Shown one piece after another: positions 1-64,000 of a DNA stretch of 64,000 nucleotides (position 1 is the first letter of the stretch; every line of letters starts with the position of its first letter). Both the position numbers and the translations under genes were made by a program. The notes below the pieces were generated by a model. It ran no database searches, was not told the DNA's origin, and worked only from the letters and a program-made list of their open reading frames with translations. This DNA is from Escherichia coli. Lineage in GTDB: Bacteria > Pseudomonadota > Gammaproteobacteria > Enterobacterales > Enterobacteriaceae. The DNA lies in the NCBI GenBank assembly GCA_029351405.1, contig GCA_029351405.1_4841.1, one strand, 5' to 3'.

Positions 1-1556
1 ACCAAAACGGGCGCGTCGCCGTCCGCATCTATGGCGTACACACCGACGATCCCGTCCTCCTGCCTACGGACAAACTCCCATGGGCGAAGGTACTGATGCC
101 TGCTTCAAACGCCTCCTCTGCTGGTTTAGGTTGGTCTCCAACGGGTATCATTCCTGGTACTGAGGTTATGGGGTTCGCCCTTGACGAAGCATACCAGAAT
201 TTACGCATCACCTGGACTTGGACTGGTTCAAGTCCTACTGATGGTGCCGACACAAACCCACTGGCTCTCGGGCAGGTCGTTCAATCTGTGGAACGTCAGG
301 CGTACAACGCCGTCACTGACGTTCCTGTGAAACAAGAAGACGAACCACAACCAGATCCACAACCACCTGTTGGCGGGTATGATCCAGAGAAGTGGATGAC
401 AATCGCGCGTGGTGAATTGGGTATCAAGGAGTACGCCGGAAAGTTCAACAACAACCCGCGCATTATAGAATATCACAAGACAACCTCCCTTGGTGCTTCT
501 GAAGATGAAGTGTCGTGGTGTGCGGCGTTCGTGGGTTGGGTTATGATACAGGCTGGATACACGTCTACGCGCTCCGCTCTTGCCCGATCTTACCTTACAT
601 GGGGTACTGCACTGTCAGCACCACAATATGGCGCTATCGTAGTCTTCCGGCGTGGTAACAACCCCACATTTGGACACGTAGCGTTTGTGCAGAAGTTCGA
701 TGCAAACTATGTCTGGTGTATTGGTGGCAACCAATCCGATTCAGTGAAGGTTAGTCGTTTCAGACGTTCTTCGGTCTTGGGATATCGTTGGCCTGGTCCT
801 GCTAACACAGCCACAGCCGCGCCTGCGCAGCAGAATGGTAAATGGTCAGAACCTATCCCAGATCGTACTCCAAAGGAACAACCGACTCCGGCTCCTACTG
901 GGCGAGTACAGGATATTGACAACACTGGAGAAACCATGGTTCCGGCTGCGGGTGGATCTAAATACCCGTACAATAACGTCATGGTGTCCCGAGCTGGGCA
1001 TATTATGGAAGTGGATGACACCCCTGGCGGTGAACGTCTTCACTGGATGCATAAGTCTGGGTCTTACAAGCAAATGTTGCCGGATGGTGATGTGGTCAAC
1101 AAGTCCGTCAAAGACCACTATGACCTGACGATGTTCAACAAGCGTTATTATGTCGGCGGGGACCACAACCTGACGGTCAAAGGAACTGAAGTTCAGCGCA
1201 AGACAGGTGAGGTCTATCATTTGCATTCCAACAATTACTCCAACGTGGTTGCGGGCACAGCGCTGATGAAATTCAGTGACCTAGCTGAGTTTCAAGCACA
1301 GAATATTCTGCGCATTATCTGCGAGACTCTGGAGGTCGGCGGGACATTGAAGGTTCCTAAGATTCTAACGACTGAGATCATCGCTGACAAACTGACTGTC
1401 GCTCAGACGATCAATGGTAACATCATATATGCCGAAGGTGCTGGTCGCGCTTCTTCTCTGTCGGGTGCAACCCCTGCATCCCCTACGGGTCCGGGTGAGA
1501 TTGACATCAAGGCAGAATTAAAAGACAATGGTGGTAATTTCGGCACCAAAGAGTAA
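1..1556 (+). CDS. gp5: baseplate central hub / cell-puncturing protein (T4 gp5-like), 5' partial, with embedded NlpC/P60-CHAP-type cysteine peptidase domain
   Basis: Frame 3 is open from nt 3 with no stop before the ATG at 96, so the gene runs off the window edge. The N-part resembles the gp5 OB-fold. The middle has a Cys/His peptidase signature (SWCAAFVGW ... GHVAFV). The C-part (HIMEVDDTPGGERLHWMHKSGS...) resembles gp5/VgrG beta-structure. Confidence 0.75.
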   Translation, partial: QNGRVAVRIYGVHTDDPVLLPTDKLPWAKVLMPASNASSAGLGWSPTGIIPGTEVMGFALDEAYQNLRITWTWTGSSPTDGADTNPLALGQVVQSVERQAYNAVTDVPVKQEDEPQPDPQPPVGGYDPEKWMTIARGELGIKEYAGKFNNNPRIIEYHKTTSLGASEDEVSWCAAFVGWVMIQAGYTSTRSALARSYLTWGTALSAPQYGAIVVFRRGNNPTFGHVAFVQKFDANYVWCIGGNQSDSVKVSRFRRSSVLGYRWPGPANTATAAPAQQNGKWSEPIPDRTPKEQPTPAPTGRVQDIDNTGETMVPAAGGSKYPYNNVMVSRAGHIMEVDDTPGGERLHWMHKSGSYKQMLPDGDVVNKSVKDHYDLTMFNKRYYVGGDHNLTVKGTEVQRKTGEVYHLHSNNYSNVVAGTALMKFSDLAEFQAQNILRIICETLEVGGTLKVPKILTTEIIADKLTVAQTINGNIIYAEGAGRASSLSGATPASPTGPGEIDIKAELKDNGGNFGTKE

Positions 1557-1628
1557 GTTGGTATAAGTTTAGTGGCAGAGGGCAGCACGTCTCTCTGCTC
1601 CTTATAGGCATCCTGAGAGGATCGCGAA

Positions 1629-2009
1629 ATGAAAGAGTACAAAGATGTCGATCTGAAGTTCGGCATGCATCCGGTGACCAAAGATGTCACCATGAAATCA
1701 GGTGTATATGCTGTCTTACAATCCGTGCGGAATATCGTCATGTCTTCAGTCGGGGACTGGCCCACTTATCCTGGGATCGGCGCAGGGTTGTATAATCTCC
1801 TCGGAGAGAACACCACCCCAACGATTCAGGTAGATGTGAAGAACAAAGTAGAGGACGCTATCGCCCTGTATGAACCCAGAGCAGAGGTAGAAGAAGTCAC
1901 GGTGAGTCTGTCAGAGGATTACCATTCTCTGGGCGTGACCATCACATTCTATGTGGTCAACAATCCAGATCCAATAACAGACACCGTGTGGTTGAAAAGG
2001 ACGAATTAG
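1629..2009 (+). CDS. gp25: baseplate wedge protein, gp25/GPW-like
   Basis: 126 aa. The pattern DLKFGMHP..LQSVRNIVMSS..GDWPTYPGIGAGLYNLL..AIALYEPRAEV fits the gp25/GPW family. It directly follows the gp5-like gene and has SD GAGAGGA upstream. Confidence 0.7.
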   Translation: MKEYKDVDLKFGMHPVTKDVTMKSGVYAVLQSVRNIVMSSVGDWPTYPGIGAGLYNLLGENTTPTIQVDVKNKVEDAIALYEPRAEVEEVTVSLSEDYHSLGVTITFYVVNNPDPITDTVWLKRTN

Positions 2010-2356
2010 AGTTTCGTCCTGAATGCCGGAGCCACGACTAACATGAAGTGGCTCAATAACCTGAACATTTCTTTGCCGTTGAAGTGGTAGAGGATAATCA
2101 TCGGCCTGACGTCAACCACTGATCCCTCCAGCTTCTTGTTCAACATAAATCTGGAACCGACACTGACCTTCCCGCGCTCTTCGTCTCCTGGTTTGTCGTA
2201 GACCACGCAACTGGTGGCATAACCGATCTGAGATCCATCCTCAGACCGCAAGGGCAGCATATGCCCTTCAGACATCAGATGATGCAGGTTTTGGTATAAA
2301 CCTTTGTCTGGTATGGGGACTGCCAGCTGCATTCTCAACTCTTTGTAATCTTGCAT
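2006..2356 (-). CDS. hypothetical protein (116 aa)
   Basis: ATG ORF packed 5 nt after the upstream stop. Its stop overlaps the convergent gp25-like stop. No motif recognised. Confidence 0.45.
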   Translation of the reverse strand: MQDYKELRMQLAVPIPDKGLYQNLHHLMSEGHMLPLRSEDGSQIGYATSCVVYDKPGDEERGKVSVGSRFMLNKKLEGSVVDVRPMIILYHFNGKEMFRLLSHFMLVVAPAFRTKL

Positions 2357-2361
2357 GAGGA

Positions 2362-2823
2362 CTACTCCGCCAGGGTGATCACAACCATATTTAAGACTGT
2401 GTCGATAGCTCGGCCTGTTTCCTCTTCATGGAGGGTTTCGGCGCGGAGGTGCACGTCGGTGATGAAATTGTCGATGTGCATTGACGTCAGGTACGGGCGG
2501 TGCTGGCTGACCGGACGGTTGATCAGTACATAGTTACGCAGTGTGTTGAAGTCCTGCTGAGAGCACCCGGTGGTGTCAATGCGCAGGAAGCGTTCATTGT
2601 GGCTTGTCTTCAACTCAGTTACTTTGCCGAGGTAGACCAGAGGTCCATTGCGACCGATACGGAACATAACATCAACAACAGACTTGAAGATTTCGCGTTC
2701 AATCAGTGCGGTGGGTGACCAGCAGATCTCTTCTTTGTCGTCGGCGTACAGGGTGTCGATCACCAGAGGGAGTTGAATGTAACCGAAGTTGTGCAGTGGG
2801 TTGGTGAGTACCTTGTTTGTCAT
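2362..2823 (-). CDS. hypothetical early protein (153 aa)
   Basis: The true ATG at 2823 is preceded by the conserved cassette ATTGAAAGCAGGAACTATATCATG. The longer ORF-track start is an artefact. Confidence 0.6.
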   Translation of the reverse strand: MTNKVLTNPLHNFGYIQLPLVIDTLYADDKEEICWSPTALIEREIFKSVVDVMFRIGRNGPLVYLGKVTELKTSHNERFLRIDTTGCSQQDFNTLRNYVLINRPVSQHRPYLTSMHIDNFITDVHLRAETLHEEETGRAIDTVLNMVVITLAE

Positions 2824-2873
2824 GATATAGTTCCTGCTTTCAATTTGTGGCGAATGCCAATGAATTACTGGGA

Positions 2874-2902
2874 AGTATAGGGGAGGGCGTTTCAAAAGTA
2901 AA
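2874..2902 (-). promoter_or_regulatory. early sigma70-type promoter TTTACT-N17-TATACT
   Basis: Minus strand reads ggggcTTTACTtttgaaacgccctccccTATACTtcc. The -35 overlaps the 3' arm of the upstream terminator hairpin. Confidence 0.6.
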
Positions 2903-2922
2903 GCCCCTCAATGAGGGGCTTT
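2900..2922. terminator. GC-rich hairpin terminator downstream of the glutaredoxin-like gene
   Basis: AAAGCCCCTCaatGAGGGGCTTT, perfect inverted repeat flanked by A/T runs. Confidence 0.6.
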
Positions 2923-2928
2923 GACAGA

Positions 2929-3153
2929 TCAGCGTTTGAGGCTGGCGGCGAGTCCATTAACGTCGGTCACGGTCTGGTCAGCGAGGACGATTACAGGCAT
3001 CGACACGCGCGGCTTACCCGTCAACTGCTGAAGTTCTTCCAGCCGGTAATCTTTGTCCAGCTTGAGGATCTTGTGTTCCAGCCCTTTCATTTTGCACAGA
3101 TTTTCGGCTGTTACACACTGAGCGCAACCTTGTTTGGAATAGATCGTAATCAT
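2929..3153 (-). CDS. glutaredoxin-like redoxin (NrdH/T4 NrdC-type)
   Basis: 74 aa. N-terminal IYSKQGCAQCV has a CxxC active site in a beta-alpha context. Located immediately downstream of nrdB. Confidence 0.7.
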   Translation of the reverse strand: MITIYSKQGCAQCVTAENLCKMKGLEHKILKLDKDYRLEELQQLTGKPRVSMPVIVLADQTVTDVNGLAASLKR

Positions 3154-3162
3154 TTCTCACCT

Positions 3163-4266
3163 TTAAGCGAATTTGAGGCCATCGGATACCGAACCAGTCA
3201 GTACACCCATCAGATAATCAGGAGCTTCCGCTTCCTGCAACGCGTACTGCATTGCCTTATTATCTAGCCAGTCATTAATCCATGGAACTGGGTTCTCCTT
3301 GCGAGGTTCACCGGGATATGGGTGCCCGATAGCGCCCATCCGGTGGGTTGCCAGCCAGTCTACCATCTGATGAAGGATCTTGGCGTTCAGCCCCAGGATG
3401 GAACCGTCTTTGAACAGGTAGTTCGCCCACTCCTTCTCTTGATGAACCACGTCCAGGAACATCTGGGTCATCTCACCACGCAGTTCCTCACGGATGATTG
3501 CAAAGTCGGGGTCCATACCAGGCAGGCGGTTTAGTAGCGTCTGGGTCAGTATCAGGTGATCCTGCTCATCACGGGCGATCTGTCGAATGATTTTGGCATT
3601 GCCTTCCATCTTCTTCTGGAACTGTGTGAATGCCCAAGAGCACGCAAAGGACACGTAGAAGCGGATGCCTTCCAGTGTGTTGGCAGCAAACAGAGCACGC
3701 CAGAATGCGCGTTTGGCATTCATCAGATCTTCTCGGGTGAAGATGCGTCCGGCCATACGCATGCCACTGTACTGTACCATGTCATCGTAGTACACACTGA
3801 TCTGGTGAGCACAGTCCACGATCTCTGCAACATCCAGTACATGGTCAAACACGATACCTGGATCGTTCACAGTGTTGCGCAAAATGTGGGTGTACGATAA
3901 AGAGTGAATGGCTTCCTGGCGCGTCCATTCAAGGACAGCAAACTGCATTTCAGGGGTAGACGCCCATGGACCAAACGCCTCGAAAGGAGCCGCACCCTGG
4001 ATAGAGTCCAGCATGGTCTGGCGCTTCAGGTTGCTGAAGTAGACATGTTTCTCTGCTTCGTTCAGAGTAGCGAAGTCTGCCTTGTCCTTGGTGATGTCCA
4101 CCTCTTCAGGACGCCAGAATTGACTGAGACCTTTCTCATACCACTTCTGTACGAATGGCCAGGCCACGACATCGTAACGCTGGATGCTCACTGGGTCGCC
4201 GAAGAACGGTAGACCAGTGTTGTCCGAGCTTGGGTCGAATACGGAGAATTGTTTCTGTTCGCTCAT
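3163..4266 (-). CDS. nrdB: ribonucleotide reductase class Ia beta subunit
   Basis: 367 aa. Ferritin-like di-iron motifs QEAIHSLSYTHIL, TLEGIRFYVSFA and RDEQDHL. Adjacent to nrdA. Confidence 0.9.
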   Translation of the reverse strand: MSEQKQFSVFDPSSDNTGLPFFGDPVSIQRYDVVAWPFVQKWYEKGLSQFWRPEEVDITKDKADFATLNEAEKHVYFSNLKRQTMLDSIQGAAPFEAFGPWASTPEMQFAVLEWTRQEAIHSLSYTHILRNTVNDPGIVFDHVLDVAEIVDCAHQISVYYDDMVQYSGMRMAGRIFTREDLMNAKRAFWRALFAANTLEGIRFYVSFACSWAFTQFQKKMEGNAKIIRQIARDEQDHLILTQTLLNRLPGMDPDFAIIREELRGEMTQMFLDVVHQEKEWANYLFKDGSILGLNAKILHQMVDWLATHRMGAIGHPYPGEPRKENPVPWINDWLDNKAMQYALQEAEAPDYLMGVLTGSVSDGLKFA

Positions 4267-4285
4267 GTTTCTTTCCTGATTAATA

Positions 4286-4305
4286 AGGGGTGATCGCTCA
4301 CCCCT
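4286..4305 (-). promoter_or_regulatory. intercistronic hairpin between nrdA and nrdB
   Basis: AGGGGTGAtcgcTCACCCCT, 8-bp stem, no long U-run. Likely an mRNA stability or attenuation element. Confidence 0.45.
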
Positions 4306-4336
4306 GATGATATAACGGTAGTAGGTTTAGACCAAT

Positions 4337-6619
4337 TTATACAACACAGCTATCGCACTGAGTTTCCTCAGCCTGTTTCAACTCTTCGTCTTCCTTGGCG
4401 TCCTTGTTTGTGTTGTAATACAGAGTCTTGCCACCCCACATATAGAATGACAGGATATCCTGCATCATCTTGGCACGAGGGATCTTGCTGTCAGGGTACT
4501 TCTCTGGGTCATACCACGTGTTGGTACTGATGGACTGGTCAACCCAGCGCTGGATGACAGCAGCGGTCTTCAGGTACTCAATACAGTCCAGATCCCACTT
4601 GAGGTCATACATCGGTCCAAGGGTCTCAACGTCCGGGACGACCTGCTTATAAGTGCCGTCCTTGCTACCCTTGATGCTCACCAAGCCCTTCGGTGGCTCA
4701 ATGCCGTTCGTTGCGTTGAGGACCTGTGAGGAGCTTTCGGTAGGGGCTACTGCCAGCAGGGTAGCGTTGCGGATACCATAGGTCTTCAGATTATCCTTCA
4801 ACTCATCCCAATCCAGCCCATATGCCATGCCTTCCGGCTTCTTGCCATTTGGTAGGATATCAAGTGGAAGAGGCTGAAGGTCGGCGGTGACCTGCCCATT
4901 ATTGTGGATGGTTCCGCGTTTACACGCCCCGAACTTCATAGCCAGACGGTTGGATGCCTTGACCAGATAGAAGTGCAGGTGTGCCATCCACGTATCCAGC
5001 ATTTCAAGACCAGCTGGTGAGCCATAGCCCGTGAAGTTCTTGGCCAAGAAGTGAGCCACGTTCACGATACCAACACCCAGAGGACGATAGTCTTCAACAG
5101 CTTTACGAGCCTGAATCGCTGGATAGTCCTGATATTCCAACAGCATGTCCAGCGCAGACACCAACACGAACGCAACGTCTTCCATTTCCGTAGGATCTTC
5201 GAACGCCGTCAGGTTAAAGGAAGCTAGGGTGCACAGAGCCACGCGCCCGTTTTCATCGTTGTACTGCTCAAACTCACGGGTCGGCAGGGCGATTTCTAAA
5301 CAAAGATTTGAAGAATAAATCGTGTCTAGGTTGAATGGACTGTATTCATTCATGTGATCGACAAATGCGATGTAGATGCGGCCTGTGTCTGAACGCTGGT
5401 CTAACAGCATCTGGAACACCTCTTCTGCCTGCAACTTTTTAGCACGAACCAAACCAGCATCAGCGGCCTTGATCATGTTCTCATACAGAGTACGGAACTT
5501 GTCAACGTCAGCGAAGTATGCTTCATACATTTCGCGGTTGTCTTTCGGGTCGAACAGATACAGAGGCTGCTTGGCAACAAGGCGCTCAAACATCACGCGG
5601 TTGATCTGAATGCCATAGTCGATACGGCGTTCGCGGTTTTCTTCAGTACCACGGTTGTTCTTCAGAACAACGACGTCATCGAACTGGTAATGCCACAGAG
5701 GGATGTATGCTGTTGCTGCACCACCACGAATGCCGCCCTGAGAGCACGATTTGAGTGCCCCAGTGAGATACTTGATGAACGGGATCAGGCCTGTGTGAAC
5801 CATCTCTCCGCCGCGAATAGGACTACCAATCCCACGGATTGCCCCGACGTCGAAGCCGATACCCGCACGTTTGGAGACATAGTCAACGATGGTCTTGGCT
5901 GTTGCGTTGATAGAGTTCAGGGTGTCATCAGTCTTGATTAACACACAGGAACTGAACTGACGAGTAGGAGTACGAACACCTGCCATAATCGGGGTGGGAA
6001 GACTGAACTTGCCTGTGCTGGCATATTCATAGAACTTTTTCACCATCTCCAGGCGGCTGTCTTTGTCCCAGTTAGAGAACAACGCCATGGCTATGCCCAT
6101 GTACATGACCTGTGGGGTTTCGTAGAAGATCTTGCTGTCTTTCTTGGAACGGTCGCGCAACAGGTACTTCTCAGTCAGCTGACCCATGGCCGCCCACGTG
6201 AAGTTCTTATCGCGTTTGTGATTGATGACATCGTTCAGCTCGTTGAACTCTTCGGTCGTGTAGAGATCAAGGAACTCACGATCATACACGCGCTGTTTGA
6301 TGTTCTTGACGAAGATGTCCAGCAGGTGAGGCGGCTTGTACTGACCGTAGACAGCCTTGCGCAGATCATACGACTTCAGACGAGCAGCCACATACTGGTA
6401 ATTGGGTTTGTCTACAGAGATCAGTGAAGCTGCAGCCTGGATGAGGATATCCTGAATGCGATCTGTTCTCATGTTGTCGGTGAACTGAATCTTCGATGCA
6501 GCGATCACCTCTGACATTGACACACCAGACAGGCCATCACATGCGCGGTCTACGACTGCGTGTAGTTTCTCAATATCAAATGGGACAGAAGATCCGTCAC
6601 GTTTTATAACGTTAATCAT
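4337..6619 (-). CDS. nrdA: ribonucleotide reductase class Ia alpha subunit
   Basis: 760 aa. ATP-cone N-terminus (VIKRDGSSVPFDIEKL), catalytic-core motifs (SSCVLI, NLCLEI) and a C-terminal redox Cys pair (QCDSCVV). Confidence 0.92.
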   Translation of the reverse strand: MINVIKRDGSSVPFDIEKLHAVVDRACDGLSGVSMSEVIAASKIQFTDNMRTDRIQDILIQAAASLISVDKPNYQYVAARLKSYDLRKAVYGQYKPPHLLDIFVKNIKQRVYDREFLDLYTTEEFNELNDVINHKRDKNFTWAAMGQLTEKYLLRDRSKKDSKIFYETPQVMYMGIAMALFSNWDKDSRLEMVKKFYEYASTGKFSLPTPIMAGVRTPTRQFSSCVLIKTDDTLNSINATAKTIVDYVSKRAGIGFDVGAIRGIGSPIRGGEMVHTGLIPFIKYLTGALKSCSQGGIRGGAATAYIPLWHYQFDDVVVLKNNRGTEENRERRIDYGIQINRVMFERLVAKQPLYLFDPKDNREMYEAYFADVDKFRTLYENMIKAADAGLVRAKKLQAEEVFQMLLDQRSDTGRIYIAFVDHMNEYSPFNLDTIYSSNLCLEIALPTREFEQYNDENGRVALCTLASFNLTAFEDPTEMEDVAFVLVSALDMLLEYQDYPAIQARKAVEDYRPLGVGIVNVAHFLAKNFTGYGSPAGLEMLDTWMAHLHFYLVKASNRLAMKFGACKRGTIHNNGQVTADLQPLPLDILPNGKKPEGMAYGLDWDELKDNLKTYGIRNATLLAVAPTESSSQVLNATNGIEPPKGLVSIKGSKDGTYKQVVPDVETLGPMYDLKWDLDCIEYLKTAAVIQRWVDQSISTNTWYDPEKYPDSKIPRAKMMQDILSFYMWGGKTLYYNTNKDAKEDEELKQAEETQCDSCVV

Positions 6620-6702
6620 GGTGTTCCTCGGGTTTGTTTACGCAGGTTTTATTATACGCCGCCCTCATAGATTGAAGGCGGCAGGGAGGGTTGGCGGGTT
6701 AC

Positions 6703-7545
6703 TTAAATGTCGTACAGATCGTTGACTTCCAGCATCAGGCGGGTGAAGTCGCCGCGCCCGTTGCGGTCAGACTTGTCGAACTCGATGACACTGAAAGGCT
6801 GAACCCATTCAGGGTACTCATCGCCGACGCCAACACCATCGATCTTCAGGGTTCCGGCCTCCAGCTTGGCGTTGAAGTCGCGGAAGGAACTGACGTACTT
6901 TTCAAGGGCGCTGTCGCGCAGGCGCTTGTTAGACTGTTTGATGTCACCGTTGACGAAGATGTAAGTCGAGTCGGATGCGCGGGTCAGTAGGTTCTTCAGC
7001 TGCTCCATATCACATTCCTGCGCTTCTTCAATGATCAGGAAGGTGTCGTCGAAGGTCATCCCCTTGATGGTCTCCAGATCCTGGATCTCAATGATCCGCT
7101 TCTCCCACAGATAGTTGAAGAAACCGTCGCTACCTGTGTCAGTCTTCAGCACCTTCTTCAGCGTCTGAATCAGGGGCATCAGATATGGCATCAGCTTTTC
7201 GTATGTGTCGCCAGGGCGGAAGCCTGCAGTCTGGCCTGTTGGCAGCGGAGAGCGCGTGATGACGATCTTGCTGACCACTTTATCGATCAGGAGCTTGGCG
7301 GCGGCTGAGGCACCACAGTACGATTTACCTGTGCCTGCCGGACCGATTGCGATGGTGAGGTTTTCTTCAAGAGCAGATTGATACGCGAGGTTCTGATTTT
7401 CTGAGAGGCCATTGAACGGAGCGATTCTGAAGTCACCTTTAGAGAACTTCATCCAGTCATCTTCTTTCTGAATTGTCTCTTTCTTACGTGCTGACTTGGT
7501 CTTGCCCGCTGGCTTCTTACTTACAACTTTGGTGGCAGATTGCAT
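6703..7545 (-). CDS. phoH: PhoH-like ATPase
   Basis: 280 aa. Walker A GPAGTGKS followed by VITRSPLPTGQTAGFRPGD and IIEEAQ, which is the PhoH family pattern. Confidence 0.85.
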   Translation of the reverse strand: MQSATKVVSKKPAGKTKSARKKETIQKEDDWMKFSKGDFRIAPFNGLSENQNLAYQSALEENLTIAIGPAGTGKSYCGASAAAKLLIDKVVSKIVITRSPLPTGQTAGFRPGDTYEKLMPYLMPLIQTLKKVLKTDTGSDGFFNYLWEKRIIEIQDLETIKGMTFDDTFLIIEEAQECDMEQLKNLLTRASDSTYIFVNGDIKQSNKRLRDSALEKYVSSFRDFNAKLEAGTLKIDGVGVGDEYPEWVQPFSVIEFDKSDRNGRGDFTRLMLEVNDLYDI

Positions 7546-7624
7546 GGGAACCTTCCTATATCTCAGGGTGTCATCACCTCTAATTAAGGTGACAACCCCA
7601 GCATACCTGAGGATTGGATAAAGA

Positions 7625-7644
7625 AAAGGCCGTTTCCGGCCTTT
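7625..7644 (-). terminator. rho-independent terminator after the endolysin gene
   Basis: Minus strand reads AAAGGCCGgaaaCGGCCTTTTCTTT. Confidence 0.65.
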
Positions 7645-7647
7645 GAG

Positions 7648-8442
7648 TTAACTGAAACTCTTGTATGCTGCTGCGAGCTTCGTGTCGTACTGGTTCTTGG
7701 CATACGCCGGACCATTATAGCGCCGCGCAAACTCAGCCCAGTTCTTGTCCTTCAGAGCCTGCCAGAGCTTGGCGTCAGCCTTGATGAACTTCACGAATGC
7801 CATCAAATGAGCACGTTCTCCTGTCAGGAAGTCGTTGAACATCTCCTTGGCGTTGGCATATCCACAGACCTGGCAGTTGAATCCCATGATCTGGAAGAGA
7901 CCGTAAGAGGCGCTCTCGTACGCACAATCCTCGTCGATGTTGATCGCTGCATGAAGTCGATCCAACTCCGCGTCGCCGCCCGTGTACCCGCCTGCGGAAG
8001 GGCTGACCAACGTCGGGTACATATGTCCCATGGCATTCGCCCGAGCCTGTCCGAACTTCGCCATCAGCTTCTTATACATGATGTGGCGCTCAAATAATGT
8101 CTTGATCTTACCTGATTTGGTGAAGCCCGTGCCGCGCGACTCAACCTGATTCACCGCCTTGACAGAGGCAAGGTCAACACCCAGATCGTTAGCAGCATCA
8201 ATCAGGTCTGACTCAGTTAGATGATCCTGATGGGCGTCTCCGGCGTTGCGAATAGCATAGGAGGTCTTTGGACCCACGATACCATCAATGACAAGTCCCG
8301 CACCCGCCTGAACCGTCTTGACGGCGTTCTCTGTTACCTTGCCAAAGATACCATCAGCGACGAGGGTGAAGCCGATTTTGTTGAGGCTATTCTGAAGTGC
8401 CTTCACTTCAGTGCCACGGTTGCCAAGTTTTAGAATGGCCAT
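7648..8442 (-). CDS. endolysin: PG_binding_1 domain + N-acetylmuramidase (DUF3380-type) domain
   Basis: N-terminus LKLGNRGTEVKALQNSLNKIGF...DGIFGKVTENAVK is a peptidoglycan-binding repeat. The C-part (VNQVESRGTGF..LFERHIMYK..YGLFQIMG) is muramidase-like. ATG at 8442 with SD GGAGGT; the ORF-track start at 8457 is a GTG inside that SD. Confidence 0.8.
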   Translation of the reverse strand: MAILKLGNRGTEVKALQNSLNKIGFTLVADGIFGKVTENAVKTVQAGAGLVIDGIVGPKTSYAIRNAGDAHQDHLTESDLIDAANDLGVDLASVKAVNQVESRGTGFTKSGKIKTLFERHIMYKKLMAKFGQARANAMGHMYPTLVSPSAGGYTGGDAELDRLHAAINIDEDCAYESASYGLFQIMGFNCQVCGYANAKEMFNDFLTGERAHLMAFVKFIKADAKLWQALKDKNWAEFARRYNGPAYAKNQYDTKLAAAYKSFS

Positions 8443-8469
8443 AAGAAATACCTCCACAATGAATGCAGA

Positions 8470-8479
8470 GGTATTTAAA
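8470..8479 (-). promoter_or_regulatory. late-promoter-like motif TTTAAATACC
   Basis: Lies 28 nt upstream of the endolysin ATG. Matches the cTAAaTAc family seen before structural genes. Confidence 0.45.
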
Positions 8480-8627
8480 GTGAAAGTGAACTACTCGAGA
8501 AACTGAGGGAAAACTTTGTTCGGAATGTGGTCAGCAACCCAGAGAGCGCCTAAAGATGATTGAATGACTGTGATCTCCTCCCAAGACCTGATAGGGGGAG
8601 TTGCCTCCCCTATGTTACACGTCGGGA

Positions 8628-9116
8628 TTAGGCCAGTTTGCTCACCAGAGCTTCAACTGCGTCGGCGCTCAGTTTACCCATTTTGACGTACTGAGCTTTT
8701 GCTTCGCCGCCAACTGCTTTCACGATGTCGGTGTTGTCGTACCCCTTCTTAGGGAAGACCATCACAGAGAAGGAACCGTTGTTCAGCGGGTTCAGCTGGA
8801 TGCGACCTTTACCGACTACGATGGTGCCGTAAGTTTCGGTGTTTGCTTCGACAATGTGGATGTCGTGACCCAGGTTTTTCAGCATACCAACTTTGTCGGC
8901 AGTCTTAGCAACCACAGCTTTGTCAACCACAACCTGCTCTACCAGGGTGAAGCCGTTAGTCGATTTCACTTTACCGTTCAGCAGGTTCATGAAGGAAGTT
9001 TTGCCACCAGTGAAGCCAGCCGCCTGAGCGATGCGGAACATTTCAACTTTAGCAACTTCGGTGTTCAGTTCGAAAGAGATGGTGCCGTTGGTGATCAGAG
9101 TTTTGGTAGTAGCCAT
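8628..9116 (-). CDS. hypothetical early protein (162 aa)
   Basis: ATG at 9116 after AGGAATTACATC. Has its own strong early promoter and a long structured leader. No motif recognised. Confidence 0.6.
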   Translation of the reverse strand: MATTKTLITNGTISFELNTEVAKVEMFRIAQAAGFTGGKTSFMNLLNGKVKSTNGFTLVEQVVVDKAVVAKTADKVGMLKNLGHDIHIVEANTETYGTIVVGKGRIQLNPLNNGSFSVMVFPKKGYDNTDIVKAVGGEAKAQYVKMGKLSADAVEALVSKLA

Positions 9117-9189
9117 GATGTAATTCCTCATAATGTAGTTGGTTCATTTCACTTTTCATTCGGCGGTGTGTTGCCGCCCTATGTGAACT

Positions 9190-9218
9190 ATAATAGTGCA
9201 TCATTATTGAAGAGTAAA
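9190..9218 (-). promoter_or_regulatory. early promoter TTTACT-N17-TATTAT
   Basis: Minus strand reads ttattgaaaaagacTTTACTcttcaataatgatgcacTATTAT. An A/T-rich UP-like tract lies upstream. Confidence 0.6.
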
Positions 9219-9259
9219 GTCTTTTTCAATAATTTTTTAAAATATTTTTGAAGTATTTT

Positions 9260-9283
9260 AAAAGGCCTCATTCGACGAGGCCT
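9260..9283 (-). terminator. rho-independent terminator
   Basis: Minus strand reads AGGCCTCgtcgaatGAGGCCTTTTAAAAT, after the 68-aa ORF. Confidence 0.6.
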
Positions 9284-9311
9284 GGAGGGAGGTGATGTGA
9301 AGTAAAAAGTT

Positions 9312-9518
9312 TTAGCTCGGGCGAAATCTTACAAACTCGCGAGCCAATTCGGCCTGCTCAGCACTGATAGGAACTCCATGGAAGTCCACCTGACCATTCT
9401 TCCAGCCGTGGATGAAACTCGGGGACTCTTCCCCAGATAGGACATACCCCTCACGAGATTTCAAGTACCCCCGCAGGATCTCTCCGTCGTCCAGTTTGTT
9501 CAGTTCTTCTAACGTCAT
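9312..9518 (-). CDS. hypothetical protein (68 aa)
   Basis: ATGA overlap with the primase stop suggests translational coupling. Confidence 0.5.
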   Translation of the reverse strand: MTLEELNKLDDGEILRGYLKSREGYVLSGEESPSFIHGWKNGQVDFHGVPISAEQAELAREFVRFRPS

Positions 9519-10573
9519 CGCACTTTCCTCAGTTCAGCGAATTGTAATGATGCGGCCATACCTTGGTAAACGTTCTTGGCGATCAGCTTCAGGAGGTCTT
9601 GTATGGACATGTTGCCCTTTGATGGCATGACCATGTCGTTGATATCCTTCCAAGGAACGTCTGGTGGGAACAGTACAACTTTGACACCTTTATCTATCAT
9701 CTTCTGAATACCGTCACACACCTGCGGGTTCCGGTACTGATTATCAGGGATATAAATGTCGCCCTTCACGCTCAGTAGATCAGCATCGGCCGATGCAAGA
9801 CAGTTGGGTAGGAACAGGCTGTCAATCGGACCTTCCACAACCAGCTTGGTCTTGTGAATGTTCACCCGGTCTTCACCATACACCTTAGTGTCTTCATCCT
9901 TGGGCTTGACTGTTGCGTAGCGCAGTGTCGCACTCTTGTCGAATGCACGCCCCTGAACGATCTTCATGCGACCATCCTGAGTCCAGAACGGAATCACCAG
10001 CCGCTCATCGTCGGGGATCTTCAGCTGCTTCTCAGGGTTCGTTTCGAACTGGAGTAGATCCTGGCGGAAGTGCTGTGTGTAATATAGGAGGGTCAAAGTG
10101 CTCTCCGGCAGTCCACGCCACTGTACGTACTGTCGAGCCTTATGGTCAGGCGGTAGCAGATCAAGCCGTAGCATATTGCCGAGGAGGCTCTCGTCGCGTT
10201 TCGCCGCCACTGAGCCAATACGGGCGGTCTGTGTCAGCTTTGGCAACGGCTTCAGGGAAGGAAGTGGTCTGCCCGACGTATCACCCAGCAGACGGAACTT
10301 CTCCATGTTGTACTCTGTTGAGAGGCGTTCGTCGAACTTCTTCAGCCAGAACTCAAATGACCAGCCATTCATCTGGTTGCAGTTGTGGCACTTGAACCGG
10401 AAGCAGTCATTATCTCGATCGAAGAAAAAATAACCGCGTCGCTTATTAGCACTTTTGAGAGAATCTCCACAAAGCGGGCATCTAAAATTTGCGACAGACC
10501 CAACGCGTTCCCACTTGAATTTATCGAGTCTGGGAGCAACGTAATTTATGAATTGTTCATCAAGAAATTTCAT
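9515..10573 (-). CDS. gp61: DNA primase (T4 gp61-like; zinc finger + TOPRIM)
   Basis: Zinc finger FRCPLCGDS..RRGYFF...FKCHNCN and TOPRIM-like VVEGPIDSLFL..ADADL. The start at MKFLDEQ (10573) overlaps the upstream stop as TAATG. Confidence 0.8.
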   Translation of the reverse strand: MKFLDEQFINYVAPRLDKFKWERVGSVANFRCPLCGDSLKSANKRRGYFFFDRDNDCFRFKCHNCNQMNGWSFEFWLKKFDERLSTEYNMEKFRLLGDTSGRPLPSLKPLPKLTQTARIGSVAAKRDESLLGNMLRLDLLPPDHKARQYVQWRGLPESTLTLLYYTQHFRQDLLQFETNPEKQLKIPDDERLVIPFWTQDGRMKIVQGRAFDKSATLRYATVKPKDEDTKVYGEDRVNIHKTKLVVEGPIDSLFLPNCLASADADLLSVKGDIYIPDNQYRNPQVCDGIQKMIDKGVKVVLFPPDVPWKDINDMVMPSKGNMSIQDLLKLIAKNVYQGMAASLQFAELRKVR

Positions 10574-11184
10574 TAGATCTTCGGCCTCTGGAACACTTCG
10601 GTCACAGTATAGTCTACACCACGACTTTGAGCTATACACAGTTGTCGCCAAGCCCCATACAGGATATTCTGCTCCCCGGCAGTGTTGCGCTCAAAGTGGG
10701 CGAAGCCGTCGAGGAGTTTCATGTAGCTGCGCATAAGCTGGGTAACGGTTCTTCCTCTCTTGATCTGTTCATCAAGGTACTTCTGATAATGCTCTGGTGA
10801 TGACAATGAAGAGTACTTCATGTCTGGCACATGAACTGGCATCAGGGACTTGCGGGGTGTGAAGTAGAACAACCCCCACTTTGGTGGCAGGTCTTCAACC
10901 CTGATCACGTCCTGAGGGCAGACATAAAAGCGGTATGCGCCCATGCCCGTCGTCGGATCCATGCGATGAGGCTTCTTCTTGTCGGTAAGGAAATCAGAGC
11001 GAGACACCTTCACTTCCATCAGGATAGAGCAACCGCCGGAACGGAACCCGATGGCATCAGGTGATTCTTTGTTGTCAAACGAATTTGGCTCGATGAAGAC
11101 AGCGCCGCAGTTCATGCGACCGCGCAGGTAGTTGGCCGCGATTTCACATCCTTCGCGGTGTGACGGGATAAAGATTTTGCTCAT
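10573..11184 (-). CDS. PD-(D/E)xK nuclease superfamily protein (MmcB-like)
   Basis: Core DAIGF...ILMEVKVSRSDFLTD is a D...E-x-K motif. ATG at 11184 with SD AAAGGAAAGGA. Coupled to the primase gene. Confidence 0.5.
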   Translation of the reverse strand: MSKIFIPSHREGCEIAANYLRGRMNCGAVFIEPNSFDNKESPDAIGFRSGGCSILMEVKVSRSDFLTDKKKPHRMDPTTGMGAYRFYVCPQDVIRVEDLPPKWGLFYFTPRKSLMPVHVPDMKYSSLSSPEHYQKYLDEQIKRGRTVTQLMRSYMKLLDGFAHFERNTAGEQNILYGAWRQLCIAQSRGVDYTVTEVFQRPKI

Positions 11185-11241
11185 TGTCCTTTCCTTTTGG
11201 TGAATAATGAGCAAAATTATATGCCTTTATTTCGTATTGAC

Positions 11242-11595
11242 TTACGACAGCTGCTTCAGTTTGTAGATCGTCTGATAGCACAGTGTCTTGATTTCATCAA
11301 GCGTGTTCTGAAGGTGGGAGTCACACTGCTTGTAGATGCCATCGACGTCTATCACCACACTGTTAATATAGGAGATAGGGTCTGGGTTGTAGAGCTTGAT
11401 GTTCTCGAATGATGGAACATACTGACCACCCGCACCGATGTATGCTTCGGTAAACGTGTCCAGCAAGCCCTCCAGTTCCCCGTAGAACTCCCCGAGTGCC
11501 TTGTGCTTGGCATAGGATGTTGTAACGAAGTGCAAGGCATGAGAGTGGGCTATAGCAAGCAGTCCACGGTTGATGAAAATACTCGCATTGACCAT
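11242..11595 (-). CDS. hypothetical late protein (117 aa), possibly a four-helix (Dps/ferritin-like) fold
   Basis: CTAAATAC motif 31 nt upstream. HSHALHF..HKALGEFYGELEGLLDTFTEAY is loosely Dps-like, which is weak evidence. Confidence 0.5.
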   Translation of the reverse strand: MVNASIFINRGLLAIAHSHALHFVTTSYAKHKALGEFYGELEGLLDTFTEAYIGAGGQYVPSFENIKLYNPDPISYINSVVIDVDGIYKQCDSHLQNTLDEIKTLCYQTIYKLKQLS

Positions 11596-11609
11596 GATGT
11601 TGTCCTCAG

Positions 11610-11637
11610 AAAAAGAAATCCCCCTGTATTTAGGGGG
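11610..11637 (-). terminator. composite terminator hairpin carrying a late-promoter motif in its loop
   Basis: Minus strand reads CCCCCtaaatacaGGGGGatttcttttt. CTAAATAC (11626-11633) forms the loop. Confidence 0.6.
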
Positions 11638-11688
11638 ATCCAGTTACAGACCAAGTTCTTTCGTCGTGGCGTCGTCTAGTGCAACCTC

Positions 11689-12258
11689 CTAGACAGGCTT
11701 AACACCGAGGAACTTGGCAATGTCAGCAGCCAGGTTTTTACCCTTGCTGATATCATGCTCCTTGCCGTTGCAGGTGACGATCACATACGGGTCATCTTCA
11801 CCACCGAAGTTCACGGTGATCGCCTTGCCGATGCCAGGGATGCCAGAGTATTCGAACTCAGTACGACCACTCTTGCGAGACTTGCCAGCACCCAGTGCTT
11901 TACCGATCATCTTGTCCATGTTCGCCAGTTCCTGAGCATAGGATTCGGTCACCTGGCCTTTGTCGGCAGACTTGCCAAAGAAGAATTCGAAGCCGTCATG
12001 GACAGCAACGACTTCCTGACCTTGGGAAATACCGTGAGTCTGATCCGGAGTCAGCTTCACCTTGATGGTGTTGCCGTTGGTTAACTCCAGGTTGTAGACA
12101 TCCGCCTGATTGTCAGGAGTGATCTGGGTCACGGTAGCGCCGGAACACCACTGGGTGCCGTCAGCTTGCTTGGTGATGGATACGGTCTTACCCTGGACAC
12201 CAGCATGGGTCTGAGGTTTAGCGGCTTGTTCTTTAAAATATTCGATAAACGGTTTCAT
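11689..12258 (-). CDS. hypothetical late protein (189 aa)
   Basis: A perfect T4-type TATAAATA lies 25 nt upstream of the ATG. No motif recognised. Confidence 0.6.
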   Translation of the reverse strand: MKPFIEYFKEQAAKPQTHAGVQGKTVSITKQADGTQWCSGATVTQITPDNQADVYNLELTNGNTIKVKLTPDQTHGISQGQEVVAVHDGFEFFFGKSADKGQVTESYAQELANMDKMIGKALGAGKSRKSGRTEFEYSGIPGIGKAITVNFGGEDDPYVIVTCNGKEHDISKGKNLAADIAKFLGVKPV

Positions 12259-12282
12259 CTTAATCTCCTCGGGGATTTCAGT

Positions 12283-12290
12283 TATTTATA
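12283..12290 (-). promoter_or_regulatory. late promoter TATAAATA (T4 consensus)
   Basis: Exact octamer on the minus strand, immediately 3' of the terminator hairpin 12291-12308. Confidence 0.6.
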
Positions 12291-12308
12291 AGCCCCCGAA
12301 GGGGCTTT
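12291..12308 (-). terminator. hairpin after the 1017-aa gene
   Basis: Minus strand reads AAAGCCCCttcgGGGGCTT, followed directly by ATAAATA. Confidence 0.5.
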
Positions 12309-12314
12309 CGATGA

Positions 12315-15300
12315 TCAGATCTTAATCTGCATGTTGCCACCCAGGGACTGCTCGTACTCGCTGTATGCGCCTTCCCCGTAGTCTCGTGCCCACTGGTCAG
12401 ACTGCTGGGCGCTATCCAGAGTCATCAGGTTTGGTTCAGTCGGGTTGTAACCCTTGGACTTCGCATCCCGGTACAGAGTCTGCAGGTACTGGTTGGCGCG
12501 GTCAATCTGAGCTTTGAACTCGCGATATGCCCCTTCAGTTGTGTTGCGGCGGAAGGTGATATCCCAGTCCACGTTCAGAGTCTGGCCATCACGGCTTGCA
12601 TAGATCTGCCAATCCAGGTCGCGACCTTTTGGTGCGTTGTCGCGGATGGAGTCGGCGTATGCCGCAAGGTCGACACCAGTCTTCTTCGCAGTACTCGACT
12701 CTTTCTCCAGTCTCTCGGTTTCTTTGGACAGGATACCCAACATAAATTCATTAGTGCGGCGATCCGCCATGTCGTACCCGCGCCAAAGGACTGAACCGTT
12801 GTTGTCAACAGAAATGTCGTCCAAAAATACTTGTTTCGGATTATGCGACGTGCTTTTCAGAGTTTGCATATTCCGAGATATCATTTCCATATTAGAAGAA
12901 ATTTCATCGATCAATGCCTGAACAATGTCTTTCTTCAAAGGAAGTTCATATGTCTTCGGATTGTTCAGCAGCCGCCCTTTCTGGGAGATCATCGGTGTGA
13001 ACGCGACTTTTCCTTTGTCGTAGTAATAGGTCACATTCGTGGTCAATACAGCACCATCATACTTCCCAGTTTTCGGGAAATTGACGCCAGACCAAGTGAT
13101 GGACATACCGTTGACAGTCTCACCAAACACCATGGCGTTGCTTGGCATCTTCAGGGTTCCAGAGTTGACCAGATCAGCGCCTTGGGCATTCAGGTCGATA
13201 GAACCATAGATGGCCCCGGTAATACGATCTTTCAGCATCAGGGTCTTGTCGCCCTTCTCTGGGATGATTTCCAGCGGGTGCTTGCCACGCGGAGGCTCTT
13301 TGATGAGTTCCAGCAGAGCAGTGTTCCCAGGCTTCACACGATTCAGGACAGCGTCGGACACTGTCAGAGTCCAGTTTGCGGTTTCCACATAACCCCAGCC
13401 CCGAGAACGGCGAATGGCTTTGATAGGATATGGAGCGCTTGTTGGAACTGCGCTAATTTCCCATTTGCCAGTGTACTGGGTCTTGGCAACCTCAAAGATG
13501 GACGCAATTACCGCATTGGCGACGTCACGGGCGCTACCTTTGGCCACGCTCTCCTCTTCAGCAATTTCGCTGAAAACTGAGTATTGAACGAAACCAGCGA
13601 GGACGTTTGTGAAGTTGACAACGATAACCAACCCGCCTGCCGTCGTGTAACGACCAGCGCCCACGCGACGGATGTTTTCACCAGGAAGAATAGAAGTGTC
13701 CAGCCCAACGTTGGTATCAATGATACCCAGAACACGAGCGATGAAACCGCTGTCACGTAATTGATCAACACTGGTTGCACCCTCGGTCGAATCCGATGCG
13801 GATTTAGACACTTTGTTCAACTTGATAGAGACAAGAGTTTCCCCGTTGACACCGATGATATCCCATTCAGTACCCTGCTCGTTCGAGATGCGGGCAATCT
13901 TGCGCTTTGAATTGATGGCACCTTCGTAACGCCCGTTTTTGACCACAACAGAGGCAGTAGCAGCATCAGTAGCACTTGCTGCATTTGAAAAGTCTGGGTC
14001 AGAAATACTGATGTCGACGTCACCGTTTTGAGAACGCATGCGAACACCGTTTTTGAATCGTTCCACGTTTACTTCTCGAGCACCAAGTCGTTTGGCATCA
14101 ATAACAGCAGTTCCAGAACCGATAATGTTGGCTGGGTTATTTCTGTCTGAACTGTTTTGAGAACCTTTCCAAAATTTTGTGGACGCTGTGGTGAAATCAT
14201 TCAGGATACTGATAGGGACTTGTGGTAATTTCAACTGACGAGCAATGAAATCAGCACTTTGCCCACGCACAGGTTTCTCATTCATGTATGCGCCAACATA
14301 CACGCCCGGCTCATTGTAGTGGGGAGCGATATTTGCCGTGACTAAGCGACCTTTTTCTTTCCCCGCCCACACTAACATTGGTTGAGTGGCATCGGCTTTT
14401 GTGAGTTTCCAACCGTTGTCATTGCTGGTGTCATTGCTGGTGTCATTGCTGGTGTCAACGTCCACCACCAGAATTATCTGAGCACCTTTCTTGAAAGTGT
14501 ACTGATCGTACATGCCTTTCTTCTGTTTGGTCATGGACGCACCGACCAAGTCTTGGTTGGTGAAGCCGCGCTTCATATTCCAAGATACCTCAGTCCCGTC
14601 TGGATATTTGTCAAAATCATAACCATAGAATGCGGCTACTTCTTTCGAACCGCTTATCAGGCGGACGTAGTTTCCACGAATCGGGTCTCGCCCGCTCTTC
14701 AACTCCAGACCAGTGTCCGAGCTGTTGTACCACTCGCGGTTGACTTCGATTTCAGAAGAACCAGCCCCAACTCCCACATCCGAAGTATTATTCTGAACCG
14801 GAACGTCGCCGACCTTGTCTGGATCATCCCAGGTGATACCCTGCATCTTCGGACCGTCGAATACCTGAGCCGGATCTTTACCCTTGCGGACCAGCCACAC
14901 ATAACCACGGTCAGGGACAGGCGCGTAGGTCAGGTCCATGACATTCAGTTTCTGTTTCAGACCGGACTGGCGGATAATCTTAGGAATCAGGGTCATACCG
15001 CGATCCAGTGCTTTCTTGGAGAAGTTGACAGCAAAGCCATCGATGGTCTTGCCCAGAGGAGTCGCCATGAATTGTTTGGTCGCTTCGATCATGCTGGCAA
15101 TAACGCGCATTGGGTTCTTGAAGCGAGCGATGGCGTCAGGATAGACGGAGCCGCGCTTCTGGCCGATGAAAACCTGACGAACGCTCTTGCCCAGCCCCTG
15201 AGGGGTATAGAACTGAATACGGTATTCCTTTTCATCTTCGTCGACGAAGGTGAAGAACACATCGCCTGCGTTCTTCTTACCCATGGTCAGCTCATACGGA

Positions 15301-15368
15301 GCGGAGTTGAACGCTTCGTCCAACTGATCTCTTTCCTGCATGAACTGGAGGAAACTTAGCTTTGACAT
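12315..15368 (-). CDS. large hypothetical protein (1017 aa), probably late/virion-associated
   Basis: Uninterrupted ORF with SD AGGAGA. CTAATTAG motif 36 nt upstream. Contains an in-frame (DTSN)x3 repeat. No catalytic motif recognised. Confidence 0.7.
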   Translation of the reverse strand: MSKLSFLQFMQERDQLDEAFNSAPYELTMGKKNAGDVFFTFVDEDEKEYRIQFYTPQGLGKSVRQVFIGQKRGSVYPDAIARFKNPMRVIASMIEATKQFMATPLGKTIDGFAVNFSKKALDRGMTLIPKIIRQSGLKQKLNVMDLTYAPVPDRGYVWLVRKGKDPAQVFDGPKMQGITWDDPDKVGDVPVQNNTSDVGVGAGSSEIEVNREWYNSSDTGLELKSGRDPIRGNYVRLISGSKEVAAFYGYDFDKYPDGTEVSWNMKRGFTNQDLVGASMTKQKKGMYDQYTFKKGAQIILVVDVDTSNDTSNDTSNDNGWKLTKADATQPMLVWAGKEKGRLVTANIAPHYNEPGVYVGAYMNEKPVRGQSADFIARQLKLPQVPISILNDFTTASTKFWKGSQNSSDRNNPANIIGSGTAVIDAKRLGAREVNVERFKNGVRMRSQNGDVDISISDPDFSNAASATDAATASVVVKNGRYEGAINSKRKIARISNEQGTEWDIIGVNGETLVSIKLNKVSKSASDSTEGATSVDQLRDSGFIARVLGIIDTNVGLDTSILPGENIRRVGAGRYTTAGGLVIVVNFTNVLAGFVQYSVFSEIAEEESVAKGSARDVANAVIASIFEVAKTQYTGKWEISAVPTSAPYPIKAIRRSRGWGYVETANWTLTVSDAVLNRVKPGNTALLELIKEPPRGKHPLEIIPEKGDKTLMLKDRITGAIYGSIDLNAQGADLVNSGTLKMPSNAMVFGETVNGMSITWSGVNFPKTGKYDGAVLTTNVTYYYDKGKVAFTPMISQKGRLLNNPKTYELPLKKDIVQALIDEISSNMEMISRNMQTLKSTSHNPKQVFLDDISVDNNGSVLWRGYDMADRRTNEFMLGILSKETERLEKESSTAKKTGVDLAAYADSIRDNAPKGRDLDWQIYASRDGQTLNVDWDITFRRNTTEGAYREFKAQIDRANQYLQTLYRDAKSKGYNPTEPNLMTLDSAQQSDQWARDYGEGAYSEYEQSLGGNMQIKI
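14418..14457 (-). repeat. 12-bp tandem repeat x3.3 (GTCATTGCTGGT), coding for (TSND)n
   Basis: Three exact consecutive 12-mers plus a partial fourth. In frame, so the copy number can change without a frameshift. Confidence 0.9.
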
Positions 15369-15403
15369 TTTATATCTCCTGATTGAATTAACGGCGATTT
15401 CTT

Positions 15404-15411
15404 CTAATTAG
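15404..15411 (-). promoter_or_regulatory. late-promoter-like motif CTAATTAG
   Basis: Lies 36 nt upstream of the ATG at 15368, just 3' of a terminator hairpin. Confidence 0.4.
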
Positions 15412-15439
15412 CGAAACCAAAAGGGAGCGTCAGCCCCCT
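15412..15439 (-). terminator. rho-independent terminator
   Basis: Minus strand reads GGGGGCtgacGCTCCCttttggttt (one G-U pair). Confidence 0.5.
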
Positions 15440-15443
15440 TATC

Positions 15444-15779
15444 TTATTTTTGAACTTGGGCTACAGACATCGCCCAGAGCGGGAGGGTGTGGGGGTCCAG
15501 GGCTTCCAGTAGATATTCGACGCGCTCTGACATGATACCTTCAGGGAAGTTTACTTCTTCTGGTTCGTTGTTGGCCGTCCAACCCAAGGTCAGTCCTTCA
15601 GCGTGATGGATGATATAAACGAAGTCGCCCGATTCGTAGTCCTTTTCCATCAGGTCGAAGAACGCTTCCATTTCTTCGTCGGAGAAGTAGTAGATGCGAG
15701 GTACGGAGCCGTCAGCAAAGTGTTCAGCACCCTGGAAGGCAAACATGTCATCGGCGGTGAAGTTCTTGAGTTGTGTCAT
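15444..15779 (-). CDS. hypothetical acidic early protein (111 aa)
   Basis: ATG at 15779 within the exact cassette TTGAACCGAAGGAACTATATCATG. Rich in D/E. Confidence 0.6.
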   Translation of the reverse strand: MTQLKNFTADDMFAFQGAEHFADGSVPRIYYFSDEEMEAFFDLMEKDYESGDFVYIIHHAEGLTLGWTANNEPEEVNFPEGIMSERVEYLLEALDPHTLPLWAMSVAQVQK

Positions 15780-15801
15780 GATATAGTTCCTTCGGTTCAA
15801 A

Positions 15802-16077
15802 TTAACGGCGGAAAGGGCGGTTTGCGTTTTCGCGGTTAGACCAATTCTTTTCAGCCCGAGCGATAGCCGCTGGACTCCATTCGCGCTCCCACTCTTTGTC
15901 TACTTCAGCCTGGTTGGCAGGCTCTACCATTTCAACGCCAGGGAAGTCGCATGACATGATTTCGCGCAGCTGGGCAGCTGGGGCGGTCTGGGCGTGGATC
16001 AATTCTTCGCCGTCGTAAACCTTGGCCATCAGGTATTTCTGACCGTGGCGGATATATGCGTCGAGGATAATTTTCAT
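15802..16077 (-). CDS. hypothetical early protein (91 aa)
   Basis: ATG at 16077 within the cassette TTGAAAAGCAGGAACTACACCATG. An early promoter lies 49 nt upstream. Confidence 0.6.
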   Translation of the reverse strand: MKIILDAYIRHGQKYLMAKVYDGEELIHAQTAPAAQLREIMSCDFPGVEMVEPANQAEVDKEWEREWSPAAIARAEKNWSNRENANRPFRR

Positions 16078-16125
16078 GGTGTAGTTCCTGCTTTTCAAGT
16101 TGGTGTTGTACTGCTTATGGAATGA

Positions 16126-16154
16126 AGTATAGGGAAGGATATTGAAGAAGTAAA
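16126..16154 (-). promoter_or_regulatory. early promoter TTTACT-N17-TATACT (cassette copy A)
   Basis: Minus strand reads TTTACTtcttcaatatccttcccTATACTtcattccataagcagtacaacaccaac. Confidence 0.65.
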
Positions 16155-16172
16155 GGGGCGAAAGCCCCTTTT
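16152..16172 (-). terminator. hairpin terminator overlapping the -35 of the next promoter
   Basis: Minus strand reads AAAAGGGGCtttcGCCCCTTTAC. Confidence 0.55.
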
Positions 16173-16192
16173 ATTGAATTATTTTTACGGCG

Positions 16193-16822
16193 TCAGCTCA
16201 CAACCGGAATGTGGGATCGAATACCTGCGATGATGTCCTTCAGCTGAGGCTTCCATCCACCCACCAAACGGGGTAGAGCGATAGCACCAGGCTGGACCAA
16301 AATGATGTCGCTGCCTGTGATATTGTGCTGAGGGAACTGGGCGAGGTACTGCTCCATTGTGACACCCTCATCAATCAGAACCGCACCGACGTCAGACGAT
16401 GCGTAGGTTGCACCCAGACCGTCAACGCCCCATGCCAAGATGCCCCAGTCAGGGATGTTGGCTTCAGATGTGATGGTGAATCCAAACACGGTGTTCAGCG
16501 ATGTAAAGGAGTAGACATCGTGGGTGAGGTCATGCACCAGATACCCCTTGGCCAGCATATCGGCAAAGATCGCGTCTGTATCGCCAGCAGCCGGAGTCGG
16601 CACAGTAAACAACAGCTCACCCTCAGGAGGAGCAGGGTATGTTCTGAGGGCATAGAGGCACCATGCGTCAATACACTTCTTGATAAATGCCTCTGGTGCG
16701 ACATAATCGGCAAGGCGAACCGTGCCTGAGTACTCGGATACGATGATGCCTTCCTTCGCGCCCTGTAGAGCGATGAAGACCAAGATATGTTCATATCCGG
16801 TCTGAGATGGAGTGATGTTCAT
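16193..16822 (-). CDS. hypothetical protein (209 aa)
   Basis: ATG at 16822 (MNITPSQ) overlaps the upstream stop as TAATG. The longer ORF-track N-terminus overlaps the SLT gene. Confidence 0.6.
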   Translation of the reverse strand: MNITPSQTGYEHILVFIALQGAKEGIIVSEYSGTVRLADYVAPEAFIKKCIDAWCLYALRTYPAPPEGELLFTVPTPAAGDTDAIFADMLAKGYLVHDLTHDVYSFTSLNTVFGFTITSEANIPDWGILAWGVDGLGATYASSDVGAVLIDEGVTMEQYLAQFPQHNITGSDIILVQPGAIALPRLVGGWKPQLKDIIAGIRSHIPVVS

Positions 16823-17436
16823 TATCTTGTCCTCTTCAGTTTCTCTATCGTGTGCTTGTTCATGGCGATCACCCGAGGATCTACCTCGGAGATGGTCCGG
16901 CCTTTGAAGGACACACATTTCTGAAGATATTTAGCTTTCTTCACGACGTCAGCGGCATAAGCGTTCGATGCAGGATTACGGGCAAAGCCAGCATTGTAAG
17001 AGGAGAGGGATTTGCGGATATTCTGATTGTGATAGGTCAGCCAGAACTGCATCTCATCGAGGGCGGCTTGCGCGGCATATTCTTGGTCGGTCAGCAACTT
17101 TATGGCGACATTGGCATAGCACTTGCGATTCTTACAACCTTCGCGATCACCAACTGTCTTCACCTTGTTCTGAAAGGCTCCCATGTTGGCCGCCTTGAGG
17201 CCGTATCGCATTGACACTACATCTTCGCCAGCGCGGCTCTCACGCCAAGATATGGCGGCCAGAGTGTAGCCAAGATCTTGTGTCTTGCCCACGTGATAGG
17301 CGGTTGCCATCGTATTAAGTTGTTGCTCGGAGAAATTATAAACACATTGGCTTGTATTTTGGGAAGCGTGCACATTCCCGCTGGCAATGGTAAAGGTCAC
17401 GGACAAGGCCATGGCCTTCAACGTTGTCATCGTCAT
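16822..17436 (-). CDS. secreted lytic transglycosylase (SLT domain) with signal peptide
   Basis: Signal peptide MTMTTLKAMALSVTFTIASGNVHA|SQ. SLT-type catalytic region AISWRESRAG and a later SSYNAG motif. Confidence 0.7.
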   Translation of the reverse strand: MTMTTLKAMALSVTFTIASGNVHASQNTSQCVYNFSEQQLNTMATAYHVGKTQDLGYTLAAISWRESRAGEDVVSMRYGLKAANMGAFQNKVKTVGDREGCKNRKCYANVAIKLLTDQEYAAQAALDEMQFWLTYHNQNIRKSLSSYNAGFARNPASNAYAADVVKKAKYLQKCVSFKGRTISEVDPRVIAMNKHTIEKLKRTR

Positions 17437-17496
17437 GATGGCGTTCCTTATGTTTTGTCGACTTGCAGCTCGCTTGAGCCTCCTGACAGGGGGTTA

Positions 17497-17528
17497 AAAG
17501 ATAAAGGGCACGTGATATTTAGTGCCCT
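17497..17528 (-). terminator. composite terminator hairpin carrying a late-promoter motif
   Basis: Minus strand reads AGGGCACtaaatatcacGTGCCCTttatctttt. CACTAAATATC spans the left arm and loop. Confidence 0.6.
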
Positions 17529-17534
17529 TCAGCC

Positions 17535-17819
17535 TCATTCGTAGATGAGGTGGTAGGATTCCTCGATACACTCCAGCCAGCCGTAGACGAACTGTAGAGG
17601 GTCATCCCATGCCGTCTTGGTCGCGACGGTAAAGTTGCCGTCCAGGATCTGCATATCTTGGTACTTGTTGAAAGCGAGTACAGCATCAACCACAATCAGA
17701 CCGCCCTGCTCAAGATAACGATTCGGAGTGACGGTCACTTGGTAATGAGGATTCCTGCGATTCCATATCTCCACAGCAATGTCACAGGATTCCTGAATTT
17801 CATCTTTGTTTTCTGACAT
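17535..17819 (-). CDS. hypothetical protein (94 aa)
   Basis: ATG ORF overlapping the upstream gene by 20 nt. Confidence 0.5.
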   Translation of the reverse strand: MSENKDEIQESCDIAVEIWNRRNPHYQVTVTPNRYLEQGGLIVVDAVLAFNKYQDMQILDGNFTVATKTAWDDPLQFVYGWLECIEESYHLIYE

Positions 17820-18129
17820 ACGTTTGTCTCAGATGTTCGGTAAAGGATTTACCCAGCTTGCGGAATAGTTTAATACGACCAATGACTTTGACGTAAACAT
17901 CTCCGTGGCAGGGGCGCGGCTTACACCAGCACCCCAATACCTTCCCGTCAAGATCAAGGAGTTCATCCTCAGTGATATCCCCTTCAATCAGGCGCACATA
18001 CAGGTCGTCCTCAAACAGTTCGATACAGACGCCTCGTCCATGGTCTTTGACCTCAAACGGGTTTCCCCATTTACCAGGCCGACCAATGTAGACGTCATAT
18101 GGCTCCTTCTTGAAGTGGACGACTTTCAT
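17800..18129 (-). CDS. DUF4326-family protein
   Basis: YDVYIGRPGKWGNPF ... LGCWCKPRPCHGDV matches the DUF4326 pattern. Confidence 0.6.
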   Translation of the reverse strand: MKVVHFKKEPYDVYIGRPGKWGNPFEVKDHGRGVCIELFEDDLYVRLIEGDITEDELLDLDGKVLGCWCKPRPCHGDVYVKVIGRIKLFRKLGKSFTEHLRQTYVRKQR

Positions 18130-18290
18130 TTCAGGATTTGACCTGCAAGTAGATAACAGAACCAGACAGAGAACCCGAGATACCCCAGTGCTTTCAGGTA
18201 GTTTTTCCTTTCGACTTCACGAGAAAACGCAACGATGTCAATGATGCATGCAAAGACCAGGATTGCGAGTTTAATTTGTTCGTAGTTCAT
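18126..18290 (-). CDS. small membrane protein (54 aa, two predicted TM helices), below the ORF-track cutoff
   Basis: MNYEQIKLAILVFACIIDIVAFSREVERKNYLKALGYLGFSVWFCYLLAGQILK. Starts 2 nt after the gp46 stop and ends in an ATGA overlap with the next gene. Confidence 0.55.
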   Translation of the reverse strand: MNYEQIKLAILVFACIIDIVAFSREVERKNYLKALGYLGFSVWFCYLLAGQILK

Positions 18291-18292
18291 GA

Positions 18293-20638
18293 TCAATCCT
18301 TATTGATAACTTCGGTCAGGCCGTTGCGCAGGCCATAGCGAATATTGTGTTGGAAGTATTCCTGGAACTCCTGCTCACGCTGGCTGATGACAAACAGGTT
18401 GTTCCCGCCGAACTTATGCTTCAACATCTCAACCGATTCCTGCACCCCGCGCTCGCTCATGTTCTCAAGGATCTCGTCCAGCACGAACAGGTTACATTGT
18501 ACAGACGCCTTGAGGTTAGCCACATCGCGCAGGGCTAATGTCACAGCCAGGTTCAGACGACTGCGCTGACCAGTAGACAGGGAGAAGATACTCTGTCCTT
18601 TGCGGCCTGCTGCGCTCATGGTGATCTCAAAGGTATCGTCAACAACGATGTCCAAGAACATGTTGAGGGCTTCAAGATACTCGTTGATCTTGCTATTGAG
18701 GAATGGCAGATACAGGGCGATGATACGCGCCTTGGTCTGGTCATCTTTCAAGAAGAACAGCAGGTGCTGTAAGTCCTGGAGTTCCTGGTCGGCATCCTCG
18801 CGGCGCTGGTATAGATCCTCCAGTTCACCCTCCAACGCAGCGATAGAGTTCTCTAGGTCGGTGGTAGGTGTTGGCTGTACAGCCAGTTTACGCTCCAGAT
18901 CGGCAATAGACGCCACGAGAGGAGCACGACGGGCTTTCAGCTCGGCGATCTTATCATCGACGGCTTTAATCCCGCTGACGGCATTCTCTCGCGTTTGTTG
19001 TAGTGACGCAGTGATGTCTTCAAAACGAACGTTCAGTGCCTTGCGGATGTCAAGGATCTTCTGTTGGCATTCACGGTTCAGCGAATTACACTCAATCGTG
19101 GCGGCATCATGAAAACCTTGAATATCACGGCGCAGCTGCTTGATGTTGTCAACGATTTCGTCGGCCTGCTTGCGCATTGCATCCAGTTCAGCATCCAACA
19201 CAGCAATGTCAGCAACCAGCTTGTCGTCCTGGGCTTTGTGGTCATCGATCAGGACATTGATATCGGCGGTAACTTTGTCCAGTTGATCTAACTTCGACTG
19301 CAGTTCCTGGATCTGAGGATTGTACTCGCTTTCAATACGCGCCTTGGTGTCATCAGACACTAGTTGGGTACATGTTGGGCAAGTCCCCATGTCGTGGAAG
19401 CGCTTGATGGCCGACTGATGCCCATCCATTTCGGTCTGGAACTTGATACGGAAGTTTTCACCCTGTTGACGGCGCTGGATAGCAGCGTTCAGGGCGTCCA
19501 GGTTTGTGTTGCGCTCGGTGAGCAGAGTGTTCTTGCGTTCGGCCACTGTAAAGGCGCGGTCACGCAAGACCTGAAGATCATGCTCCGCAGTAGACACTTC
19601 GATGCGCTCATAATCGTCAGCCTTGTCCTGCGCGGCGTCCTTCACCGCCTGGATCTTGGTATCAAAGTCTTTCTTGACAGCCTCGATCTCCACCATGGAT
19701 TCATCATGCAGGCGGCTTTCTACCGTCTTCATTTCCTGGCTGGCTTCGAACTCAACCGCAGCGAGACGGGTGCGCTCTTCATTCTGGGAAGCGATGTCAG
19801 CATCCAGGGCATTCAGGGCTTCCTGTTGCTGTACAAGGATATCGGCCGACTGCTGTTGGATCAGGGCGTTGGATTGCTCGATCTGCTGAAGCTGCGTCTT
19901 CTTGTTGGTGTGGTCAACAACCTTCAGTGCGCATTCGTTAGATATAGAGTCCAGAGTTGCATTTGTCCTTTTGATGGCGGCCTTGACATCTTCGTTCATC
20001 AGGCTGAAGAAGCCCAAGTCCCAGATAGTCTCCACCATCGCGCGGCGGTCGGCTGTGTACATCTCCGTGAACGGAATGAACTTCTCTTTACCCAGCACCA
20101 GAGAGTTCTCAAACATCTTCTGGTCCACGCCGATGAGATTCACGATGTACTTGTTCATGTCGGCTTTGGCTGCTTCGTTATCGATCTGCAACCACTTGCC
20201 GTCCACCATCTGGTAGACTTCAACAAAGTCAGGTTTAATGCCACGGCGAACCTTCCATTCGCTACCACGGCAGGCAAACTCCACCTCACCCACACATTCC
20301 TTGCGGCTTTGTGAGTTAACCAGGCCTGCCTTCTTCTCCTTCTTGCTGTATGTGTCGTTGTACAGTACGAAAAACAGCAGCCATACCAACATCGTGGATT
20401 TACCCGCGCCGTTGTCATCAGACGTGACAAGGGTGGCCGGGTTGCGCTGATAATCAATCTCCATGAACTGATTGCCGATGGAGCGGAAGTTCTTGGCGCG
20501 GCCTTTGCGGAAGGTCAGTTTGTGTGTAACAACGTTACGCACTTCAAATGGGACTTCAACCTCGACCGGGGCGTCGGCTTCCTTCAAAAGATTACCAAAT
20601 TTGGTCAAGATATCTGTGCTCTGAGTCATGTTATGCAT
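18293..20638 (-). CDS. gp46: recombination endonuclease subunit, SbcC/Rad50-like (T4 gp46)
   Basis: Walker A DDNGAGKST, long coiled coils, central zinc hook CPTC, C-terminal signature LSTGQRSRL and Walker B LFVLDE. Alternative ATG at 20629. Confidence 0.88.
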   Translation of the reverse strand: MHNMTQSTDILTKFGNLLKEADAPVEVEVPFEVRNVVTHKLTFRKGRAKNFRSIGNQFMEIDYQRNPATLVTSDDNGAGKSTMLVWLLFFVLYNDTYSKKEKKAGLVNSQSRKECVGEVEFACRGSEWKVRRGIKPDFVEVYQMVDGKWLQIDNEAAKADMNKYIVNLIGVDQKMFENSLVLGKEKFIPFTEMYTADRRAMVETIWDLGFFSLMNEDVKAAIKRTNATLDSISNECALKVVDHTNKKTQLQQIEQSNALIQQQSADILVQQQEALNALDADIASQNEERTRLAAVEFEASQEMKTVESRLHDESMVEIEAVKKDFDTKIQAVKDAAQDKADDYERIEVSTAEHDLQVLRDRAFTVAERKNTLLTERNTNLDALNAAIQRRQQGENFRIKFQTEMDGHQSAIKRFHDMGTCPTCTQLVSDDTKARIESEYNPQIQELQSKLDQLDKVTADINVLIDDHKAQDDKLVADIAVLDAELDAMRKQADEIVDNIKQLRRDIQGFHDAATIECNSLNRECQQKILDIRKALNVRFEDITASLQQTRENAVSGIKAVDDKIAELKARRAPLVASIADLERKLAVQPTPTTDLENSIAALEGELEDLYQRREDADQELQDLQHLLFFLKDDQTKARIIALYLPFLNSKINEYLEALNMFLDIVVDDTFEITMSAAGRKGQSIFSLSTGQRSRLNLAVTLALRDVANLKASVQCNLFVLDEILENMSERGVQESVEMLKHKFGGNNLFVISQREQEFQEYFQHNIRYGLRNGLTEVINKD

Positions 20639-21746
20639 CCAGTTTGTTCAGGCGTTGTTGGGCAGCATTATAGAAGTGCTCTGCCAGTTTACAGACGTTG
20701 TCGGGGCGCTGAATGTTGTTCCCGGCGCGGATATCCTTCTTCAGGACTTCCACCGCATCGGTCGCCACCATCTCTTCGGTGACCTCAACCTTCTCGGCAG
20801 CAACAGTAATCGTCCGGTCGATGAAGTTGTAGTCAATACACTTGCATCGCTTCATGGCATCACAGAACTTTTCATAATGCTTAGCATTGTCACGGTTCTG
20901 TACAATAACCTTAACGATTTGCCCTTCAATACCCAAGCCTGTGTTCAACCATTCCGGGTCGATCCAATTACCTTCTTCATCAGAGGACAACTTGGTGTAA
21001 TCATATTCCACATAGCGGAACAGCGTCTGGTGCTCGGCGTTCGGGATAAAGATCTCACCACCACGCATGTCGTCTACATAGAAGCCACGATTGGTCCCGT
21101 CTTTGTAGTCTTCCCAGTTCAGGTGATACGGAGTCCCAATATATTGAATGTTACCTTCCATCGAACGGGTATGGAAATGCCCCGTGTCGACCCTGGTAAA
21201 CTTGGAAAGCAGCGCAACGTCGATCTGACCGTGATCACAAGTAGAAGACTGGTACATTTTGAACCCCGCCAGCTCCAGATGCGCAAAACAGTACTCGGCG
21301 TCTGTATCCTGTATCGCTTTAATAGACGCATCATAGTTCTCCTTGTTGATCCAAGGCAGCAGCAGAGTCTTGACACCCTCGATCATCACTTCGGTCGGTT
21401 CGCTGTAATAGCAGTACACATCCGGGTCGAGTTCGTTCAGGTAGGATGGCCAGTTGATGCGGTTGGACTCTTCCAGGGTGATGTCATGGTTGCCCACGAT
21501 GCCATTCCACTTGATACCAGCCGCTTTCAACGCAGGGGTGAGTTCATCCTTCAGCCAGTCTTTGTCGCGCCCGTACATGAATTTGCGGACATCAAACGTA
21601 TCACCGAACTGCCAGACCTCTTTGATATCAGAGTCGGCAAGTTCAGGAATGAAATAATTGATGAGATAGTTCTTGATGAAGTCGCGAACGTATCGAGAAC
21701 CATTACGGCTCCCGATATGCAGATCGCCAATTTTAGCAATCGCCAT
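20631..21746 (-). CDS. gp47: recombination endonuclease subunit, SbcD/Mre11-like (T4 gp47)
   Basis: Phosphoesterase motifs GDLHIG, GDTFD, GNHD and GHFH. Confidence 0.88.
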   Translation of the reverse strand: MAIAKIGDLHIGSRNGSRYVRDFIKNYLINYFIPELADSDIKEVWQFGDTFDVRKFMYGRDKDWLKDELTPALKAAGIKWNGIVGNHDITLEESNRINWPSYLNELDPDVYCYYSEPTEVMIEGVKTLLLPWINKENYDASIKAIQDTDAEYCFAHLELAGFKMYQSSTCDHGQIDVALLSKFTRVDTGHFHTRSMEGNIQYIGTPYHLNWEDYKDGTNRGFYVDDMRGGEIFIPNAEHQTLFRYVEYDYTKLSSDEEGNWIDPEWLNTGLGIEGQIVKVIVQNRDNAKHYEKFCDAMKRCKCIDYNFIDRTITVAAEKVEVTEEMVATDAVEVLKKDIRAGNNIQRPDNVCKLAEHFYNAAQQRLNKLDA

Positions 21747-22524
21747 TGTTCTTTTTCTCCCGTTCTTCTAATCTTTGTTTGAGGGCTTCCCAATCTGGTT
21801 CCATCGCACAGATATCATCTTCCAGATTGAATTGGGTTTTGCCAAAGTCCTGATCTGAATTGTCTTCGGCCTGCGCTGTTACCGTATTCTTAGCCTGCGC
21901 CATGTATTGAAGTATGCCTTTCGCAATCTTTTTATTCGATTCTGCGAGACGAGCCGCCTCCACCTTCTCTCGTTCCTTTTGCCTTTGAGCGTCCTTTTTG
22001 TTCTCAAAGTTGCCGATACGTTCACGGAAGTCCATGCCAATTCCTGTAGCATCAACAAAGACCTCTTGTTGGAAGTCGGGATCGTCTGCCAGGCCTGCGA
22101 ACCCACCCGCCTCTTCAAATGAGCGCAATTTAATGTACGTGTGCTCTTCTTCGATGTTCAGTTTACGAGCAAATGATCGATCAGCACACATGGTCACCCA
22201 AGAGAAGAAGTTGATCTTCCCTTTCTTTCCAATGTGTTCGACGTCAAATGTGTGGAGGTAGCGCAAGATGTTGACTATTGCTTCAGAGACCATGTCTTCA
22301 CGGAAGGGATAGTCGCGATAGTTGTAGCGGGTGCTCATCTTGGTGATGATGCGCTGGACCTGTAGAGCAACATAGTTGGGGATCTTTGGAAGCCTGGTGC
22401 CTTCAGCTAGAGCCTTCTTACGAGCAGGGATCCAATCACGCAGGATGCTGATGACACGCTCGTTATCTTCGTCTGTGAAATATTTGACGACATTCTCCCC
22501 TCTGTCCACGAAGTTCATTCCCAT
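21733..22524 (-). CDS. gp55: late-transcription sigma factor, T4 gp55-like, with C-terminal extension
   Basis: RYNYRDYPFREDMVSEAIVNILRYLHTFD...INFFSWVTMCADRSFARKLNIEE parallels T4 gp55 ([31 protein letters not shown]...AYITQACFNAFVQRIKKE). The gp55-47-46 order matches T4. Confidence 0.75.
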   Translation of the reverse strand: MGMNFVDRGENVVKYFTDEDNERVISILRDWIPARKKALAEGTRLPKIPNYVALQVQRIITKMSTRYNYRDYPFREDMVSEAIVNILRYLHTFDVEHIGKKGKINFFSWVTMCADRSFARKLNIEEEHTYIKLRSFEEAGGFAGLADDPDFQQEVFVDATGIGMDFRERIGNFENKKDAQRQKEREKVEAARLAESNKKIAKGILQYMAQAKNTVTAQAEDNSDQDFGKTQFNLEDDICAMEPDWEALKQRLEEREKKNNGDC

Positions 22525-22535
22525 TATGATAGCCC

Positions 22536-23063
22536 TCAGATACCGATAAATTCATCAAAAGATCCAACAACCTTCTTCACCGAGATATTGTCATTCTCAA
22601 TCAGGAAGTTGCTGTCGTTTTTGGCTGCTGTGGCCCAGTCATCGGCAAGTTCGTTGCCTTCGTGCCCCGCATGACCCTTAACCCATTTTAGTTCAACATC
22701 ACAAATTGAACAAACGAGATCATAGATTCTGAACAGATCTTTGATGAGTTCAACGTTCTTTTCTGGAAACCCCTGATACTCCCACTTCGCTCGCCATTCG
22801 GTGACGCTCTTGATGGCATATTGGCTGTCAGACCAAATTGTTGCCTTTGGTATTCTGCGCTCACCCTTTCCTGAGAATGCCCACAGTAGCTTCAATGCGT
22901 TGGTCACACCCAACAACTCGGCGATATTGTTAGTGGACGGGGGAGGTAGATGACCGAAGAACACCTTCCATTGCATACCCGTTATTGGCCTGATGACAAA
23001 TGCCCATCCTGCGGCCTGGTTGGTCTTCGGGTTAGAACCCCCGTCAGAATAAATTTCTATCAT
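22536..23063 (-). CDS. rnhA: RNase HI (cellular type)
   Basis: DEDD residues in SDGG, AELL, SDS and ELADDW. ATG at 23063 preceded by TTTATATC. Confidence 0.8.
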   Translation of the reverse strand: MIEIYSDGGSNPKTNQAAGWAFVIRPITGMQWKVFFGHLPPPSTNNIAELLGVTNALKLLWAFSGKGERRIPKATIWSDSQYAIKSVTEWRAKWEYQGFPEKNVELIKDLFRIYDLVCSICDVELKWVKGHAGHEGNELADDWATAAKNDSNFLIENDNISVKKVVGSFDEFIGI

Positions 23064-23065
23064 GA

Positions 23066-23073
23066 TATAAATA
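23066..23073 (+). promoter_or_regulatory. TATAAATA late-promoter consensus on the plus strand
   Basis: Exact octamer 36 nt upstream of the ATG at 23109. It is also the complement of the RNase HI initiation region, so the match could be coincidental. Confidence 0.4.
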
Positions 23074-23108
23074 TCCCAAACTGGTTTTATAGAAAGAGGA
23101 ATGAAACT

Positions 23109-23876
23109 ATGGCACCCCGCGCATATCGTTTCAGTCTCACCGCCCCGCAGATTGAGCAATTGCTCCTCTCTATCTATGATGCTATCAAGTCAGAAGATAT
23201 CATCTATGATTATGCTGCAGGTGGGACTGCTGGACAAGTCGCAGCAGCGTCTGCTGTCAAGAACATGTGGTTGAAGCTCAACGAGATGGTGACAGGCCAA
23301 GGTCTCAAAGATGCCATCAACGATGCAGAAGACAGCAACGTGTTCACCGACTATTATAAGTCTTTACTGGATCGCGAAGGCTGGAAATTTATTGGATCTC
23401 CAGCAGATGAACTTCAGCGAGGCGACATCGATACCTCGAACTTCAAAGGTGGTGAGGTCATTCTACTTCAGAAGAACGCTTCGGGCAACCCAGAATTCCA
23501 ATACTGGAAGCGAACCCCTGTTGCTGGGGGTGATCCTACCTTTGCATGGGCTTCGGTCTATGAAGGGAACTCCAATGATTCCAGCATAGAGATTCCCGTG
23601 GTTGGCACCAGCGTACTCAAGGACATCCCCAAGGCACTCTTCCATATGATCGAGTTCAGAGTGCATGTCTACGATGAGACACTGGGTCATTGGCAAGACA
23701 CCGATGGGAAGGTAGGGTATCGTGGCGAGGATCTGATCTACAGTGTCTATAACCATATTCAGACCAAACCTCTCGCCACCATTGACTTCAGCCAAGATAC
23801 GGACAATATGACGGTTTCTGTGACGTCGTTGGAACCGAATGTCAAATGTCATCTGTCCTTCGTTGCGGGTTACTAA
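23109..23876 (+). CDS. hypothetical protein (255 aa), probably late/structural
   Basis: Plus-strand island. ATG at 23109 with SD AGAGGA and TATAAATA upstream. The ORF-track N-terminal extension overlaps RNase HI. Confidence 0.6.
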   Translation: MAPRAYRFSLTAPQIEQLLLSIYDAIKSEDIIYDYAAGGTAGQVAAASAVKNMWLKLNEMVTGQGLKDAINDAEDSNVFTDYYKSLLDREGWKFIGSPADELQRGDIDTSNFKGGEVILLQKNASGNPEFQYWKRTPVAGGDPTFAWASVYEGNSNDSSIEIPVVGTSVLKDIPKALFHMIEFRVHVYDETLGHWQDTDGKVGYRGEDLIYSVYNHIQTKPLATIDFSQDTDNMTVSVTSLEPNVKCHLSFVAGY

Positions 23877-25591
23877 ACCTCAAACACGGCATCAGTGAAC
23901 CAAGCGGGGAAGAACTCTGGGTTGCGCATCATCAGTGATTCAAAAGAAGAATCAAGGATGTACGTCGCAGCCCAGTCATTCACGCCCCTGACCGAACGCC
24001 CACACATCTGAACGATACGCAGTACCGCCATCCTGAAGTACGCCGATGGGTCCACACTGTTGACGTGGGCCACCAGAGGATCACCAAGGTAATCGTATGG
24101 CACCTTGATCAAGATCTGAAATCGACTATAATCGCCTTTGAAGTCATACCCCTCTTCCATGGCCGGACTGGCGATGACACAAGGCGTCTTCGTCCTGAAC
24201 GCGTGTTCCATGATGTCCATCAGAGCCTTACGGGTACGAGGAACGTGAATCATATTCCGGTACTTACTGAACTTTTGTAGAGCCAGGGCGCGGTCATAAC
24301 TCACGGTGTGGATGATACCAGACTGCCCAGGGTGGAATGCGATGATTTCATCCACGTATTCGGCCAGCTTCTTCATCTCATAGTCACCCATGTTCGCCGT
24401 CATCTTCATGATGGGCATGTAGTTGACTTTCCGGTTCTCAATCGGGATAGGATTGCCGATCTGTATCTTGTGGTACTCACCCTCACGGATACCCAGTGAC
24501 CGGGCGTACGAGTCAATCCCACAAATGGTCGCCGACATGTGAACGTGGTAGTCACCCTTGCGGAACAGACCGAACTGGGATACATCAGAGGCGATGACAG
24601 GCTTGAACTGAATCATACCCTTGTCCTTCTCCTGTACGATGAAAGTGCTGGCGTTGGTCTGCCCCATGATACCACAGTAGTCGCTGAGGTTGTGAAGAGT
24701 ATCAATAATATCAGACAGCTTCATCACCTGGGCTTCAGTCAGGCGCTCGTCTTCTACCAGTTCCTCAAGAGTTTCCAGCAGGGATTCAACCTTGCCGTGT
24801 AGTTCATCAAATATCGCATGCATCTCACCAGACAGGGAATACAGCTTGCCCAATTCATAGTTCTCTGTGCGCCTGATGATATCCTTGATGGTCTCCACGA
24901 TAGGCACTCCCTCGGGGATCGTAAGCAGCCCTTCCACAGCCTTTGTGCTGTATTCCATGATAGTATGCTCTAGGAGCGTAGAGGGCATTTTATGACACTC
25001 GTCAAGGATCAGCATATCGGCGCGGTTTTCCGGCTTCATACAGATCGTCGTGCACATCTCCACCATCATGGCGGCGTTGGTGCAGCGCAAGGAGGAGACG
25101 TCGGTCCACTGTCGACGCGCCTGAACATATGGGCAACGATTCTTACTACAGTGGCCATCACGGCATGCCATACGACACTGAATGGCGTTGTAGTATAGGT
25201 CGGGACTGATGTGGCAACGATAGTTCTTCTTGCCCTTCAGGATGTCTATCGCCACGGCTTTCTCTGCTGCATACTGATCCTGTAAACCTTTGGTCGGCGT
25301 CGTGATAGACGTGCGAAACTGACCATACGGGTTGTGCTCAAGAACCAAATGGCGAAGCACGTTATGGATGGTAGTGCCGATGAGGGATTTACCCACACCA
25401 GTCGGAGCCTCGATGATCACGTGTTTGAATTTCTTATTCACAAGGGCATCAATGGCTTCAACGATGCACTCCATCTGGCCGGGGTTGGCGGTGTCATACG
25501 GGAAGAACTCAGTGGCAAGAGACTTGATGCGGTCTATGCTGACTGGTCCGACGCCGTCAAGCGCCTTGGTATATTGGTTGAATGCTGTCAC
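23873..25591 (-). CDS. DinG/XPD(Rad3)-like superfamily 2 DNA helicase with a Cys cluster
   Basis: Walker A APTGVGKS, DEAH-type LILDECHK and a four-Cys cluster (CRMACRDGHCSKNRCPY) between motifs I and II. GTG start with SD AGGAGGA. Confidence 0.8.
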   Translation of the reverse strand: MTAFNQYTKALDGVGPVSIDRIKSLATEFFPYDTANPGQMECIVEAIDALVNKKFKHVIIEAPTGVGKSLIGTTIHNVLRHLVLEHNPYGQFRTSITTPTKGLQDQYAAEKAVAIDILKGKKNYRCHISPDLYYNAIQCRMACRDGHCSKNRCPYVQARRQWTDVSSLRCTNAAMMVEMCTTICMKPENRADMLILDECHKMPSTLLEHTIMEYSTKAVEGLLTIPEGVPIVETIKDIIRRTENYELGKLYSLSGEMHAIFDELHGKVESLLETLEELVEDERLTEAQVMKLSDIIDTLHNLSDYCGIMGQTNASTFIVQEKDKGMIQFKPVIASDVSQFGLFRKGDYHVHMSATICGIDSYARSLGIREGEYHKIQIGNPIPIENRKVNYMPIMKMTANMGDYEMKKLAEYVDEIIAFHPGQSGIIHTVSYDRALALQKFSKYRNMIHVPRTRKALMDIMEHAFRTKTPCVIASPAMEEGYDFKGDYSRFQILIKVPYDYLGDPLVAHVNSVDPSAYFRMAVLRIVQMCGRSVRGVNDWAATYILDSSFESLMMRNPEFFPAWFTDAVFEV

Positions 25592-25643
25592 TTTCTTCCT
25601 CCTATGGGATTCGCCTATAGTTTACCCGATCCCCAAGAACGAA

Positions 25644-25670
25644 AAAGCCGGAGTACAATGCTCCGGCTTT
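25644..25670. terminator. bidirectional rho-independent terminator
   Basis: AAAGCCGGAGtacaatgCTCCGGCTTT flanked by A- and T-runs. Confidence 0.7.
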
Positions 25671-25719
25671 CTCTTTTGCCATGCCCTGATTACAGAGCCT
25701 GGCCGCGCGTCAGATAGAA

Positions 25720-25998
25720 TTACTTGCCGTTGGCAGCGTTCTTCAGACCTTCGCCCACTTTGAATTTCACAACGTTTTTCGCCGCGATCTGAATGGTCTG
25801 GCCGTTCAGAGGGTTGCGACCTTCACGCGCTTCTTGGTGTTTCACTTCGAACGCACCGAAGCCGACCAGCTGTACAGATGCGCCTGCAGCAACTGCAGTC
25901 TTAACACCGTCGATAAAGGATGCCACTACTTTCTCCGCTTCGCCTTTGGTGATATTCTGGGTCGAAGCAATGTGGGCAACAAATTCAGTACGATTCAT
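25720..25998 (-). CDS. HU/IHF-family DNA-binding protein
   Basis: 92 aa. MNRTEFVAHIA...GFGAFEVKHQEAREGRNPLNGQTIQIAAKNVVKFKVG is the classic HU beta-arm pattern. Confidence 0.85.
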   Translation of the reverse strand: MNRTEFVAHIASTQNITKGEAEKVVASFIDGVKTAVAAGASVQLVGFGAFEVKHQEAREGRNPLNGQTIQIAAKNVVKFKVGEGLKNAANGK

Positions 25999-26091
25999 CT
26001 AGATTTCTCCGTTGGGTTAATGTTTACTTTCATGTTCACTACAAGAGGACTACAGCTTACCTAACAAAACATATTGAATAAAGCGAAATTA

Positions 26092-26340
26092 TTAGCCTTT
26101 CACCACGTCTTCAGTCGTTATCGTGCCATAACATCCACAGCGTTCACAAATCACTCTGACGCAAGGCTTAAAAGTCTGAATATTAGACACAGGAACGTTC
26201 ACCGCCTTTGAAGAAACCTGCATTTCGCGGACTTTAACCCGTTGTTCGGCCAGGCGCTCATCGTCCAAGAAGGTGATCGTCTTGTGAGGACAACGCATTG
26301 ACGATTCACCAACCCAGATTATTGCCATGTTGGGACTCAT
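26092..26340 (-). CDS. hypothetical Cys-rich protein (82 aa)
   Basis: ATGA coupling. CPH ... CERCGC suggests possible zinc binding. Confidence 0.5.
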   Translation of the reverse strand: MSPNMAIIWVGESSMRCPHKTITFLDDERLAEQRVKVREMQVSSKAVNVPVSNIQTFKPCVRVICERCGCYGTITTEDVVKG

Positions 26341-26615
26341 GATTTGACCTCCGATTTGGAGATTAACGATTCCATCTCCTGACGACCAATGACAGTCTCA
26401 ACTTTGTCTTCTTCAACCATCATTTCATTCAGAAGATCGTACCCCAGGACTTGTACACCAAAAGACTTTTTGTTCAGTTCTGCCTCAATATTGAGAACTC
26501 GCTGAACCGTCAGGCCACCGGAAGAGGACGGTACTGGATAGAAGGCGGAACGCACTTGAACACACCCATTTACGCTGTAACGAACCAGCAAGACATCACA
26601 CCATACACCAGCCAT
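26337..26615 (-). CDS. hypothetical protein (92 aa)
   Basis: Starts 1 nt after the upstream stop. Confidence 0.5.
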   Translation of the reverse strand: MAGVWCDVLLVRYSVNGCVQVRSAFYPVPSSSGGLTVQRVLNIEAELNKKSFGVQVLGYDLLNEMMVEEDKVETVIGRQEMESLISKSEVKS

Positions 26616-26616
26616 G

Positions 26617-27279
26617 TTACACCTCCACCGCGTGAGACTTCAGGAGTTCATCAATCTCTTTCTGTCCCATGTATGAGAACGGGGTGCGCTGGTAGAACGC
26701 CCAGAGTACTAACTGGACAACAGCACGGGAACGGGTTTCGGCCGTCATCACCAGGCCACTGAAATGAGGAGACTCAGCTGTCCATTGTATCTCTTCGCCC
26801 AGGTCTTGATTACAGGTCACCGAGATGCGGAACTTGTTGCACAGATTGTCGACTTCTTTGTACGCATCGGTAGACACACGAAGTTGTTCCGCATGTGCCC
26901 ACGGAGTTGTGACGATTCTTTCACCCATCACTTTATCAGAGATAAACCAATCAATACATTCGGTAAACTCACTAAAATGGTCGATACGATAAATGCAGTC
27001 TCCCCCTTCCATAGAACGCATGGCATGATAGCGAGCGTCGATTTCGTTGTTGTGCATCGCGTTGAAGTCGATGAACACGCGACGCGCCAGCACAACATCT
27101 TCTGGTTGAAGTGCCAGGAAATCGTTCAGGCGGCTATAATGGAGGACATTGGAACCGTCGTGGCCACGTGTGCAATATGCGTAATGGCTACCGATACGGG
27201 CGTGGGCAATATAAGACAACGGGGCGAAGAATAATCCGTCAGGATCAGGACCGACGATAATAGAATAAAGTTTTTCCAT
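26617..27279 (-). CDS. hypothetical early protein (220 aa)
   Basis: ATG at 27279 after hairpin GGGCGGCttatcataaaGCTGCCC + tttcatttgagtGACTATATCATG. Confidence 0.6.
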   Translation of the reverse strand: MEKLYSIIVGPDPDGLFFAPLSYIAHARIGSHYAYCTRGHDGSNVLHYSRLNDFLALQPEDVVLARRVFIDFNAMHNNEIDARYHAMRSMEGGDCIYRIDHFSEFTECIDWFISDKVMGERIVTTPWAHAEQLRVSTDAYKEVDNLCNKFRISVTCNQDLGEEIQWTAESPHFSGLVMTAETRSRAVVQLVLWAFYQRTPFSYMGQKEIDELLKSHAVEV

Positions 27280-27335
27280 GATATAGTCACTCAAATGAAA
27301 GGGCAGCTTTATGATAAGCCGCCCGAGGTTATTGA

Positions 27336-28202
27336 TTATTGGAAATCGCCAACATACATGTTCAGCTTGTCGTCCCAATTCAGAACGACACGGATCGTTC
27401 CGGTATCTTCTGGGAAGGTCAGTTTGTCACACATGGCGCGATTAACATAAGTCCCGCTCTGGTTGACGTTGTAGTCCTTGCCTTGCATGATACCAAAACG
27501 CTTGAAGTCGCGAGTGACCATCATGTTCAACGTGGTCCACGGAATGATGTCACGCAAGGCTTTGCACAGGACGATCTTGCCATCCGACCTGAACGACACA
27601 AACAGCTCGTTGGCGATACGACGGCGAGTAGGCGGTTCAAGTTCACGCAGGGAAATGAATTGTGAATTCTTTACCTTTTCTGCCAGCGCCTGTACTTCTG
27701 CTGGATCCGGCTTGAACGGCTCCACTGAAGAGTCAGACTTCATCACAACATCACCCTTGCGCTTCTCAACCAATTGCTTCACAGCCTTTTGACTCACGGG
27801 CGGGAGGTATTTGGACTTAGGAACAACCGCTGGCTTGATGACAGGGCTTGCATCTGGTTTCGCCTTTGGGGTACTCCGAGCCGCACGCAGCTTTTCCTGG
27901 GCTTGTAGAATGCGCTCTTGACGAGAAAGCGGAGCCTTTGGGGTGATCTTCGTACTGAAGTCAGAAACTCCGACCCAGTCACCCTGGTCGTTGCGCTTGG
28001 CGACCAGAGTCAGTTTGTGGATGATACCCTGAAGTTTGCTCTCACGTAAGTTGTCGGCATACCAGAACTTCGCGCCCATCTCGAACTTCTCGGCGAAGAT
28101 CACGCGAGCGTCTTCGTGTACCAACATAACTTTGGCTGCGTTGGGGGCAAAAGCCTTATTCTTTTCGATAATCGCCGCAGCGATTGTTTTGGTCAGGAGC
28201 AT
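27336..28202 (-). CDS. hypothetical protein (288 aa) with a Lys/Pro-rich central linker
   Basis: ATG at 28202. No motif recognised. Confidence 0.55.
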   Translation of the reverse strand: MLLTKTIAAAIIEKNKAFAPNAAKVMLVHEDARVIFAEKFEMGAKFWYADNLRESKLQGIIHKLTLVAKRNDQGDWVGVSDFSTKITPKAPLSRQERILQAQEKLRAARSTPKAKPDASPVIKPAVVPKSKYLPPVSQKAVKQLVEKRKGDVVMKSDSSVEPFKPDPAEVQALAEKVKNSQFISLRELEPPTRRRIANELFVSFRSDGKIVLCKALRDIIPWTTLNMMVTRDFKRFGIMQGKDYNVNQSGTYVNRAMCDKLTFPEDTGTIRVVLNWDDKLNMYVGDFQ

Positions 28203-28241
28203 CACAGTGTATTCCTTCAGTTCACAATGTAGGGCTAAATT

Positions 28242-28568
28242 TTAACCCGAAACTTTATTTTGAAATCCGACAAAGTCCTGGGCAATTCCCCGGCAATACA
28301 TCAGGTCTTTCTTCGTTTGTGCACTGTTGTCAGCCGCAGTCAGCATCATGGGAAGGTCCAGCGCATTCTCTATCTGATCAACACTGAACAGATCAAGGCG
28401 CTTCAGCTCTCCCTCGAAGTCAGACAGTAGGATAGATGTGTCTTTGTCATCTGGGTGGAACTGCTGATACGTCTCCATCCATGCCACACATGTGTTCAGT
28501 TTGGACGGTGGCGCAGCGTTTACACACCCGGCTATCAGTACCAACAAGAGCAGGATTTTACATTTCAT
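28242..28568 (-). CDS. predicted lipoprotein (108 aa)
   Basis: MKCKILLLLVLIAGC has a lipobox LIAG|C. The ATG overlaps the upstream TGA (TGATG). Confidence 0.65.
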   Translation of the reverse strand: MKCKILLLLVLIAGCVNAAPPSKLNTCVAWMETYQQFHPDDKDTSILLSDFEGELKRLDLFSVDQIENALDLPMMLTAADNSAQTKKDLMYCRGIAQDFVGFQNKVSG

Positions 28569-29254
28569 CACTCGTTCTCCTTCATCATATTGTCGCAGTC
28601 AACGCGAGTCTGCTGGAGTTCGCGTGACATGCGAGGATCATCAAGGTTCACGCTCAGATTCGTGGCCAGGTCTTTCAGACCGTTCTGAACCCTGTCTTCA
28701 AAGTAATAATCGTTCTCAACCAACCAGGCTCTGAGACCGAGAGCGCGAGTGCGCCATTCCTTCTTCAGGACGCGATCAGAGGTCTGCGTAGCGCTGTATT
28801 CGAATACTTTGATGCACTGGTTGCCATCGTTGATAAGGTTCAGGTGGCGGCGACCAACCTGCACACCCTTCTGTAATGCCGGAGAAGGGAGCGAACGACA
28901 CTGTCTTACGGTCATTCGGCCTTGGGTGCCCATACGCCCAGTCATGATTAAATCGCCAGCCTCCATGCCTCCACGGTTAAATTCGTCGTCATTGAGGTAG
29001 CCCTTGAGGTTATAGGCTCCCTGTTTGTAACGGTTGAACTCAATTCCGGCATTGACGACAGCAGTGGAGACGTTGCCTGTGTTCCAGAGTTCAGCGAAGT
29101 TCTCTATGGAACCAGACTTGTCGATGGCAACCGCCTGGGAGAACCCAGCACAATAGGAAAGGTCGGACCACAGTTTATCACCTGTGGAGTTCAGATTGGC
29201 AGCGGCGGGTAATGCCAGACCAGCCAGCACAACCCCGAGGATTAAACGTTTCAT
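28568..29254 (-). CDS. predicted secreted/periplasmic protein (228 aa)
   Basis: ATG at 29254 with SD AAGGAG. Signal peptide MKRLILGVVLAGLALPAAA|N. Confidence 0.65.
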   Translation of the reverse strand: MKRLILGVVLAGLALPAAANLNSTGDKLWSDLSYCAGFSQAVAIDKSGSIENFAELWNTGNVSTAVVNAGIEFNRYKQGAYNLKGYLNDDEFNRGGMEAGDLIMTGRMGTQGRMTVRQCRSLPSPALQKGVQVGRRHLNLINDGNQCIKVFEYSATQTSDRVLKKEWRTRALGLRAWLVENDYYFEDRVQNGLKDLATNLSVNLDDPRMSRELQQTRVDCDNMMKENE

Positions 29255-29333
29255 GGTGATTCTCCTTATTTCATTGGATGAAATGATAGGCGGCTCACCA
29301 TGTTGAGTAAAGGGTTTCAATAAACTATCGTAT

Positions 29334-29783
29334 TCAGAAACGGGTATCGCTGACCGTTCTGTATCGCACACCCTGAAACTGTTTAGCGAGTTTAACAAAT
29401 TCCATCGCTGGTAAATCAACTTTGTAGACCTTCATGCGCTGTTTGCCGTCCATGTTCAACGCAGCGACAAATCGGTGTGAGCCGTCAACAACGTAATTGT
29501 CAGAAGACACCCAAACCCGACCCATAGGTTTCTTATTTCTGATGTTCTTCATGATCTTCCAGACCTTCATCTTGTTGATTTCGTTCTGGGTAAGACGAAG
29601 CATTTTGATGGGCACTTGCGCAGCATCTATGGACACGCCGTTGTCTTCAAGATATTTGTGAAAATCTTCTTGTTTGTCGGCATCGATTTGCGGCATAGAA
29701 GAACGAGAAAGCCCGAGGTTCCCAACAGGAATCCTCAGGCCGTTAATGATGTTCAACCAGTCAATAAAAGATGTAAGGAACAT
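29334..29783 (-). CDS. ParB-like nuclease (ParBc/sulfiredoxin-fold) domain protein
   Basis: LRLTQNEI ... VVDGSHRFVAAL resembles the ParB N-terminal DGHHR box. Confidence 0.5.
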   Translation of the reverse strand: MFLTSFIDWLNIINGLRIPVGNLGLSRSSMPQIDADKQEDFHKYLEDNGVSIDAAQVPIKMLRLTQNEINKMKVWKIMKNIRNKKPMGRVWVSSDNYVVDGSHRFVAALNMDGKQRMKVYKVDLPAMEFVKLAKQFQGVRYRTVSDTRF

Positions 29784-29815
29784 GACACACCTCGGGATAT
29801 AGGGTTATCCCTTAG

Positions 29816-29974
29816 TTAGCGCATCCATCGATCCTTTCTCTCTTTCTCCTTGCGTTCGCGACGTTTCTGGTCGGATCGGAATAACCAATAGAAGAAGTTC
29901 CCACCCAAGATGAAAACCACCGCGATTATTACTAGGACACCCTTCACAATTTCCCAAACCAATTCTTTATCCAA
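29816..29974 (-). CDS. small single-pass membrane protein with a highly basic tail (about 52 aa)
   Basis: Probable TTG start at 29974, 5 nt after SD GAGGTG and 1 nt after the upstream TAA. TM segment VLVIIAVVFILGGNFFYWLF followed by RSDQKRRERKEKERKDRWMR. Confidence 0.45.
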   Translation of the reverse strand: MDKELVWEIVKGVLVIIAVVFILGGNFFYWLFRSDQKRRERKEKERKDRWMR

Positions 29975-29975
29975 A

Positions 29976-30263
29976 TTACACCTCGTCTTCTTCAGGTCCA
30001 CCGTCAATCAGGATACGAGCGGTGTCGAAAGTTTCCCCACCCGTGTTCAACAGCTTGGTTAGATCATCAAGAGTACCGACAGGACCAAGATCAGCCTGGC
30101 GGAGAACGAACTCTAGAAGCCCGTAGAGCGCTGATTGGAAACGGGAGTTGTCGATATCGTTCTTGACTTCCATCAGGCGGACAACATTGGCAGACTGGAC
30201 ATAACTCAGCTGAGTCTTACCTTTTGCCATGTCTTTCACGGAACGGCGTTGTTCAGGCGTCAT
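29976..30263 (-). CDS. hypothetical protein (95 aa)
   Basis: ATGA coupling to the upstream gene. Confidence 0.5.
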   Translation of the reverse strand: MTPEQRRSVKDMAKGKTQLSYVQSANVVRLMEVKNDIDNSRFQSALYGLLEFVLRQADLGPVGTLDDLTKLLNTGGETFDTARILIDGGPEEDEV

Positions 30264-30637
30264 AATGTTCCACCCCCGACAGAGATCAAGAACTCTTCTT
30301 GCATGGTCTTGACCGGGTGGTGGTTTCGGATTTCGATCATGAAGCCCCAGCCGCCGTCGGCGACGTTGCCAAAGGTCTTGACGCCAAAGGACTTCGTCCC
30401 GTTGGAGCAGGAATAGATGTCCAGGACGTATGGGCTACCCTGATTGTCGATCCCACGATTCACGTCTTCTGATACGCAGCGCTCAATCATCTTCCCGTTC
30501 TTATACAGAACGAGGTCTTGGCCATACGCCTTGAAAGCATAAACACCGTTGGTAGACACTCCGGTGATGACAGGAGGGGCGGAAACAGCAGCAAAGGAAG
30601 CGCCTAGCAGGGCAACAGCGAGGATTAACTTTTTCAT
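30260..30637 (-). CDS. predicted secreted protein (125 aa)
   Basis: ATG at 30637 in the cassette TTGAAACCAAGAGACTATATCATG. Signal peptide MKKLILAVALLGASFAAVSA|P. Confidence 0.65.
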   Translation of the reverse strand: MKKLILAVALLGASFAAVSAPPVITGVSTNGVYAFKAYGQDLVLYKNGKMIERCVSEDVNRGIDNQGSPYVLDIYSCSNGTKSFGVKTFGNVADGGWGFMIEIRNHHPVKTMQEEFLISVGGGTL

Positions 30638-30661
30638 GATATAGTCTCTTGGTTTCAAATG

Positions 30662-30683
30662 GGCGGGGTATGATTACCCCGCC
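30662..30683 (-). promoter_or_regulatory. GC-rich leader hairpin followed by CATTTGAAA
   Basis: Minus strand reads GGCGGGGTAatcaTACCCCGCC. Its stem is identical to that of the hairpin at 31223-31240 and its loop is complementary. Confidence 0.55.
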
Positions 30684-30689
30684 GTGGGT

Positions 30690-31196
30690 TTATAGAGTAA
30701 CAAGTGATACGGTAAAAACCATCGTCCCGTCTGTTGCCATTTTTCTTGAAACTGGTATGACGCGAGGCTGGCAGAATATCCATTCTTTCTCCATGGACGC
30801 CAAGTCCAGCATATCCATTTCTGATTCATCGCCTTTGTTCACAAATTTTTCTAGAGAACCATAGACATTAAGCCCCTCCGGGAGTCCGTTTCGATGTTTG
30901 TAACAAATGCGGGCAACAGCTTTGGTTCCGTACGATTTAGAAAATTGTTTGGCCACATGCTTCAGTTCACTGAAGCTAAGACAAGAATCCCATGTCTGGA
31001 ACATGTCGCCTCGTTCAAACATCATCTCTAAACGCGCAACGTCCTCTTTAGGCAGCCCGCGATAAAGTGTGGTCGTCTGTGGTTCGCGTAATTCTTGCAC
31101 CAGATCACGGACGGCAGGGGAAACAGTACCGGGGCGCATTATGTGGGACTTATCATGGACGAGGTAAAATAAATCTTGAATTTGTTGATCGGTCAT
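30690..31196 (-). CDS. candidate mono-ADP-ribosyltransferase (R-S-ExE class; T4 Alt/Mod-like size)
   Basis: 168 aa. The ordered motifs TLYRGLP (Arg), CLSFSEL (S-x-S) and MEKEWIF (E-x-E) have spacing typical of the ART fold. ATG at 31196 in the exact cassette. Confidence 0.45.
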   Translation of the reverse strand: MTDQQIQDLFYLVHDKSHIMRPGTVSPAVRDLVQELREPQTTTLYRGLPKEDVARLEMMFERGDMFQTWDSCLSFSELKHVAKQFSKSYGTKAVARICYKHRNGLPEGLNVYGSLEKFVNKGDESEMDMLDLASMEKEWIFCQPRVIPVSRKMATDGTMVFTVSLVTL

Positions 31197-31222
31197 GGTA
31201 TAGTTCCTGCATTTCAAATAGA

Positions 31223-31240
31223 CGGGGTAATCATACCCCG
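31223..31240 (-). promoter_or_regulatory. GC-rich leader hairpin followed by TATTTGAAA
   Basis: Minus strand reads CGGGGTAtgatTACCCCG. Confidence 0.55.
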
Positions 31241-31302
31241 CCCAAAGTTATAGAATTAACTGATGTGCTTCAGAAGAGCGAAGAGGATCGCGGCCTTGGC
31301 CT

Positions 31303-31494
31303 TTACCTTTCCCACGATACCTGTCTCGACATCAACTTCTTCAGCAACCCACTCTTTCCCTTCTTGCTGATGATAACGTCACGACGCTGTGCGTAGACTT
31401 CTTTGGTCGCATACACACGACGGAACCCTTTAGCGCGGAGCAAGCCCCAATTGCGATCAATTTCTACTGAGGTTTCTACCATTTTGTTCTTCAT
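31303..31494 (-). CDS. small basic early protein (63 aa); possible -1 frameshift extension to 31256
   Basis: ATG at 31494 downstream of an early promoter. An in-frame G_GGA_AAG heptamer lies at 31354-31360, and the -1 frame stays open to the TAA at 31256-31258. Confidence 0.5.
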   Translation of the reverse strand: MKNKMVETSVEIDRNWGLLRAKGFRRVYATKEVYAQRRDVIISKKGKSGLLKKLMSRQVSWER

Positions 31495-31545
31495 GTTATA
31501 ATCTTACCTTTCAACCCGGTGAACCCATCGTTCGCCAGTTATTGA

Positions 31546-31574
31546 ATAATAGGACATTCCTTAGAGGAAGTAAA
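31546..31574 (-). promoter_or_regulatory. early promoter TTTACT-N17-TATTAT
   Basis: Minus strand reads ggggTTTACTtcctctaaggaatgtccTATTATtcaataac. Confidence 0.6.
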
Positions 31575-31585
31575 CCCCTAAAAGT

Positions 31586-31610
31586 AAAAATCCCCAACGT
31601 TTGTTGGGGA
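31586..31610 (-). terminator. rho-independent terminator after the ACP-like gene
   Basis: Minus strand reads TCCCCAACaaacGTTGGGGAttttta. Confidence 0.7.
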
Positions 31611-31616
31611 CTTCTG

Positions 31617-31940
31617 TTATTTGCGCAGGGCAACTACGAGTTCAGCGAGTTCACCCATGGTCGGGTCATCACCTTTACTGCCCAGCCAACCATCGTCGAT
31701 TTCGACCTGAAACTCTTCTTCGAGGTCCATTACAATTTCGATAGCGTCCAGTTCATCACCGCCGAGGTCTTTCTTGGTACGGAGGCCAGCCAGCTTGTCC
31801 AGGGCGTCCTCGTTCTGAGATGCCACGTCGTCCAGCAATTTGCGCTTGTCATCGTCACGCCACAGATCCAAGTTCAGATTGTCAGTGGCGTACTGAGCCA
31901 GATGACGCATGACTTCAACATATGTTGGTTTGCTGCTCAT
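31617..31940 (-). CDS. acyl carrier protein-like protein lacking the phosphopantetheine serine
   Basis: KKDLGGDELDAIEIVMDLEEEFQVEIDD aligns with E. coli ACP [27 protein letters not shown]. The DSL serine is replaced by Glu. There is an extra N-terminal extension of about 45 aa. Confidence 0.65.
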   Translation of the reverse strand: MSSKPTYVEVMRHLAQYATDNLNLDLWRDDDKRKLLDDVASQNEDALDKLAGLRTKKDLGGDELDAIEIVMDLEEEFQVEIDDGWLGSKGDDPTMGELAELVVALRK

Positions 31941-31982
31941 GCTACTTCTCCCAAAGAATGGCGGGTTGCCCCGCCCGTTGGA

Positions 31983-34184
31983 TTAGATTTTGATTTCTTT
32001 CTCTGTCAGTTCGGCAGTGACCTTGTACTTCACCCCATCCACTTCAACTTCCATGGTGGACTCTTCCAGGTCGAGGTCGGTGAACCAGCCATGACCAGCA
32101 ACGATACCATACACCACTTTAGACAGCGTCTTGTTCAGGGCGCGGACTTCGGTGATGGCCGCCTTGGTAGCAGCGTCGATCCAGTTTTCGATCAGCTGTT
32201 TCTGTAGGGCTTCAGGCACGGCAGTGATCATAGGAGACTTCACAAATGCTTCGTACTCTTTCAGAGCATTGGCGATGAACAAGTCACCAGCATTGAGTTT
32301 CTTGTTCTCGGCGATCTTCTTCTGTACTGCCGCGATGCTCGGTAGTGAAGATGCCCCGGCGATCTTAACGTTCAGCTCACGGCTCATGTAGACGTCCGTG
32401 GAGTCCTTCAGTTCGGTCTTCGGTGAGAAGCCGTAATCGCGGATGCCGTAGGAGGACAGGAACTCGGCCGCCTCAGCGCCGTACTGTACTGCCAGGCCTT
32501 TGGCGTTACCCTTACCAACCAGGGCGTCTCGATAGAACTTCAGTACCTTCTGCTTGCCTTTCAGGGCTTCCAGGCGGACATTATCCGCAAAGAACTGAGC
32601 AGCACTGATGTTCTTGACCATGGCGCGGTTGACCAGCGGTACGCTTTCCAGGTTCAGGATGAACACTTCCGGACCACCAAACACGTGGACGCCCATTTCG
32701 ATCAGCTTCTGTACAACTTCGATATCAGCCTTGAACGGCAGAGTCTTCACGTTAATGATACCGTCTTTGACGATGGTGTAGTTGCGCCACTGGAAAGTAT
32801 CCAGTTCTTCAGGCAGGCCAAACTTCTTCTGTGCGAATTCAGGCACAGCCACAGTACCGTGTTGAATTGTACGCACACTGATGTTCGGGCGCTCGGAGTT
32901 ATAGACCAAATCGCTGATTGGCACAACACCCAGGTCGTTGGTAGGTTCGAACGTCGGGTTCCACTCTTCGTGTTCTGCCAGCTTGAGAGCCAGGGCTTTA
33001 CGCTCTTCTTTGGACTGAGCATTCGCGATCTGTTCTGCCAGCTTGTCTTCGGTGTCGTCGGTTTTCTGCACAGTACCGCGCCCGATACTCTTATAGGAGA
33101 ACATCGGATGCTTGGTAGCAACAGGCACACCAGCTTCAGCCAGGTACGTCAGCACATCAACGACGGTTGTCGCATCTTCAGCCGGAACCATGTCATAGTC
33201 AATACCGTCAACGCCGCGCAGCTGGTCATCAACAATCGCCTGAACCAGATCGTTCTTGATGTTGGAGTAGTCCTGCTTGGTGAAGCAGTTGCTGTACTGT
33301 TTGATGAAGCGAACGTCGCCCGTCTTCTTCAGCGCAGCCCAAACCAGATCTGCGTCCATAGTGTGTACGCCGTAGAACGCCAGCACGTATGCCGCCTGGA
33401 TGTCCGTCAGGCTATCCATCTGGTCGATCATGTTAGGGTTTACAACCCACAGCTTGGTGACGCTCTCAGGGATGCTCACATAGCCGACCGGGTGAGAGTC
33501 ATCGTCCTGTACCGCCAGCACTGTTGCCACACCGTTTTCGACGTAGATTGCATGGGTGTAGATGACTGGGACATCAACTTTCACCTTCGGCACTGATGAC
33601 TTCAGCACGTTTTCCAGTTCGTTCTGGTATTCGGTCTGACCTTCGGCAAACACGTGAGTAGCACCGGAGCGTTCGGCCATCTGCGCCAGCAGTTCGCGGT
33701 TACAGTACCAGCCGTATTCGATAAATGTAATGTTATCGAAAGCAAATGGCAGGGTCTCAGCAACCAGTAAGATTTCGTTGGTACGCCAGCAGTTGTCATA
33801 ACCATCGGTCATGAATGCCAGGTTGTTGACGTAGCCAGGTTTCTTCAGGTCACGCGCAGTATCCATCGCCAGTTTCAATGGCTCAACGAAACCAGTACAG
33901 CCGGATGGTTGCAGGAAACGGTCGATCAGTTTGTTCAGCTCGCTCAGGTCAGATGCGACACCGATCTGACGCCCGGCAAATACCGTTCCGAAATCACCGC
34001 GAGATGAAAAGTAAAGGATGCTCACAGTATCTTCGGGTTTCACCAGGGAAGGTAGGTTCTCCTTCAGATGCTTACGGACTTCTGGAAGTGAACGATACAT
34101 GGAACCGGAGATATCCACAACGATTACATGGTTAGACGGCGCGACGGTCGCAACCGCATTCTTAAATGTTAATGATTCAATCAT
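31983..34184 (-). CDS. von Willebrand factor A (vWA) domain protein (733 aa)
   Basis: ATG at 34184 (MIESLTF). MIDAS motif VVVDISGSM, then ILYFSS and MTDG. The large C-terminal region is unassigned. Confidence 0.75.
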   Translation of the reverse strand: MIESLTFKNAVATVAPSNHVIVVDISGSMYRSLPEVRKHLKENLPSLVKPEDTVSILYFSSRGDFGTVFAGRQIGVASDLSELNKLIDRFLQPSGCTGFVEPLKLAMDTARDLKKPGYVNNLAFMTDGYDNCWRTNEILLVAETLPFAFDNITFIEYGWYCNRELLAQMAERSGATHVFAEGQTEYQNELENVLKSSVPKVKVDVPVIYTHAIYVENGVATVLAVQDDDSHPVGYVSIPESVTKLWVVNPNMIDQMDSLTDIQAAYVLAFYGVHTMDADLVWAALKKTGDVRFIKQYSNCFTKQDYSNIKNDLVQAIVDDQLRGVDGIDYDMVPAEDATTVVDVLTYLAEAGVPVATKHPMFSYKSIGRGTVQKTDDTEDKLAEQIANAQSKEERKALALKLAEHEEWNPTFEPTNDLGVVPISDLVYNSERPNISVRTIQHGTVAVPEFAQKKFGLPEELDTFQWRNYTIVKDGIINVKTLPFKADIEVVQKLIEMGVHVFGGPEVFILNLESVPLVNRAMVKNISAAQFFADNVRLEALKGKQKVLKFYRDALVGKGNAKGLAVQYGAEAAEFLSSYGIRDYGFSPKTELKDSTDVYMSRELNVKIAGASSLPSIAAVQKKIAENKKLNAGDLFIANALKEYEAFVKSPMITAVPEALQKQLIENWIDAATKAAITEVRALNKTLSKVVYGIVAGHGWFTDLDLEESTMEVEVDGVKYKVTAELTEKEIKI

Positions 34185-34353
34185 CGTTTTGACCTTTTTG
34201 GGCTTTGGAGTGTTTGGAGTTCGCGTCGGCGTTCTCCAGCATAGTTTCAATGAAATCCCGGTTGTTTTCCATTTGGGCGACCAGAACATCACTGGGGCGG
34301 AATGATTTGTCAAGACAATCAAGTCCGGCGCGTTTTAATTTGTTGTCGGTCAT
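34177..34353 (-). CDS. hypothetical small protein (58 aa)
   Basis: ATG at 34353. Its 3' end overlaps the vWA start by 8 nt. Confidence 0.4.
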   Translation of the reverse strand: MTDNKLKRAGLDCLDKSFRPSDVLVAQMENNRDFIETMLENADANSKHSKAQKGQNDD

Positions 34354-34398
34354 CAGGCTCTCGTGAGTTATATTTCCCAACTATTTCAACATGGAACT

Positions 34399-34429
34399 AT
34401 TATATTACGACAGGCGGTATTGATGTCAA
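34399..34429 (-). promoter_or_regulatory. sigma70-type promoter with a perfect -35 TTGACA
   Basis: Minus strand reads TTGACAtcaataccgcctgtcgTAATATaat, in a 123-bp AT-rich intergenic region. Confidence 0.5.
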
Positions 34430-34503
34430 TTAATATAATAAAAATACCCGATTGAATATAACCGGGCATTATATTATTGACAGGTTGAAATATTATTCAG
34501 AGC

Positions 34504-35376
34504 TTATTTAAAGGAGTCTACAATGGATTTGAAAATATAATCTTTGGAGCGCTGTTGTACCGGGAGTTCTCCATACGGAACCATGCAAGGGTGTTGTTTG
34601 GTCTGAGGGTCTTTGACTGGGCCATACACCCAACCCTCAGACTCCTTCTCCGCCATCCATCTCTCATGCGATTCGCTGGGCTTACGATCACCAGTGAGGT
34701 GGAAGATAACACCTTTGCAAGCGCTCTCACGTTGCCAGGCCGGAGATTGTTCCCAAGGCAGTTGAGAGTCGTCACCAACAGACTTACAGTATGCGCGGTT
34801 GGCTTCATGACAAATCTTGGCGATGCGCAGAACCAATGGCGAATAAGTGAGATCGAGTTTGGAGTTGGCGCGCAGGAAATCACTAACAGTCTTACGAGAT
34901 TTGGCGTTATGAGATTCAACAACAAGTTCCATGTCATCCGGCCCACAAACGAAAGACGCCAAGAAGCGCTCACCATTTTCCGCTCTGAACGTCACGTCCT
35001 GAATCATCACATTGAAGCCGAGGTGATAGGCCGGATAGAGGGCGCTACGTTCAACAGCGTATTGATCGATCCGGATCTCTGCCGTTTCCGTGGCTTTGGC
35101 CAACAGATCTTGTTCAACAAGCGCCCGGTACGTCTCGAGCTGCCACAGCTGGTCGAAGGTATTATTGTAGGAAATCTCTTTGCCCAGGGCTTCATCGAAG
35201 TTGGCAGGGTCTATGGATGTGCTGGGCTTGGTGCCGTGAACGACGAAGCCGTTATCCATCTTGAAATGACAAGTGATAGCCCGGTGACCGCCGACTTCGC
35301 GGTCTTCGTAAATCACCTCAGCGATATGTGACTTCAGGACTTCAGGAGTGAGTTTTATGCCAGTACGAGTTGTCAT
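34504..35376 (-). CDS. fusion protein: N4-gp49/Sf6-gp66-like N-domain + RyR (ryanodine-receptor repeat) C-domain
   Basis: N-part ITCHFKMDNGFVVHG...DPANFDEALGKEISYNN..WQLETY. C-part HERWMAEKESEGWVYGPVKDPQTKQHPCMVPYGELPVQQRSKDY matches the RyR pattern GWxYGxxxDxxxKxHPxxVPYxEL. Confidence 0.65.
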   Translation of the reverse strand: MTTRTGIKLTPEVLKSHIAEVIYEDREVGGHRAITCHFKMDNGFVVHGTKPSTSIDPANFDEALGKEISYNNTFDQLWQLETYRALVEQDLLAKATETAEIRIDQYAVERSALYPAYHLGFNVMIQDVTFRAENGERFLASFVCGPDDMELVVESHNAKSRKTVSDFLRANSKLDLTYSPLVLRIAKICHEANRAYCKSVGDDSQLPWEQSPAWQRESACKGVIFHLTGDRKPSESHERWMAEKESEGWVYGPVKDPQTKQHPCMVPYGELPVQQRSKDYIFKSIVDSFK

Positions 35377-35384
35377 GTGTTATC

Positions 35385-35759
35385 CTATGATAGTTGTTTA
35401 CAGACCTCCACTACTTTACGACACATATCGATATTGAACAACCCAATATGACAATCGCGCTTCTTGATCCCCAGCTTATGCGCCAGCCAACTGTAAGCGT
35501 CGCTCCTGCTCAACTCTCCGCTTTTCCACAGTGGGTCAAACGATCTATGGGCTTCCTGCTTAGCAGCACGGAGAGCGGCATTCGCCATCCTTCCCAAAGG
35601 TTGTCTGCCGTCGCCATGGGCATGGCAACCGACACGGGCATCACATGGGGTACATACCCAGAACTTCAGATTGCGGAGGTCAGGACGATGAGGGTAGAGA
35701 ACATCACCACCGACGAATTCGGCTGGGAGGCCACAGTAATCACATATAACAGGTTCCAT
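35385..35759 (-). CDS. DUF3268-type zinc-finger protein
   Basis: ATG at 35759. CDYCG ... CTPCDARVGCH ... CHIGLF. Confidence 0.55.
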   Translation of the reverse strand: MEPVICDYCGLPAEFVGGDVLYPHRPDLRNLKFWVCTPCDARVGCHAHGDGRQPLGRMANAALRAAKQEAHRSFDPLWKSGELSRSDAYSWLAHKLGIKKRDCHIGLFNIDMCRKVVEVCKQLS

Positions 35760-35819
35760 ATTCTTTGTCCAAAAGAAACCCCGCACATGGCGGGGTTGCT
35801 CAGGCCGAGGCCAACAGGG

Positions 35820-36191
35820 TTATTTCAGCAGCGCTTCCAGTTCTTCAATAGATTTGCCTTCCAGCTCCTGCTGTTTCTTACGCTGGATCAGCTCCAGGAT
35901 AACCTGGTTGTTCGCCTTACGCTCTGCCGCGTCTTTGATGTCGTCGCGTTCTTTCAGCTTAACACCGATGATGTGCTTGACAACGTCGAAGCGCAGCTGC
36001 AATTCGGAATCAACGTTGCTTTTGGTGCCAATGAAATCTTCTTCATCGGTTTCTGCTGCTTTCACCTGACGGCTCAGACCTTTCGCCATTTCGTTCAGGG
36101 CGGTCAGGCTCAGATCCCAAACCTGCTCAACAGACAGCAGACCTTTGTTAGACTCGAAGCGCAGTTTCAGACGGGTTACTTTATCAAACAT
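35820..36191 (-). CDS. hypothetical protein (123 aa)
   Basis: ATG with SD GAGGA. Helical and charged. Confidence 0.55.
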   Translation of the reverse strand: MFDKVTRLKLRFESNKGLLSVEQVWDLSLTALNEMAKGLSRQVKAAETDEEDFIGTKSNVDSELQLRFDVVKHIIGVKLKERDDIKDAAERKANNQVILELIQRKKQQELEGKSIEELEALLK

Positions 36192-36235
36192 TTTACTATC
36201 CTCAATGATGAATGGGTCACAATTTCAAATCAGGT

Positions 36236-38254
36236 TTAGAACACAACTTTCACAGTGCGGTTGAACGAGCCGCTCACCTTCACGAACACGTGGTTGCGTT
36301 GGGTGGTAGAGAAGCCCAGACCGGACAGCTGCTCAGTGCTTGGCTGTACTTTAATCTTACCACCTAACATTTCAAAAACCTTGCGGTGTTTATCAAGTTC
36401 CGGCTTCAGATATTCGTTATAGAAGCCACGGGTGCCGACAGGGTTAGCACAACCTTCCAGGATGAAGAACACGTGCTTGTTGCCAGTCTGCTCACCGTCC
36501 CAATGGTTTGGTGAGTTCAGAACCAGCTGTACCTTCTGGAAGACCGAGGTCTTGATGCCCCAGATTTCCTGAGAGCGAGCGTCGTCCTTCAGGGTAGAAC
36601 GGATGTCTACCACCTGACCAGCGCGGACATCAATCACAACAGCCAGAGTGCGATCTTTGTGCTTCAGACCAGGATGCGAAAAACGCTTGGTCTGGCCTTT
36701 GTATTCAACTTCGATTTCGAAGCCCATATCACAGGTTTCACGCTGGCTGAAGTTAGTGACATAGAACTCGTACAGACCATCACGCAGCTTGCGTTCATCG
36801 CTGAAGAAGATGTTCTCCACCGGGCGGCGGTTGGGATCAATGCCGTCCATACCGTTCATGTCGATATCCAGGGTTGCGCCAGTTGCCGAACGACGGTTGT
36901 GATAATACACGTGGTTGTGAAGAGGATCGTTCAGGCTCAGATCCAGGTCGTCGTTGTTATGCCAAGCCAGTGACACGCGGAGGAAGCTGTCGACATTGCC
37001 GCCTGCGGTCTTCACGCGCTCTTTGATAGAGTCGGCCACTTCGCCATTGTACGACCAGCTGAAGCCGTTGTTCCACTTGAACAGGTTAGGAGCGCCTGCG
37101 GTAGCCGGAGCGATCAGGGACATCAGGTTGCCAATGTGAGAGTTTTCGACCAGCACTTCCAGGGAATGCGCCTTTGGCAACACGTTGGTCAGGAAGTCGT
37201 CGATCGTGATCTCTTCAACCTTGTCCAGGGACTTGGTCGGAGTCTTCACTTCAGACGCCAGCTGAGCAAACGGGTCCATCTTCTTCTGAGCTGCCAGATC
37301 GGCGAACAGAACGTTGTTGATGGTCAGATCGTCATACACGGCATAACGGCGACCCAGTGAATCAGTCAGACCCAGCGCTTCGACTTCTTTCTGCGCGTTT
37401 TCAATCATAGACTTCGTGACCAGCGCGGTTGGGCGCTTGTAGTTCGTCGGAGCGACTTTGGTTTCAAAGGACTTCACGGCGGTTTCCAGATCCCGGCCTT
37501 CATTGAGGTCTACCAGCAGAGAGCCAATCACGGTATTACGAATGCCGTGAGGGGTATGACCGTTTGCACGGTAGCCAGTGCGCCAAGCCCACAGAGCGCG
37601 TTTCTCTTCTGCAGTTTGTTCGTACAGGGTCTTGTTCACCACAAACGCCTGCACTGCCGCTTTGTGCTCTTCACCGCGATACAGAGAATTCTGGTCGATC
37701 AATTCCAGAACGATTTCAGCCGATTCCAGAGACAGTTCACGCAGGCCGCGCTCAAACACTTCAATCGCCTGGCGGATTTCACCCTTCTTAGAAGCGATGG
37801 CATCTGCCCGCAGAACATAGCTGCCCAGCAGGTCGGTGTGGAAGTGGTTGTAGGTGCGGACAATACCGTCTTTCATTTCGTGATTCGACCCAACACCAAC
37901 TTTCTTGGTGTCGTTGAAGTACACGTCGACGATTGCGTGCTGCTTAACATACGCTGACAGCGCCGCAGCGACAACGTCATATTCGTTACCCAGCTGAATG
38001 TTATCCCAGATAGAGATCACGTTCAGGTCGGAGTCGATGGTGACCACACCGCCGATGTTACGGATGAATTGTTTACAGCAGGTGCAGTCGTGCTCGGTAC
38101 GCTCACGGTAGAGCGGGTTGGTACCAGCAGGGAAAGAAGACAGATACAGATCCCACAGAGCATCTTTATCGATGTTGGTCATGAACAGACCAGTTGCTGA
38201 CATGGCCAGCACGTTATTGTTGACAGCTACTGCGAAGGGCTTAAAATCTGACAT
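36236..38254 (-). CDS. large hypothetical protein (672 aa) with a Cys cluster and a possible TerD-like C-terminal module
   Basis: HDCTCCKQF near the N-terminus. DDLDLSL..HVYYHNRRSATGATLDIDMNG..PVENI loosely resembles the TerD DLDxS..VFYxN..S..G..GDN.TG pattern. The leader has a hairpin + ATTTGAA + GAAACAGGAAGATTACATCATG. Confidence 0.6.
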   Translation of the reverse strand: MSDFKPFAVAVNNNVLAMSATGLFMTNIDKDALWDLYLSSFPAGTNPLYRERTEHDCTCCKQFIRNIGGVVTIDSDLNVISIWDNIQLGNEYDVVAAALSAYVKQHAIVDVYFNDTKKVGVGSNHEMKDGIVRTYNHFHTDLLGSYVLRADAIASKKGEIRQAIEVFERGLRELSLESAEIVLELIDQNSLYRGEEHKAAVQAFVVNKTLYEQTAEEKRALWAWRTGYRANGHTPHGIRNTVIGSLLVDLNEGRDLETAVKSFETKVAPTNYKRPTALVTKSMIENAQKEVEALGLTDSLGRRYAVYDDLTINNVLFADLAAQKKMDPFAQLASEVKTPTKSLDKVEEITIDDFLTNVLPKAHSLEVLVENSHIGNLMSLIAPATAGAPNLFKWNNGFSWSYNGEVADSIKERVKTAGGNVDSFLRVSLAWHNNDDLDLSLNDPLHNHVYYHNRRSATGATLDIDMNGMDGIDPNRRPVENIFFSDERKLRDGLYEFYVTNFSQRETCDMGFEIEVEYKGQTKRFSHPGLKHKDRTLAVVIDVRAGQVVDIRSTLKDDARSQEIWGIKTSVFQKVQLVLNSPNHWDGEQTGNKHVFFILEGCANPVGTRGFYNEYLKPELDKHRKVFEMLGGKIKVQPSTEQLSGLGFSTTQRNHVFVKVSGSFNRTVKVVF

Positions 38255-38368
38255 GATGTAATCTTCCTGTTTCAGTTCAAATGTGCGCCCCGTTTGCCAG
38301 GGCGCTTCGTTTAAGTGAGGTCAATATACGCTGGATTGAGTTATTGAAGAACGAAGTAAAGGGAATCT

Positions 38369-39592
38369 TTATTCAGGTTTCTTCAAACGGTCCAGCAAAT
38401 TGACGGAACCACGTTTGAGCACGACTTCATCACAGCGCTTTTTGTATTCCCCACCGCCGTCATAGCTGACCTTGCCCCGAGGTTTTTCACCGCGCCCAAC
38501 CGCCTCAACACAGCGGGTGTACTTGCTCAGTTCACAGAACATGTTCTCCAGCTGCATAACGTTCATGCACTGATCTACAGGCTCTTCAGCCGACCAGAAT
38601 TGCTCACGAACATACCCATATTGGGAATACACCGCGTCCTGATTGTCCCGCAACCAGAAGATGCATTCTTCATGCGTCATGCCATCTTTGTCCTGGAACA
38701 TCAGATCAATCCCTGCGCGACAGCCTGGTCCAGCAACCGTGAAGTGGTTCTCACTGAAAGGATATCCAGGAATGTACGTGAAATCAACCCAGATCTGATA
38801 GGCCAGGAATGGACCAAGCCCTTCGATGTCGTCATACATGCGCTGGTATACTTCCAGAGGAGTACCAAGGCGCAGCAAGTCATGGAAATAGTTTGGATAC
38901 TTGTTGACGAATGCCTTCAGAGAACGGATAACACGCATCGGCATGTATGGTTCCCATCCCTCGATGGTATATTCACCAGGATTCTCTTCGACCAGCTTTT
39001 TGGCGACCTTGTAGTCCATCTCGTCCACAATACCCTGGCCAACGCGATACACTTTCACCATCATCCCACCGAAGCGCTGCTCCTTGTGGTTGACAACCAG
39101 CTCAGGGAAAGCCAGGCATTGCTTCAGGCCGCCCGTGTTGAAGGCATTGGTGAATACCTTACCGCCGTCGGCCTCGAACTTCTGAAGTCGTTCGCGGGTT
39201 GCATCAAGGTTGATCTTGGCGAATTCTTTGATCGTCATCGCGCCGCCGATAGCCTGGATTGGATCCCAGAGGTTGAACATGCGGAACAACACGCAGTTGA
39301 ACATCTTGTCGGCCATACCCAGAGCATCGTTGTTGACGATGTTGTTGATCAGGTTGAGAGACTGCCTGTCGTGCTCTCTCCGGACATTACAGAACTTGAC
39401 CTGCCGTAATATGGGATTATCAGTCCAAGGAGCAGGAAGGCGCTGGACATCCTTCTTGACGTGGATCTGATAACGATCGCGCATCCATTCGTAAGACAGG
39501 CGGGTATGGGTCGGACTGAGAACCGGTTTGGCCGACTTTATCTTTTCTTCACGGACACCGCAGTACGGGACGTCTAGGGCTTTATCTTTCAT
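38369..39592 (-). CDS. probable thymidine-hypermodification enzyme (alpha-glutamyl/putrescinyl thymine pyrophosphorylase, aGPT-Pplase-like)
   Basis: The N-terminal signature YEWMRDRYQIH..LPAPWTDNPILRQVKFCNVRREHDRQS matches my recollection of the aGPT-Pplase family (PWTxDPIL..FxNVxRExDR). Needs HMM confirmation. Confidence 0.5.
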   Translation of the reverse strand: MKDKALDVPYCGVREEKIKSAKPVLSPTHTRLSYEWMRDRYQIHVKKDVQRLPAPWTDNPILRQVKFCNVRREHDRQSLNLINNIVNNDALGMADKMFNCVLFRMFNLWDPIQAIGGAMTIKEFAKINLDATRERLQKFEADGGKVFTNAFNTGGLKQCLAFPELVVNHKEQRFGGMMVKVYRVGQGIVDEMDYKVAKKLVEENPGEYTIEGWEPYMPMRVIRSLKAFVNKYPNYFHDLLRLGTPLEVYQRMYDDIEGLGPFLAYQIWVDFTYIPGYPFSENHFTVAGPGCRAGIDLMFQDKDGMTHEECIFWLRDNQDAVYSQYGYVREQFWSAEEPVDQCMNVMQLENMFCELSKYTRCVEAVGRGEKPRGKVSYDGGGEYKKRCDEVVLKRGSVNLLDRLKKPE

Positions 39593-39660
39593 GGTATCCT
39601 CTTAGAATACGAAAACAGAGGCCATTATAGCCTCTGTTGTTTAGTGAATAACTGTATATC

Positions 39661-40533
39661 TTAATCGATACGGGTCAGTTGGGTGATAGATGATTGCACT
39701 GGGCTGGCCACATAGATACGGACGTTGGCTTTCCATTCACCCCAGATCAACGGTAGAGTTGGAAAGTTGTCTTCATTGAAAACAAACACGGGAATGTAGC
39801 TCTCGACTGTTTCGCCAGAGAACGCCTGGAAGCCCATCTTGGTGTATCCCACGATCTCGTCAATAAAATCGAACGGCGCGTAGGCAACACCAGCATGTTC
39901 GTTGCATCCGAGTCGACCTGGGGTAGCCGTGCCCGTCAGAATGATTTCGGTGATCTGGCGCTTAGGCTCGGTGGTCAACATATCAGAGAAGTCAGGCTCT
40001 TTGAAGGTTGCCATGTTCTTCAGGAACTTGCCAGCCGGGTATTCTTTGCCGTCGACGGTGATGGTGTTCACCACTTTGATACACGCCTGAGGGAATTCCC
40101 CTTCGATGCGCAGACTTTCGCGTGGGAAGCCTTTGTTGTAGTAGTAATCCAGTGCTGGCACAACTTCACCTTCATTACGGATGAACTTGCTCATGTTAGA
40201 GGCATACACGCGTTGTAGGCATTCGTCACCGTCGAAACCAGCAATATGAGCCACACCGTCGTTGACTGTTGTGATGTCGCCCTGAGCATCCATGATCTGG
40301 CGCATAATGCCTTTGATGTCGACAACAACGGGTTCTTTCAGGACTCGCGGAGATGCAGTGAACTCAATTTTCACCTCATGGTCGAAATACGCCGCTTCCA
40401 GCAGTTCACGGGTTTCTTCCAGCACCAGTTTCGCCTGATTGCGGATCTTGTCAAAATTGGGCGACGTGACATCGCCCTTTGCATTACCGAAAGCCAGATT
40501 CAGATTCACGTTCTTAGAAAATGTAGTTGTCAT
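39661..40533 (-). CDS. two-domain protein with an N-terminal all-alpha NTP pyrophosphohydrolase (MazG/HisE-like) module
   Basis: LVLEETRELLEA ... IMDAQGDITTV ... VYASNMSKF fits the EExxE/D...D metal ligands and SNxSK motif of that fold. The C-terminal half is unassigned. Confidence 0.4.
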   Translation of the reverse strand: MTTTFSKNVNLNLAFGNAKGDVTSPNFDKIRNQAKLVLEETRELLEAAYFDHEVKIEFTASPRVLKEPVVVDIKGIMRQIMDAQGDITTVNDGVAHIAGFDGDECLQRVYASNMSKFIRNEGEVVPALDYYYNKGFPRESLRIEGEFPQACIKVVNTITVDGKEYPAGKFLKNMATFKEPDFSDMLTTEPKRQITEIILTGTATPGRLGCNEHAGVAYAPFDFIDEIVGYTKMGFQAFSGETVESYIPVFVFNEDNFPTLPLIWGEWKANVRIYVASPVQSSITQLTRID

Positions 40534-40549
40534 GATTTAGCGACTCCAG

Positions 40550-41014
40550 TTATTCGCTTTTGGCCTTTGTAGGCCGGATAATGTATTTTGGGACCAGCTT
40601 CCATTCAGGAACCTGATCGTGTTTAACCACTTTAATGCGTGACATATCAGCGGCTTCGGTGACCTGCTCAGGATGAATGACCTTCACCATGTTCCACTGC
40701 TCCAGCAGCTTGATGATTCGGTTCATCCTCAGGACATCTTCGCGGTTAAATCCGTTGTAATGCCCGTCCAGCATAAATAGATGCTTAAAGTGGACGATAT
40801 AATACTTACCACACTTATGAAGAATATGGCAAGTCTGATACAGAGTATTCGGCTCTTGGCGCGTGTTTACCCCAATTCGACTCAGTGTTTCCTTGATCCC
40901 CAGGAATATACCTGGCCGATCTTGGTTCAATTGAACTTCAACCATACAATCAACGATGCTGGCCTCATCGTTGACTGCTGAAATATTCAATATGTCTAGC
41001 GTATTACGCGCCAT
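40550..41014 (-). CDS. regA: translational repressor RegA homologue (N-terminally extended)
   Basis: IKETLSRIGV..NTLYQTCHILHKCGKYYIVHFKHLFMLDG ... EWKLVPKY parallels T4 RegA VKETLTRMGI..VLYQSCHILQKKGLYYIVHFKEMLRMDG ... EWKLVPKY. Sits after 44-62 as in T4. Confidence 0.85.
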   Translation of the reverse strand: MARNTLDILNISAVNDEASIVDCMVEVQLNQDRPGIFLGIKETLSRIGVNTRQEPNTLYQTCHILHKCGKYYIVHFKHLFMLDGHYNGFNREDVLRMNRIIKLLEQWNMVKVIHPEQVTEAADMSRIKVVKHDQVPEWKLVPKYIIRPTKAKSE

Positions 41015-41042
41015 GACTCATTCCCCTTTACAATAGTTTGAA

Positions 41043-41465
41043 CTACTTAGCCTTGCGCGGTTTCGCTTTGGCGTTCAGCTCAGTGCGTCTCATCTTCTCG
41101 CGTATCTCGGCCAGGACTTCCTTCGGCAAGAAACGGACGTACTCCGATGCCTTCTCCATGCTGATGTAGAAGTACTCTGAGAGTAACTTCACGTCAGGAT
41201 CAATCGGACCTTTCTTAGACCATTTGTCGTAGCGTTTCCGAGCCGGAATGGTGTAAAAGGCATATGACCATTGCATCCATGGAGTGATAGCATGTAGCTT
41301 ATTCATCTGTTGCGCAGCCACTAGAGTGTCTTTGCTCTGAGCTAAACCACGCCGCGTCATAAACGGGTCGAATCCTTTCAACACTTCTGGGTCATCAGAC
41401 CGCAAAAGGTTTTCTTTGCTGCTGTTCAGAGCAGCCAGGTAATCGAACAATCCAAGGGCGGCCAT
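41043..41465 (-). CDS. gp62: clamp-loader small subunit (T4 gp62-like)
   Basis: Synteny. FMTRRGL...TIPARKRYDKWSKK parallels T4 gp62 FMVENAL...AVPRGKRYGKWAKL. ATG at 41465. Confidence 0.65.
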   Translation of the reverse strand: MAALGLFDYLAALNSSKENLLRSDDPEVLKGFDPFMTRRGLAQSKDTLVAAQQMNKLHAITPWMQWSYAFYTIPARKRYDKWSKKGPIDPDVKLLSEYFYISMEKASEYVRFLPKEVLAEIREKMRRTELNAKAKPRKAK

Positions 41466-41469
41466 AATA

Positions 41470-42459
41470 TCACTTCCACTTGATGTTGAGCATGACATTG
41501 GTCAGGAAAAACACAGCATGCAACCAGACATCGCCGACTTGGCGGTGTTCAATCTGAGACTGACCACATACGCACACCAGATCAGGGATAGACTCATTCT
41601 GAACCAACATTTGCTTCTCTTTATCCTGTGGCACACAGAACTGGAAGAAGCGGGAATAGAAGTCTTCAGTGATATAGTTCTGGTTGTCGGTCACCCACTG
41701 CTTCATCCCAGCCCAGTCATTATCCTTCAACATATTCACCAACATGCCCATATCGGCCGATTTTAACACAGCCAGTGCACGTTCGTCGATCTTGCCGTAA
41801 GTGGTGACGTTATCCTGTAGAACACCCATGATGCGGCGGTTATCAGGGAAATGGCGCTTGACAATAGCAGCCAACACAGGAGGGTCATACTCAACACCTT
41901 CGCTGCGAAGGATTTCAGCACAGCGGCGCATGAACTGAAGTTTGACCTCATCAGCCTCAGTCTCATTCCAGATAAAGTCGATTTCACGGCAACGAGAGCG
42001 CAGAGGTTCGTTCACACGTTGCTTGGCGTTGGTGGTCAGGATGAATGAACAGTTCTTGGAGACCTTCTCCACAATACCCTTCAGCGACTCCTGCGCCGCC
42101 ATAGACAGACGCTCTACTTCGTCGAGGATAACGACTTTGCGACCACCGAATACACTCACACCAGTAGAGTACTGAATCACGCGGTCACGGATAACGTCGA
42201 TACTGTTGTCCAGGGATGCGTTGATCATCAGTGGTTGCTTACAACCGATCTCGTTACACACAGCCAGGGCGGAGGTAGTCTTGCCAGTACCAGGCTGAGG
42301 GGAGTAGAACAGCATAGACGGGATGTTACCGTTGCCGCTGGTGATGTAGCCATGGATTTTAGCGCGGACGTCTTGAGGGATGATAATCTCGTCCAGGTTG
42401 TCAGGGCGGAAACGGTTCTCCCAGGCGTACTGGTCTTTTACAATCGTGATATTAGACAT
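41470..42459 (-). CDS. gp44: clamp-loader large subunit, AAA+ (T4 gp44-like)
   Basis: WENRFRP, Walker A PQPGTGKTT, Walker B VVILDEVE and SRC motif LRSRCREI. The C-terminus ...NIKWK matches the T4 gp44 end ...EMQWK. Confidence 0.88.
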   Translation of the reverse strand: MSNITIVKDQYAWENRFRPDNLDEIIIPQDVRAKIHGYITSGNGNIPSMLFYSPQPGTGKTTSALAVCNEIGCKQPLMINASLDNSIDVIRDRVIQYSTGVSVFGGRKVVILDEVERLSMAAQESLKGIVEKVSKNCSFILTTNAKQRVNEPLRSRCREIDFIWNETEADEVKLQFMRRCAEILRSEGVEYDPPVLAAIVKRHFPDNRRIMGVLQDNVTTYGKIDERALAVLKSADMGMLVNMLKDNDWAGMKQWVTDNQNYITEDFYSRFFQFCVPQDKEKQMLVQNESIPDLVCVCGQSQIEHRQVGDVWLHAVFFLTNVMLNIKWK

Positions 42460-43115
42460 TATGTATTTCCATGATATAGTTTACAGAACAGAACCCAAGC
42501 GTCGTCATCATACGGGTTCCAGCCCTCTTTGAATTTGTTTAACATACTCGTTGCGGTGTTCTCTTTAATAGAGAACAAACGGGCAATTCTATGGCACCCA
42601 TCACCAGTAGAAACCCAGTGATCATACACTACCCCAGCCTTTAACCACATCGGTCTGGTGTTGTGTAGCAGCGCAGCCCCGGTGTCCCAGGGTTTTATTC
42701 CTGCGGCGGGGTGGCTTTTACCAGTTCTTCCGTGCATGGGATGAAGATTCCCAGACTTGCCCTTCAACCAACTCGAGACACCAACTCGGTGATGTTTAGG
42801 TCCCGCTGACCTACCGTTGGCGATACCACAACCCCGTGGCTGAAATGATTTGTTTAAACATTTTGGGTGATCAATGTTCTCACTAATCAACTGCTGCTCT
42901 CTCCAATATGCTTCTTCTGGGGAGTCAAACAGTTCTACGAATTCTACATCAAAGAAATCAGAACCTTTCTTAGATATGATTTCCTTGACTGTTTGTGAAG
43001 AAGTGAAATATGAAGTGAACAATTGTAAAGGATGTGCACCCAATTTCGTTCTAGAACCAAAATAGAAAGAACCATCCTTCCCTAACAAATGATATACAAA
43101 CGGTTGGTTCCTCAT
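42459..43115 (-). CDS. GIY-YIG homing endonuclease (T4 Seg-like) with NUMOD3-like repeats
   Basis: FVYHLLGKDGSFYFGSRT (GIY...YIG variant), EEAYWREQQLI, CLN, then GNLHPMHGRTGKSHPAAG. ATG at 43115 with SD GAGG. TAATG overlap with gp44. Confidence 0.7.
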   Translation of the reverse strand: MRNQPFVYHLLGKDGSFYFGSRTKLGAHPLQLFTSYFTSSQTVKEIISKKGSDFFDVEFVELFDSPEEAYWREQQLISENIDHPKCLNKSFQPRGCGIANGRSAGPKHHRVGVSSWLKGKSGNLHPMHGRTGKSHPAAGIKPWDTGAALLHNTRPMWLKAGVVYDHWVSTGDGCHRIARLFSIKENTATSMLNKFKEGWNPYDDDAWVLFCKLYHGNT

Positions 43116-43180
43116 TTCAGCCTCGTGTAGAAGAATCATTTCAAATAGGCGGGGAACTCCCCCGCCCACACATTATAGCA
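42459..43180 (-). mobile_element. free-standing homing-endonuclease insertion between gp45 and gp44
   Basis: Interrupts the otherwise T4-conserved 45-44 junction. Carries its own extended -10 (TGcTATAAT at 43172-43180) and a leader hairpin. Confidence 0.6.
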
Positions 43181-43196
43181 TCAGGCTGGAGATTGA

Positions 43197-43865
43197 TTAC
43201 TCAATCTGTGCGCCGACGAAGTAATTGATCGTCGCGTCGGATGATTGGAAGTTCACCATCTGTAGATCAGCACATGCACGCAGAGTGTAGTTGCCTTCGA
43301 TCATTTTCAGGTTGGCAACATCCAGCGGCATTACGAAGTCCGGCAGCGCGGTTTCGCCCAGCTCAACAGTGTAATTGTTGGAGTTGTCCAGGGTAGTGGT
43401 GGTTGCAACCAGGCGTGTTTTGCCACCCTGAGCAACCAGACGCACAGTCTTATGTCCTAGGGTAGAGCAGGCGCGGGTCAGTTCTTTCATCTTCTCTGGA
43501 GTGATGATCGCTTCAAAATCGACAGACGGCAGTTCAATGGTGTCAGCCGGAACAACAGTGAGTTCTTTAGCAGAACGCCAGAATTGCAGCTGAGAGCTTT
43601 CGCCTTTCAACAGGATGTAGTCCTGATGGAATTCGGCTTTGGCACCTTTGAAGGAAGGTAGGCGCTGGATGGCCAGAAGTTTGGTCAGGTCCAGAATCGG
43701 GAACTCAAACGGGAAGTCTTCTTCGATCTGCGCCACGGCGATCACAGTAGAAGAATCATTAATACTGCGCAGCATCTTGCCCGGTGTCAGAACGATAGAT
43801 GGGTTGATGGTCTCAAAGTTGGCCAGCAACTGAAGTGTACGTTCAGAGAGAGTGATCTCTTGCAT
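43197..43865 (-). CDS. gp45: sliding clamp (T4 gp45-like)
   Basis: 222 aa. The N-terminus LQLLANFETINPSIVL parallels T4 ALLKNFATINSGIML. The length and position match. Confidence 0.8.
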   Translation of the reverse strand: MQEITLSERTLQLLANFETINPSIVLTPGKMLRSINDSSTVIAVAQIEEDFPFEFPILDLTKLLAIQRLPSFKGAKAEFHQDYILLKGESSQLQFWRSAKELTVVPADTIELPSVDFEAIITPEKMKELTRACSTLGHKTVRLVAQGGKTRLVATTTTLDNSNNYTVELGETALPDFVMPLDVANLKMIEGNYTLRACADLQMVNFQSSDATINYFVGAQIE

Positions 43866-44207
43866 TTGTATGTATCCTCAAAATATAGTGGGGGTTCAAG
43901 TCATGTTTGACGCAATCTAGTATCGCTGTGTTTTGCTTATAGAACAAGTGGCAAATTGCGCTACGCGTTATTAATAAATGCCTTCGGCATTTATGGACTT
44001 TATTAAAGATAATAACCTTTATTAATCCTATTCGCTTCGCTCATAAAACAAATACTCGTTGTTCGCTAACGCTCACAACTCGTATAATACCACGCCGTTG
44101 TTCAACAAGAAAGCAGTTTTTATTCAACAGCAAAAATAATTTATTTGGTCTAAACATGCACGCGAAATAATATGTATGTCATGTTAACCAACACACGAGA
44201 GTAATAT
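43866..44207. other. 342-bp AT-rich divergent control region (largest non-coding tract in the window)
   Basis: Contains hairpin AAATGCCttcgGCATTT (43974-43991), three TTTATTAA repeats, direct repeats TTCGCTtCGCTCAtAA / TTCGCTaaCGCTCAcAA, two CGTTGTTC copies, and plus-strand promoter-like TTGTTC-N18-TATAAT and TTGGTC-N17-TAATAT. Confidence 0.6.
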
Positions 44208-44552
44208 ATGAAACAGTTCGTAGGATTATACGCAGTTGGGTGTAGTAAGCCAGACGCCAACACCCCAGTTTATCTGACACAGCTGGCGTCAGACAAGAAC
44301 TTACCATCGGAACCGCGATTTGTCCCCCTTGGCTTGATGACAGGCCTGAAAGTTGGTCTGTATGTCGGCGTTGTGACGTTTGAAAACGGCATCGAAGCGA
44401 AGGTTCTGCCATTCAAATTGGGTAGTGAACAAATGCTGAAGGATACGATCAGTGAACACCTGAACTCACAATGTCTGGCTTCTCTGGATAAATTGTTCGG
44501 CGTAGTATCTGATGAAGGCGAGGCCACCCCCGCCTATGTGAATCAAGATTAA
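44208..44552 (+). CDS. hypothetical protein (114 aa), plus-strand island
   Basis: ATG with a weak SD (GAGAG). Its stop overlaps the convergent uvsW stop by 4 nt. Confidence 0.5.
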   Translation: MKQFVGLYAVGCSKPDANTPVYLTQLASDKNLPSEPRFVPLGLMTGLKVGLYVGVVTFENGIEAKVLPFKLGSEQMLKDTISEHLNSQCLASLDKLFGVVSDEGEATPAYVNQD

Positions 44553-46057
44553 TCGTGATTACCCAGCGCCACCTTCATGAACTCCACAGGGTGGCGCTCT
44601 GCCAGGTAAAACTTGTAACGCTCATGAGAGTGCCTAAGAGCGTGGTTCGTGCTGGCGTTATACGATGCATCATCAACTAAGTCCCATATCCACGCAACGT
44701 CCTTAGAGGAGTGCTGACGCATCAGACGACCCAATGTCTGTATGACGCGGATATATGACTTGCTCGGGTGTGCCAGTACAAGGTGGTGCAGCTTCTTGAT
44801 TGACACACCCTGCTGCATTGTTCCGTATGATGCTAACAGGGTGATGTCCTCTCCATCCTCCATCGCTTTCTGTATGCGACGGCGGTCTTCTATCTTCACT
44901 TCCCCGTTGATGACAAACACGTTGGGCTTGACTGCGCTCAGCATATCATACACGACCATCATGTGACCATCAATACGCTCGAACATGATGGCCACGTTTC
45001 CTTTCAGATTCAGTGCCATCTTGGCGATCAGTTCGTTGCGGGACTGGTGTGTAATAAGGTATTCTATTTCCTTGGAATAATCCCCGTCCAGACCAACGGC
45101 ATCCGCCGGAGTGTGCTTCAGCTGAATCATCTTCACTTTGATGTCAGTGGCGTACCCGAGATTGATAAGGTCGCGAGCCGTGATGATCTTATGGTACGCC
45201 CCGAAGTGAGCCACCACCTGAAGCCCGGCAACTTTGGTGTTCGCCAGCGTACCTGTAACCCCCAGGCGCTGGTCGGCATAGATGCAGTTGTTTAGGATGT
45301 AAGACAGTTTATCAGACTTGGAGGTGTGCACTTCGTCCACCACGATATCACCGAACTGGTGGAACCATTCCTTCGGCTGGTCTTGAATGCCTTGCCATGT
45401 ACTGATGACGATTGGTTTGCTGATCTCCTTTGTCGCGCCCTCAAAAATCAGCTGGGTGTTAGCAACGGGCTTCCAATCACTGCCATGAGCATACTCTTCG
45501 AAGTTGTCGTACAGCTGAGTGACTAGGTGGATTGACGGCACCACGATAAGCGTCTTCAGAGGACTTTCGAGAGCTTCTCTGCGCCGCCTGTAGTACCGCG
45601 CCATGACATACAGAATAAAGGACTTACCGGCACTCGTAGCCAGTTCACAGACGCATCTGGTTTGACGCATAGCCTTGGCGATGGTGTCGTACTGGTAGTC
45701 ACGAGTCTCGGCATCGATATATTCGTGATTTTCGGTGCGGATCTTTGGATGCAGACTGTCGATGAAGTCACGGATTTCTTCATCTGGGATTTCCTGAATG
45801 TACTTCAGTGTCGGATCCAGTTCAATTGTGTATCCGTTGTTCTTACAGAACTTAAATACCTCAAACAGCAGACCGATATCGATTAGACCAGATGACTTGG
45901 TAAATAGGCGGACAACCCCGTCCCATTTAGAGAAGGGGTTGGGAACGAAGTTCGGGTCTTCGAATTTGAAGTAATCATTAAGTTCTTCCCTGATAGAAAG
46001 ATCTGCGATGCAACGCATGCGGACTTCGTTAACCTTAACAATCTGAATGTCTGCCAT
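44549..46057 (-). CDS. uvsW: UvsW-like SF2 DNA helicase
   Basis: FKFEDPNFVPNPFSKWDGVVRLF, ATSAGKS and WQGIQDQPKEWFHQFGDIVVDEVH closely parallel T4 UvsW (FSFEADGYRFNPRF..NWDGRIRLL, PTSAGRS, WQTVVKQPKEWFSQFGMMMNDECH). ATG at 46057 with SD GGGAG. Confidence 0.88.
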   Translation of the reverse strand: MADIQIVKVNEVRMRCIADLSIREELNDYFKFEDPNFVPNPFSKWDGVVRLFTKSSGLIDIGLLFEVFKFCKNNGYTIELDPTLKYIQEIPDEEIRDFIDSLHPKIRTENHEYIDAETRDYQYDTIAKAMRQTRCVCELATSAGKSFILYVMARYYRRRREALESPLKTLIVVPSIHLVTQLYDNFEEYAHGSDWKPVANTQLIFEGATKEISKPIVISTWQGIQDQPKEWFHQFGDIVVDEVHTSKSDKLSYILNNCIYADQRLGVTGTLANTKVAGLQVVAHFGAYHKIITARDLINLGYATDIKVKMIQLKHTPADAVGLDGDYSKEIEYLITHQSRNELIAKMALNLKGNVAIMFERIDGHMMVVYDMLSAVKPNVFVINGEVKIEDRRRIQKAMEDGEDITLLASYGTMQQGVSIKKLHHLVLAHPSKSYIRVIQTLGRLMRQHSSKDVAWIWDLVDDASYNASTNHALRHSHERYKFYLAERHPVEFMKVALGNHD

Positions 46058-46085
46058 ACAAAATCTCCCAAGGATTATGGGGTAT

Positions 46086-46832
46086 TTAGTGATCCGGCCA
46101 GACTCCGTTTTGTTCTTTATCCATGCGATGATACAGACGAACACGCTCAAACATCTTTGTCAGAATGTCATCACGGTTGAACTCAATGATGGTTGGTAGA
46201 GGGGAAGACTCGTTGGCAATCACGTTGATGAGGCGGGTGATCTTGACACCGAACATCTGCTGGAACATGACCGAATATAAACACAGCTGGATACTGTAAT
46301 CCTCGATCATGCCCCGCGTCTTCATAGTGTTCGATGTCTTGAAGTCGATGACAGCAGGTTTACCCTCATAAACCCCGATAAGGTCTACACGACCTGCAAG
46401 ACCAAGCACCTCGCTATATAATGGGATCTCCTGAGCATAGATCTTTGTCATCTTGTTCAGGTAAGGGAACAGCTGCTTGAACATGAACATGTATTCGCCA
46501 GCCGCTTCCAACACTTCTTTCATTGGGCGGTTCTTTAGATACAGTTCACACGCAAGGTGCAGCTTCTCCCCTCGGTCAGCACAGCGCATGGTCTCAAGAT
46601 CAGCGGCCTCTGCGCCCAGCTTCTTCCTCCAAGACTCAAGCCATTCATGATCTCCAGTGCGTCCCAGCATAGTCGTGACGGATGTCAGTTTAACACCAGA
46701 CGGTGAAACGTAATGACGACCATTCTCCGTCGTAACACACTCCAGTTCCTTGTAAGGAAGTTCGTATTGCTGGAATGTGTAATGACGGTTTTCGAAGTCA
46801 TTCAGCTTGCGTAGATCCTGGAGAGATGCCAT
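46086..46832 (-). CDS. PD-(D/E)xK exonuclease (RecB/Cas4/lambda-Exo-like)
   Basis: GRVDLIG, AVIDFKTS and QLCLY supply the D, D/ExK and QxxxY motifs. Confidence 0.65.
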   Translation of the reverse strand: MASLQDLRKLNDFENRHYTFQQYELPYKELECVTTENGRHYVSPSGVKLTSVTTMLGRTGDHEWLESWRKKLGAEAADLETMRCADRGEKLHLACELYLKNRPMKEVLEAAGEYMFMFKQLFPYLNKMTKIYAQEIPLYSEVLGLAGRVDLIGVYEGKPAVIDFKTSNTMKTRGMIEDYSIQLCLYSVMFQQMFGVKITRLINVIANESSPLPTIIEFNRDDILTKMFERVRLYHRMDKEQNGVWPDH

Positions 46833-46847
46833 TATGTGTGATCCTCG

Positions 46848-47300
46848 TTATACACCATCAATATATTTTCTCCACTCAATAGCATTTTTCACTTCGTATC
46901 CCAGTTTGTTCAGGCGATCCAAACAAGTCTCTATGAACTTGACTTTTGCTTTTTGTTCTTGTAACAGAACAGACAACTCCACATAGTCATCGTCTGCTTT
47001 GACCCATGTATCCAGGTCAGACTTCAGGGGGCGAACCTTCAGGGGGCGCTCTGCGTAGATGTTAGGGGGTAACTCCCCTGCATAGTAGCGGCGCAGATAG
47101 AGATCGATCTGGCGGAAGCGTCCGTTGAGAAATTCAAGATAACGCCCCTCGCGCAGATAATGCCGCTGTACAGCCATCCAAGAGCGCCCGATTTTCAGCG
47201 AGATCTGGTCAAGGTTCATGTCTTCTGGGTCCACTGTGATCAGCGGCTCCAGTTCGTTCATGATGTCCTCGGTAGCCATTGTCTGTAGTTGTTCTTTCAT
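46848..47300 (-). CDS. uvsY: recombination mediator UvsY-like
   Basis: 150 aa. The W..Q..Y...LRRYYAGE and C-terminal GYEVKNAIEWRK pattern parallels T4 UvsY (RLDYYSGRG, GFAIKHIQDMR). Next to uvsW as in T4. Confidence 0.6.
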   Translation of the reverse strand: MKEQLQTMATEDIMNELEPLITVDPEDMNLDQISLKIGRSWMAVQRHYLREGRYLEFLNGRFRQIDLYLRRYYAGELPPNIYAERPLKVRPLKSDLDTWVKADDDYVELSVLLQEQKAKVKFIETCLDRLNKLGYEVKNAIEWRKYIDGV

Positions 47301-47330
47301 AAAATATCCCAGCTTGTCAATGTCATAGAA

Positions 47331-47843
47331 TTATACCGCATTTCGTGGATTAGAATCAATCGCCTTCCCACCAGATAGTGGAACCAGCTGTTGGAACTTG
47401 AAGGTCACTGTCGTCACCAGCTGAGGTACAGCCGCGTCTACGTCCACCAGTACGTTGTCCAAAGCAGTCGGGCGGGCTTCCTCCAGCACGAGAGTGAGGC
47501 CAATCGGTCGGTTGAGGTTATCCAGCAATTCAATGGTAATGTCCTTGCTGACAGGCAAATCCTTGCCGACGTTGCTGGTAATCCATTGGTGGATCTGTAA
47601 CCATGATTTCCAGTCCTCGTCTATAACGAAAGTAAATACGACGGGATCATAGGTTAAACGCTCTGAAGGTATAGAAACCAACACGTCACCAGGAGACGGA
47701 CCATCGATGCCTTCGGAGTACACCCCTGGTATACTGAAGTCGTGGATGTTACGGGTTAGGAGTACAAGGTCTCCGATAGTCAGACGCCACTTATCGGACG
47801 CCGCGAAATTAGGGTTTTCGTTCTTAAATTGTACGTTGGACAT
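47331..47843 (-). CDS. tail-tube-fold baseplate/tail protein (gp19/gp48/gp54-like)
   Basis: ATG at 47843 (MSNVQFKN). F..DKWRLTI...FSIPGV...YDPVVFTFVIDEDWKSW..IHQWI resembles the T4 tube-family N-terminal pattern. Confidence 0.4.
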   Translation of the reverse strand: MSNVQFKNENPNFAASDKWRLTIGDLVLLTRNIHDFSIPGVYSEGIDGPSPGDVLVSIPSERLTYDPVVFTFVIDEDWKSWLQIHQWITSNVGKDLPVSKDITIELLDNLNRPIGLTLVLEEARPTALDNVLVDVDAAVPQLVTTVTFKFQQLVPLSGGKAIDSNPRNAV

Positions 47844-47880
47844 AATAGCACCTTTACTGTGGAGATATTTTGTGACCCTG

Positions 47881-48522
47881 ATGCGCGGGATCAGTAGATT
47901 GTTGTTGGCATGCTCGATGCTCTTGTTTACGAGCTGTCGCATCTTTGTCACGCCAATAATTTCTGTTTCCGAACTCTGGAACCCAGAAGTGCGCACTGTA
48001 CCTGTGACGTTGTCGGCCAGCGTTCCCACTTGTAACAAGGGTATGCTGGACATCATCGTGCAAGAGTTCCAGCCCTTCCAGAAGCTCGTACCTTTAGGTT
48101 GCTTTGATGAGAACACGAGCACCCTCAAGCCATACTGGAAGACCACAATTCCTCTCCTGCGGCGTGGCGATGAAGGGAAGATTCCATACCTATCAGCAAG
48201 TATTTATTACTCTCAGAACAACAGCATCATTATCACCTTTAATCCATCATTCCATGCCAAGCTGAAGCAACACATAGTTGGGCGACTGGATACAACATCA
48301 GATATAATCGTGACGTTCAAGATCATGAATGACTCAGATAAACCAGTACGAATCGCAACTCAGGGTGTGTTCGTTAACAACGACGCGGTTGGAAATGGGA
48401 TGAGTATCTTTGAAGTTAACCCAGGGGGAACGATCTTGATCAGACTGAGTAATGTGGGTGTGAACTCCCTGCTGTTGGATGGCATCGAACCAGTGGGAGT
48501 TCTTCCGGCGCGGGAGCACTGA
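47881..48522 (+). CDS. predicted lipoprotein (213 aa) on the opposite strand
   Basis: MRGISRLLLACSMLLFTSC has an n-region, an h-region and a lipobox-like LFTS|C. The ORF fills the whole 47881-48522 gap, ending stop-to-stop against the next gene. No obvious SD. Confidence 0.5.
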   Translation: MRGISRLLLACSMLLFTSCRIFVTPIISVSELWNPEVRTVPVTLSASVPTCNKGMLDIIVQEFQPFQKLVPLGCFDENTSTLKPYWKTTIPLLRRGDEGKIPYLSASIYYSQNNSIIITFNPSFHAKLKQHIVGRLDTTSDIIVTFKIMNDSDKPVRIATQGVFVNNDAVGNGMSIFEVNPGGTILIRLSNVGVNSLLLDGIEPVGVLPAREH

Positions 48523-49251
48523 TTACTTCAGCGCGTTCTTCAGATTATCGGAACCGATGCTGTTGATGACACCTCCGGCGCAGATATCTTTCGCCCACTC
48601 TGAGATCACGTTGGCGAAAGAGAAGTTAAGACACTTACCAACCATGTCTTGGATATGGGCTAACTCTGCTGCAATACCGTTCGTGATGTCCTGAGCAATA
48701 GAGGCTACTGATGCGACAGCAGTGTCGATGGCCTGAGTAACTTCAGCGGCCAGTGCCTGAATAGCATCAAGACCAGCACTGACACCCTGAGCTACCAACT
48801 CAGCCAGCTCATTCATCTTGTTTGTGATAGTTGTGAGAACACTTTGCATTGTGTTGATCCACTGTTTGCCGAGGTTCTGAATAACCCCAAATGCATTATT
48901 GATCAGATCACAGTTGTTCGGTTCTCGACCTATAGACTTCAGGGCGGACTTATACGACACAGATGTACCGATGCGGGAATATGCCTCGTTCACTGACTGG
49001 TAGCCATAGTTGTTCAAAGTAGTGATGCTGTCGTTGGCTGAGTTGAACATTGCTGTAGATTCGTTGAGTTTGGCTGTAGTCAACCCACCTGCCGTCAGCG
49101 CTTCCTGAATCTGCGTATTTCCGGTGTTAGCCAGTGACGCTGTAGTCGCCTTACCACTGGTGATTAACCCCTGTGAGGCGCTGCTGAGGGACGGGAGAGG
49201 ATTGGTAAAGGCGTTGCCCTGCGATAGGGCGTCATAGATCTGTGCGTTCAT
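48523..49251 (-). CDS. hypothetical late protein (242 aa), helical
   Basis: CTAAATACCCC motif 29 nt upstream. Confidence 0.6.
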   Translation of the reverse strand: MNAQIYDALSQGNAFTNPLPSLSSASQGLITSGKATTASLANTGNTQIQEALTAGGLTTAKLNESTAMFNSANDSITTLNNYGYQSVNEAYSRIGTSVSYKSALKSIGREPNNCDLINNAFGVIQNLGKQWINTMQSVLTTITNKMNELAELVAQGVSAGLDAIQALAAEVTQAIDTAVASVASIAQDITNGIAAELAHIQDMVGKCLNFSFANVISEWAKDICAGGVINSIGSDNLKNALK

Positions 49252-49260
49252 AAGAAAATA

Positions 49261-49287
49261 CCCCCATGGATGATGGGGGGTATTTAG
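49261..49287 (-). terminator. composite late-promoter motif + terminator hairpin
   Basis: Minus strand reads CTAAATACCCCCCatcatccatGGGGGtattttctt, then the ATG at 49251. Confidence 0.6.
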
Positions 49288-49290
49288 GGA

Positions 49291-49461
49291 TCATGGTAGT
49301 TTGTAAACGAAGTTGGACCAGAACTTACGAACAAACTTCTTGACATAAACCATTCGGTTGGCGTATTCCCCATCCTTCAGGTCATTGTAGGTCTCGATCC
49401 CTACCGCGCCCAAGAAGTACGCCGTGAAGATATAGCAGAACAGATTGATGACGACAAACAT
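49291..49461 (-). CDS. small membrane protein (56 aa), below the ORF-track cutoff
   Basis: MFVVINLFCYIFTAYFLGAVGIETYNDLKDGEYANRMVYVKKFVRKFWSNFVYKLP. SD GGAG 7 nt upstream. Confidence 0.5.
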   Translation of the reverse strand: MFVVINLFCYIFTAYFLGAVGIETYNDLKDGEYANRMVYVKKFVRKFWSNFVYKLP

Positions 49462-49502
49462 GATGTATCTCCGCTGTGTGTACTCAAATTATTTATGATA
49501 TG

Positions 49503-49925
49503 TTACAAAAGACGCTTGGTCTTCGGCTTACCCATTAGAGTGATATCCACAGGGAGGCCAGCTTTCTTGCAACGGTTGATCATGTCCAGGGTGCCAGTGG
49601 ACGAACCATCCCACATCGCAATCGGATACACTTCCAGCTTGGTCTGCCTGACGAGATCCAATGCCTTGTCTAACATGTCCTGATTGCGTTTGTTGCCCAT
49701 CCCTTTCCCATACTTTTCATAATAGCTCGGAGGTATTGGCATAGGAGTGATATGAACATAATTGATTTCAGCCCAATCACGGCAAATCGTGTCGACACCC
49801 GTGGCCTCACCCTCAATCAGTGTATAGACCTCACGAGGATCCAAGAGTTCGTCCAGCTTGGCGAATACCTTATCCCGCTCGGTGATTGAGCGGGAACCCG
49901 TAATGAGAACGATATACTTCTTCAT
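49503..49925 (-). CDS. DUF2493 / SLOG-superfamily protein
   Basis: ATG at 49925. KYIVLITGSRSITE ... IEGEATGVDTICRDWA is the Rossmann-like SLOG pattern. Confidence 0.55.
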   Translation of the reverse strand: MKKYIVLITGSRSITERDKVFAKLDELLDPREVYTLIEGEATGVDTICRDWAEINYVHITPMPIPPSYYEKYGKGMGNKRNQDMLDKALDLVRQTKLEVYPIAMWDGSSTGTLDMINRCKKAGLPVDITLMGKPKTKRLL

Positions 49926-49929
49926 AGAA

Positions 49930-50250
49930 TCACAGCGCCCCAAGATTGCCGATTACGTACAGGGAGCACAGAGGAGTGCCTGACGAACGAGGTTCGATCG
50001 TCATCCCGCTCAGGCGGATCAGTTCCAGTAAGCCGTCAGTGGTCTGATACGCGCGTGTCGAACCGTTCGGTCGATATAGCTCCAGCTCAGTTCGCCCTTC
50101 CTTTATTGCATTGCGAATGCGAGTGAACACGCTGTGGTCGCCGAATTTCTGTTTCAGAATATCCAGTTTGGTGGTCAGGCGGCGACGCGATTTGCGCGCA
50201 CGAGGGTTCTCTTTTACGACCGCTTCTAAAATCGGGATGCTGTTAGTCAT
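49930..50250 (-). CDS. hypothetical basic protein (106 aa)
   Basis: ATG after AGAGGACTTTATC. Confidence 0.55.
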   Translation of the reverse strand: MTNSIPILEAVVKENPRARKSRRRLTTKLDILKQKFGDHSVFTRIRNAIKEGRTELELYRPNGSTRAYQTTDGLLELIRLSGMTIEPRSSGTPLCSLYVIGNLGAL

Positions 50251-50342
50251 GATAAAGTCCTCTATTTGTAGGGGATAGGGTATGCGGTTAACATACCCTG
50301 TTCAAAGGTTTAGAACAAATTGCTGCAATGTTACTTTGTAAC

Positions 50343-50426
50343 GAGAGTGGTGATAGTTCCTTCATTTCAGAGTCAGTGTTGTGCTGCTTATGGAATGAAG
50401 TATATGGGGTTTATTGAAGAAGTAAA
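50343..50426 (-). repeat. early promoter + leader cassette copy B (orphan: the ATG position is mutated)
   Basis: Minus strand reads TTTACTtcttcaataaaccccaTATACTtcattccataagcagcacaacactgactcTGAAATGAAGGAACTATCACCAC. About 80% identical to copies at 16078-16154 and 58961-59036, but CACCAC replaces ATCATG. Confidence 0.7.
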
Positions 50427-50451
50427 CCCCGTTTATTGAATAAATTTAAAT

Positions 50452-50688
50452 TTATTTGAAGCGATCAGGAAGGGTGTCGTGAACCTCGGCGCTCAGCACC
50501 AGAAACTTACCATCCGTCGTTGGGAAGCAATAGTCTTTCTTGATGTGACGCAAGTGTTCAGCTACAGCTGCCACGCAGTCATCTGTCACGTCGGTCTTCT
50601 CACCAACCCACATGCTGGTTTTAGTGTTCAACCTGCCCTGGAATATAGTACCAGTGAGAGGACTTGTGCCGATCTTTTTGATAATCAT
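50452..50688 (-). CDS. hypothetical protein (78 aa)
   Basis: ATG ORF 8 nt after the upstream stop. Confidence 0.5.
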   Translation of the reverse strand: MIIKKIGTSPLTGTIFQGRLNTKTSMWVGEKTDVTDDCVAAVAEHLRHIKKDYCFPTTDGKFLVLSAEVHDTLPDRFK

Positions 50689-50696
50689 GTTTGACC

Positions 50697-51140
50697 TCAG
50701 TTGTTAATGCGGAACAGTTGTGGATAACCACCTGGATGCCCTTCTCCGGTCACGAAGACCTCGTACCGGGCACCTTTAACCAAACCGGGCAAATTGCCTG
50801 AGTCGAGCAGATAGCGGATTTTATCCATAGTGTCCATCCAGGACTTAGCAGGTTCAGCTTCAGCCTCTCCACGATTGAGGACGAGTTCACCTTCAGAATA
50901 ATACTTCCCGCTGTCCTTCATGTAGTACAGCTTGATATGGATATACTGAGGGGATGGGACCAAACGCCAGCCGTCATCAATCAGATCCTGGCGATCATTA
51001 TCCAGGGACTGGTAATCGATCTCACCAGACGCCAGACCATAGCTGCGCATGTAGCGGAACTTCTCAACACGGTCTTTCACGTCAGAGATGAAGAACTCCT
51101 TCGCGGCTGGACTGATAAAAATGTATTTCTCTTTTGACAT
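50697..51140 (-). CDS. hypothetical early protein (147 aa)
   Basis: ATG at 51140 in the exact cassette TTGAAAGGAAGGAACTATATCATG. The upstream TGA lies inside the TTGAAA. Confidence 0.6.
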   Translation of the reverse strand: MSKEKYIFISPAAKEFFISDVKDRVEKFRYMRSYGLASGEIDYQSLDNDRQDLIDDGWRLVPSPQYIHIKLYYMKDSGKYYSEGELVLNRGEAEAEPAKSWMDTMDKIRYLLDSGNLPGLVKGARYEVFVTGEGHPGGYPQLFRINN

Positions 51141-51157
51141 GATATAGTTCCTTCCTT

Positions 51158-51382
51158 TCAAAGAATGATGTGTTTGTCGATATCGGACTGCGTTGCAATC
51201 TCCCAGCGGACGATGTTCTCGGTTGTGATGAAATCACGGTTCAGGTGAGAGGCTGGCACATACACCAATGTGTTGACCATGAAGTAGCGCTGCTCATTGT
51301 TCCAGGAGTCAACATAAGCCTCAATAAGGCACACTTCGATCACTTCGCCTTTCGGATTCTTCACAGTCTTTTTCAGATACAT
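51158..51382 (-). CDS. hypothetical protein (74 aa)
   Basis: ATG at 51382 (MYLKKTV). Confidence 0.45.
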   Translation of the reverse strand: MYLKKTVKNPKGEVIEVCLIEAYVDSWNNEQRYFMVNTLVYVPASHLNRDFITTENIVRWEIATQSDIDKHIIL

Positions 51383-51441
51383 GACACAGCCCTCGGTAGT
51401 AGACGGGGCAATAATACCTCTCACCCCGTTATTGAAAACTG

Positions 51442-51642
51442 TTATCCTTCTTGTTCTTCCCAACCCCATTCATCTTCCCAAGACTGGCGAGGGGTCTTGC
51501 CCGCTTCGTAATCATCACGCCAGGCGTCGGCGTCGGCGGCTGAACCGCCCTGGCTTTTCGCGACTTTGCACAATACGTCGTGCCACTCACGGAAAGTGGA
51601 GTTGGCGACTGTGGTGTTTACAGAATCTTCTTTCAGGCTCAT
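51442..51642 (-). CDS. hypothetical protein (66 aa) with an acidic/aromatic C-terminal tail
   Basis: ATG at 51642 with SD GAGGAAA. The tail is SWEDEWGWEEQEG. Confidence 0.5.
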   Translation of the reverse strand: MSLKEDSVNTTVANSTFREWHDVLCKVAKSQGGSAADADAWRDDYEAGKTPRQSWEDEWGWEEQEG

Positions 51643-51701
51643 TGTGATTTCCTCGATTAATAGAGAGGGTAATAATACCCTCATGCAATCTTTGAAACTC
51701 T

Positions 51702-52034
51702 TTATCCAGCCAAAGTCATATTCTGGGAACCAACCCCATCTTCACATTCTGGATGACATGAAGTGCCCAGTTTTTCATGGATCACATCCAGATGGGTAAA
51801 GATAGCGTCGATGATATCGTCTTGGTCAGACTGGACGTCAATCACCAAGCCGACCAGACCAGGCGCGGCCATTTCTTTATCTTCACCTTTCTGAGCGGTT
51901 GGGTAATCACCGTCGAGTTGGATACGGATGTTTCTGATATTAGTAAGGAGGTTGCACAAACGCTCTTTATGAGAACGAGCATTGACCAAGATTTGGGACA
52001 CGGATTGTGTTGGTGATACGAGGTTGCTTGACAT
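51702..52034 (-). CDS. hypothetical protein (110 aa)
   Basis: SD AGGAG, partly inside the hairpin at 52045-52080. Confidence 0.5.
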   Translation of the reverse strand: MSSNLVSPTQSVSQILVNARSHKERLCNLLTNIRNIRIQLDGDYPTAQKGEDKEMAAPGLVGLVIDVQSDQDDIIDAIFTHLDVIHEKLGTSCHPECEDGVGSQNMTLAG

Positions 52035-52044
52035 GATTTATACT

Positions 52045-52080
52045 CCTGTTGTATGGTTGACCGTACAAGCATACAACAGG
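52045..52080 (-). promoter_or_regulatory. perfect 11-bp stem-loop abutting a Shine-Dalgarno
   Basis: Minus strand reads CCTGTTGTATGcttgtacggtcaacCATACAACAGGagtataaatcATG. Confidence 0.6.
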
Positions 52081-52126
52081 CAGGTGTATTGAACAACGCG
52101 GGTATTAAATCGACACGATAAAGGAA

Positions 52127-52354
52127 TTAACTCGGAATGTGTCTAGCGATCTTCTTGTTGATGTCGTCTAGCAGAATATTCATCGTATCTTTGCAGACCT
52201 CTACAGCCAATATCGATTTGGAATTCATGAATGAGCTGAAGATACCAGATTTCAAACGCCTCAACTCCTTTTCCGCTTCTTCAATCTGTCCCATGATGTA
52301 TTTCTTCGCGCCCTGTAGCTCTATAGCACGGATGTCTATTTCTTTATCGTTCAT
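52127..52354 (-). CDS. hypothetical protein (75 aa), coiled-coil-like
   Basis: ATG at 52354 with SD GGAGG. Confidence 0.5.
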   Translation of the reverse strand: MNDKEIDIRAIELQGAKKYIMGQIEEAEKELRRLKSGIFSSFMNSKSILAVEVCKDTMNILLDDINKKIARHIPS

Positions 52355-52403
52355 GATGACCTCCAATTAGTTTGGCACATCATATAGCGAATCCACATAA
52401 TGA

Positions 52404-52427
52404 AAAACCCCGCCGAAGCGGGGTTTT
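52404..52427. terminator. strong terminator after the major capsid gene
   Basis: AAAACCCCGCcgaaGCGGGGTTTT. The same hairpin recurs at 59066-59088, and a variant at 58579-58597. Confidence 0.8.
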
Positions 52428-52446
52428 GTAGGACCAGCCTGTTAGA

Positions 52447-53769
52447 TTAGAACAAGCCTTTGATCAGCCCTTTACGGAAGTACACGTTGCTGTCCTGGGC
52501 GATACCGTCCGCAGTCACATAGACCTGTGGATCCTGGTTCGCTGGGATCTGAACGAATGGGTTAGCACAAATCCCGTAGCGGGTCTTGAACGCCATACGT
52601 GGCGCGAAGGTGGTTTCACCCTGGGTGCGGTACATTTCCAGCGGCACATACGGCGCGAAGAAGATACCAGCATCCAGCGCGGTCGCGCCTTTGTATGCCA
52701 GGGTGATGTACTCTGCTACTGCATACGGGTCGATGTAAACGCGCATGCCGTTAGACAGAACACCAGCGAAGGTCTGACCAGTTGGGTCAATCGCCAGCTT
52801 GGTGTTTTCCTGCAGCGCCGGAGCATAATCCAGCATGCCGGACATCGCCAGAGCGGATGCTACGTTCGGAGAGCACAGAACACGGTTGCCTTTACCACGA
52901 CGGGTGTCAACACCGATGCCGTTCGCTTCAACTTCCAGCATGAAAGTCATGTACTTCCATTTTTCCAGCGCCCAACGACCGGAGATGTCAGTGGAGATGT
53001 CTACGATACCGTTGGTGCCGAATTTTTTGAAGCGTACTGCGCTGAAGTTCATGGTGCGGATAAACTCACGGTTCATCTCTGCCTGAATTTCAGTTACCAT
53101 CACGTCGGACAGGATGCTGTCAACGTCTTCGCCGTGGATCGCCATCATGTCCTGGCGCAGTTCGTGGCTGTAGTCAGCGTACAGGCCGCGAGACTTCGCA
53201 GTCACGGTTGCTTTCTGAACGGTGATACCGACACGTGCCCATGGGTTGGTGGTGGTGCCCAGCAGTTCAGCGTCGGTAGATGGCATGCCTTTACCGATGG
53301 TGGTGGTAGCAGCGCCGGAACCTTCGATCTCAGTCTGGGTAAAGCCAGATGGGTCGCCAGCCTGAGCAGTGCCGTCACCAGAATAGCCAGAATCAGCTTC
53401 CTGCATGAACAGTTCTTTACGGGACTGTGCAGTGTTGGAACCGTCTGCAACACCTTGGCGAGCACGCAGTGCGAAGATCTGACCGTCAGGACCAGACAGC
53501 GGCTGAACGCCGAAGAAGTCCATCGCGATGTTGACCGGAGCCAGACGTTTGGCCATGTCGATCAGGACTGGCTGCCATTTGCCCACAGAGGCGTTCACGG
53601 AGCCAGGAGCGTCGGATTCGCCCAGGTTTTTGGCGTTCCACTCAGCCTGGTTTTGCAGCAGACGGACGGCAACGTTTTCGGCAGAAAGCGGCTGGATGCT
53701 TTCAGATTCTTTCTGAAGAACCGGCAGCCACTGCTCGCGCATTTGTTCGGTAACAAGTTTCTTAGCCAT
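52447..53769 (-). CDS. gp23: major capsid protein (T4 gp23-like)
   Basis: FGVQPLSGPDGQIFALRA, AKSRGLYADYSHELRQDMMAIHG, KTRYGICANPF and C-terminal YFRKGLIKGLF parallel T4 gp23. ATG at 53769 (or 53778). Confidence 0.92.
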   Translation of the reverse strand: MAKKLVTEQMREQWLPVLQKESESIQPLSAENVAVRLLQNQAEWNAKNLGESDAPGSVNASVGKWQPVLIDMAKRLAPVNIAMDFFGVQPLSGPDGQIFALRARQGVADGSNTAQSRKELFMQEADSGYSGDGTAQAGDPSGFTQTEIEGSGAATTTIGKGMPSTDAELLGTTTNPWARVGITVQKATVTAKSRGLYADYSHELRQDMMAIHGEDVDSILSDVMVTEIQAEMNREFIRTMNFSAVRFKKFGTNGIVDISTDISGRWALEKWKYMTFMLEVEANGIGVDTRRGKGNRVLCSPNVASALAMSGMLDYAPALQENTKLAIDPTGQTFAGVLSNGMRVYIDPYAVAEYITLAYKGATALDAGIFFAPYVPLEMYRTQGETTFAPRMAFKTRYGICANPFVQIPANQDPQVYVTADGIAQDSNVYFRKGLIKGLF

Positions 53770-53808
53770 GATGGTCATTCCTTACATTGATATTCAGTTA
53801 AGTTGAAA

Positions 53809-53816
53809 TTACTTAG
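53809..53816 (-). promoter_or_regulatory. late motif CTAAGTAA
   Basis: Lies 40 nt upstream of the capsid ATG. Confidence 0.4.
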
Positions 53817-53860
53817 TAGTTCAAAATCAAGCCCCCTTTCGAGGGCTGTGGCTGCTAAAA

Positions 53861-54715
53861 TTAGCCGTTGATGCCGAAGCGACGATTATAGTCGGCCAAC
53901 TGACGCTTGATAGATTCTTTCAGCTCTTTGTCTGTTTCGTCTTCATCGTCATTGTCATCGCCTTCTTTCTTAGGCTTTTTGCCTTCTTCGACTTTACCAT
54001 CTTTGTTGTCGTCATCGCCGTCTTTACCGCCGACTTTGTCCTGGAAGTCATCGTCATCGTCATCACCTTCTTTCTTCACGGACTTACCTTCTACCAGGTT
54101 GCGGAAGGTGTGTACGCGGGAAGCGAATTCGCTTTCGGTGGTGAACTGCACAGCTTCCAGCAGATTGACAACCGTTGCTTTCTTGGTGTCGACCATACCT
54201 TCACAGACACGGGCGATCACAGAGTCACGCAGAGTCGCATTCGCGGCTTCTTTGATTTGACGGTTTTCGCTTTCGGCAATCGCAGCACGTCGTTCTGCTT
54301 CGGTCAGGCGGGCAGTCAGCGCAGCGATCTGGCCGTTTTCGTCGGTGGCAAAGTTAATACCAGCTTCTTTCAGAACACCAGTCAGGCCAGTCAGCAGATT
54401 TTCAGCCGCTTCACGTTTGATCTGAGCATCGATTGCAGGAGCGTTCTTGTTAGCCCACTCTTCTACAACCGCGTTCAGGAAGCCATCGACTTTGGTCGCG
54501 ATTTCCATCAAGTGAGACTCTTTCAGCTGAGCAATCTCAGCCTGATGAGCTTCAACCAGACGCAGGCGCTCAATGTTGGCAGCGTTTTCGGTTTCTTGAA
54601 TAGCGGTCAGGCGAGCGGCTTCTACTTTAGATTCCAGCAGACCAGATACTTTATCCAGGAAGTCGGTGCTGAGGCCGTTAACACCCTCAAACAGTTTTTG
54701 CAATTCAGGTTTCAT
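53861..54715 (-). CDS. gp22: prohead scaffold protein (T4 gp22-like)
   Basis: Coiled-coil sequence with an acidic DDDDDD tract. Position between the protease and MCP genes. Confidence 0.75.
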   Translation of the reverse strand: MKPELQKLFEGVNGLSTDFLDKVSGLLESKVEAARLTAIQETENAANIERLRLVEAHQAEIAQLKESHLMEIATKVDGFLNAVVEEWANKNAPAIDAQIKREAAENLLTGLTGVLKEAGINFATDENGQIAALTARLTEAERRAAIAESENRQIKEAANATLRDSVIARVCEGMVDTKKATVVNLLEAVQFTTESEFASRVHTFRNLVEGKSVKKEGDDDDDDFQDKVGGKDGDDDNKDGKVEEGKKPKKEGDDNDDEDETDKELKESIKRQLADYNRRFGING

Positions 54716-54741
54716 GATTGTTTCCTTCTGAACGATTTTCA

Positions 54742-54749
54742 GTATTTAG
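54742..54749 (-). promoter_or_regulatory. late motif CTAAATAC
   Basis: cactaaatactg, 27 nt upstream of the ATG at 54715. Confidence 0.5.
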
Positions 54750-54760
54750 TGAGGCTGAAT

Positions 54761-55429
54761 TCAGCCCAGATGTTTCAATGCGATATCGAGGCGGCGCAGG
54801 AAGTCGTCTTCTAACTGAATATTGGTTTTCACCAATGAATCGACCACATGCCCCTTAATGTCCTTAGGAACCCAAATTCCTGAAGATTCATCAAGCTGCC
54901 ATTCCACAGATTCGCTCACAGCCTTTACATAACAAACTTGTCCAGAAGGACGGTCGACTGCATCAACAGCAGTGAGCATAAAGCCGGGTTGAACGTCATC
55001 ATAGCCGTTCACTGACTTGGTCTCACCAAGGCCACGTGTAGACACGGCCAGGTTGAAGTCTGCTTCAGCCAGAGCACGAATGATCTGACCTTTCGGTGTA
55101 TTCAGGATCCGCGCTCGACCGATAGCGTTGGTGCCTTCCCAGCGCAAAGATTCGGTTTTGAGTGCAGCGTGTTCGATATCGGGGAAAGGATAATCCGGAT
55201 GCTTGAGTTCACCGATTGCACGACGATCCTGGATATACTCTTTGTCGTATGCTTCGACAGCAGGGATACCCACCTTTTGGAGATCGTAGTTGCGACCATT
55301 ACGGTTCACCTGGTTACACATCACGAATGGACCTTCGATGTACATGGCTTTTCCGCCAGTAGCCGTGGCCGCTTCACCAATCTGAAGGTCTTTCCCTATC
55401 GCAGTGATCTCACGCAACAGTTTCATCAT
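54761..55429 (-). CDS. gp21: prohead core protease (T4 gp21-like)
   Basis: YIEGPFVMCNQVNRNGRNY, GELKHP and STRGLG parallel T4 gp21 YIEGIFLQAEVVNRNKRLY, GELNHP and SSRGLG. Confidence 0.88.
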   Translation of the reverse strand: MMKLLREITAIGKDLQIGEAATATGGKAMYIEGPFVMCNQVNRNGRNYDLQKVGIPAVEAYDKEYIQDRRAIGELKHPDYPFPDIEHAALKTESLRWEGTNAIGRARILNTPKGQIIRALAEADFNLAVSTRGLGETKSVNGYDDVQPGFMLTAVDAVDRPSGQVCYVKAVSESVEWQLDESSGIWVPKDIKGHVVDSLVKTNIQLEDDFLRRLDIALKHLG

Positions 55430-55436
55430 TCGCTCC

Positions 55437-55742
55437 TTAACTCAGTCCCATCATACGACGGAACTTCATTGCTTTTTTCTTACGACGCTCGATTTTGCGC
55501 TGGTATCCCATACCCATGCGTTTCTTGGCTCGGATCGCCTTGCGGTTGCCCAGCTTGCGAGTACGGCGCTCACTGGCGACCATCACCTCACAACGGGAAC
55601 CATCCGCAGACAGTTTGAAACCAGGAGCACACTGCAGACGGCGACGGCGTTTGCCTTTTGCGTTCACCTTGTCAATGACTTTCTGCTCATCCATGCGGGA
55701 AGCCAGGAAATCAGCGAACGTTGCAACTTCTTCGATTTCCAT
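55437..55742 (-). CDS. prohead core protein (gp68-like position), highly basic
   Basis: 101 aa, Arg/Lys-rich. Position as in the T4 order 20-67-68-21. Confidence 0.55.
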   Translation of the reverse strand: MEIEEVATFADFLASRMDEQKVIDKVNAKGKRRRRLQCAPGFKLSADGSRCEVMVASERRTRKLGNRKAIRAKKRMGMGYQRKIERRKKKAMKFRRMMGLS

Positions 55743-55754
55743 GATACATTCCTC

Positions 55755-55925
55755 TTACTGGTCGTCGCCGAAAGGACCCATGTCTTGGCTCAGGGAGTTC
55801 AAGACATATTCAGTGCCCTGCTGGACCAGTTCTTGGGCGCGAGCGGACAGTTCCATTTCGCATTCAGCAGTAGCGGCATCAGTATCACCAGCGATGATTG
55901 CTTTTACCAGATCGATAGCGGCCAT
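55755..55925 (-). CDS. small acidic prohead core protein (gp67-like position)
   Basis: ATG at 55925 (8 nt after SD GAGGAT) or at 55931. The ORF-track GTG start overlaps the portal gene. Confidence 0.5.
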   Translation of the reverse strand: MAAIDLVKAIIAGDTDAATAECEMELSARAQELVQQGTEYVLNSLSQDMGPFGDDQ

Positions 55926-55949
55926 GTTCATATCCTCTAAATGTTTTCT

Positions 55950-55957
55950 ATACTTAG
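55950..55957 (-). promoter_or_regulatory. late motif CTAAGTAT
   Basis: Lies in the 30-nt gap after the portal stop. Confidence 0.4.
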
Positions 55958-55962
55958 TCGAA

Positions 55963-57657
55963 TTATTCTTCACCACCAGGAGGGTTAGTCGCTGGGATGA
56001 CGTTAGGTCTGAATTTCAGTGGACTGACTTCCCCGCTGCCGAAGCCGCCGGACTCATCTGCCTGCACTTCAGGGTATTTGCCTTCTTTCTTCTCTTTCTC
56101 GATCTTCTCTTGCTGGTCTTTGATGTCTTCATCGGACATACGCAGCAAATTGCGTTGAGCAAAATCGATAGAGAAGAGAGTGCCGATATATGGTTCGATC
56201 TGACCGAGAGCCGCCATACGCTGTGACAAGATTTCGTTCTCTTGTTGTTCACGGATGAAGCTGTCAGAAGTGAATTCGAACTTGACGAACGGCTTGATCT
56301 TCTCATTCCAGTCAGCCTGATCTGTAATGCCTTTCAATATCAGCTGGCGGCGCAGAAGTTCCAGGAAGATACCAGAAGAATAACGACGGCGCAGGCTCGC
56401 ACAGAACTTGTTGAAGCGCAGTTCTTCCTGTGTGATTTCAGCAAGATTGGAACCACCGATGTTGATGGAACCTTCCTCTTGCAGGCGGCTCTTAGGGATC
56501 ATCAGAGCCTCGTAGAGCTTCTCGCGGAAGTATACCACATGATCCATTTGACCCAGTTGATCGCCACCGCCTACGTTGGAGATCTCGGTTGCGTTCTGCC
56601 CTTCGCGACGTGGTAGCCAGTAGTCCTCAGCGATACCCATCAAATGAGTGTTACCAGCCACCTTACCAGTGGTGCGATCATACGCCAGACGGTTCTTGAA
56701 TTTGCCCATCATGGCTTGCATGTATTCTTCGGCCGACTTCTTACCCAGCGTACCCACGTCGAGATAGAACGCTCGCTTCTCAGGAGCACGTGTGATCGCA
56801 TAGATTACCGTTGCATCTTCAGTTGTAACAAGGTTGTTCAGGGGACGGATAGCCGGGTTCAGCAGGCTTGGCACAACCCCATTCGCCAGAGGCTCTTCAC
56901 CACTGTCCAGATACACTATGCTCTCATCATCAAACACCAGCTCTTGCTGTGACGGTTGGAAGTTCTGAGACGTACCGGACTGGCCAGTGAATTGGTTGCG
57001 GTTGTAGTTCGGGTTGTAGTAGTATTGAAGTTTTACGTCATTGATGACTTCGATACCGTCGCGCATCGCTTTTTGAACGATGTATACAGGACGGATACAG
57101 CGTGAGTCCATCATGATGAGTTTGGCGATACCCGCTTTCTTGTTCTTCGGGTCCACTACAACGTGGAATGCCTGACGGCCTTCAATATACCATTTGCGGA
57201 TCTTCTGATACGCCGTGTTGTCAAAGTCAAGGAGATGCATGATCTCTTTGAATGCGTCAGTGATCTTCTCTTTGACTTCTTCTGTGATACCATCTACCTT
57301 TTCCAGGTTGATGGTTACAGGAGTCTCTTCCTCTTCACAAGTGACGACGTCGTTGACAATGATATCCACAGCCTTACGAATCTCAGGCTGCTGAGCCATA
57401 GACTGGTACTCTTCGACCAGCTGTTTGACGTTGAGCAACTCATTCTCAACACCAACGAAATTGAATGTGTTCGCGCCGCCCTGGAGGATGATGGAACCAT
57501 CCTGAGAATCGTCCAGCGCAACAACAGTCGCTTTTGAAAGCAACTTCTCTTCTTGGTTCGTGACCATCTTGTCGGTATCAATCGGCGCTTCTACTTTGCC
57601 GCCTCTACCGAACAGGCCGAAGAACCCATTTCCGAATGCACCATTACCGAATGCCAT
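55963..57657 (-). CDS. gp20: portal protein (T4 gp20-like)
   Basis: 564 aa. Called from its position upstream of the head core genes and its size and charge pattern. Confidence 0.8.
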   Translation of the reverse strand: MAFGNGAFGNGFFGLFGRGGKVEAPIDTDKMVTNQEEKLLSKATVVALDDSQDGSIILQGGANTFNFVGVENELLNVKQLVEEYQSMAQQPEIRKAVDIIVNDVVTCEEEETPVTINLEKVDGITEEVKEKITDAFKEIMHLLDFDNTAYQKIRKWYIEGRQAFHVVVDPKNKKAGIAKLIMMDSRCIRPVYIVQKAMRDGIEVINDVKLQYYYNPNYNRNQFTGQSGTSQNFQPSQQELVFDDESIVYLDSGEEPLANGVVPSLLNPAIRPLNNLVTTEDATVIYAITRAPEKRAFYLDVGTLGKKSAEEYMQAMMGKFKNRLAYDRTTGKVAGNTHLMGIAEDYWLPRREGQNATEISNVGGGDQLGQMDHVVYFREKLYEALMIPKSRLQEEGSINIGGSNLAEITQEELRFNKFCASLRRRYSSGIFLELLRRQLILKGITDQADWNEKIKPFVKFEFTSDSFIREQQENEILSQRMAALGQIEPYIGTLFSIDFAQRNLLRMSDEDIKDQQEKIEKEKKEGKYPEVQADESGGFGSGEVSPLKFRPNVIPATNPPGGEE

Positions 57658-57680
57658 GATTAAGTCCTCAACATTTTCTT

Positions 57681-57688
57681 GTAATTAG
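57681..57688 (-). promoter_or_regulatory. late motif CTAATTAC
   Basis: cactaattac, 24 nt upstream of the portal ATG. Confidence 0.45.
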
Positions 57689-57722
57689 TGAGGGGGAATA
57701 AGATCCCCCAGCACTGAGGACA

Positions 57723-58256
57723 TTAGAGAGACTTGTCTGAGATGGCCTGGAAGTAACGCAGGTCAACAGTGAACTGAGTATAAGAGTCCATTGCAGACAT
57801 GTCCAGTTCCAGCTGACCGAGGTTCTGAGGCCAGGTGCCCTGAAGGGTCCAAGTCTTGGTGACGTTGTCATTCGCATCCAGCAGTTCCATGATTACATCA
57901 CGGAAATAATCATCTGGGTTAGCAGACGCACGGTTGTTGTTGCTGCCGTTGATATACTGCTGCCAGACTTCGAATGCGTTGTACGGGGCGTTGTCCACAA
58001 CGTTGATAAACGTTACAGGCAGAGCCTCGAAGCGGCGGTCACCTGGGAATGGAAGTTCACGACCACCCCATGGGACGAGTATTTCCCCGAGCTGGCCTGT
58101 TGGGGTATTTGTGGTCACCGCCAACAGCGAAACATCACGGATAGTATCGCTTCCAGCCACGAAGGAAGGGAAGTTAACAGTCACACGCCAACGGTGTTGG
58201 CGCTGAACGCCACCCCCGCGTGACATAGCTGCTCTGAATTCATTAACTGTAGCCAT
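57723..58256 (-). CDS. gp19: tail tube protein (T4 gp19-like)
   Basis: 177 aa. RWRVTVNFP...GDRRFEALPVTFIN...WTLQGTWPQNLGQLELDMS parallels T4 gp19 ...GDRTFDDWTVTVMN...IEIKGLWPTNVGELQLDWD. Confidence 0.85.
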   Translation of the reverse strand: MATVNEFRAAMSRGGGVQRQHRWRVTVNFPSFVAGSDTIRDVSLLAVTTNTPTGQLGEILVPWGGRELPFPGDRRFEALPVTFINVVDNAPYNAFEVWQQYINGSNNNRASANPDDYFRDVIMELLDANDNVTKTWTLQGTWPQNLGQLELDMSAMDSYTQFTVDLRYFQAISDKSL

Positions 58257-58281
58257 GGTCGTTCTCCTCTGAATAGTGTAA

Positions 58282-58289
58282 ATATTTAG
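58282..58289 (-). promoter_or_regulatory. late motif CTAAATAT
   Basis: Lies 26 nt upstream of the tube ATG. Confidence 0.5.
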
Positions 58290-58363
58290 TTTTGAAATAA
58301 ATGGGGGTTAAAATACTCCAAAGTGAAGATATTTATTATGTCATTCCCCGATAAAAATTATTC

Positions 58364-58578
58364 ATGCTGGGAACGATGAAACGCAATCCGGGTTTGTTGG
58401 ATAACATCCGACGACCGAAACTGAATGCCGCTCTTGGGTTGATAGTAAACTCAGGAAAGAGAAATTCCTTAAACTTGGATACGATGTAGAAGGTAAAACA
58501 GAGGATATGCTGGCGATAGAAGCCGGGTTGGGGCGTATCTGGGGGTGTGGTCTTATCCGGTATGAACAGGAAAACTAA
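58364..58578 (+). pseudogene. decayed gene remnant on the plus strand (possible homing-endonuclease relic)
   Basis: A 41-codon ATG ORF (MLGTMKRNPGLLDNIRRPKLNAAL...) ends at TAG 58487. An overlapping frame is open from 58405 to TAA 58576-58578 with no start (..SWVDSKLRKEKFLKLGYDVEGKTEDMLAIEAGLGRIWGCGLIRYEQEN). No SD. Confidence 0.4.
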
Positions 58579-58597
58579 AACCCCGCCTCAGCGGGGT
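58579..58597. terminator. hairpin terminator
   Basis: CCCCGCctcaGCGGGG. On the minus strand it is followed by TTTTAGTTTT. Confidence 0.7.
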
Positions 58598-58603
58598 AAA
58601 CTA

Positions 58604-58960
58604 CTATTTGCGAATGCCAACCTGAGCATAATACACATGATAATCACCGTGGGTACGGAAGCTGGTGAGGTGGAAGGTGACGAGGTGGCTCCCGAAAGCT
58701 ACAACTTTGGTATCTGGGGAGCATAAATCATTAGTTAGTTCACCCAGAACCTTACCACAAAACTCCCCAACAATAGCGTTAAATCTGTCAATGTGTGGAC
58801 TGGTCACCGTCATTGGACCAACATCTGCACAGTAGATCCCTTTTATCATCTTTCCCTGGCTGTCGCGTACTGGCTTTGCAGGCTGGTAAGGGTTGACGCG
58901 GCGTTTCAGGTTACAGAGGCCGATTTCTTTCAGGATAGCGTTAATTTCGGTCTTGGTCAT
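58604..58960 (-). CDS. hypothetical early-type protein (118 aa) inserted between the sheath and tube genes
   Basis: ATG at 58960 in the exact cassette TTGAAACGAAGGATCTATATCATG. Has its own early promoter and terminator. Confidence 0.6.
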   Translation of the reverse strand: MTKTEINAILKEIGLCNLKRRVNPYQPAKPVRDSQGKMIKGIYCADVGPMTVTSPHIDRFNAIVGEFCGKVLGELTNDLCSPDTKVVAFGSHLVTFHLTSFRTHGDYHVYYAQVGIRK

Positions 58961-59008
58961 GATATAGATCCTTCGTTTCAAGTTGGTGTCGTACTGCTTA
59001 TGTTTAGA

Positions 59009-59036
59009 ATTATACGTGAGTTATTGAAGAAGTAAA
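59009..59036 (-). promoter_or_regulatory. early promoter TTTACT-N16-TATAAT (cassette copy C)
   Basis: Minus strand reads ttattgaattacTTTACTtcttcaataactcacgTATAATtctaaacataagcagtacgacaccaac. Confidence 0.65.
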
Positions 59037-59065
59037 GTAATTCAATAAAATAATCTGGAAAATTT

Positions 59066-59088
59066 AAAACCCCGCCGAAGCGGGGTTT
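59066..59088 (-). terminator. terminator after the tail sheath gene
   Basis: AAAACCCCGCcgaaGCGGGGTTT, identical core to the hairpin at 52404-52427. Confidence 0.75.
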
Positions 59089-59093
59089 GTTTA

Positions 59094-60989
59094 TCAGGAA
59101 GCGGCTACGATACCACCGCCAGTTTCGATCTCGCTGAACTCCATGTCCGGACGTACCGCAGCAAAGTCCAGATACACCCAGTTGATGGAGTATTCTGGTT
59201 TCAGCCAGATACCCGCGACCATCTGGTTCGCAGCGATAACATCAGCGGTGTTATTGTCCTCGTCACACTTCACCATCCCGTCATAGATCGCGCCCATGTT
59301 GGCCAACTGGCGGATATATGGGCGGACAGCGTTGCTGAACAACCCACGAGTGAATGCATCGTTGTTCTCACCAAGGTAGTATTTGGCGATGGCTGCGATA
59401 TTCTGCTCTGCCATAATGAACAGACCACGAACGTTGATGCGGTCGAACGCAGATGGGCGGGTCAGGCCAGTCTTGTCGCCGTACAACACGATGCCTTCGT
59501 TGGAGAAGGTGACGATGCTGTTGATCTGGTTGCGATACAGCACAGCACGCTCATCAGAAGACGCAGACCACGCCATTCGATTATAGTTGTTGTATTTACC
59601 ACGGTTGTGGAACGCTGGAGATTTGTAGATACCCGCGATTTCAATGCTTCGCGCCCAAACACCTGCGGTGCCGCCACAAGCCGGAATCCAACGCATTTTG
59701 TCGTTGTACTTGTCGTACACATACGCCCAGTTGTCATCCATGAAGAAGTAGGAGGAGTCGCGAACAAGGCTTTCACGCCAGGCCACAACATCATCCATCT
59801 CACGGCCACGGTTTCCGACGACCGTATCGCGAAGAGGAGACACAAAGGACACTGTGTCTTTACGCTCAGTGGACAGGTCGATCAGTGCCTGCTGCTCAAT
59901 CAGTTCTTCACAGAAACCGAACACTGGCTTGGCATCATACGCTTCGGCGTTGTTCAGTGCCTGGATAGCCGCAACACGGTTCCCAGTGTAATCGTCTACA
60001 CCACCTTCGAGTTCAATGACACCAGCAGCCAGGGTAGTGGCGAAGGTGTACACCCAATTTGAGGTGCCGTTGATCACGTCTTTGAAGTACGCATTGGATC
60101 CATCAGATTTCTTAGAACCCTGAGCGGTCTGCACCAGTTCATACTTCTCGATGATCGTACCGGAAGCGCCAACAGTGGTGACGGCAGCGGTAGCAGTCAG
60201 ACCATTCGCGTCTGGAACAATCGCAGTCGCAGCCTGAGGACCGATTGCTTTGTGGGTGACGGTGACGGTGTTGGACTTCACGACAACAGAAGAATACACG
60301 TCAGACAGAGACGTCAGCGCGGTTCCGATCTTTGTCGCCAGAGTCGCCGGAGTATCAGCGTCAGTGTACGCCACGGCTTCCCCAGCAACAGAGATGGAAC
60401 CAGCAGCGGTGGCAGTACCGGATACAGAGATACGATCAACCTGGCTAACAGCGCCAGAAGAGTCTGTGATGCGACCTACTTTGTCAACGATGGCGATATG
60501 GTACTCGCCAGCCTGCGGAGCATATGCGAAGTTGTTACGGAATTCCCAGGTCGGGAACAGTGCAGCATCACAGATGTTCACAGCAATGTCGTTACCCAGA
60601 GAGCCAGCATAGCGGCCTGTCCAAGTAATAGACGCAGATGGGGACGCAGTTTCGAAGTCTAGTTTGTTGCGGATAAGGATTGCAGTCTGACCTTTGGTTA
60701 CAGCGTTGCGTGCCGCCGGACCGACCACACGGGTCACCCATGCAACAGAGCTGTAAGACAGGAAGTCAGCAATCACCAAGAAGTCGGTGGCAGTTGCATC
60801 GTTTGGCTTGAAGAATTTCTTTACCAGACCAGTTTCGCCACCAGTGACCAACACAGGGAGTTCTGCTTCACCCCATTGGAATTTGCCGACAGTCGCACCC
60901 TGAACAACAACGGATGGAGACGTCTGAAGCGTGGCATCACGCTCAGTCCACTGTACGGACGGCGCAACGCTGAAGCTTTGAGTTGCCAT
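59094..60989 (-). CDS. gp18: tail sheath protein (T4 gp18-like)
   Basis: 631 aa from the ATG at 60989 (MATQSFSV). Sits between TerL and the tube gene. C-terminal region AGIYKSPAFHNRG...GDKT is sheath-like. Confidence 0.8.
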   Translation of the reverse strand: MATQSFSVAPSVQWTERDATLQTSPSVVVQGATVGKFQWGEAELPVLVTGGETGLVKKFFKPNDATATDFLVIADFLSYSSVAWVTRVVGPAARNAVTKGQTAILIRNKLDFETASPSASITWTGRYAGSLGNDIAVNICDAALFPTWEFRNNFAYAPQAGEYHIAIVDKVGRITDSSGAVSQVDRISVSGTATAAGSISVAGEAVAYTDADTPATLATKIGTALTSLSDVYSSVVVKSNTVTVTHKAIGPQAATAIVPDANGLTATAAVTTVGASGTIIEKYELVQTAQGSKKSDGSNAYFKDVINGTSNWVYTFATTLAAGVIELEGGVDDYTGNRVAAIQALNNAEAYDAKPVFGFCEELIEQQALIDLSTERKDTVSFVSPLRDTVVGNRGREMDDVVAWRESLVRDSSYFFMDDNWAYVYDKYNDKMRWIPACGGTAGVWARSIEIAGIYKSPAFHNRGKYNNYNRMAWSASSDERAVLYRNQINSIVTFSNEGIVLYGDKTGLTRPSAFDRINVRGLFIMAEQNIAAIAKYYLGENNDAFTRGLFSNAVRPYIRQLANMGAIYDGMVKCDEDNNTADVIAANQMVAGIWLKPEYSINWVYLDFAAVRPDMEFSEIETGGGIVAAS

Positions 60990-61030
60990 AATCTTATTCC
61001 TTCTCTGTAGAGTTTCGCTCAATTTGAAAG

Positions 61031-61038
61031 ATATTTAG
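61031..61038 (-). promoter_or_regulatory. late motif CTAAATAT
   Basis: cactaaatatc, 42 nt upstream of the sheath ATG, in the gap after TerL. Confidence 0.5.
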
Positions 61039-61041
61039 TGA

Positions 61042-63252
61042 TCACCGTCTCAGCCATTCTTCCATAGACATACCAGAGTGTTCATCATAAACCTGAATTC
61101 CACCGAACCCTGGGATGTTCTCCACAGAGTGAGGATCTGGCGTCGACATCATACCCCCAAATGGTAGCATCTGTGATTCTTCCATCGCAGACAACCGTCC
61201 TCTCATGTCCGCAGAGATATTTGAATTGGTGAGATCACTAAACCATTCTTGTTTCACCGCCCATGCATACAACACGAGGGGCATTACACAGTCATCATGA
61301 CAACCATCATCGGCTTCATACCTTGTTCCAGTCCATACGAATGTACTGAGTTCATCTATCGTGTCCTGGTCATCTATCACCAGCATTTCACGTTCAATCA
61401 GGGCTTTCAGGTTGGCACAGCCGTTTGTGCGCACCTTCTTGTTGGTATTGATACCAGGTTCAGGGCGGCGACCACCGATTCTCTTGCCTGTGCCCTTGGT
61501 ATCTGTTGTGGTGAAGATGATCTCGGGATATTCAATTTCCTGGTATAGAATTGTGATTACCTGACCACCCACGTCGTTGTTGGTCTCGACTAGCATCGGG
61601 CACGTTCCATACTTCTCGCCCATATCGGCGATTGTGTACGCATACATCATTGGAGGTATCGTGTTATTTCGATACTTGGCTGCGATCTTGTGAGGATAGT
61701 CTGTGATGTCGATAATGGTCAGCACAGAATAATCCCCTTCGACACCCTTGCCTGTATCTGCGATACCCATATAGATGCGCTTAGGATCGTAGTCGTGATA
61801 AATCTTGGTGAACTCGTTCGGCTCCTGATACAGCTTCGAGGTCATCTTGTCCAGACACTTGGCAGGTATCAGTGATCCCACAGAACCACGGAACTTAATA
61901 CCAAATTCTTGATCGAAACGTGCATCACCCAGCTTCGCCCTTTGTTTGGATTCCCAGTCTGGATCTTTGGTGTACGTTGGAACACGATACCATGGGACCT
62001 CTGTGAGTTTGAAGTCGTTGTATTGTGGATGTTCTGGGTTCGCCTTGGTGACGATGTCGTAGAACAACCCGCGCTGACCTTTCGGCGTACTGGTCAGAAT
62101 ACAACGTGAAGTCTCTGCAGATGCAATCGCCGGGAATGTAGACTCCCAGAATTCAAAGTCGTTTTCAATGAACGCCACTTCGTCCACATACAGGAGCGAT
62201 ACAGATCGACCACGGATGGAGTCGGAAGATGTCGCATAGGCGTAGATCTTTGATCCGTTTTCGAACTCGATCAGCGTGGAACCGAACTTCTCACAACCCT
62301 GTTGGAGGAAGAATGGCAAATCTTGATATGCTTTGCGAATACGATCTAGGATTTCAATCGCCTGCTTCTCTTTGTTCGCCAGTACTGCGATCTCTTTGTC
62401 AGAGTGGAACATGGCATACCAGAGCAGGAACGCTGCCACGACAGTCGTGTTGTGGCTGAGGAAGCCGTTGGTGTAGTAGCGCTGATCACTAGATTTCACC
62501 TGTAGGTCATACATGTGATGCGTCTCACCAGTCTGCCAAACCTCACGGATTTCTTCTGGACCTTCTGATGTCATGATGTATGACCCAGCATTCAGGTCTT
62601 TGGCAAATATCTCCTTCATTTCCGGGGTGAAGAATATGTGTTCGTCGGCCACGTTAATTCGCCGCCCAGTAACAGTCACAATAACGAATTCCGCATATTT
62701 CTTCGTCTTATGCGCTGCGATAACCGGAACCCAGCCACTATCGGATTGCACAAAGTAACGTTTGCCGAAGCGGCTGTCCACAAACTTGTCATGGTTGCCA
62801 ATGGTATTCAGCGGCACAGCGTGATTGACGTCCTCGAAACGGCTGTGAAGCTCCCCTATGGTCAGGAGCAACTGCTCTTGGCTGAGAGTATCGTAAACTG
62901 TGACAAGCGTGTCACCTTTTACACATTTCCCAGACTGACGAGCCTGGACGACCGCATTGAATCGATAGTCCTGGAAGTCATGGAACAACTGCTTCTGATA
63001 ATCGTGCATGTCAAAGAGGATGAAGCCTTTATCGATGGTCGTGATCTTGTAGTAGTTGGCGGCGAAGTAATGGGCGTCCATCGCGCACTCGACGAACTCC
63101 GATTCCTGCTCATCTGTTAGCATCAACTCCACACGAGGAGCACGCACAGACGGCTTGCGCATGAACGTTTGGTCCATACGCAGTCTGACGTCTTCTGTCT
63201 TAAACCCCGTCTTGAGCGGGGCATATTCTACATCACGCTTCTGATACGCCAT
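61042..63252 (-). CDS. gp17: terminase large subunit (T4 gp17-like) interrupted by a mini-intein
   Basis: ATG at 63252 with SD GGAGGTG. Walker A is split (RQSGK | intein | TTVVAAF). Walker B-like LLYVDEV. C-terminal nuclease region with DDCVMP. Confidence 0.88.
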   Translation of the reverse strand: MAYQKRDVEYAPLKTGFKTEDVRLRMDQTFMRKPSVRAPRVELMLTDEQESEFVECAMDAHYFAANYYKITTIDKGFILFDMHDYQKQLFHDFQDYRFNAVVQARQSGKCVKGDTLVTVYDTLSQEQLLLTIGELHSRFEDVNHAVPLNTIGNHDKFVDSRFGKRYFVQSDSGWVPVIAAHKTKKYAEFVIVTVTGRRINVADEHIFFTPEMKEIFAKDLNAGSYIMTSEGPEEIREVWQTGETHHMYDLQVKSSDQRYYTNGFLSHNTTVVAAFLLWYAMFHSDKEIAVLANKEKQAIEILDRIRKAYQDLPFFLQQGCEKFGSTLIEFENGSKIYAYATSSDSIRGRSVSLLYVDEVAFIENDFEFWESTFPAIASAETSRCILTSTPKGQRGLFYDIVTKANPEHPQYNDFKLTEVPWYRVPTYTKDPDWESKQRAKLGDARFDQEFGIKFRGSVGSLIPAKCLDKMTSKLYQEPNEFTKIYHDYDPKRIYMGIADTGKGVEGDYSVLTIIDITDYPHKIAAKYRNNTIPPMMYAYTIADMGEKYGTCPMLVETNNDVGGQVITILYQEIEYPEIIFTTTDTKGTGKRIGGRRPEPGINTNKKVRTNGCANLKALIEREMLVIDDQDTIDELSTFVWTGTRYEADDGCHDDCVMPLVLYAWAVKQEWFSDLTNSNISADMRGRLSAMEESQMLPFGGMMSTPDPHSVENIPGFGGIQVYDEHSGMSMEEWLRR
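62449..62925 (-). mobile_element. mini-intein (159 aa) in the TerL P-loop
   Basis: Begins CVKGDTLV and ends GFLSHN, with +1 residue Thr. Block-B-like NVADEH and block F/G-like MYDLQV..YYTNGFLSHN. No endonuclease domain. Confidence 0.8.
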
Positions 63253-63949
63253 CGTCTTCACCTTCTTCCTTCGGCTCTGCCTGAACGTCGATTACATCTT
63301 CTTCGGGATCAGGTCCTTTGGATGCAGCTTTCGCTGCAGTACGTTCTTCAGCACGTTTACGGGCGTCTTCGATGGTCTTCAGTAGATCACGAGAAGACCT
63401 GGCCTGTTTACCGACGTTGACCGTGGTTGTGCCATCAGGGGACGTGGTGACCTCGACGGTTGTTTCGTCTCCAGGAGGTGGCTCTCTGTCGCCCGTGACC
63501 GCCTTGATAGTTTTCTGGTTCTCCATCAGGTCTTTGTTCAGACCGCGCATGAGTTCACCCAACTCTTTGAAGACTGTGAAAGCACGGGGTGCTTCAGTCG
63601 TCGTCGCAAGTTTGGCTGCCTGTCCCATCATGAACATCGTGGCTTCCTGCATGGCATAAGTCGTGTCACGGATGCGTTTGTAGTCGGTGGTGGCATCAGT
63701 GTCTTCGAAGTCTGGAACCTTAGATTCCTTGGGCTTCAGCTCTTCTGGGTCCAATGAAGGAGGAAACACCACAGGCTCATACCCCGCAGTCTCATACCCC
63801 GCAGGCTTTTCACCCAACCATTCGCCTGTATCCGGATCGTAATCTTTTCCGGCCATAGGCGAGGTCTTCTCCATGACTTCTTGAGCGACCTCATCCCGCG
63901 CTTGGATAGCACTGAGGGTGGATAATAGGCGTTCTGACATAGCACTCAT
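63233..63949 (-). CDS. gp16: terminase small subunit (T4 gp16-like)
   Basis: DYKRIRDTTYAMQEATMFMMGQAAKLATTTEAPRAFTVFKELGELMRGLNKDL parallels T4 gp16 [54 protein letters not shown]. ATG at 63949 with SD GGAG. Confidence 0.7.
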   Translation of the reverse strand: MSAMSERLLSTLSAIQARDEVAQEVMEKTSPMAGKDYDPDTGEWLGEKPAGYETAGYEPVVFPPSLDPEELKPKESKVPDFEDTDATTDYKRIRDTTYAMQEATMFMMGQAAKLATTTEAPRAFTVFKELGELMRGLNKDLMENQKTIKAVTGDREPPPGDETTVEVTTSPDGTTTVNVGKQARSSRDLLKTIEDARKRAEERTAAKAASKGPDPEEDVIDVQAEPKEEGEDDGVSEA

Positions 63950-63951
63950 AA

Positions 63952-64000
63952 TCAATCTCCAGGATGATGTACACCGTCTTTGTCAACACGGAACCACTCC
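63952..64000 (-). CDS. 3' end of an unidentified upstream gene (partial)
   Basis: An open frame ..EWFRVDKDGVHHPGD ends at TGA 63952-63954. The rest lies outside the window. Confidence 0.3.
   Translation of the reverse strand, partial: EWFRVDKDGVHHPGD

Follow-up and report, generated by a model that had tools for sequence, protein, structure and literature searches.

Why is the reading frame of a phage large terminase (TerL) split, in the middle of its Walker A motif, by a block of 159 residues, and what becomes of that block once the protein is made? The question is raised by a 64,000-nt stretch of DNA from an Escherichia coli assembly (GCA_029351405.1; hereafter the window), where the TerL precursor gene occupies positions 61042..63252 on the minus strand, encoding 736 aa from an ATG at 63252 and terminating with a stop codon at 61042..61044. 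The mechanically called ORF is longer (61042..63261, minus strand, 739 aa), as it begins with a GTG at 63261, three codons 5' of the ATG; the ATG start (MAYQKRD) is the one present in all homologues and in the AV101 annotation. The product is 99.5% identical to the TerL proteins of Escherichia phages A221, RPN242 and LHE287. It matches the Pfam domains Terminase_6N (PF03237, E=2.8e-17) and Terminase_6C (PF17289, E=1.2e-6) and displays the features of a T4-type large terminase, i.e., an ATPase with Walker A and B motifs and a C-terminal RNase H-like nuclease. The gene lies in a terS-terL-sheath order, and its start is overlapped by the small terminase subunit gene (gp16-like; 63233..63955, minus strand), whose homologues in Ag3, SE14, Mooltan and AV101 are annotated as 'terminase small subunit'. 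Related complete genomes, all from viable isolated phages, carry one TerL locus each, and the Ackermannviridae (Agtrevirus-like) phage of the window has no large-terminase gene besides this terL.

The presence of a precise, in-frame intein-like block in this gene, proposed in an earlier note from the letters of the DNA, was confirmed to the base and is far beyond chance. The block spans 62449..62925 on the minus strand (477 nt) and translates into CVKGDTLVTV...GFLSHN, 159 aa of 18.2 kDa with a Cys start and a His-Asn end; its flanks are QARQSGK on the N-terminal and TTVVA on the C-terminal side, and the insertion point falls exactly between the Walker A Lys and Thr. The N-extein (62926..63252, minus strand, 109 aa) ends in VVQARQSGK, the first half of Walker A, and this end aligns with SRQLGK of T4 gp17 and with the intein-less relatives. 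The C-extein (61045..62448, minus strand, 468 aa) opens with the +1 Thr (62446..62448), which is the Walker A Thr, and holds Walker B (LLYVDE) and the nuclease domain. Deletion of the block gives a 577-aa protein (QARQSGKTTVVAAF) in which Walker A is restored, as the earlier note had claimed: T4 gp17 structures match it with E=3e-72, and the alignment runs unbroken through SRQLGKTTVVA. The spliced junction would read ...RQSGKTTVVAAF..., with masses predicted at 84.8 kDa (precursor), 66.6 kDa (spliced TerL) and 18.2 kDa (block). The peptide TTVVAAFLLWYAMFHSDK is fully tryptic only when preceded by Lys, as in the spliced form, whereas in the precursor it is preceded by Asn. The claim that this ORF is 130–160 aa longer than T4-type gp17 needs a minor adjustment: the excess is 126 aa over T4 gp17 itself (610 aa) and 155–161 aa over the nearest intein-less relatives (575–581 aa).

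We found that the block carries the motifs of a splicing domain. Residue conservation was assessed in 30 homologous inteins at the same Lys-Thr site, with identities down to 28%. Block A (CVKGDTLVTVYDT; 62887..62925, minus strand) starts with Cys1 (62923..62925), the predicted first nucleophile, which is invariant in 30/30 homologues, while V2 and T6 recur in 90% or more of them. The block-B-like NVADEH contains the core A93-D94-E95-H96 (62638..62649, minus strand), in which A93, D94 and H96 are invariant across the 30 homologues. The canonical Thr of the TxxH motif is replaced by Ala93 throughout the family; since the active VidaL intein also has Ala at this point (AFNH), Ala93 appears to be a family trait and not a sign of decay. 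The Cat intein aligns here with SDNH. In turn, the block F motif MYDLQV (62497..62514, minus strand) includes M138 and Asp140, both invariant, and block G ends in Ser157-His158-Asn159 (62449..62457, minus strand), with L156–N159 invariant and Asn159 as the predicted cyclising residue. Of the 34 TerLs that bear an intein at the Lys-Thr site, 32 have Thr at position +1 and two have Ser. Only 41 residues separate H96 from M138, and Pfam returned no domain in the block beyond HINT families, in keeping with the expectation that it has no room for a LAGLIDADG or HNH endonuclease.

Profile and structure comparisons point in the same direction. Intein_splicing (PF14890) matches the block with E=1.6e-8 and 35.0 bits, 0.8 bit short of its gathering threshold (35.8); TIGR01445 (intein_Nterm) reaches 25.1 bits, over its cut-off of 24.5, and TIGR01443 (intein_Cterm) matches weakly (11.9–12.9 bits, cut-off 15.6). 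The nearest PDB sequences are all inteins, among them the Cat consensus (6DSL, E=0.009) and VidaL (6VGV, E=0.06). An AlphaFold model (pLDDT 95.7, pTM 0.88) predicts a single HINT domain comprising the entire block, and inteins and BIL domains make up the whole of its top 50 Foldseek matches in the PDB, with TM scores up to 0.81. These include VidaL (E=8e-11), the Pho RadA intein (TM 0.78–0.79) and the TFIIB Mvu mini-intein (TM 0.81).

Intein-less orthologues provide the complementary evidence. TerLs lacking the block are 74–85% identical to the spliced window TerL without any alignment break; K414, T4 gp17 and P0015-P0019 read RQ(S/L)GK-TTVVA with no gap, and at the DNA level the intein-less relatives have a clean empty site. 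Their loci share the gene order gp13-gp14-gp15-terS-terL-sheath. Among enterobacterial Ackermannviridae, essentially all TerLs of the phage collection contain the intein (285 records, at least 80% coverage), its dN/dS values of 0.04–0.20 indicate purifying selection, and phages isolated separately have copies at 99–100% identity in their records. When the intein was the sole query of a word-indexed protein search, two matches came back (a fragment and the 'intein' RefSeq entry for Marshall/Maynard); this search was too insensitive, and it was the full-length TerL query and the profile search that were informative. Large inserts are present in the distant P-loop inteins P0054, P0060 and P0064, but no Pfam domain was found in them.

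Precise insertion, a predicted HINT fold, the block A Cys, D140/H158/N159 and a +1 nucleophile are the hallmarks of class-1 inteins, and we consider it very likely that the block is a canonical class-1 mini-intein in the 'classic' P-loop site whose splicing restores a functional TerL. In the proposed pathway, terL would be translated as a precursor of about 85 kDa with a split Walker A. Cys1 would then undergo an N-S acyl shift aided by the block B His96, and the +1 Thr would attack the thioester, forming a branched intermediate. Cyclisation of Asn159, presumably assisted by His158 and Asp140, would release the 18-kDa intein, and an O-N shift would create a normal peptide bond, so that the 66-kDa TerL, its GKT P-loop now intact, could hydrolyse ATP and package DNA. 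DNA packaging would thus depend on splicing. We searched the literature and found no experiment demonstrating splicing of any Ackermannviridae TerL intein, that of the window included.

Indirect evidence for excision with ligation comes nevertheless from the single TerL gene of viable phages, from purifying selection on the intein and from proteomic data on a relative. Four 'TerL' spectra were published for the Kuttervirus Sajous1, whose virions had been purified in CsCl and analysed by mass spectrometry (PMC10892097). All four lie inside the intein and none comes from the 577-aa exteins, which indicates that the intein polypeptide is made. As the intein accounts for only 5 of the 32 theoretical tryptic peptides, the distribution of these four spectra also argues that the intein was separate from the exteins. 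Their intein-only location appears not to have been reported. The phiD3 and LIMEstone papers make no mention of an intein and, as far as their text shows, of TerL detection.

The TerL intein as such is already known, having been annotated and in print for close relatives since 2013. It was reported in the genome announcements of Marshall and Maynard (2013) and of Mooltan and Magnus (2019); the homologous 477 nt of Salmonella phage Mooltan are a GenBank mat_peptide 'intein', and a RefSeq 'intein' record exists (YP_008772116.1). These published mentions rest only on InterPro domain matches, with no splice-site analysis, allele comparison or experiment. The window intein is the same element as this Vi01-like/Ackermannviridae intein, sharing host gene, Lys-Thr site and 159-aa length. 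It is 76% identical to the Marshall/Maynard/Mooltan allele and 96–97% to the SE14-type Kuttervirus allele; unlike the published alleles, however, it is a chimera residing in an Agtrevirus-type TerL. In several Dickeya phage records the gene is labelled 'pretoxin HINT domain protein', which is a mis-annotation, while other records call it 'hypothetical protein'.

Among P-loop inteins of cellular ATPases, that of Pyrococcus horikoshii RadA lies between a P-loop Lys and a +1 Thr, as in the window. This intein (4E2T/4E2U) is close in predicted fold, yet it has only ~16% sequence identity and belongs to another host protein and another domain of life. VidaL and Cat are the nearest solved structures by sequence, VidaL also by fold. 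The atypically split TerL inteins share with the window the ending ...YDL.V....YYTNG(I/F)(V/L)SHN, but they splice in trans from two genes, whereas the window intein is encoded in one piece. A review (PMC11766414) gives a +1 Cys for AceL-TerL, GOS-TerL and Cat-TerL, as opposed to the +1 Thr of the window intein, so that the TerL site may differ; a common insertion site with AceL-TerL and GOS-TerL is, given this +1 Cys, not claimed here. As for mycobacteriophages, their TerL1-a intein is situated between the invariant Walker A Lys and the nucleophilic Thr, the 'classic' P-loop insertion, and splicing was argued to be necessary for terminase activity and pentamer assembly (Kelley et al., 2016, mBio, PMC5050341). 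Five other mycobacteriophage terminase inteins (sites b, c, e, f, and g) were demonstrated to splice (PMC5050341). Like the window intein, these elements sit in the large-terminase ATPase domain, TerL1-a at the same Lys-Thr. Their hosts, however, are Terminase_1-type actinophage proteins, several with active endonucleases, as opposed to the T4-type Terminase_6 protein with a mini-intein found in the window, and the one Terminase_6 example (site f) is located in the C-motif rather than in the P-loop.

The near-fixation of the intein could also be read as a sign that splicing is conditional, serving as a post-translational switch (responsive to redox, temperature, DNA or the small subunit) that delays or tunes the terminase ATPase. 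Such a role would accord with its presence in essentially all the enterobacterial Ackermannviridae TerLs and with purifying selection, and regulatory functions of P-loop inteins have been proposed (Kelley et al., 2016, PMC5050341); the excised intein also seems enriched over the extein in the virion preparation. Yet a selfish element in an essential site, where any splicing defect is lethal, is expected to show the same fixation and selection once empty alleles are gone. Moreover, Cys1 is the only Cys of the intein, which makes an internal disulfide trap impossible, the same phage group includes members that lack the intein and keep the gene order, and the mycobacteriophage terminase inteins assayed spliced readily in a reporter (PMC5050341). 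We therefore regard a switch as unlikely. An own role of the excised 18-kDa intein, or of the timing of its excision, in gating the onset of packaging or through association with the capsid or DNA after splicing, is suggested by near-fixation, purifying selection, cassette shuffling between genera and the intein-only peptides in one virion proteome, but is in our estimate likewise unlikely.

It is highly improbable that the block is a domesticated HINT-like domain, retained in the mature terminase or cleaving without ligation. BIL, PT-HINT and Hedgehog domains do include cleavers that do not ligate, BIL2 is among the fold matches, and the Dickeya records carry the 'pretoxin HINT' label. However, the match to PT-HINT (PF07591) is weak (E=0.013; 16.2 bits, gathering threshold 27.7), and the block divides the Walker A Lys from its Thr, a motif that is reportedly needed for packaging in T4 gp17, according to Rao and co-workers. 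Cleavage without ligation would leave two fragments with half a P-loop each. The +1 nucleophile, which BIL domains do not need, is kept in 34/34 TerLs, the block interrupts the best-conserved motif of a protein that is itself conserved, not a variable region, orthologues without it exist, and the four Sajous1 spectra are all from the intein and none from the extein. We did not assign the block to PT-HINT/BIL, as the score is below threshold and the catalytic site and the +1 Thr/Ser are conserved; what it shares with these families is the HINT fold, while the conserved motif site, the +1 nucleophile, the His-Asn end and the intein-less orthologues set it apart. Finally, an interruption at the nucleic-acid level (group I intron, homing-endonuclease gene insertion or assembly artefact) has a negligible probability, even though relatives are rich in introns and in free-standing endonuclease genes, including a GIY-YIG gene of F-LimIX type that immediately precedes terL, and some distantly related TerL ORFs continue into a GIY-YIG ORF, since the block reads through in frame without interruption, with protein-level conservation, dN/dS well below 1, a confidently predicted HINT fold and 99–100% identical copies in separate phage isolates, and an Rfam scan of 60500..64000 gave no family match at E<=1.

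Returning to the proposed class-1 mini-intein, we looked for a homing endonuclease that might account for its mobility and detected none within it or between terS and terL of the window. The overlap of terS with the terL start leaves no room for the free-standing endonuclease gene found in some relatives, and none was recognisable by eye in the sheath-tube gap (58257..59093). Persistence without an endonuclease may follow from almost every allele in the gene pool already bearing the intein, and movement between alleles would occur by ordinary homologous recombination.

The window itself preserves a trace of such an exchange. A Kuttervirus (SE14)-type patch of 423 nt (62546..62968, minus strand) lies in an otherwise Agtrevirus (Ag3)-type terL, starting 43 nt upstream of the intein and ending 97 nt before the intein end. 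Of the informative sites, 102 of the 109 within the patch agree with SE14 and 484 of the 566 beyond it with Ag3 (Fisher p=3.8e-60), and sliding-window and per-segment identities also support the patch. Judged from these sequence comparisons, the window intein is a Kuttervirus/Agtrevirus recombinant, the first ~127 residues being of SE14 type and the last ~32 of Ag3 type; its recombinant nature appears to be unreported. Homing into an empty site was rejected as the source of the patch, its downstream boundary being inside the intein, which fits recombination between two intein-bearing alleles. A chimeric origin could in principle impair splicing, but the 99–100% identical copies in separate isolates count against this. 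Between TerLs, an intein identity of 75% can accompany an extein identity of 97%, and the opposite pattern is seen as well.

The element itself is documented, and the main value of the case is that an intein could be recognised from raw sequence by a first-stage reader. Phage phylogeny and taxonomy routinely use TerL as a marker, and an insert with a higher rate of evolution than the surrounding gene and a recombination history of its own distorts trees and identity thresholds derived from unspliced TerL. The many allelic mini-inteins without an endonuclease that occur naturally in the Ackermannviridae, chimeras included, might moreover serve studies of intein persistence and exchange without homing or supply compact Thr+1 inteins as tools. 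According to the profile search, the family of the window intein also has many naturally split members, which begin just before the invariant K47-F48.

A packaging and tail module of T4 type and of Ackermannviridae phage origin lies on the minus strand of the window, with a small terminase gene (terS, 63233..63955), a large terminase gene (terL, mechanical ORF 61042..63261, 739 aa from a GTG) and a tail sheath gene (59094..61022). TerL shares 99.5% identity with its counterparts in Escherichia phages A221, RPN242 and LHE287, 99.2% with that of AV101 (Aglimvirinae) and 91.7% with that of Shigella phage Ag3 (Agtrevirus). The start region (63250..63261, minus strand) offers the GTG at 63261 (VKTMAYQ…) and an ATG at 63252. 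Since MAYQKRD, 3 codons past the mechanical GTG, is the start in all homologues as well as in the AV101 annotation, the real product is probably of 736 aa from the ATG, not 739 aa. An antisense ORF of 160 codons (62638..63120, plus strand), known from the mechanical ORF list only, overlaps the intein described below and the N-extein. About 840 nt separate the tail sheath and tail tube genes (58257..59093); they hold a single 125-aa ORF (58604..58981, minus strand), at which position AV101 has an annotated 232-aa hypothetical protein.

An earlier note, made from the sequence alone, claimed that a mini-intein splits the Walker A P-loop of this TerL. Translation of 62449..62925 (minus strand) returned the very 159 residues quoted there, exact to the base, flanked by QARQSGK and TTVVA; with the block removed, TerL reads QARQSGKTTVVAAF. 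The predicted masses are 84.8 kDa for the precursor, 66.6 kDa for the spliced TerL and 18.2 kDa for the intein. In the alignment to gp17 homologues that the note had proposed (MAFFT), T4 gp17 (SRQLGK-TTVVA) and the intein-less TerL of Vibrio phage K414 (RQSGK-TTVVA) run gapless at the block, while 159–179 extra residues separate Lys from Thr (K-T site) in the window TerL and in ten more from Ackermannviridae. A search for closer intein-less TerLs, covering 5.8 billion proteins, yielded P0015 (576 aa, 85% identical across the C-extein) and P0016–P0019 (74–78% identity), all reading VVQARQSGKTTVVAAFLLWYA at the insertion point. On the contigs of two of these the gene order gp13-gp14-gp15-terS-terL-sheath is kept and the DNA has a clean empty site, with 73–75 of 90 flanking bases as in the window. 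The spliced window TerL aligns unbroken through the junction to the solved T4 gp17 (3EZK, 3CPE; E about 1e-71).

The block also resembles inteins in profile, motifs and predicted fold. The intein HMM check envisaged in the note gave Pfam Intein_splicing at E=1.6e-8 (35.0 bits vs a gathering score of 35.8) and NCBIfam intein_Nterm above its cut-off (25.1 vs 24.5 bits), along with weak intein_Cterm and PT-HINT matches, each under its own threshold. The closest solved sequences are all inteins (Cat consensus, a CDC21 intein, VidaL, gp41-1 and Mxe GyrA). We found 34 TerLs with an insert of 150–447 aa at the K-T site, the +1 residue being Thr in 32 and Ser in two. Across 30 distinct inserts shorter than 200 aa, aligned at identities down to 28%, the invariant columns are C1, K47, G64, T74, A93, D94, H96, M138, D140, T152, L156, S157, H158 and N159; thus, the first nucleophile, block-B His, block-F Asp and terminal His-Asn are all retained. 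The sole deviation from the textbook motif set, block-B Thr to Ala, characterises the entire family and also occurs in VidaL. An AlphaFold model based on this alignment (pLDDT 95.7, pTM 0.88) consists of a single all-beta HINT domain that includes two short helices, which bears out the predicted absence of an endonuclease domain. All top 50 Foldseek matches in the PDB are inteins or BIL domains, among them VidaL (E=8e-11), the TFIIB Mvu mini-intein (TM 0.81) and the Pho RadA intein (TM 0.79). The intein evolves at dN/dS of 0.04–0.20, with dN several-fold above that of the exteins (Nei-Gojobori). The block is not an RNA element, as no Rfam family matched over the terL region. Both the observation and the interpretation of the note were right, and the feature is a real class-1 mini-intein in the TerL Walker A P-loop that is almost certainly active.

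All features fit the standard class-1 pathway, in which Cys1 would form a thioester, the +1 Thr would carry out the transesterification, Asn159 would cyclize to a succinimide and an O-N shift would complete the peptide bond. We infer that splicing of the window TerL must occur, because 159 residues between the Walker A Lys and Thr preclude a P-loop, T4 gp17 needs its Walker A site for packaging, and the related complete genomes, which come from plaque-forming isolates, have one TerL locus each. In the literature searched we found no splicing test of any Ackermannviridae TerL intein.

A 2024 paper on Vi01-like phages (PMC10892097) lists LC-MS/MS spectra of CsCl-purified virions of phage Sajous1 in its Supplementary Table S3, where four are assigned to the "terminase large subunit" (gp148). 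We mapped these peptides to intein residues 76–83 (EYAEYVVR), 29–47 (RFEGPNHAVPLNTIGNHNK), 30–47 (FEGPNHAVPLNTIGNHNK) and 57–73 (YFVESDTGWVPVIAAHK). All four therefore lie within the intein (span 29–83) and none in the 577 aa of the exteins, on which the authors made no remark (PMC10892097). In silico, trypsin cuts the precursor into 32 peptides of 7–30 aa, only five of which fall in the intein, so that the chance of three distinct regions all doing so is ~0.004, a crude estimate since peptide detectability varies. The spectra show that the Sajous1 intein is translated and, being few, support rather than prove the suggestion that it occurs detached from the exteins, as expected after excision. 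They would fit a stable, free intein that co-purifies with the virions once excised.

Compared with Ag3, the window intein is 74.8% (aa) and 77.8% (nt) identical and the C-extein 97.0% and 90.4%; in comparison with the Kuttervirus reference SE14, the values are 96.9% and 92.2% for the intein vs 86.1% and 76.3% for the C-extein. A 60-nt sliding window and informative-site scan delimited an SE14-type patch of 423 nt (62546..62968, minus strand), whose interior matches SE14 at 102 of 109 informative sites, while terL outside it matches Ag3 at 484 of 566, the other 82 being SE14-like (Fisher p=3.8e-60). The patch comprises the final 43 nt of the N-extein, starting within the conserved P-loop coding sequence, and the initial ~380 nt of the intein, stopping within conserved block F/G sequence 97 nt short of the intein's end. 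The window intein is thus a chimera of two alleles in an otherwise Agtrevirus-type terL, apparently unreported. Homing into an empty site is ruled out as the origin of the patch by the boundary inside the intein, which instead identifies it as recombination between two intein-bearing alleles. Intein alleles recombine inside Kuttervirus as well. This genus has two, SE14-type and Mooltan-type, about 76% identical, and the intein of Salmonella phage LPST94 (locus L007, 3001–3477) is a second chimera, its N half being 98.7% identical to the window/SE14 allele and its C half Mooltan-type (71.6% to the window).

Some Aglimvirinae have a free-standing endonuclease gene in the terS-terL gap, about 330 nt away from where the intein sits (1809–2687 in both L005, SKML-39, and L010, Dickeya phage Ds25CZ), labelled NUMOD3 or 'F-LimIX', and MobE-like GIY-YIG in LIMEstone1. 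Through such an endonuclease, the intein, which has none of its own, could undergo co-conversion. The window has no such gene, because terS and terL overlap (63233..63261).

The TerL intein is already known for Ackermannviridae. On the basis of InterPro, the 2013 announcements for Marshall and Maynard, two Salmonella phages, describe a large terminase that "is interrupted by an intein", and the same was stated for Mooltan (2019) and Klebsiella phage Magnus (2019). The Mooltan GenBank record marks the homologous 477 nt as mat_peptide "intein", and the 159-aa nr entry "intein" of Marshall/Maynard is 76% identical to that of the window. In mycobacteriophages, terminase is the main intein host, the Lys-Thr P-loop position is termed the "classic" site and five terminase inteins were demonstrated to splice (Kelley et al., 2016, PMC5050341). 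What is added here to a known intein from a large, well-populated family is modest, namely the mosaic of alleles and a mass-spectrometry signal confined to the intein. TerL is labelled 'pretoxin HINT domain protein' in Dickeya phage records KM209228, KM209320 and KJ716335 and 'hypothetical protein' in several other records, annotation errors due to the intein.

Homologues occur in 310 phage-collection records, those listed all within TerL, with hosts including Salmonella, Klebsiella, Escherichia, Dickeya, Serratia, Shigella and Enterobacter; Vibrio VAP7, Campylobacter CP20/CP21, Delftia PhiW-14 and Agrobacterium Atu_ph07 have remoter copies. Among 1.84 billion cluster representatives, a profile search found 367 matches at E≤1e-30 and, at the looser limit of E≤1e-10, 1140. 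In many top matches the first few residues of the protein correspond to profile position about 38–48, and such mid-intein starts (…RKFVDS…) make up ~half of the top 150; they are also seen in P0130, P0133, P0195, P0208, P0222 and PhiW-14 (L016, 2396–4198). These members are naturally split inteins, the C-fragment beginning just ahead of the invariant K47-F48 and a short N-fragment being encoded elsewhere; in PhiW-14, TerL as annotated starts in mid-intein and about 500 nt downstream of terS are unannotated. The split site coincides with a hot spot of the family, the loop of residues 33–46 (62788..62829, minus strand), which runs from the second helix to K47-F48, has 10–25 extra residues in Vibrio-type inteins and reaches about 270–290 residues in metagenomic P0054, P0060, P0064 and P0171, with no recognisable Pfam domain in these large inserts. 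In contrast, homing endonucleases usually lie between blocks B and F.

Many distant T4-type TerLs of metagenomic origin (P0050, P0084, P0105, P0096, P0123, P0126, P0130, P0133, P0173) have a second intein just upstream of Walker B (…IRG(K/R)S-C…HN-C…), and a third is sometimes present further along. Within the second P0084 intein lies a weak match to SegE-like GIY-YIG (E=1.3e-4, under threshold); if it holds, this type of endonuclease would be unusual in an intein. In P0052, P0056 and P0059 (Vibrio phage VP-1 TerL), the P-loop intein is present and, past …FDQE(F/Y)xC, GIY-YIG endonuclease sequence replaces the nuclease domain, suggesting that an intron or endonuclease gene splits terL here and that gene callers read across it.
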